This document shows, one piece after another, positions 1 through 12,555 of a stretch of 12,555 nucleotides of DNA. How positions within the stretch are numbered: position 1 is the stretch's first letter; every line of letters begins with the position of its first letter. The notes beneath the pieces were generated by a model. That model searched no databases. It was given only the letters and a program-made list of their open reading frames with translations, and was not told the DNA's origin. The translations under genes and the position numbers were made by a program. Source of the DNA: a virus (Duplodnaviria; Heunggongvirae; Uroviricota; Caudoviricetes; Crassvirales); IMG/VR virus record IMGVR_UViG_3300012956_000013. One strand, 5' to 3'.

Positions 1-1876
1 CTGGTTCAGCTATAGAAGCATCTGTACCACTTGTTCCACTCGTTCCATTTCCTGATGTACCAGAAGTTCCACTAACTCCCGATGTCCCATTTACCCCAGA
101 AGTCCCTGATATTCCACTTGTCCCACTTGCTCCACTCGTACCTGAAGTACCTGTCGCACCTGAAGTACCACTGGTTCCATTTGCACCAGATGTTCCGCTA
201 GTTCCATTTACTCCACTCGTCCCATCAATACCTGACGTTCCACTAACACCGCTAGTTCCTGAGTTTCCACTAGTTCCACTGCTACCGCTGACACCAGCTG
301 TACCAGACACCCCACTTGTACCATTTACGCCTGAGGTTCCGTTTATACCTGAAGTTCCATTTACCCCATCTATACCGCTAGTCCCAGAGGTACCTGTTGT
401 TCCAGATGTACCATTTATGCCGCTTGTACCATTTATTCCCGAAGTACCCGACACTCCACTAGTTCCAGATGTACCGCTATTTCCACTCGTACCTGATGTA
501 CCATTTGAACCTGATGTTCCAGACGTACCGTTACTTCCATTTACACCAGATGTTCCATTAGAACCGTCTACTCCTGATGTTCCTGATAAACCTGAAGTGC
601 CAGATGTACCATTAGAGCCATTGATACCTGATGTCCCTGATACACCACTTGTTCCACTGTTACCAGAAGTTCCTGATGTTCCACTAGCCCCTGACGTTCC
701 ACTAGTTCCATTTGCTCCATTAATACCACTTGTTCCAGAAATACCTGATGTGCCAGAACTACCAGATATACCAGAAGTTCCTGAAATACCAGAGGTTCCA
801 CTTACTCCTGATGTTCCGCTATTTCCAGCCGTTCCACTAGTTCCTGATACTCCACTAGTACCGTTTAAACCACTAGTTCCAGAGGTTCCGTTAGCTCCGG
901 GGGCACCACCTATATTTATCTGCCAAGAACAATAATTTCCTGAACCTACGTGACTTGTAGAATCAACTATTAATACTCCTGTTCCCGGATTATAGGATAC
1001 AACGGTTCCTGTAAAGTAGTTACTTATATTATAGGCTACTACAATATCCTGACCTGTAGTATATGCTAATCCAGTATCTACAGTAAATGTTATCTGTGTT
1101 GGGTGTGTTGTCGGTATATCTTCACAATCTGAGGAAGAGGTTTCATAAAAGTCTCCGTCTAAACCAGATGTACCAGATGCACCACTCGTACCACTAGTAC
1201 CATTACTTGAAGTGCCTGATGTGCCACTTACTCCTGAAGTACCAGTTAATCCACTAGTACCAGACGTACCAGTATTTCCTGATGTTCCGTCCACTCCTGA
1301 GGTACCGTTTGCTCCATTAATACCTGAGGTTCCTGTTAATCCACTTGAACCTGATGTACCATTCTGGCCACTTGTTCCGGAACTTCCAGAGGTTCCTGAT
1401 ATTCCTGATGTTCCTGACGCTCCACTACTTCCTGTAGTACCACTAGTGCCAGAAGTACCACTTGTTCCAGACTCTCCTGAAGTTCCTATAGAACCATTTA
1501 TTCCACTTGTTCCACTAGTTCCTGATGTTCCACTATCTATACTACCACTAGTTCCACTAGTACCAGACTGCCCTGATGTACCTGATGTTCCAAATCCAGA
1601 TGTACCAGATGAACCAGAAGCACCAGATGAGCCAGTTGCTCCTGACGTACCCGAAGTACCTGATAAACCATTCCTTCCAGATGTGCCAGATGTTCCAGAT
1701 TCTCCTTCTGCTTGTGAACCTACCTTTTCACATATCTTATTTAATATGGAAGATAAAGATTCACCCTTTATAGCAGGTACACACAAATCTGAGCAATCAT
1801 CATTAATAACTCCGGATAGAGGTACTTTTGACTTGCTAACAAGAATATACTTTTTTTGGTCGTTTGTTTCAGGCAT
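1..1876 (-). CDS. Gly-X-Y (GTS-repeat) collagen-like or PPII fibre protein, 3'-truncated (at least 625 aa), likely virion fibre/adhesin
   Basis: Manual translation from ATG at 1876 (upstream in-frame TAG at 1909..1907) gives MPETNDQKKYILVSKSKVPLSGVINDDCSDLCVPAIKGESLSSILNKICEKVGSQAE, then a GTS repeat, an 82-aa globular domain, a second GTS repeat and DASIAEP. There is no stop before base 1, which is presumably why the ORF track omits it. Confidence 0.93.
   Translation of the reverse strand, partial: MPETNDQKKYILVSKSKVPLSGVINDDCSDLCVPAIKGESLSSILNKICEKVGSQAEGESGTSGTSGRNGLSGTSGTSGATGSSGASGSSGTSGFGTSGTSGQSGTSGTSGSIDSGTSGTSGTSGINGSIGTSGESGTSGTSGTSGTTGSSGASGTSGISGTSGSSGTSGQNGTSGSSGLTGTSGINGANGTSGVDGTSGNTGTSGTSGLTGTSGVSGTSGTSSNGTSGTSGASGTSGLDGDFYETSSSDCEDIPTTHPTQITFTVDTGLAYTTGQDIVVAYNISNYFTGTVVSYNPGTGVLIVDSTSHVGSGNYCSWQINIGGAPGANGTSGTSGLNGTSGVSGTSGTAGNSGTSGVSGTSGISGTSGISGSSGTSGISGTSGINGANGTSGTSGASGTSGTSGNSGTSGVSGTSGINGSNGTSGTSGLSGTSGVDGSNGTSGVNGSNGTSGTSGSNGTSGTSGNSGTSGTSGVSGTSGINGTSGINGTSGTTGTSGTSGIDGVNGTSGINGTSGVNGTSGVSGTAGVSGSSGTSGNSGTSGVSGTSGIDGTSGVNGTSGTSGANGTSGTSGATGTSGTSGASGTSGISGTSGVNGTSGVSGTSGTSGNGTSGTSGTDASIAEP
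20..907 (-). repeat. Coding tripeptide repeat block 2, (G-X-Y)n, mostly GTS/GVS/GIN
   Basis: Gly codons fall every 9 nt from 907 to 52 (95 uninterrupted triplets), followed by G-N-GTS-GTS-GTD. Confidence 0.95.
908..1153 (-). other. 82-aa beta-rich globular domain between the two repeat blocks
   Basis: Translation DFYETSSSDCEDIPTTHPTQITFTVDTGLAYTTGQDIVVAYNISNYFTGTVVSYNPGTGVLIVDSTSHVGSGNYCSWQINIG shows alternating hydrophobic residues and Gly turns typical of beta strands. Confidence 0.8.
1154..1705 (-). repeat. Coding tripeptide repeat block 1, (G-X-Y)n with three register breaks
   Basis: 184 codons from GES to GLD-G. Breaks occur at G-F-G (about 1597..1589), G-S-I-D-S-G (1546..1529) and G-T-S-S-N-G (1216..1199). 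Confidence 0.95.
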
Positions 1877-1928
1877 TTTTCGGAGATAGGAGATAGTAAT
1901 CCCCTTCTATTTAATATTATAGATATTG

Positions 1929-1959
1929 TTAATATAATTAGAAATTATGAAAATACAAA
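1929..1959 (-). promoter_or_regulatory. Candidate Bacteroidota-type promoter for the fibre gene
   Basis: The minus strand reads TTTG (1959..1956), 19 nt, TATATTAA (1936..1929). This matches the TTG-N19-TAnnTTTG sigma consensus spacing, but ends in AA rather than TG. It lies in the only intergenic gap, which is very AT-rich, so a chance match is possible. Confidence 0.35.
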
Positions 1960-1997
1960 ATAATATAAACTAATTCCCTGAAATAAGTATAGTATAC

Positions 1998-2237
1998 CTA
2001 ATCGGAAAGTAGCTCAGAATCAATATCTTCAATCAATTTCTCTATCTCAGGAAGGTCTTCGACCTCAAGTTTTCCCGGATGTAATCTCTGGGAAAATGGG
2101 TCATCTACGAAAGAACCTAAATCATCTGCTATGCAAGATTGATAGAATTCATCTACATCTTTCTCATCTAGCTGAAAGAAATAATCGTAGGTTGATACAT
2201 AAATAACCTTTCCGGTTGGTAATGAAATATTTGGCAT
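1998..2237 (-). CDS. Small acidic hypothetical phage protein (79 aa)
   Basis: ATG overlaps the upstream TAA (TAATG) and the ORF ends at TAG. The N-terminal LPTGKVIYVS followed by a later PFS motif resembles small conserved proteins I recall from crAss-like phages. Composition is 20 D/E versus 5 K/R. Confidence 0.85.
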   Translation of the reverse strand: MPNISLPTGKVIYVSTYDYFFQLDEKDVDEFYQSCIADDLGSFVDDPFSQRLHPGKLEVEDLPEIEKLIEDIDSELLSD

Positions 2238-5200
2238 TATAATCCTCTTTTATCTGTTACTTTAACGCCCCAATCGTTCCCTAATTCAGAATCAAAAGTT
2301 GGCATATAATTAATAATTTCTTTTAAGACAGGTAATATTTTAAAAAAGTACTTCATAGGTTTTGCCCTCTCTCTTATTTCTTCTCCTCTCTCTTCAAATC
2401 CTAATCCTTCCATCCCTAATCCAAATGTTTCCCTTCCAAGATTTAATGTAAGATTTTTAAAGTCATTGACATACATCATCAGTGGAAATGGATTCTTTGC
2501 AATATCAACAATAGAGGTTGGGTTAAAGAAGAAACCTATCTCGTCTGACATCTTATCTATCTGTCTTCTTATTAGGGCTTTTGCTGATTTTTCCTCTGCA
2601 TCATCATCGTCATCACCTTTCATTAGTCCCGCTAATATAAATAATGTAAGGGCTCCAAACCATCTAACTTCTTCCAATGAATTTTCATATCCTATCATAA
2701 ATGCCTCTACAAATTCATTCTCTGATAAAAATTCTTCTTTTCTACCAAGTTTTTCAGCTACTTCTTTTTTTCTTTGGTATACTTCTATTGCTCTCTTAAT
2801 TAAATCTTCTCTTCCAAAATTTTTCAAAAGTTTTCCTGTAAGAAAGGGAATAGGGACTAATTTAGCCATAGAAGATAGTGTGTTAGCTGTAAAGCCTCTA
2901 TAAAGCATTCTAAATCTTCCATATACATAAGAGTTATGAGATTGAGAGTAGTGCATTTCTGCCCATCTTACATCTCCCATTCTAGGTATCCAGTTTTTAA
3001 ATGTACCAGCCAGTCTTCCCATAATCTGCATTCTATATGTTTGAATATCAAACTCATCAGCAGAACCAGTAGCATCTTTAGATATAGTTTGTACTTGTGC
3101 ACGAAAATTAATAACCTGCTGAGATTGGCGTTCTATTCCCGGAAGAGAGATAATAGTTTCCTCTTTGCCATTTATTTTCTCTTTTTTAAATTCTGCTATC
3201 TTCGTTATGGCATACTTTTCTTTCAGTTCTTTAAGTCTATTATCAAACTTTATATCTAGTTCTTTTCTTTCTTCTGAAGATTTCTGCCAATAATCCTCAG
3301 GTATAACTTCTGTTTTTGCTAAATCTCTTAAGTTAGTTATGTTTCCATCTATAATACCTGTATTCTCTATAAATGCAAAGAATATATTTAACTGAACTAC
3401 TTCGTCACCCTTTCTTTGTAAAGCCATTAGCCAATCCTGTGAGAGAATTCTGGAAGCTTGTCCTACAGATAATTGCTGAGACTTAAAGTTCTCTCTATTG
3501 TTAAGTAACGGAAGAAAATAGTCAACTAATGCTGCCTGTTTCTTCATTTCGTCTGATTGATAAAAAGCAACCGATGTCATTTTTGTCCAAGCAGTCATTA
3601 AATCTTCCTTCGAGAATTTAGAAGAATGAAGTTTATCTGCAGAGAAAGATGAACCAAATAAGTTACTCATTGCAGAAGATATATTAAGACCTAATGTCTT
3701 AAGTGTATTCATATTATTCAACCACAATGCAAACTTACTTATAGATATCCCACCTTTGTCATCATCAGTTATCTCAAATTTATACTTGTCATTAATTGGT
3801 AGTTTGTTCCATGCCTTTTTAAGTGAAAATTTTATAGTATAATCACTATCCATTTGGAGACTTTCTCCCAGTACATGATATCTAAAATATTTATCAAATA
3901 AATCTGCATTTAATCCTCTTACATCAGATTCAACTGGTCTATCTCCTAAGAATTTTACATTTCCGTACTTATCTGTCTCGTAATTTTTCTTTACATTTTT
4001 TTCAAAATACCTCAGTCCTTTGAATATATCATCTGTTTTTTGTAGGTATTTCTCCTTAGCAATTTCTTTTGACATTAATCCATATATAGTGAATATATCA
4101 AATGACATATTTCTCTTGCTAATCACTTTTTGTGCAAATAACTTATCCTGCTCTTTACTTTCCTCTCTAAAGTTTTTTACAAGTTCCCATTTTTTATCTT
4201 CTGGGGTTATATTGAAATTTGGAACAATTTCAGAGGCTACTTCTCTTCTTATATGATATAACTCATCTACATTATCTGTATATGCTATAAATCTTTTTTC
4301 CTCTTTTTTTCCAGTTTCAGGGTCTATTTTTCCTTGGAAATTTAGCTGGTAATCATTTACAGATATTTTTCTTTTCCAGTTTCTATAAGTTTGAAGAGCA
4401 AGATTTGACACCTTATTTAAGGTATTCGTATCTTTAACTGAAAAAATATCTGATGCACCTTTGAGTACATTAGGTACAAACGTATACATTTGGTATTCTT
4501 GGATAGCTCCTACATCTACTAGTTCTTTGTTCTTTTTTACAAAGAAGTTGTATATCTCCGTTAGAATAGGAGATTCTTTAATTGTTTTAAATTCTTCTGA
4601 TTCCCATAGTTCCTCCTTAAGATTTCTAGACCAAACGTACTTATTAAATGGGTGAAATGCAGTTTTTGGATGCTTTAAGATATTATATTCTTTCTCAAAC
4701 TTTGCTCTTTTTAATTTTTTAATTCTATTGTTTTCTGCAGCATCGTCAGATACTTGACTATTATCCCATACTTTAACATTTTCTTTCAGTTCTTTATCGT
4801 ACCACTCTTTCCATTTATCAATATCATAATTTACCTTTACAAATTCCAGAATCTTCTTTGAATCACCACTATCTTGAACTTCTTTTCTTTTCTCATAGAA
4901 TTCCTTATTTATTTTGGAATGAAGTTTTCCGGTTTCTCTATTTACAAGAAAGTCTATTGCTTTTTGATAAGATACTCCCTTTTCTTTTGCAAAAGACTCA
5001 AATTTGTATTTAAGACTTTGTAGATTCTTTAGTTCGTTATCTGTTTCAATGTCAATCTTACCATAAGCATTCTTTACCAACTCATACATTAACCGTATAG
5101 ACGCAATATCGTGGTCACCCATTGCTCTAAGATGAACAGATAACCCCCTAACTACTTTTTCGGGAGATGGTAAATTATATACTCCATTATTTCTTGCAGA

Positions 5201-8182
5201 AATGTCTAATAATTTGACCAATTGACCATCAAGAATTAACATTCGGTTTGATAGCTTATTAAAAATTTCATTTAATTTACCAATATATTTAGATTCAACC
5301 GTTTTATCTGATGTGATTAGGTCTCTAATTTCCGAAATAGCTTTAAACACACCTATATAAATATTAATATCACCAACCATTGCGTTAATTACATCAATAT
5401 CTTCTGACTTATTTACCTCAATTTCCTCACTTAATTTTTTAACTCTTGAAAATAAATCATTAACATATGAAATTACGTATCTTAAATCCTTACCTAAATG
5501 TAAATCAAATATAGCATCATCTATCTCAGAAAGAATAAGTCTATCATTTAATTTACCCTCCTTCAACATTTTGATAAACGTATTTCGTACACCTTTCAAC
5601 TTAATCTTAAGATTATCTCTTATCTCGCTACCGGATTTCTCCTGCTGAGAAATATAAGGTCTAAGAGAGGTCTTCTCTTCTTTTATCGGGTCTACATTTC
5701 CAGCTATTATTTTAGTTAAAACATCCTTTTTGTAAAGCCTACGAATAGGAATTGCTCTTAATTTATTAAATTCCTTTACATTATAATCTTTAGCCAGAAC
5801 ATCTCGATATTGAGATAATTGAATCTCCCACTGATTCTTTTTATAGTCTCTCTCTTCTGATTCATCTTGAACAGTCTTCCAGTCTAAAATACTTAATTTT
5901 CCAGAGGGTTCTATAGCAATAAAGTCAACAGTTCCAATTACACTCTTTTTAATATCTGTATTATCTGAGTATACAATTTGTTCTGATAAAAATCTTGTAC
6001 CAACAGGAAAAGTAGCAAACATTTGCCTCATATATACTTTTACTTGTCTTGCTAGTGCCTGTTCTATAGGAGTTGGATATAGTATATCAGTTAGAGGTCC
6101 TTCTGAATCTCTAAGCAAACCTGTTTCTCCGTCTACCATTGAATTAAATACGTCCTCAAACACAGAGTGTACATATTGACCATCCTTTGCTAATGAGTCA
6201 TAATACTTACGCTTTTCCGGGTCAGATGGTCTATTTCTGAATAGTTTTTCTTTATATTCATTACTTTTATCTGTAACCCTAGGACCTTCCCATAATTTTC
6301 CATCTTTATAGTACTTATTATCTATTTTGGTAAATCCTAAGCTAGCAGCTTTATCTTTAATAGATAGAAATGTAGTTTTTGTTGCAGAAAATTCTGCGTC
6401 TCTTTCATCTATACTCTTTGACGATTTAGAAAAGAATAAACCGTCAGATTCTGAATCATAATTAGTACTATCTAAATCAGAGAATACGCCAAATGCTTCG
6501 TTGTTTTCATTAAGTCTATCTAAAGCCTCCTTAAATGGATTTTTGTAATTAGTAAATGTCTTTCTTATCCAATCTTTTATTGCAGACCACCAAGTATTTA
6601 CTTTCTTTACTTTATCTAGAGATTCAATCTTATTTTCAGTATCAGATATTAAGTACTCTACAAGGAGCTTAGCAATAGCTTCCTTTTTAATTTTACTATA
6701 ATCTAATTTCCCGTCTTTTTGATAATTTGGGTCAGTTGCATATGAAGAGTTTACTAAATCTCTATATAGCTGATAATCAATTACTTCTTTCTCAAGTTTT
6801 CTGAAAAGGTTAGTATCTGCTTGCTCTATCAACTCCACAAGTATATGCATAGCTTCTTCTGGTAGAGTTACATCTTCCTTACCCTCCACAATTTGCATAA
6901 CACCGTTAATCATATCTACATATGCATCATCTTCGATTTCTTCACCATTATGAAAAAGTTTTTTAACTATTTCAATATTTGTAAATCCTATATTTTTTAG
7001 GAAATTCAATACTTTTTGCTTTGTTATTTCTCCAGCTTTTGTAGATTGTAGATTAGATACATCTTTGCTTTCAAAGATTCTAGGAAATGAACTACTAAAG
7101 TCACCAATCTGTACATAAATTGCACCTTCTGTTTCTCTAGTTCTAAGCCAAGTCCATCCATTCTTTTGAATCATTTCTTCCAAGATACGTTTCTTAGTAT
7201 AGTCCTTTTCCTTATCTGGAATATTTGTTCTGGATAACGAATTCCATACTGTAGCTTTAGGAATATAATACCAAGCTCGTTTCTTTCCACCAGCTCCGAA
7301 CTTTTGCACCTTCTTAGATATATATCCTGCATTTTGTAGTTTCTTGAAGATTACTTGTTGTTCAGGTGTAAGGTTATCCTTTGGAGCTTTGGAGAGATAG
7401 ATGTCTCCTTTCTTTTCAGAGTATTTTCCTTTATTAAATAAAGATTTAATATTACTATAAATCTTATTTTCTGGTTGAAAAATTGCGTAAGATATACTAC
7501 CTTTATCCTCTAATTTATTTTCATAATAGTAGCCATCTGCATTAAGTACCTTTTGTAAGGTTGTCTCACCTTTAAGTAGAGATATAGCATCTTCTCTTGT
7601 TATAATACCTGCATCATAGAATGAGATATAAAGATTTCTTCTTTCGTCTTCATTCTCAATCTGTTCGTTACTTTCGTTTCCAATATAATATAATTCCTCA
7701 TACTCCTCCTCTGATATATTCTGAAGACGACTTGATGATAGGTAATCTACTCCTTTTACTAAATTTTTAGCAAATAAGAATACAGGTAGTAATTTATATC
7801 CCTCTTCTTCTAAATCTCTTAGTGCATCTTCTTCACTTGTTCCAAAGTAATCAAGACCTCCGTCATACTTTCTTTCTATTGCTGCCTTCTTCGTTCCAAA
7901 GTGAAATCCTCCTACTACAGAATATTTCTCATCAAATTCATTAAAATCTATATCTGTACCATGCCACAAAAGAAGAGGTTCACCATCTTCTGTAGTTACT
8001 ACATTTGGTGACTTTTCAGTAGTCCAATCCCCTGACCTTGATATAAACGAAGGAGATAGCAGTTGCTCATATAACATGTCTGCCTCTTGGTCAGTATTTA
8101 CCTCTTTTCTTATATCATTCCAAGTCTTAGAAGTAACTTCTTTCCCAGTTCTTGGTGATTTTATTATTCTACATGATGCCAT
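2237..8182 (-). CDS. Giant virion cargo/ejection-type polyvalent protein (1981 aa): ART-like, EExxH peptidase-like, PD-(D/E)XK nuclease, helical and membrane-inserting C-terminal region
   Basis: 5.9-kb open frame. The start is moved from the track's TTG (8188) to the in-frame ATG at 8182, which overlaps the upstream TAA and has AAGGAG 7 nt upstream. Motifs: DGEPLLLWHGT/GFHFGT, LPEEAMH, GTVDF..LDWKT..QLSQY and WFGALTLFILAGLM-KG-DDDDD. Confidence 0.93.
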   Translation of the reverse strand: MASCRIIKSPRTGKEVTSKTWNDIRKEVNTDQEADMLYEQLLSPSFISRSGDWTTEKSPNVVTTEDGEPLLLWHGTDIDFNEFDEKYSVVGGFHFGTKKAAIERKYDGGLDYFGTSEEDALRDLEEEGYKLLPVFLFAKNLVKGVDYLSSSRLQNISEEEYEELYYIGNESNEQIENEDERRNLYISFYDAGIITREDAISLLKGETTLQKVLNADGYYYENKLEDKGSISYAIFQPENKIYSNIKSLFNKGKYSEKKGDIYLSKAPKDNLTPEQQVIFKKLQNAGYISKKVQKFGAGGKKRAWYYIPKATVWNSLSRTNIPDKEKDYTKKRILEEMIQKNGWTWLRTRETEGAIYVQIGDFSSSFPRIFESKDVSNLQSTKAGEITKQKVLNFLKNIGFTNIEIVKKLFHNGEEIEDDAYVDMINGVMQIVEGKEDVTLPEEAMHILVELIEQADTNLFRKLEKEVIDYQLYRDLVNSSYATDPNYQKDGKLDYSKIKKEAIAKLLVEYLISDTENKIESLDKVKKVNTWWSAIKDWIRKTFTNYKNPFKEALDRLNENNEAFGVFSDLDSTNYDSESDGLFFSKSSKSIDERDAEFSATKTTFLSIKDKAASLGFTKIDNKYYKDGKLWEGPRVTDKSNEYKEKLFRNRPSDPEKRKYYDSLAKDGQYVHSVFEDVFNSMVDGETGLLRDSEGPLTDILYPTPIEQALARQVKVYMRQMFATFPVGTRFLSEQIVYSDNTDIKKSVIGTVDFIAIEPSGKLSILDWKTVQDESEERDYKKNQWEIQLSQYRDVLAKDYNVKEFNKLRAIPIRRLYKKDVLTKIIAGNVDPIKEEKTSLRPYISQQEKSGSEIRDNLKIKLKGVRNTFIKMLKEGKLNDRLILSEIDDAIFDLHLGKDLRYVISYVNDLFSRVKKLSEEIEVNKSEDIDVINAMVGDINIYIGVFKAISEIRDLITSDKTVESKYIGKLNEIFNKLSNRMLILDGQLVKLLDISARNNGVYNLPSPEKVVRGLSVHLRAMGDHDIASIRLMYELVKNAYGKIDIETDNELKNLQSLKYKFESFAKEKGVSYQKAIDFLVNRETGKLHSKINKEFYEKRKEVQDSGDSKKILEFVKVNYDIDKWKEWYDKELKENVKVWDNSQVSDDAAENNRIKKLKRAKFEKEYNILKHPKTAFHPFNKYVWSRNLKEELWESEEFKTIKESPILTEIYNFFVKKNKELVDVGAIQEYQMYTFVPNVLKGASDIFSVKDTNTLNKVSNLALQTYRNWKRKISVNDYQLNFQGKIDPETGKKEEKRFIAYTDNVDELYHIRREVASEIVPNFNITPEDKKWELVKNFREESKEQDKLFAQKVISKRNMSFDIFTIYGLMSKEIAKEKYLQKTDDIFKGLRYFEKNVKKNYETDKYGNVKFLGDRPVESDVRGLNADLFDKYFRYHVLGESLQMDSDYTIKFSLKKAWNKLPINDKYKFEITDDDKGGISISKFALWLNNMNTLKTLGLNISSAMSNLFGSSFSADKLHSSKFSKEDLMTAWTKMTSVAFYQSDEMKKQAALVDYFLPLLNNRENFKSQQLSVGQASRILSQDWLMALQRKGDEVVQLNIFFAFIENTGIIDGNITNLRDLAKTEVIPEDYWQKSSEERKELDIKFDNRLKELKEKYAITKIAEFKKEKINGKEETIISLPGIERQSQQVINFRAQVQTISKDATGSADEFDIQTYRMQIMGRLAGTFKNWIPRMGDVRWAEMHYSQSHNSYVYGRFRMLYRGFTANTLSSMAKLVPIPFLTGKLLKNFGREDLIKRAIEVYQRKKEVAEKLGRKEEFLSENEFVEAFMIGYENSLEEVRWFGALTLFILAGLMKGDDDDDAEEKSAKALIRRQIDKMSDEIGFFFNPTSIVDIAKNPFPLMMYVNDFKNLTLNLGRETFGLGMEGLGFEERGEEIRERAKPMKYFFKILPVLKEIINYMPTFDSELGNDWGVKVTDKRGL
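2621..2662 (-). other. Hydrophobic, possibly membrane-inserting helix followed by a poly-Asp tract
   Basis: WFGALTLFILAGLM is followed by KGDDDDD. The uncharged core is only 14 aa, which is short for a full transmembrane span. Confidence 0.55.
5740..6330 (-). other. PD-(D/E)XK (RecB/lambda-exonuclease-like) nuclease domain
   Basis: The ordered motifs are GQYVHSVFE (H at 6169..6167), SEQIV, GTVDF (D at 5926..5924), LDWKT (5887..5873) and QLSQY. No Fe-S cysteines are present. Confidence 0.85.
6560..7030 (-). other. Zincin-like fold with EExxH in place of HExxH
   Basis: LPEEAMH (6865..6845), a distal KKEAIAKLL, and a trailing WWSAIKDWI helix parallel the LWQKFINAIFNLF helix that follows the intact zincin in the upstream protein. 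Confidence 0.6.
7450..8050 (-). other. ART-like domain 3 (ART-PolyVal type)
   Basis: Motifs in order: GDW, DGEPLLLWHGT..FNEF, GFHFGTKKAA, PVFL, and ADGYYYENKLEDKGSISYAIFQP. Confidence 0.8.
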
Positions 8183-11100
8183 TAGCAATCTCCTTTTTTA
8201 AATTGTAAATTATCTAATAATTTTTGACTGGATAACATACCATTGTTCTTTTCTGTCCAATTTTTAAACCCTTCTATATCTTGTTTACTACCTAATACGT
8301 GGATTTGTTCTGGTTCTTTTACTGCAATCCATTTTATTGCGGGAGTATTACTGATTGATTCTACACCTCTTTCTTTGGCACTTAATTGATTTATAATTAT
8401 TGAATCATTGTTAGCAAGATTATACTGTTTTAGATTACCATATTTACTATTCTCTAAACTATTACTTTCTATTGGATTATTACTATCAACTATAGCTGCA
8501 ATTTCATTTTTACTGTTCCCTCCTTCATCTAAATTGATACCAAATACAGTTTTATCTTTTGATGTTTTACTGAAATATATAGGTACTTCATAACCTAATT
8601 CTTTACTAAATCTCTTTTTAAATTTATCAAAAGTACTATCAGTTTGATGATAAACAATATCCTTTACTTTCGATTCATAATTATACTTACCACTTGAAGG
8701 ATTTTTAACAATACCTAAAGATACTCTTGCTATGTAATCTGTATAAGCATTTAACGCATCTTGTTTTTGTTCTAAAGGTGTTTGAATATTTTCATTAGGT
8801 ATAAATCTATTATAGTCCCAAATATCTTTGTATCTTGCAAAATCTAATTTAGCTTTAAAAACATCTTTCCAATTAGCAAGTTGAATTACAGTTCCTTCTT
8901 TAGATTTATAATTAAAGGGGTTATTTAGATTTTTATCAGAATAATTCTCATAACTAAAAAAATCTATAACTTTACCTTCTACACCAGTAACTATTTCTTC
9001 AGATTGATTATTACCTTCTTGTTTTTGGAGTCTGTATGTTCCTACAACATTCCCTTTTGAGTCTATGACATCATAAGAATTAATAATAATTTTACCGTTA
9101 AAATTATCTGCTTTATAATTTGATATAGAGTATCCTTCAGGAGTAATCAAATAACTGTCTGTTATGTATCCATCTCCATAAATATCTCTAACCTTAACAG
9201 CATTAGGGTAAGACTTTAAGAATTTTTCTTCTGTTTCTTTTCTACTAAAAGGGCTAACCCAATCTATATCGTGCAAAGGATTTTCATCAGGTCTTAATAT
9301 AACCCCTTGTTCTGATAATGCTGTACTTCCTGTAAGAATAAACCCTAGTTTAGAAAGCTTGTAAATGATACTTGCTCCAAATTTATCTTTTTTTAAAGCC
9401 TCTTCTATATTTACTTGTTGAGTAGGCTTACCAAAAGCTCCGGGTTTATATAAAGAAGCTGTGATTAATTTTTTATTTTGTTGTAAAACATTGTTACTAA
9501 TTATTCCAATGTTAGTGTTTATCGTATCTATAGGAACAGACATAAACAACTCAAGAAATTTATTAACGAGTTCTTTAATTTTGTCAATTAAAGATTGGTT
9601 ATAATTCCCTTTTATTTTATTCTGTAAATCTTGACTAACAAGTTCGCCAATTAATTTAAAATATTGAGACTTATCTAAATTTTTATATTTATCTGTTTTA
9701 CTAAGTTCTGTAATAATATCTGTTACTAAGGGATTATATTGCATCATATAAGCAATAAATTCTCCAGCTATAATCGGTAAATCTTTTTTATCTTTTATAT
9801 ATGCTATTTTAGATAATAAATCGGCAACCCCTATTTCATCTATTTCTAACTTATCTTTTATTTCATTAATATCTTTAACAGTTATTCCAAATTGATACAA
9901 ATAAGTTTCAAATATCTTAGAAGCGTCTTTTCCTGCTTTTTTTATTAATTCTGAGTTAATTTCAACAGGAGTATATTTTAAATTCTGAGATTGATTATAA
10001 TATTCAATTTCTTTACTTGTAACATCCTCATAACTTTTATTAAAAATTTTCTTAAAAACATTTGGGTTAGATGCTACTGCAAATTTATCCATCTCTTCCC
10101 CTTTAAAATTATAATTAAAAGAAGAAGTAGAGGCTGCATATCCGCTTCTTACCAGTTTATCCGCATAGTCTTTAGGAACAAAAGAAATAAAATCTAAACC
10201 ATTTTTCACAATATTAGGGATAGCTTCAGCAAGAAGTTCTTTACTTGAAGGAGAACTATTTATCCTTGTTATAAATGTTGCTGTATTAATATCATAATTT
10301 CCAAATATATAGGTGTCTTTATGCTTATATACCTGAAAAGTTTTTAAAAGAGATTCAAAAACATCATAAGAAATAGCTTTTCCTTCTCTTTTTCTATTTA
10401 TTAATGCTACATAATTATTATAAATAGTTCTTAGTTTCTCTTTTGTTATGTCTGGTTCTAATTCAAATATTGTAGAAGCAATTGTATTTTGCTTATTTTC
10501 AACCCCGGTAGCTTCGTAATAAACATTCTGTAATTCTTCACTACTTTCAAAAGCATTTTTAGCACCTTCAATAAACTCTTTATTGCTAAGTCTTTCTTGT
10601 AGTTCATCAAACTTTTTAACTTGTTCTTGTTGATTACCTTGAAGTACAGGATTAGTATTAGGTTTATTTAGTGATTGTTGAAATTGTTGGAAAGAGTTGT
10701 TTTCTTGAGATTTTTGAGATATAAAGTTTGCTAATCTAGTATTATCATTAATATTACTTACATTATAAAATTTAAAATTATTAATCTGTATTATACTATT
10801 TAATTTATCAAAAGTAGATATTTTATATGTTTCAGTTTTATATTTAGAGGTTTTATTAAATAAATTAAATATTGCATTTATAAATTTTTGCCATAAAGAT
10901 AAACTTGTTTCTTTTTCTTCTTCTATGCTTTCAAGTAACTGCTTAAATAAAGGATTTGAAAAAGCTTCTGATAAAAATTCATGTTCGTCTTTTAATCCAT
11001 ATATAGAATCTTTATTGTCTTTTTGATACTTTTTACCTGTTTTATTTTTTACTTCTTTTATCAACTCTTTTATCTCATTTTTAAATGAAATATCATAATT

Positions 11101-12555
11101 AATTGCTAGATGTGTAACACCATGAATTAATTCGTGTGCTAATAATTGAAAAGCTCCCTTATCTATGCGAAGATTTTCTTCATATATATAAATTGAATTG
11201 GTATTAGGTTGATACCAAGCAGCAACTCCTTCTTCTGAAAACTCTTTATTAGAAAATACAACTACCTTAATATTTTTAGCATTTTTAACTGCATCTTTGA
11301 TTAAAGGATTGTCTATAAGTTCTATTGCATATTTTAATATATCAGTAGAATCATCGTTATAAAATTCTTTAACAATTACAGGTTTTATGCCTTTTTCACT
11401 AGTTTCTCTCTTTTCTTTAATTATCTGCTTTACTTTAGCATCTAATACATTTTGTCTATTTTCTTCTGATATTTGTGATATTTTAGAAGTTAATTTATAA
11501 AAACCTTTGACAAATCTTTTTGGAAACTTGAAAGTTTTACCATCAGCAGTTTCAAAAACAAAAGTTTCAGATTTACTATTATTTAATTCTTTTTTAACTT
11601 GGTCAAATACAGATGAAGTAAACCCAAATGAAAATATTTTATCGAAATTTTCTTTAACGGAATTTTCTATAACTTCATTTTGTTTTTCTAGAATTTCATA
11701 AAAATTAGGATAAACTTTACTTTCTCCTATAAACATAATATGTTCAGGGTACACACCAGTTTGATTTAATACTTCAGATAAAGAAGGACTTCTATCTCTT
11801 GAAAATCCCCCAAAAAAAGCAAAATCTTTTTTACTTGTATCATATTGTACATTATCAAAAGTAATTTCATCTATACTTTTAACATTTGCTCCTGATGCTC
11901 TATTAAACAACATTAAAGCTAAATCATCATCTTTTAATGATGAGCTATTAAAATCTCCTTGTTTATTATCAGAAAATATTTGAATATTAGAATTTAATTT
12001 TTGATTATTTTTATTAAACTTATCAACCCAACTTTTAAACCTTTTTATATCTTGTTTACTACCTAATATATGAATTTGTTCTGGTTCAAATACCACGTAT
12101 TCACTCGCTTCAGGTTCATCTAATATATAAGCGTCATTAGTTGTAGGTTTATTCTTTATTTTACCAAATTCATTATAATCAAAATCTTCTGTATTTTTAA
12201 ATATTTTAGGATTAATTGTATTAATTAATACAGGTATATTTTCACCACCTTTTTTATTATAAGGTTTATTTATATCAACTCTTCTATATTGAGTTGCATA
12301 ATTAAAATCTTTTGTAAAATAAATACCTTTACCATAATTAAATGTACTATCGGTAAATTCTTGTATATCATTAGCTGTACCATGATAAACAATATCTTTT
12401 ACTTTAGATTCTGGAAAAATAGTATCAAGATATTGAGAGTATAGTTGTTGAGCTTGTTGTTTATAGTCTATGTTAAACTTCAAACTTTGTTCATCAGCGG
12501 TAGCTCTATTTACAACTCCTTCTTTTATTAAAGAATTCCATAATCTCCTTGCATC
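8182..12555 (-). CDS. Giant polyvalent virion cargo protein, 5'-truncated (at least 1457 aa)
   Basis: The frame stays open upstream of the track's TTG (12483) to the window edge, adding DARRLWNSLIKEGVVNRATADEQS, so the true start lies outside the window. It contains two ART-like modules, an HELIH zincin and a nucleotidyltransferase motif set, and ends KKGDC-TAA. Confidence 0.93.
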   Translation of the reverse strand, partial: DARRLWNSLIKEGVVNRATADEQSLKFNIDYKQQAQQLYSQYLDTIFPESKVKDIVYHGTANDIQEFTDSTFNYGKGIYFTKDFNYATQYRRVDINKPYNKKGGENIPVLINTINPKIFKNTEDFDYNEFGKIKNKPTTNDAYILDEPEASEYVVFEPEQIHILGSKQDIKRFKSWVDKFNKNNQKLNSNIQIFSDNKQGDFNSSSLKDDDLALMLFNRASGANVKSIDEITFDNVQYDTSKKDFAFFGGFSRDRSPSLSEVLNQTGVYPEHIMFIGESKVYPNFYEILEKQNEVIENSVKENFDKIFSFGFTSSVFDQVKKELNNSKSETFVFETADGKTFKFPKRFVKGFYKLTSKISQISEENRQNVLDAKVKQIIKEKRETSEKGIKPVIVKEFYNDDSTDILKYAIELIDNPLIKDAVKNAKNIKVVVFSNKEFSEEGVAAWYQPNTNSIYIYEENLRIDKGAFQLLAHELIHGVTHLAINYDISFKNEIKELIKEVKNKTGKKYQKDNKDSIYGLKDEHEFLSEAFSNPLFKQLLESIEEEKETSLSLWQKFINAIFNLFNKTSKYKTETYKISTFDKLNSIIQINNFKFYNVSNINDNTRLANFISQKSQENNSFQQFQQSLNKPNTNPVLQGNQQEQVKKFDELQERLSNKEFIEGAKNAFESSEELQNVYYEATGVENKQNTIASTIFELEPDITKEKLRTIYNNYVALINRKREGKAISYDVFESLLKTFQVYKHKDTYIFGNYDINTATFITRINSSPSSKELLAEAIPNIVKNGLDFISFVPKDYADKLVRSGYAASTSSFNYNFKGEEMDKFAVASNPNVFKKIFNKSYEDVTSKEIEYYNQSQNLKYTPVEINSELIKKAGKDASKIFETYLYQFGITVKDINEIKDKLEIDEIGVADLLSKIAYIKDKKDLPIIAGEFIAYMMQYNPLVTDIITELSKTDKYKNLDKSQYFKLIGELVSQDLQNKIKGNYNQSLIDKIKELVNKFLELFMSVPIDTINTNIGIISNNVLQQNKKLITASLYKPGAFGKPTQQVNIEEALKKDKFGASIIYKLSKLGFILTGSTALSEQGVILRPDENPLHDIDWVSPFSRKETEEKFLKSYPNAVKVRDIYGDGYITDSYLITPEGYSISNYKADNFNGKIIINSYDVIDSKGNVVGTYRLQKQEGNNQSEEIVTGVEGKVIDFFSYENYSDKNLNNPFNYKSKEGTVIQLANWKDVFKAKLDFARYKDIWDYNRFIPNENIQTPLEQKQDALNAYTDYIARVSLGIVKNPSSGKYNYESKVKDIVYHQTDSTFDKFKKRFSKELGYEVPIYFSKTSKDKTVFGINLDEGGNSKNEIAAIVDSNNPIESNSLENSKYGNLKQYNLANNDSIIINQLSAKERGVESISNTPAIKWIAVKEPEQIHVLGSKQDIEGFKNWTEKNNGMLSSQKLLDNLQFKKGDC
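8190..8195 (-). promoter_or_regulatory. Shine-Dalgarno-like AAGGAG upstream of the 1981-aa gene
   Basis: The minus strand reads AAGGAG-ATTGCTA-ATG (7-nt spacer). It also encodes KGD of the upstream protein, so it may be coincidental. Confidence 0.4.
8275..8316. repeat. Dispersed direct repeat A, copy 2 (partner 12046..12087)
   Basis: tatatcttgtttactacctaataCGtgGatttgttctggttc versus tatatcttgtttactacctaataTAtgAatttgttctggttc, 39/42 identical; encodes EPEQIH(I/V)LGSKQDI. Confidence 0.9.
8647..8676. repeat. Dispersed direct repeat B, copy 2 (partner 12382..12411)
   Basis: atgataaacaatatcCtttactttCgattc versus atgataaacaatatcTtttactttAgattc, 28/30 identical; encodes ESKVKDIVYH. Confidence 0.9.
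8810..9370 (-). other. Pol-beta superfamily nucleotidyltransferase domain, AbiEii/MenT-like motif set
   Basis: Motifs in order: FILTGSTAL (G-S at 9330..9325), R..HDIDW (9273..9259), strand KVIDFF, and C-terminal KAKLDFARYKDIWD (8856..8815). Confidence 0.75.
10850..11300 (-). other. Zincin metallopeptidase domain (polyvalent-protein MPTase type)
   Basis: Motifs in order: AAWYQPNTNSIYI, AHELIHGVT (HELIH at 11136..11122), and distal YGLKDEHEFLSEAFSNPLF. Confidence 0.88.
12046..12087. repeat. Dispersed direct repeat A, copy 1
   Basis: 39/42 identical to 8275..8316. Confidence 0.9.
12382..12411. repeat. Dispersed direct repeat B, copy 1
   Basis: 28/30 identical to 8647..8676. Confidence 0.9.

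Follow-up and report, generated by a model that had tools for sequence, protein, structure and literature searches.

Two giant proteins encoded next to each other in the window, the 12,555-nucleotide stretch of crAss-like phage DNA analyzed here, had a single cysteine each in the residues visible, placed at the C-terminus of one and the N-terminus of the other, on either side of the gene junction. Facing terminal cysteines recurred in hundreds of relatives. On balance, we lean toward a reading in which the terminal cysteines link ejected cargo proteins head-to-tail by disulfide bonds, which would be reduced apart in the host.

The translation gave two cysteines in 3438 residues, one in the visible part of ORF A and one in ORF B, in agreement with the original prediction, which had placed them at the last residue of ORF A and at residue 4 of ORF B (Table 1). 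The one-base overlap of the two genes, also predicted, was found as a TAATG and suggests translational coupling. An alternative ORF B start in the ORF listing was a TTG at 8188, two codons 5′ of the ATG. The ATG is favored, because the homologues begin with M-A-S-C and an AGGAG is present. At ~0.9% cysteine, the probability of at most one cysteine is 3e-5 for ORF A and 3e-7 for ORF B. Given one cysteine each, the probability of finding one as the last residue and the other within the first five residues is ~2e-6. This value, together with the conservation in relatives, bears out the earlier statement that the placement is unlikely by chance. Conservation is the real test of the cysteine placement, and in the sequences compared it was passed. 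The ...KKGDC ending of ORF A was found also in L003 and L004.

Table 1 Features of the ORF A/ORF B region, in coordinates of the window.
Feature	Coordinates	Strand	Remarks
ORF A	coding 8185..12555, to 8182 with stop	minus	1457 aa visible, 5′ end beyond the window; 3′ part of a giant polyvalent cargo protein
ORF B	2237..8182	minus	1981 aa; proposed last protein of the chain, cysteine at the N-terminus only
ORF A sole cysteine	8185..8187	minus	TGC codon, final residue (...KKGDC-TAA)
ORF B sole cysteine	8171..8173	minus	TGT codon, residue 4 (MASC...); invariant in alignment A1
TAATG junction	8180..8184	minus	ORF A stop 8184..8182 and ORF B ATG 8182..8180, one shared base
AGGAG	8190..8194	minus	7 nt 5′ of the ORF B start codon; seen in the sequence itself
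ART-PolyVal, ORF A	12073..12393	minus	visible residues 55–161; 37 bits, over the Pfam cut-off of 31.2
Second ART-PolyVal-like domain, ORF A	8302..8658	minus	visible residues ~1300–1418; E 5.5e-4, 21 bits, under the cut-off
ART-PolyVal-like domain, ORF B	7469..7990	minus	residues 65–238; 28 bits, under the cut-off of 31.2
PD-(D/E)XK nuclease (PDDEXK_1), ORF B	5726..6187	minus	residues 666–819; 28–29.5 bits, over the cut-off of 22
N-terminal head module, ORF B	8018..8182	minus	~residues 1–55; 40% identity with phi14:2 gp66 residues 2–70

Among the ORF B homologues, with identities down to ~23%, a cysteine was found at residues 3–8 in 43/46, and 38 of the 46 had no further cysteine. The homologues of the gene upstream of an ORF B relative were 120 giants of 2300–5650 aa, 117 of them with a cysteine within the last six residues. 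Most (95/120) were of a first type, without N-terminal cysteine, and 22/120 were of a middle type, with cysteines at both ends. The start of the upstream gene was covered through these relatives, in which an N-terminal cysteine is missing from the protein that opens the block. Altogether, counted as sequences related to each other and not as independent events, 321 of the 332 relatives collected, all ≥1000 aa long, had a terminal cysteine and 11 did not. Internal cysteines made up 0.0385% across the 332 relatives, versus 1.12% in neighboring ORFs, of which 8/141 and 9/141 (about 6%) had a terminal cysteine. The giant muzzle proteins, which are not ejected, had 10–16 cysteines. The distance of the cysteine from the end varied (residues 3–10 and −1 to −6), and the flanking motifs were diverse. 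Terminal cysteines were co-conserved at every junction fetched and internal ones were rare in homologues, in line with the proposed exclusion of cysteine from the rest of the cargo. Judged by these comparisons, the terminal cysteine pattern is a family rule and not chance.

Facing cysteine pairs were present at the junctions in L001, L002, L003, L004, L007, L009, L010 and L011, as well as in cr108_1, crAss001, DAC15, crAss002 and phi14:2. In six of these (phi14:2, crAss001, DAC15, crAss002, cr108_1 and L002), the first protein had only a C-terminal cysteine, the middle protein had both, and the last had only an N-terminal one, the order that a linear chain predicts. For example, in phi14:2 the only cysteine of g067 was its last residue, g066 had only the cysteines 3 and −2, and g065 only cysteine 3. 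In crAss001, gp47 had only a cysteine at −3, gp50 had cysteines 5 and −9 plus one other, and gp49 only cysteine 5. Because gp47 is encoded on the strand opposite to gp50, the pattern cannot come from read-through or from the genes being neighbors. The genes at the L001 junction were separated by a gap of 36 nt.

The number of N-terminal cysteines equaled the number of C-terminal cysteines in all Crassvirales blocks seen whole. The exception was a more distant array, L019, with five proteins having an N-terminal and two having a C-terminal cysteine; two other proteins of this array had cysteines 67–69 residues from the end. L002 encoded an additional protein of 601 aa with exactly two cysteines, residue 5 and the last residue. 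This protein combined, as a mosaic, a head module of the B type with modules that are fused in other giants. Its reading as a split-off ORF A-like tail was dropped, since ORF A showed no similarity to it, nor to the L002 giant.

Where a chain end became internal, the cysteine was mostly gone. The residue aligned to the terminal cysteine was a cysteine at 132/134 and 123/134 terminal sites, and at 0/5 and 2/35 sites when the same position was fused or internal. Giants such as P0047 consisted of fused gp47-like and gp50-like parts, without cysteine at the fusion. Two cr108_1 ORFs without terminal cysteine were exons divided by a group I intron. By these alignments, the cysteine is a property of the chain end rather than of the domain.

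ORF B matched the cr108_1 protein QOR58988 (E 4e-19 for residues 412–1265 and 7e-10 for residues 1688–1965) and, weakly, crAss001 gp49 (E 3e-4). With this resemblance, the crAss-like assignment of the window holds, the phage family placement being drawn from the RNAP cargo block alone. ORF B had no phmmer match to PDB sequences and no match in PHROGs, and a search of viral contigs for loci related to the window gave no relative. Cys4 was placed in a coil, followed by a beta-hairpin and three short helices, by an AlphaFold2 model of ORF B residues 1–260; the model was poor (mean pLDDT 46, head module 58–73) and gives only a hint of this fold. Modules of ORF A were shuffled among hundreds of cysteine-poor giants, and the enzyme modules of the two proteins occurred at varied positions in 538 other proteins. 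Among complete relatives of ORF A, the closest was P0317, 86% identical in a part of its length and located in a different array, L019. The tail region of ORF A had no detectable similarity to the tails of other giants, though the cysteine was kept, and its second ART-PolyVal-like domain stopped ~40 residues short of the terminal cysteine. Within the visible 1457 residues, the 5′ part lying beyond the window, there was no homology to the RNAP-bearing giants. The GSDFDVDK catalytic motif was found in the upstream giants of relatives, e.g., in P0047 at residue 3393.

The window resembles the Crassvirales RNAP cargo block (g067-g066-g065 in phi14:2, with g066 as the virion RNAP, and gp47-gp50-gp49 in crAss001), ORF B being homologous to the last, gp49-type protein. 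Unlike the phi14:2 and crAss001 blocks, the version in the window is enlarged by three ART-like domains and a PD-(D/E)XK nuclease. The cargo-block proteins are packed in the virion and presumed to leave it by ejection (PMC10172136; bioRxiv 10.1101/2020.03.07.982082), their virion presence coming from MS of crAss001 and phi14:2 only (PMC10172136; NC_021806 annotation). In crAss001, the cargo must partly unfold at constrictions of <50 Å (PMC10172136). ORF A and ORF B are probably carried in the particle and injected as well.

For the head-to-tail reading, we infer the following course. As members of the giant RNA-polymerase-associated cargo block, ORF A and ORF B would be packed in the capsid and ejected ahead of or along with the DNA. 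The C-terminal tail of one cargo protein would dock onto the head module at the N-terminus of its successor, and the facing thiols would be joined as a disulfide between the two proteins after the virion has left the reducing cytoplasm. In this way, two to four gene products could become a single thread of ~5400–6500 residues (sums from three relatives, not from the window), which could pass the narrow tail N-terminus first, with its members in fixed order and equal numbers. In the host, the reducing conditions of the cytoplasm would sever the links, and the enzymes would be released. Having no cysteines elsewhere would prevent wrong cross-links that could jam the channel. The gut habitat of these phages is largely anoxic and reducing, and oxidation inside the capsid is for this reason not assured.

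Docking was favored weakly by a co-fold of ORF B residues 1–260 with the C-terminal 180 residues of ORF A. The two termini scored 0.34, versus 0.02 for the best control, and passed a mark reached by 51/78 solved complexes and 2/108 mismatched pairs. The pass was of the weak class; passing scores of ≤0.60 included only 5 of the 78 solved complexes and all 4 passing mismatches. Agreement between runs was ≥17% of contacts, with a partner pLDDT of ≥52. Neither of the two sequence patterns named in advance as speaking against the head-to-tail linkage first proposed for this junction, a lack of co-conservation and common internal cysteines in homologues, was observed, and the comparisons support that proposal.

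The same cysteine pairs would also hold a chain together if, instead of forming a disulfide, they bound Zn or Fe between them, with His, Asp or Glu residues close by as further ligands. Acidic or His residues often adjoin the cysteine (...KKGDC, ...DDFKC, ...IEPxC, MAHCININH), such a site could form in the reducing gut or cytoplasm too, and the comparative data do not separate metal from disulfide. However, each end has a single thiol with no conserved second ligand at fixed spacing, the residues next to the cysteine vary widely, and the cross-link type seen in crAss001 virions is the disulfide. We consider a metal bridge quite unlikely. Unlikely, too, is that the cysteines pair like-with-like (N-N, C-C), or that they anchor the cargo to the portal, the inner capsid or a gp45-type cargo, for packing or retention. 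Which thiol meets which is not readable from sequence, the crAss001 disulfides join different structural proteins, and L019 has unmatched N-terminal cysteines. Against such pairing or anchoring stand the matched N- and C-terminal counts in every Crassvirales block seen whole, the order of C-only, both and N-only proteins, and the loss of the cysteines exactly at fusion sites. In a like-with-like arrangement, the two-ended middle proteins would in addition polymerize.

The cysteines could serve another chemistry, with no link at all: lipidation, a catalytic nucleophile after N-terminal processing, protein ligation or splicing, or a redox sensor turning the enzymes on in the host. With mostly Ser or Ala at residue 2, removal of the Met is probable and would leave the cysteine 2–4 residues from a free amine, and some tails are CaaX-like (...CIAF, ...CAGL, ...CAVL). 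We consider these roles very unlikely, as they explain neither the matched counts nor the cysteine loss in fusions. A bacterial lipoprotein was rejected, the cysteine, at residues 3–6, being preceded directly by Met and small residues, and a signal peptide, hydrophobic leader or lipobox being absent. An intein or protein trans-splicing was rejected as well, the Pfam scans of the proteins having found no Hint or intein family at E values up to 1 and no sortase-type domain. The CaaX reading was discarded because bacterial hosts, to our knowledge, lack CaaX prenylation and no prenyltransferase domain was present in the proteins scanned. Many junctions are tightly coupled, e.g., by the TAATG in the window, and terminal cysteines might be a by-product of strong cysteine purging plus chance or nucleotide constraints at junctions (start/stop overlap, ribosome-binding signals). 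The intergenic gap in L001 and the opposite strands of crAss001 gp47 and gp50 argue against it, as does the retention of the cysteine while its offset varies, when only ~6% of the neighboring ORFs have a terminal one. From these comparisons, we regard the by-product reading as refuted.

Low cysteine content has a precedent in N4-like phages (Schitoviridae). Their giant ejected proteins, including the virion RNAP, are nearly cysteine-free, as in N4 gp50 and in DEV gp71, gp72 and gp73, and this suppression was attributed to transit through the oxidizing periplasm (PMC11445570). The ORF A/ORF B family is similar in having cysteine far under the level of neighboring ORFs. In contrast to the essentially cysteine-free N4-like proteins, crAss-like cargo keeps one cysteine per facing end, and total cysteine avoidance is therefore no explanation for it.

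In AB toxins, such as diphtheria toxin and the clostridial neurotoxins, one disulfide holds two chains, one of which crosses a membrane unfolded, and cytosolic reduction frees the enzyme. The chains come from nicking of one polypeptide, with the disulfide flanking the nick, whereas the crAss-like link would join the products of separate genes end to end, up to four in a row, within a virion. The polyvalent proteins that Iyer, Burroughs, Anand, de Souza and Aravind described in 2017 from phages and conjugative elements are reportedly giant arrays of shuffled enzyme domains, including ART-PolyVal, delivered with the DNA. ORF A and ORF B are likewise giants with shuffled, unrelated enzyme modules (ART-PolyVal in ORF A, PDDEXK_1 in ORF B). 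We know of no terminal cysteine rule for polyvalent proteins.

Virions of crAss001 contain inter-subunit disulfides in the tail hub-ring, between R1 and R2, and in the gp57 dimer (PMC10172136). These fix stable parts, while the proposed cargo bonds would join mobile proteins and must be undone in the host. A point against the proposed bond is that the crAss001 study, with MS of samples both reduced and not reduced, describes no such link (PMC10172136). Papers on the crAss001 and phi14:2 block deal with its proteins, the RNAP fold and possible polyprotein cleavage (PMC10172136; bioRxiv 10.1101/2020.03.07.982082). Our literature search found no description of a terminal cysteine rule or of an end-to-end cargo link; the original prediction likewise knew of no such system. 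That ejected proteins can be depleted of cysteine had been established with the N4-like phages, whereas terminal cysteine pairs appeared in none of the papers found.

In the human gut, crassviruses are the most abundant phages, and the finding bears on how their protein cargo of >600 kDa passes through a narrow tail. The disulfide may stand in for a peptide bond, the two being interchangeable in evolution, and give a pseudo-polyprotein of ~6000 residues with fixed-order ejection, disassembly by reducing systems of the host and redox-timed delivery, in crAss-like phages and perhaps more widely in phages with polyvalent cargo; we hold this broader view tentatively, at a little less than even chances. 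Genes could then split and fuse freely, their products being re-joined end to end in the virion. If true, a conserved end-to-end link would set the order and stoichiometry of ejection and would account for the RNAP block being one, two, three or four genes. It would make a simple and direct prediction, the cysteine pairs g067 C1797 with g066 C3 and g066 C2179 with g065 C3 in phi14:2, and gp47 C2339 with gp50 C5 and gp50 C2404 with gp49 C5 in crAss001. Giant, cysteine-free proteins with a terminal cysteine would then be a signature for ejected cargo in metagenomic phages.

All large genes of the window (G + C content 31%) lay on the minus strand. The TAA of ORF A, the upstream cargo gene whose 5′ end lies beyond the window, and the ATG of ORF B had one A in common, with an AGGAG 7 nt 5′ of this ATG. 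Translation of the window gave one Cys each in ORF A and ORF B, exactly where the original prediction had placed them when proposing that facing terminal cysteines bond head-to-tail and chain the ejected cargo proteins, with Cys excluded elsewhere. The 79-aa ORF had no family match; its start, MPNISLPTGK, was conserved in four fetched loci (L001–L004) and its Cys was not. Cys 28, 32 and 49 in the N-terminal part of the tail fibre recurred in L002 and L004 at almost identical positions.

Features of the window and of related cargo blocks (first, Cys at the C-terminus only; middle, at both ends; last, at the N-terminus only)
Genome	Feature	Coordinates	Strand	Length	Cysteines and other characteristics
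Window	ORF A	window edge to 8182	-	1457 residues visible	ends ...NLQFKKGDC, then TAA
Window	ORF B	2237..8182	-	1981 aa	starts M-A-S-C
Window	79-aa ORF	1998..2237	-	79 aa	one-base overlap with ORF B stop
Window	collagen-like tail fibre	2..1876	-	625 aa	5 Cys; Pfam Collagen, E 1e-63
phi14:2	g067, first			1797 aa	sole Cys is last residue
phi14:2	g066, middle, virion RNAP			2180 aa	only Cys: 3 and penultimate
phi14:2	g065, last			1421 aa	only Cys: 3
crAss001	gp47, first				only Cys: third from end
crAss001	gp50, middle				Cys 5, one internal, Cys ninth from end
crAss001	gp49, last				only Cys: 5
DAC15	61, first				only Cys: third from end
DAC15	63, middle				Cys 5 and last residue, 3 internal
DAC15	62, last				Cys 4, 1 internal
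crAss002	gp32, first (middle protein none)				only Cys: penultimate
crAss002	gp33, last	L017 9270-9370 (MN917146.1)			M-S-C-T-P-S-N-P from internal Met, 32 codons past annotated start
cr108_1	798-aa ORF, first (middle protein none)			798 aa	ends ...NLCK
cr108_1	last protein				starts M-A-N-V-C
cr108_1	group I intron	L014 40375-40693, about 58374-58692 of MT774385.1			Rfam RF00028, 80 bits, E 1e-20
L019	distant array	5101-23519			five polyvalent proteins

ORF B carried an ART-PolyVal-like domain (residues 65–238, below the Pfam cut-off) and a PD-(D/E)XK nuclease domain (residues 666–819, above it). Its core was similar to cr108_1 QOR58988 (1714 aa) and weakly similar to crAss001 gp49, which belongs to the virion proteins associated with RNA polymerase. 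The first 70 residues of ORF B were 40% identical to the phi14:2 gp66 N-terminus. Of the two ART-PolyVal domains of ORF A, one exceeded the cut-off; the other was weaker and lay ~40 residues from the end of the protein. Both modules ended with EQIH(I/V)LGSKQDI(E/K)(G/R)FK (window 8300–8330 and about 12070–12100, minus strand). In many relatives, too, this motif stood where a module ends, and it marks the boundary between modules. Modules of the last 1200 residues of ORF A were shared by 538 other proteins, at the beginning, middle or end, and such recurrence at varied positions is a hallmark of polyvalent proteins. In the relatives (contigs of 115–170 kb), the gene 5′ of the ORF-B homologue encoded a giant of 3469–4777 aa. 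In giants like the collected protein P0047, the N-terminal part was gp47/g067-like and was joined to a gp50/g066-like RNAP part carrying GSDFDVDK. Domain content, gp49-type homology and the RNAP-bearing giants of the relatives mark the locus, at the sequence level, as the probable RNAP cargo block of a crAss-like phage, to which effector-like modules have been added.

Among 46 ORF-B homologues (99% to about 23% identity, 1600–2600 residues), 43 had a Cys at residue 3–8, and 38 had no other Cys. In all nine other contexts (L001–L012) the preceding giant ended in Cys or had one among its last five residues, with 0–3 other Cys per roughly 2700–3330 visible residues. Three small genes separated the giant from the ORF-B homologue in L012. 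In L002 the intervening gene encoded a 601-aa protein with exactly two Cys, residue 5 and the last. Cys was found within the last six residues in 117 of 120 full-length giants, which included 95 of the first type, lacking an N-terminal Cys, and 22 of the middle type, starting M-S-C-V-N. Many first-type giants among P0050–P0131 had one extra Cys, at residue ~2900–3400, near the RNAP catalytic region. Two more independently drawn protein sets gave the same picture.

The original prediction called for a count of Cys positions across relatives, and this count agreed with its Cys pattern: in the pooled set of 332 collected proteins (≥1000 aa, Met start), which are relatives and not independent trials, terminal Cys was kept in 321 and internal Cys was rare (0.0385%). 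As background, Cys made up 1.12% of 141 ordinary ORFs from the same loci, occurring in the first ten residues of 8 and in the last eight of 9. Muzzle-type proteins, giant but non-ejected, keep 10–16 Cys, so size alone does not explain the depletion. Six proteins (P0249, P0274, P0277, P0280, P0281 and P0300) had C-termini resembling a CaaX box (...CIAF, ...CAGL, ...CAVL, ...CVAL), probably a coincidence in bacterial phages, though conserved within that subgroup.

In crAss001, gp47 lies on the strand opposite gp50 and gp49, and the Cys pattern therefore cannot arise merely from reading frames that lie next to each other. The annotated N-terminus of crAss002 gp33 lacked Cys, and the internal Met yielded the usual head motif; the true start probably lies 32 codons downstream of the annotated one. 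In cr108_1, the facing ends of a 2967-aa and the 798-aa ORF lacked Cys because a group I intron parts one protein: it splits the virion RNAP catalytic motif between GSD and FDIDK, and the exons are annotated as separate hypothetical proteins.

From each Cys-ended protein, the terminal 80 residues were aligned to the other proteins and the residue opposite the Cys was scored. Where the homologous site was terminal, it was Cys in 132/134 (N) and 123/134 (C) cases; where internal, in 0/5 (N) and 2/35 (C). The tail region of ORF A had no similarity to the tails of other giants, and the terminal Cys was kept nonetheless. The 601-aa protein of L002 consisted of a B-type head module and modules that other giants contain in fused form, without Cys, and fused first-plus-middle giants had no Cys at the fusion point. 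These comparisons indicate that Cys marks a chain end and not a domain, a split bringing a Cys pair and a fusion none.

The simplest reading is the one originally predicted, in which each cargo protein would contact, with its tail, the head of its successor, and the facing thiols would bond. Which thiol would meet which we infer from Cys counts and order. Inter-subunit disulfides are present in crAss001 virions, whose cargo includes gp47, gp49 and gp50 and must partly unfold at constrictions under 50 Å; for gp45, an N-to-C ejection direction was proposed (PMC10172136). The free N-terminus of the first member and the free C-terminus of the last fit N-to-C threading. Summed block lengths (5398 aa in phi14:2, 6102 aa in crAss001, 6447 aa in L001) were similar for two-gene and three-gene blocks. 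Cytoplasmic reduction would separate the split versions, matching the protease cleavage suggested for fused ones by Drobysheva et al.

Co-folding of ORF B residues 1–260 with the last 180 residues of ORF A, also proposed originally, lent weak support. The score was 0.34, the best control scored 0.02, contact agreement between runs was at least 17% and partner pLDDT was at least 52. Of 78 solved complexes, 51 reach the mark used, as do 2 of 108 mismatched pairs; scores of 0.60 or below, as here, comprise 5 of the 78 solved complexes and all 4 passing mismatches. A poor AlphaFold2 model, a hint only, placed Cys4 of ORF B in a coil that precedes a beta-hairpin.

In kind, a metal bridge joining the facing cysteines would agree just as well with the sequence data. 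The gut is a reducing habitat, which makes oxidation inside the capsid uncertain. The Cys counts of the distant L019 array do not match a simple chain rule: all five proteins had an N-terminal Cys and two also a C-terminal one. In two other L019 proteins, a “...KDC” or “...IDC” tail was extended by about 67 residues that end in ...YGLVI(S/P)K.

Cys suppression in ejected proteins is known from N4-like phages, where it was ascribed to transit through the oxidising periplasm (PMC11445570). Neither full-text searches nor the papers of most relevance yielded a description of terminal cysteines for crassvirus cargo. The cargo proteins and their Cys depletion are of known kinds, and the retained, matched terminal Cys pairs are a new feature.

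Follow-up and report, generated by a model that had tools for sequence, protein, structure and literature searches.

Nucleotide-conserved linker arms as probable sites of effector-cassette exchange among phage polyvalent proteins

Why should two domains of a single phage protein be dissimilar as DNA, and be enclosed by flanks that are nearly identical? The question is raised by a stretch of 12,555 nucleotides of viral DNA assigned to the Crassvirales (IMG/VR record IMGVR_UViG_3300012956_000013), here called the window, in which all of the genes are on the minus strand. A first-pass annotation of this DNA recognised two short repeats (arm A and arm B) bracketing two ART cores, and proposed that they form a cassette-swapping system. 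The features of the window are listed in Table 1.

Table 1. Features of the window, ordered along the minus strand, with the two ART cassettes divided into arms and cores.
Feature	Position	Strand	Remarks
P0001	8182-12555	minus	1457-aa ORF; 5' end open, N terminus beyond the window
Outer 5' arm, N cassette	12421..12462	minus	helix ending YSQYL; universal linker half
Inner ART-specific 5' arm, N cassette	12376..12420	minus	strand 1 with NAD-site His (VYHGT); includes arm B, 12382-12411
N-terminal ART-PolyVal core	12088..12381	minus	matches Pfam PF18760
3' arm, N cassette	12028..12087	minus	EPEQIHI strands, then LGSKQDI..FK helix; includes arm A, 12046-12087
Module B	10701..12040	minus	HExxH (zincin-like) motif, 11122-11136
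Second linker ('NKPNTNP' linker)	10540..10700	minus	DNA island
Module C	8761..10506	minus	about 600 aa; GS...DxD motif, 9262-9330
Variant 5' arm, C cassette	8641..8772	minus	extra insert before inner arm; includes arm B copy 2, 8647-8676
C-terminal ART-PolyVal-like core	8317..8646	minus	under the Pfam cut-off
3' arm, C cassette	8257..8316	minus	includes arm A copy 2, 8275-8316
C-terminal tail and stop codon of P0001	8182..8256	minus	resembles the stretch after the 3' arm of the N cassette
P0002	2237-8188	minus	1983-aa ORF; overlaps the P0001 stop
Third ART-PolyVal domain	7472..7990	minus	N terminus of P0002; Pfam 31.5 bits on the segment
79-aa ORF, then collagen-repeat tail-fibre-like gene		minus	past P0002

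Polyvalent proteins were defined by Iyer et al. (2017; PMC5512222), who described ARTs of the H-Y-D type in up to 12 copies per protein, and extensive mosaicism. They belong to phages or conjugative elements and carry at least two effector-type domains per polypeptide, and P0001 does so, with two ART cassettes and an HExxH module; P0002 contains an ART and a PD-(D/E)XK domain. P0001 is a polyvalent (multi-effector) protein, built as beads on a string, and the uncultured phage that encodes it is probably crAss-like. The gene matched nothing among 50,697 phage records by blastn, and tblastn against phage records gave weak crAss-like matches in the HExxH region alone (aa 444-611), the part of module B that also matches PHROG 37402. 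Each relative covers at most 53% of P0001, and most cover about 40%, with the ends of the BLASTP matches clustering at aa 20-60, 160-200, 620-700, 1240-1280 and 1420-1457. Packaging in the virion is hinted at only by weak matches to crAss-like phage genes and by a chain of a cyanophage pre-ejectosome among the fold matches.

The two ART cassettes differ in how readily they are recognised. Against PF18760, for which the gathering score is 31.2 bits, the N copy reaches 41.6 bits for aa 20-215, or 45.4 bits when the cassette is taken by itself, and is thus an ART-PolyVal domain; no ART-PolyVal match was returned when the whole of P0001 was searched against Pfam at E 0.01. The C copy scores 24.9 bits, below the cut-off, yet it is homologous to the N copy and is here termed ART-PolyVal-like. 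The two cores had been called unalignable. This is correct for the DNA, where they are 52% identical in a codon-guided alignment, but not for the protein, where BLASTP joins the N and C domains at 34% identity (E 4e-17, arms counted).

AlphaFold models the N cassette with a PARP-like fold (pLDDT 84.9), and the top Foldseek matches of this model are the catalytic domains of PARP13, tankyrase and PARP1 (TM 0.49-0.57, probability 1.00), a result that refers to the N copy only. The active site of ART-PolyVal domains consists of His on strand 1, Tyr on strand 2 and Asp/Glu on strand 5 (PMC5512222). In the model, strand 1 with its His lies in the inner 5' arm, and the 3' arm begins directly past the strand that lines up with the catalytic-Glu strand of PARPs, as had been suggested from the sequence. 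Both copies have the His and the Tyr. In the N copy, the strand that matches the Glu strand of PARPs contains a Glu (aa 152), and the C copy has Trp in that column. This candidate catalytic column varies over the 53 cassettes described below (E 19, Q 9, N 7, V 7, D 3).

The positions and identities of the repeats were confirmed. The two copies of arm A (42 nt) are identical at 39 of 42 positions and those of arm B (30 nt) at 28 of 30, and in 200 dinucleotide-preserving shuffles no second match to either arm was found, so that none is expected by chance. In a repeat search the two arms lengthen to 69 nt (86% identity) and 58 nt (74%). The copies are spaced by 3771 and 3735 nt, each a multiple of 3, and lie within one ORF.

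Each arm is one half of a helix-turn-helix linker, in which a helix with the sequence YSQYL is followed by a helix with the sequence LGSKQDIEGFK. The outer 5' arm of the N cassette corresponds to helix 2-11 in the AF2 model, and its DNA is 88-92% identical to that of arms from numerous viral contigs. When arm A was searched for exactly, it was met in three further viral contigs, in which the match is limited to the arms (88-98%) and the cores have no match. A degenerate, codon-unbiased pattern for the 3'-arm peptide found at least 83 viral contigs, which are AT-rich (GC 0.22-0.49) and have near-identical DNA at this point. At the protein level, 1072 relatives of the N cassette are present at E 0.001 in a set of representatives at 50% identity, and in the best 150 of these the 3' motif is present in 81 and the 5' motif in 54. 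The pattern was also found in 10 contigs from 185,579 species genomes, all of them metagenome bins of scattered taxa, and the linker element therefore appears to be largely confined to viral sequence. The arms of the C cassette likewise recur: its 3' arm is identical to that of L017/L018 at 53 of 54 nt, and variant 5' arms of the same kind are present in L052, L084, L088, L091 and L100. When region 8182-12555 was compared with the other arm-bearing loci, only five DNA islands matched, namely the four arms and the second linker (10546-10700); around the arms these islands (12358-12476, 12004-12112, 8617-8789 and 8243-8334) are longer than the arms as first delimited.

The first-pass annotation described the arms around ART cores. 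They are not specific to ARTs but a general linker of polyvalent proteins, which brackets non-ART enzymes too. The 53 cassettes found between arms comprise 29 ART-PolyVal domains, some R-type ARTs, two AAA_33/zeta-toxin kinases, and others that are P-loop modules, so H-type and R-type ARTs, AAA_33/zeta-toxin-like kinases and P-loop modules all sit between the same outer arms. The outer 5' arm is also found upstream of P-loop kinase cassettes and the 3' arm downstream of a zincin module, and in ART cassettes each arm carries an added, inner, ART-specific extension.

Codon choice within the arms is highly uniform. In 73 distinct arms of other contigs, the top codon at every position exceeds the usage of the ORF in which the arm lies, for example 96% against 47% for Ile ATA, 79% against 38% for Gly GGA, and 67% against 38% for Ser TCT. 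The same residue has different fixed codons at different positions, in both arms (ATA/ATT, GTA/GTT, TCT/AGT, CCT/CCA), while conserved core positions with three to four codons are near the codon null. Position-specific fixation of this kind is beyond the reach of codon bias but can result from identity by descent. Synonymous identity in the arms exceeds the codon-bias expectation, an outcome on which the original proposal had been made to depend.

Synonymous-site conservation is also what would be produced by a cis-acting function of the nucleic acid, for instance as a structured or antisense RNA, an internal promoter, or a pause in translation where domains meet, in which case recombination would be incidental. 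We consider this quite unlikely. The window has no Rfam match, and the arms fold no better than shuffles on both strands (z +0.3 to -1.1). Promoter-like sites number 23, compared to 29.7 expected, and there are no terminators. Furthermore, every arm copy examined in frame sits in one long ORF, in the frame of the arm peptide.

A more prosaic explanation, noted as a caveat at the outset, is that the identity of the arms is a by-product of protein constraint together with AT-biased codons, and that the arms have no role in recombination. The arm peptides are indeed highly conserved across the family, and part of the DNA identity must therefore come from protein constraint; for residues with two codons, the AT-rich one would in any case be used in about 80% of instances. 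Within the window the caveat still stands for arm B, which on its own has the same codon at 8 of 11 positions (P 0.14, not significant) and so does not rise above the null. It fails for arm A, which together with the tail has the same codon at 24 of 26 identical residues, where 14.6 are expected from the codon usage of the two genes (P 3.5e-5); the corresponding figure for the core is 10 of 19, where 11.0 are expected. Across the family this explanation is largely refuted by the position-specific fixation of codons: residues with three to six codons are fixed above expectation, with a codon that differs by position, conserved residues of the core do not share this behaviour, and mosaic junctions coincide with the arms. 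Overall we judge it very unlikely.

The mosaic junctions were identified from an all-against-all blastn comparison of 87 loci, in which 84% of 7264 short matches fall on an arm. For long matches (250 nt or more, with identity of 80% or more), 44 of 90 internal ends are no more than 40 nt from an arm, compared to a null mean of 2.4 and a maximum of 8 in 1000 trials; the loci were gathered by means of the 3' arm, which biases the sample to arm-bearing genes, and the null was drawn from the same loci. Individual pairs illustrate the pattern. The only sequence common to L019 and L074 is a 536-nt kinase cassette, which extends from one arm to the other and is 90.5% identical. L060 and L100 share a 489-nt stretch at 100% identity, which starts at the 3' arm and runs as far as L060 does; upstream of that arm they do not match. 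L029 and L097 agree at 99.8% across 5.3 kb, after which a 1.6-kb block that includes the ART core has been replaced, and identity is resumed at the 3' arm. An apparent junction between L032 and L082 was rejected as a swap: it is a 69-nt indel beside the 5' arm, in DNA that is otherwise identical.

Arms and cores are also decoupled. In 38 cassettes the median identity of the cores is 22% (protein), and that of the arms 85-86% (DNA). The Spearman correlation of arm identity with core identity is 0.07 and 0.14 for the two arms, compared to 0.44 between one arm and the other. In L114, module B is joined directly to a C-type cassette, which matches the C cassette of the window at 78% DNA identity with the core included (62.5% at protein level for the orthologous core, P0156), in a different context, and this C-type core is combined with an N-type 5' arm (90%). 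Covariation of the cores with their flanks, which would have spoken against exchange, is thus contradicted by the correlations, by the junctions at the arms, and by the combination seen in L114.

The modules between the two ART cassettes have borders of the same kind. Module B is 90.7% identical to L112 over 1349 nt, in a match that opens within the 3' arm of the N copy (12040) and ends at the second linker (10701); no exact copy of a 29-nt stretch at the beginning of module B turned up in metagenome contigs. The second linker is itself about 89-90% identical to DNA in L018, L052, L084 and L091, with unmatched flanks, and it is here that the BLASTP matches ending at aa 620-700 cluster. Module C is 91.4% identical to L113 over 1746 nt, and this match stops at the 5' arm of the C copy. 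The first-pass annotation labelled the two modules as a zincin and a nucleotidyltransferase. The short motifs are present, and the GS...DxD motif could be a nucleotidyltransferase signature, but there is no Pfam match in support of either label.

The two loci that share these modules carry an empty linker at the sites where the window holds ARTs. In the empty-linker motif the first helix leads through an NPNG-type turn straight into the second, and the motif occurs 13 times, in 12 of 266 fetched proteins; it is predicted to be a helix-turn-helix, with a central pLDDT of 86-87. Fifteen viral loci have module C alone in common with the window, at 53-70% protein identity, and ARTs are absent from the stretch fetched.

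All of the relatives are metagenome assemblies built from short reads, and assemblers can mis-join contigs at shared repeats. The mosaic junctions might accordingly be chimeras, formed where assemblers collapse the arms, which are the only sequence common to many co-occurring phages. This seems highly improbable. The exact runs shared by the arms are about 20-55 nt, mostly below typical final k-mers, and none of the junctions examined interrupts an ORF. Contigs from independent samples repeat the same architectures (L019/L023, L020/L026 and L017/L018), and the codon evidence does not depend on how contigs were joined.

It might also be supposed that the two ARTs arose by a recent duplication within the gene, after which the cores diverged rapidly under diversifying selection and the flanks were kept. 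The two copies are certainly homologous, and the stretch after arm A agrees with the C-terminal tail in 12 of 12 codons at identical residues. However, the synonymous sites of the cores are at the codon-bias null, which implies that the cores are old. Both copies have closer relatives elsewhere: the C core in P0156, and the N core in P0003 (47%, arms counted). The N core has no DNA match in any of 86 arm-bearing loci, and for the arms of the N cassette, unrelated contigs provide matches equal to or closer than those of the sister copy (for one arm, 63 of 78 with the sister and 63-65 with the best unrelated contigs; for the second arm, 47 of 91 and 80 of 91). We find a recent duplication scarcely credible. 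Since the arms of each copy in the window have counterparts at least as close in unrelated contigs, conversion between the copies has left no sign either, and window-specific gene conversion is not supported. A diversity-generating retroelement was set aside, as the cores are unalignable rather than different at A positions only, and no reverse transcriptase is present in the window.

The reading that we prefer is that homologous recombination takes place in the conserved DNA of the linker and carries effector cassettes from one phage polyvalent protein to another, and on the sequences compared here we regard this as probable. It is based on the synonymous conservation of the arms, the mosaic junctions sited at them, the existence of empty and filled linkers, and the lack of covariation between arms and cores. 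Each ART would be a cassette set into the loop of this short linker, for which the 5' arm would supply the first helix (and, in ART cassettes, strand 1 with its His) and the 3' arm the last strands and the second helix, with the two helices presumably packed as a hairpin. The DNA of the linker halves, being nearly invariant across phages that are otherwise unalignable, could then support homologous or relaxed homologous crossover during co-infection, by which cassettes would be inserted, deleted or replaced, and exchange of this kind would work across positions, genes and phages. Because both halves are present at empty as well as filled sites, a double crossover could insert, remove or replace a cassette at any such linker. 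Phage single-strand annealing recombinases recombine short, diverged homologies. The protein would be delivered into the host cell, where by analogy with Iyer et al. (2017) and the precedent of T4 Alt its ARTs may ADP-ribosylate host targets.

Cassette exchange, as it was first proposed, is therefore upheld by the arm codons, the junctions and the decoupling of arms from cores, with the amendment that the unit exchanged would be nearly a whole domain rather than a specificity sub-core. The word 'system' was too strong, given that dedicated recombination machinery is not seen in the window. Recombination between the two copies of arm A would, by arithmetic, delete 3771 nt in frame, and such a deletion is plausible in view of natural relatives that are without module C or the ARTs. 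More tentatively, the helix-turn-helix linker may be a universal landing pad, at which any cassette of an injected effector could be added to, or taken out of, any polyvalent protein through plain homologous recombination, across a large group of AT-rich, probably Crassvirales-like phages. This possibility, which we put forward as doubtful, would resemble an integron at the level of protein domains but without a dedicated integrase, and the invariance of the linker might then be due to selection for exchangeability or to a dedicated mechanism.

It is useful to compare this proposal with systems already described. P0001 resembles the polyvalent proteins of Iyer et al. in being a giant phage protein with several effector domains in one chain; in those proteins, ARTs of the Tox-ART-HYD2 clade are present in one to many copies, together with zincin-like peptidases and kinases (PMC5512222). 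A nucleotide-conserved exchange linker, empty and filled sites, and the decoupling of arms from cores are not described in that work, and a term search of its text found neither 'linker' nor 'shuffl'. A literature search similarly found no description of cassette exchange by nucleotide-conserved linker arms. In the polymorphic toxins CdiA, Rhs and MafB, a conserved motif marks off variable enzymatic domains, and its DNA permits their recombinational replacement (PMC3482391). The common feature is therefore a replaceable enzymatic domain bounded by conserved coding DNA. The polymorphic toxins have one pre-toxin motif, whereas here there are two arms, with cassettes both internal and terminal, on a carrier of phage virion type. 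Unlike those toxins, the linker cassettes have no immunity genes, orphan cassette arrays or secretion-system N-terminal domain, and the gene that follows P0001 encodes a 1983-aa polyvalent protein rather than a small immunity protein.

In hsdS shufflons, site-specific inversion and integron cassettes, alternative modules are likewise plugged in at defined borders. The arms differ from these in being direct, in-frame repeats on one strand, not inverted repeats or attC sites. No recombinase family, and no invertase or integrase gene, was found among the ORFs of the window, and the variation is between genomes and is not phase variation. T-even phages reportedly swap tail-fibre adhesins at conserved motifs (Tetart and others, 1998), and the modular theory of phage evolution set out by Susskind and Botstein in 1978 and by Botstein in 1980 reportedly invoked 'linker sequences'. 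Both involve short conserved border sequences that provide homology between diverged phages. In contrast to both, the unit here is a single domain inside one ORF, rather than a gene block or a receptor-binding segment, and one recurring linker is shared by many genomes that are otherwise unalignable.

Polyvalent proteins are thought to be the first weapons delivered into the cell, and the fast turnover of their domains has so far had no mechanistic explanation. A nucleotide-conserved linker with empty and filled states offers a concrete and testable route by which domains could be exchanged between unrelated phages. The two arms also provide a sequence handle with which the repertoire of cassettes in viromes can be catalogued, including cassettes that belong to no known family. 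In addition, the design of a helix-turn-helix with an insert may serve as a natural template for modular protein engineering.

The third ART, in P0002, shares no DNA repeat with the other two copies in a repeat search of the window; it is more diverged than they are, and its arms have decayed.

The linker that brackets the ART cassettes of P0001 is also found without a cassette, as a first helix joined to a second by a turn, in two related contigs: L112, which matches module B (the HExxH module), and L113, which matches module C. These empty linkers occupy sites where the window has its ARTs. Two other contigs, L032 (2423-2686) and L082 (1-334), differ by a 69-nt indel immediately 5' of the 5' arm, and are otherwise identical across 2.7 kb.

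Modules B and C meet at a second conserved linker, of NKPNTNP type, which has approximately 89–90% identity to the related contigs L018, L052, L084 and L091. The C-terminal tail of P0001 (8182-8256, minus strand) is similar to 11953-12027, the start of module B following the N cassette, with the same codon used at 12 of 12 identical residues. Judged by sequence, P0001 appears to end as if at the point where another module B would start. Its final residue is Cys. In the next giant gene, P0002, both arms flanking the third ART-PolyVal domain are decayed at the DNA level.

Features of the window and of related contigs
Feature	Location	Strand	Description
Empty linker	L112 6682-6802		Two helices joined by an NPNG-type turn, without a cassette
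Empty linker	L113 4050-4130		Two helices joined by an NPNG-type turn, without a cassette
Second conserved linker (P0001)	window 10540-10700	minus	NKPNTNP type; also a DNA island
Third ART-PolyVal domain	window 7472-7990	minus	P0002 N terminus
PD-(D/E)XK nuclease domain	window 5726-6187	minus	P0002, downstream of its ART-PolyVal
Collagen-like ORF	window 2-1876	minus	625 aa; hits to Pfam Collagen (E 1e-63) and to PHROG tail-fibre families

The AlphaFold model of the N cassette (12028-12450, minus strand) gave several fold matches, one of them to chain 9k3a_B of the cyanophage A4 pre-ejectosome (TM 0.52 by query), which hints that ART-like domains are present in ejected phage proteins of solved structure.

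The arm pattern is also present in L102-L111, contigs from metagenome bins assigned to taxa that include Rickettsiales, Nitrososphaeraceae, Patescibacteria, Bacilli and Bacteroidia; most probably they are misbinned phage contigs.

The collagen-like ORF, which is open at the window end, consists of Gly-X-Y repeats with a period of 9 nt.

Follow-up and report, generated by a model that had tools for sequence, protein, structure and literature searches.

Gene layout of the window

We analyzed a window of 12,555 nucleotides, i.e., the whole stretch of viral DNA considered here, in which every gene lies on the minus strand. ORF A (P0001; 8182-12555, minus strand) encodes the C-terminal 1457 residues of a giant multidomain protein; its 5' end is open, and the start lies beyond the window. 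In the relative G001, the syntenic counterpart of ORF A is a 4078-residue frame followed by a 1953-residue gene, and in the same genome a portal of the crAss type was recognized (E 2e-34), together with a weak match to a capsid. ORF B (2237-8188, minus strand; 1983 residues) is homologous to the gene that closes the crAss "transcription block", and it was collinear with gp_22608 of the Crassvirales phage cr108_1 in tblastn and blastp (E 6e-20 and 1e-10). Pfam analysis of ORF B gave a PD-(D/E)XK match (E 2e-6) and an ART-PolyVal match (E 4.5e-5) that is below its cut-off.

ORF A contains several features. The PHROG family phrog_37402 matched residues 444-548 (E 9e-8), and a zincin-type HExxH motif, HELIHG (11119-11136, minus strand), lies upstream of the region studied here. 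It is followed by a GNAT-like acetyltransferase fold (9988-10482, minus strand; residues ~692-856), for which the model blocks reached pLDDT 82-93 and Foldseek returned dozens of GNAT acetyltransferases (probability 1.0, E 4e-4 to 3e-3), with no match in Pfam or NCBIfam. Next to it is a helical linker (9424-9978, minus strand; residues ~860-1044), which was modeled as helices at low confidence and is conserved along with the nucleotidyltransferase; among 150 representatives, 60 had this linker directly upstream of the nucleotidyltransferase. The nucleotidyltransferase domain itself, delimited by its AlphaFold2 fold, occupies 8788-9423 (minus strand; residues ~1045-1256), slightly wider than the 8810-9370 assigned in a first-pass annotation that had recognized the domain at this place.

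Polyvalent proteins carry several unrelated effector-type domains on one giant polypeptide, for which delivery with the DNA is predicted (Iyer, Burroughs, Anand, de Souza and Aravind 2017). This arrangement was also found here, as ORF A combines the GNAT-like fold, the nucleotidyltransferase and the HExxH motif, and ORF B the PD-(D/E)XK and sub-threshold ART-PolyVal regions. The nucleotidyltransferases of polyvalent proteins are described as being of a minimal, NTox45/MNT-related type (PMC5512222), whereas the domain described here is phage-borne and of a larger, AbiEii/MenT-like type.

Motifs, fold and relatives of the nucleotidyltransferase domain

Conservation was evaluated on 132 domain segments from 150 database representatives, with identity down to ~28%. 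The four motif positions that Dy et al. 2014 (PMC3985639) defined for AbiEii/MenT were all present and in order, as the first-pass annotation had claimed. Motif I (hG[GS]) corresponds to LTGSTAL (9316-9336, minus strand), including G1076 and S1077, with ILTGSTAL spanning residues 1073-1080. Motif II (9259-9294, minus strand; R1088 ... H1095-D1096-I-D1098) comprises the metal-binding DxD and the family-specific Arg before DhD. With R1088 at 9292-9294 and HDIDW (residues 1095-1099) at 9259-9273, the arrangement is R-x6-H-D-I-D instead of the R..DID written at first. The earlier motif list also lacked D1198 in VIDFF (8962-8964, minus strand), a likely third catalytic carboxylate that is invariant and sits on strand 156-162 of the AlphaFold model. 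Motifs III and IV (8815-8850, minus strand) form K1236-L-x-F-A-R1241-Y-K1243-D1244-I-W-D1247, where K1236 is encoded at 8848-8850 and RYKDIWD (residues 1241-1247) at 8815-8835; the whole pentad of K, R and "+DxxD" is invariant.

Across the 132 segments, G1076, H1095, D1096, D1098, D1198, K1236, R1241, K1243, D1244 and D1247 were 100% conserved, and S1077 and R1088 were conserved at 95-98%. A domain-only alignment of 34 sequences (A2) showed the same conservation, with S1077 at 95-100% and the Arg at 98-100% over both sets. Judged from these alignments, the motif set is far beyond chance. The MenT toxins of M. tuberculosis, AbiEii of Lactococcus/Streptococcus (DUF1814, PF08843) and JHP933 of H. 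pylori share motifs I-IV in the same order, but the spacing differs. The distance from GS to DxD is longer (18 residues in the phage domain versus 15 in AbiEii), and the gap between motifs III and IV is ~8-10 residues shorter, with 6 residues between K and KDxxD versus ~16-19 in AbiEii.

The AlphaFold2 model of the domain (pLDDT 89.4, pTM 0.85) showed the alpha/beta core of the Pol-beta nucleotidyltransferase fold, with hG[GS] ... DxD and the third carboxylate on the next core strand. A missing Pol-beta fold or poorly conserved DID/KDxxD residues, which the first-pass annotation had named among the findings that would count against it, were not observed: the fold is present in the model, and these residues are invariant in the 132 domains. 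Foldseek placed MenT1 first (probability 1.0, E 3e-3), and its top matches were MenT1, JHP933, TM1012 and TglT. MenT1 was likewise the first VIA match (Z 10.2, rmsd 3.5, 143 residues). MenT1 (Rv0078A; structure 8AN4), MenT3/TglT (Rv1045; 6Y5U/6J7P) and MenT4 of M. tuberculosis, like AbiEii and JHP933, share the Pol-beta core and a C-terminal helical pair with the phage domain, which differs from the MenT proteins in a beta-rich insert of ~60 residues before the third carboxylate.

The VIA range of Z 8-10.2 comprised MenT1, TM1012 (Z 9.3-9.5), LnuA (Z 9.5-9.8), the Mimivirus and Megavirus poly(A) polymerases (Z 9.5 and 9.3, over the whole model), MenT3/TglT (Z 9.0) and JHP933 (Z 8.2). ANT(2'') reached Z 9.0, MenT4 only Z 6.6, and DNA polymerases beta and lambda Z 5.6-6.0 over the core. 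Every one of the 13 entries at Z 7-10.2 was a nucleotidyltransferase. The best solved matches all lay within ~1-2 Z units of one another, and MenT1 at rank 1 led TM1012, LnuA and the Mimivirus poly(A) polymerase by no more than 1 Z. Because of this structural tie with LnuA, ANT(2''), TM1012 and the giant-virus poly(A) polymerases, strict membership in AbiEii/MenT is not shown by the fold. Among the viral structures of BFVD, there was no clear match to the domain, and the few small phage proteins returned had TM ~0.45.

Scans of the domain alone and of the whole protein against Pfam, NCBIfam, PADLOC and PHROG gave no model matching the domain. The PF08843 (AbiEii) model had no match at E <= 10 for P0002 or any of 34 family members, the PF10706 model matched none of the 34, and the same 34 scanned singly against Pfam (E <= 10) gave scattered chance matches only. 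PDB sequence searches returned nothing relevant with the single domain sequence and helical noise only with the profile of alignment A1, which includes flanks. The clean A2 profile found only JHP933 (E 0.36) and TM1012 (E 0.4), both sub-threshold; in the latter alignment, TGS..QG..HDID of TM1012 was aligned with the family profile. Language-model look-alikes carried PF10706, PF19244, DUF6036, DUF2204 and DUF7277, and not PF08843; PF10706 was found on ten Atlas look-alikes, and PF19244 (Poly_A_pol_cat) on the look-alike at rank 2.

Profile-profile comparison by hhalign was conducted with three nucleotidyltransferase families, for which LnuA and ANT(2'') reference sequences were drawn from plasmid records via short probes; Myxococcota genomes searched for PF10706 sequences yielded none. 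Against a 31-sequence AbiEii alignment, the score was 25.7 (P 0.0059, 172 columns); in absolute terms, this match is weak, with an HH probability of only 6% without secondary-structure scoring. Column shuffles had a mean of 10.5 and a maximum of 19.7, and 0 of 54 reached 25.7. Motifs I-IV were in register in this alignment: the R...eDlDl block of the AbiEii profile aligned with motif II, and AEKL ... sr.RDxyD with motifs III and IV. The LnuA family scored 18.3 versus 13.7 +/- 2.6 for shuffles, with 3 of 25 shuffles equal or higher, and MNT scored 16.9 versus 11.0 +/- 2.5, in a match limited to a 63-column core. AbiEii was thus the best of the three families, and the score of AbiEii against LnuA (22.0) was below that of the phage domain against AbiEii. 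By motifs, profile and predicted fold, the domain appears nearest to the AbiEii/MenT (DUF1814) toxins, with an apparently intact catalytic site. The AbiEii/MenT likeness proposed at first is thus supported in part, by the motifs, the top structure and the best profile, and is qualified by the missing PF08843 match and the structural tie.

A three-part cassette that moves as a unit

Comparison of ORF A with a 4070-residue protein of a relative (P0004) showed that the nucleotidyltransferase is the last part of a cassette composed of the GNAT-like domain, the helical linker and the nucleotidyltransferase. The extent common to both proteins is 8782-10581 (minus strand; residues 659-1258 of P0001), which matched P0004 residues 3410-4035 at 68% identity over 626 columns. 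The similarity of the two proteins was confined to the cassette, the remainder of P0001 being without a match. A position histogram further showed that the location of the cassette along its host proteins varies freely. In the giant RNA-polymerase-block proteins of crAss-like phages, the three parts travel together from one position to another. A literature search found no published description of this cassette.

The family comprises 263 cluster representatives, nearly all of them giant proteins, and 35 loci were found on viral contigs of up to 166 kb, while only 1 of 185,579 species genomes had the domain. No stand-alone homologues were found, the near-length matches being contig-end fragments or a TAG-interrupted frame. 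Among the GenBank phages (50,697 phage records in tblastn), neither tblastn nor megablast gave a match to the domain or the window. The family is almost only in phages, inside giant proteins, and is named by no public domain library. Pfam revealed no antitoxin-type family among the window ORFs, in agreement with the earlier remark that no antitoxin is evident, and the relatives G001 and G002 had no PF08843 gene. The usual pairing of a separate toxin gene with an antitoxin gene of the AbiEi/MenA kind was not observed; in contrast to AbiEii/MenT, the phage domain is never stand-alone, is without an antitoxin partner and occurs in phages, not cells.

P0004 was collinear with gp_22606 and gp_22607 of cr108_1. 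Both P0004 and P0012 combine the cassette with DFDVD, the motif of the crAss virion RNA polymerase, in a single chain. Kinship with the Crassvirales block was seen for ORF B and the relatives P0004 and P0012, with DFDxD in the relatives, whereas ORF A is truncated short of the part that would hold the motif. As the window lacks the 5' part of ORF A, the polymerase fusion is shown in the relatives only. PDB sequence searches with P0004, P0012 and ORF B gave no polymerase match. A weak sigma-H match (E 0.003) was seen for P0004 in the PDB sequence search.

Known Crassvirales cargo (crAss001 gp47, gp49 and gp50; phi14:2 gp66; cr108_1 gp_22606-22608) has the same gene block and order, and the crAss001 proteins gp47, gp49 and gp50 were found in the virion by mass spectrometry (PMC10172136). 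The initial description of the domain as part of a phage cargo protein is supported by these counterparts, although its membership in a cassette and the polymerase motif on the same polypeptide of relatives had been overlooked. By analogy with crAss001, the cassette protein is probably packaged and ejected into the host. The reports PMC10172136, PMC10136315, PMC7886860 and PMC12386605 do not mention a nucleotidyltransferase, GNAT or ART module for crAss block proteins.

Candidate targets and biological meaning

We tentatively favor the reading that the domain is a catalytically intact nucleotidyltransferase nearest to AbiEii/MenT, which is injected and adds a nucleotide to a host target, most likely an RNA 3' end. 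The first-pass annotation had suggested tRNA modification or repair, or protein NMPylation, as candidate activities. The cassette protein would be made late and packed into the particle; at the next infection, it would enter the cell together with the DNA or before it, in the manner of the RNA-polymerase-associated cargo of crAss001. Such delivery from the particle would explain a toxin-type enzyme without an antitoxin. In the active site, two Mg ions would be held by D1096, D1098 and D1198, and the NTP by G1076/S1077, K1236, R1241 and K1243-D1244-x-x-D1247, and a nucleotide would then be added to a hydroxyl group of the host target. MenT1, MenT3 and MenT4 add nucleotides at the tRNA acceptor stem, as followed for MenT1 by sequencing of tRNA 3' ends (PMC10435456), and an RNA 3' end of this kind would be the most likely target; the neighboring GNAT-like domain may share the target class. 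Several points count against this reading, among them the missing curated model, the weak profile match, the structural tie, the look-alikes without PF08843 and the beta-rich insert described above. In addition, the pI of the domain is acidic (5.4; family median 5.7), unlike what is expected of an RNA binder working alone, and a block of translation in general would harm the phage too.

Alternatively, the injected domain might AMPylate or NMPylate a host protein, e.g., a defense or translation factor, which we regard as possible but unlikely. Protein NMPylation has been proposed for the minimal nucleotidyltransferases of polyvalent proteins and for MNT antitoxins. The acidic pI fits a protein target, as does the company of a GNAT-like fold and putative ART-like modules in the same chain; Iyer et al. 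2017 grouped polyvalent Pol-beta nucleotidyltransferases with protein-modifying ARTs, kinases and GNATs (PMC5512222). MenT toxins moreover phosphorylate themselves (PMC11375011), so that such an active site accepts a protein hydroxyl. However, the match to the MNT profile covered the 63-column core only and was barely above shuffles, and the nearest solved relatives of known substrate act on RNA or small molecules.

Two further readings seem more doubtful still, and to the same degree. One is a partner of the virion RNA polymerase, i.e., a poly(A)-polymerase-like terminal transferase that, next to the injected polymerase, would tail or otherwise mark the ends of host mRNAs or of early phage transcripts. 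P0004 and P0012 join the cassette to DFDVD, and the Z values of the Mimivirus and Megavirus poly(A) polymerases and the PF19244 look-alike at rank 2 are consistent with such a role. Nevertheless, the cassette was found anywhere along its host proteins, D[FY]DxD occurred in just 24 of the 77 representatives of at least 2000 residues, and most crAss-like phages in GenBank lack the cassette (tblastn, 50,697 phage records). This variable position and patchy presence fit an accessory module rather than a core factor of transcription.

The other is a small-molecule nucleotidylyltransferase of the LnuA/ANT(2'')/TM1012 kind, which would inactivate an antiphage small molecule or modify a nucleotide signal early in infection. 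LnuA, ANT(2'')-Ia and TM1012 (PF10706, Aminoglyc_resit) have the same compact fold (Z 9.0-9.8), TM1012 shares TGS..QG..HDID, and LnuA-family proteins have a [KR]..D..D helix at their end as well. A GNAT-like partner would parallel the AAC/ANT pairing, and the ten PF10706 look-alikes, the acidic pI and JHP933 and TM1012 as the only sub-threshold PDB sequence matches point the same way. Against this, these enzymes, whose substrates are antibiotics, are small stand-alone proteins of cells or plasmids, whereas the phage domain is embedded; neither the PF10706 model (0 of 34 members) nor the LnuA-family profile, which was not above shuffles, gave a significant match, and a few injected enzyme molecules are ill-suited to clearing a diffusible compound. 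Finally, it is highly improbable that the domain is an inactive relic with a purely structural or packing role in the cargo protein; nothing direct favors it beyond the degenerate ART-like modules noted in giant cargo proteins by the first-pass annotation, and no catalytic position varies among 132 sequences that diverge to ~28% identity.

Returning to the favored reading of a host RNA 3' end as the target, two toxin chemistries are known that act against the tRNA acceptor end: acetylation of the TacT/AtaT type and nucleotide addition of the MenT type. As a more speculative and rather unlikely extension, the RNA polymerase injected by crAss-like phages may be accompanied by both chemistries, in the form of a GNAT-like acetyltransferase and a MenT-like nucleotidyltransferase, so as to shut down host translation or disarm a tRNA-based defense within the first minutes of infection; the cargo proteins may hold other payloads for which this pair can be exchanged.

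Crassvirales rank with the most abundant phages of gut and aquatic samples, and to our knowledge, their giant virion-packed proteins are annotated solely as "RNA polymerase-associated". The present analysis defines ~260 sequence clusters as a family absent from public domain libraries. Its sequences show that giant crAss proteins contain a conserved and apparently active toxin-type nucleotidyltransferase, accompanied by an acetyltransferase-like domain. The AbiEii/MenT enzyme type, found in host defense and toxin-antitoxin modules, would be extended to the phages themselves, and the finding offers the testable idea that these phages may act on the cell ahead of phage gene expression.

Motifs and fold of the nucleotidyltransferase domain

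The first-pass annotation had read four motifs as an AbiEii/MenT-like nucleotidyltransferase within residues 1063–1249 of ORF A, the minus-strand frame that carries the domain (residues about 1045–1256). All four motif positions were present in the translation: ILTGSTAL at residues 1073–1080, R1088 followed by HDIDW at 1095–1099, K1236, and RYKDIWD at 1241–1247. The second motif had been written as R..DID; both the Arg and the DID were found, but the Arg is seven residues before the first Asp. A third acidic residue, D1198 within VIDFF, had been left out of that list.

P0002, the 221-residue query segment holding the domain, was run with HMMER against the full set of 1.84 billion cluster representatives and gave 263 homologous proteins at E ≤ 1e-3, 167 of them at E ≤ 1e-10. 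Nearly every one is a giant protein; the best 150 of the 263 have a median length of 2066 residues (maximum 6332), and the position of the domain ranges over the whole chain, from its first tenth to its last. The homologues included no stand-alone form. Across 132 full-length domain segments, with identity to the query down to about 28%, G1076, H1095, D1096, D1098, D1198, K1236, R1241, K1243, D1244 and D1247 were 100% conserved, and the same residues were conserved in an alignment of 34 domain-only sequences from viral contigs. Thus, DID and KDxxD, on whose conservation the first-pass reading had been staked, are invariant, and such invariance despite this divergence rules out chance. The complete conservation of the catalytic positions in the 132 segments is a strong argument that the active site is functional.

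The AlphaFold2 model of the domain, built on an alignment of 31 sequences, reached pLDDT 89.4 and pTM 0.85. Foldseek against the PDB recovered the Pol-beta fold that had been expected, placing MenT1 first (8an5, 8an4 and 8rr5; probability 1.0, E 3e-3), followed by JHP933, TM1012 and TglT/MenT3. The VIA structure search, which is independent of Foldseek, gave Z-scores of 9.8 for LnuA, 9.7 for MenT1, 9.3 for TM1012 and Megavirus poly(A) polymerase, 9.0 for ANT(2''), 8.9 for TglT/MenT3, 8.1 for JHP933 and 6.6 for MenT4. When the top 1000 Foldseek chains were re-aligned, MenT1 scored Z 10.2 (rmsd 3.5 over 143 residues), TM1012, LnuA and Mimivirus poly(A) polymerase 9.5, MenT3 9.0 and JHP933 8.2, with a clear drop to about 6 for DNA polymerases beta and lambda. 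The predicted structure places the domain in the Pol-beta superfamily, among the compact nucleotidyltransferases with a C-terminal helical pair, and the ranking of the model inside this compact group is a tie. In contrast to MenT1, LnuA, TM1012 and the other compact matches, the phage domain has an extra beta-rich insert of ~60 residues, which separates the DxD strand from the one bearing D1198.

Relationship to AbiEii/MenT and other families

Scans of Pfam, PADLOC, PHROGs and NCBIfam gave no match to the domain, and none of the 34 family members matched the Pfam nucleotidyltransferase families even at E ≤ 10. Against PDB sequences, the family profile showed only sub-threshold matches, both nucleotidyltransferases: JHP933 (E 0.36) and TM1012 (E 0.4, aligned at TGS..QG..HDID). 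The language-model look-alikes were small nucleotidyltransferases of PF10706 (ten), PF19244, DUF6036, DUF2204 and viral DUF7277; PF08843 was absent among them.

Reference families were compared by hhalign with the 132-sequence domain profile, using 31 PF08843 genes from Myxococcota genomes for AbiEii, PF01909 genes for MNT, and an LnuA-family set gathered via plasmid records. AbiEii scored 25.7 (P 0.0059, 172 columns), against about 10.5 ± 2 for shuffles (maximum 19.7, 0 of 54 as high) and 15.2 when reversed. The LnuA family scored 18.3 (P 0.051, 129 columns; shuffles 13.7 ± 2.6, 3 of 25 as high) and MNT 16.9 (P 0.036, 63 columns; shuffles 11.0 ± 2.5, 1 of 25 as high); for scale, AbiEii and the LnuA family score 22.0 with each other. 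All four AbiEii motifs were in register with the phage domain, such that LTGS aligned with fKGGt, the Arg with the family-specific Arg and HDID with eDlDl, AKL with AEKL, and R.KDIWDY with sr.RDxyDl. The DUF1814 motifs are hG[GS], an Arg-containing DhD, a Lys (with Arg) and a '+DxxD' pentad, each required for toxicity (Dy et al. 2014, PMC3985639); the phage domain has all four, although their spacing differs. Its motif logic and its nearest profile lead us to read the domain as AbiEii/MenT-like, as first proposed, but as a separate family outside PF08843, to which Pfam assigned none of the 34 members.

Gene layout and a mobile cassette

All long reading frames of the window are on the minus strand: ORF A (8182–12555; 1457 residues, truncated at its 5' end by the window edge), ORF B (2237–8188; 1983 residues), which overlaps ORF A by a few bases, and a collagen-repeat tail fibre (2–1876; Pfam Collagen E 1e-63, PHROG tail fibre families). 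A small ORF of 79 residues is also present, and G+C drops across the window's length, 46% giving way to 25%. ORF B matched a PD-(D/E)XK nuclease at residues 668–821 (E 2e-6, above the cut-off) and, sub-threshold, ART-PolyVal at residues 67–239 (E 4.5e-5). ORF A and ORF B contain exactly one cysteine each. Direct DNA repeats at 8248–8316/12019–12087 (69 nt, 86% identity) and 8619–8676/12354–12411 (58 nt, 74% identity) flank two ART-like modules, one at each end of ORF A, with unlike cores between.

ORF A segments 600–1045 were found directly upstream of the nucleotidyltransferase in 45–60 of the 150 best representatives (of 263), and the ART-like ends beside it in only one of the 150. A second AlphaFold model, of residues 685–1260 (pLDDT 74), showed three parts: a well-folded alpha/beta domain spanning about 692–856 (pLDDT 82–93), a poorly defined helical stretch, and the nucleotidyltransferase. 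The first part matched dozens of GNAT acetyltransferases (Foldseek probability 1.0). This GNAT-like fold (9988–10482), unmatched in Pfam and NCBIfam, precedes the nucleotidyltransferase by about 190 residues and accompanies it. In BLASTP against the 4070-residue giant phage protein P0004, ORF A residues 659–1258 alone aligned, at 68% identity, to residues 3410–4035. Because the alignment is so confined, the GNAT-like, helical and nucleotidyltransferase parts have moved as one block between different surroundings. Polyvalent proteins were described by Iyer et al. 2017, with Pol-beta nucleotidyltransferases only in those of conjugative elements, of a minimal NTox45/MNT-like type; the crAss papers PMC10172136, PMC10136315, PMC7886860 and PMC12386605 name neither a nucleotidyltransferase nor a GNAT or ART module in the block proteins.

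Phage context and candidate target

Almost all occurrences of the domain are in phages. It occurs at 35 loci on IMG/VR contigs of 14–166 kb, and once among 185,579 species genomes, on the 138,768-bp metagenome-bin contig CAZBMJ010000002.1; the bin is labelled uncultured Myxococcales, and the contig is probably phage DNA that was binned with a bacterial genome. The frame of the nucleotidyltransferase match at L047:46-5635, on a 166-kb viral contig, has only TAG as in-frame stops over >5.6 kb, with no TAA or TGA, which points to TAG recoding in this phage. The two conserved Trp columns of the domain (..NW.., ..DIWD..) are each occupied by an in-frame TGA codon at L034:6001-6618, suggesting TGA decoding as Trp.

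ORF B is collinear with gp_22608 of the Crassvirales phage cr108_1, the final giant gene of the block preceding the convergent replication module. G001, a close relative (114 kb, 96% complete), shares the gene layout of the window and has a crAss-type portal (E 2e-34), a weak capsid match, and a 4078-residue frame collinear with gp_22606 plus gp_22607. DFDVD, given as the crAss virion RNA polymerase motif in bioRxiv 10.1101/2020.03.07.982082 and PMC7886860, occurs at residue 2512 of P0004 and 2503 of P0012, another giant relative. In cr108_1, the annotated end of gp_22606 and the start of gp_22607 align either side of this P0004 motif (L015:11762-12053), separated by a 290-nt unannotated gap; the polymerase motif of cr108_1 may therefore be broken or wrongly annotated. 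In crAss001, the three RNA-polymerase-associated block proteins were found in virions, from which they are believed to be ejected in a partly unfolded state (PMC10172136). Since the window lacks the 5' end of the gene, we infer polymerase fusion and packaging for ORF A by homology.

In the Pol-beta superfamily, two metal ions are held on three carboxylates, and the NTP is gripped by the GS loop and the Lys/Arg/KDxxD helices; the phage domain would follow this standard two-metal nucleotide transfer. Because its nearest motif and profile relatives are MenT toxins, an RNA 3' end, in particular that of tRNA, would be the most likely target. The GNAT toxins TacT and AtaT likewise act at the tRNA acceptor end. 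Given the tied structural ranking, the acidic pI and the polymerase fusion seen in relatives, three other activities stay viable: protein NMPylation is unlikely but leads them, and tailing of transcripts beside the polymerase is slightly less probable. Small-molecule modification is as doubtful as such tailing. The absence of an antitoxin gene from the window, for a toxin-type enzyme, may be explained by late synthesis and packaging, as such a cargo protein would need none.
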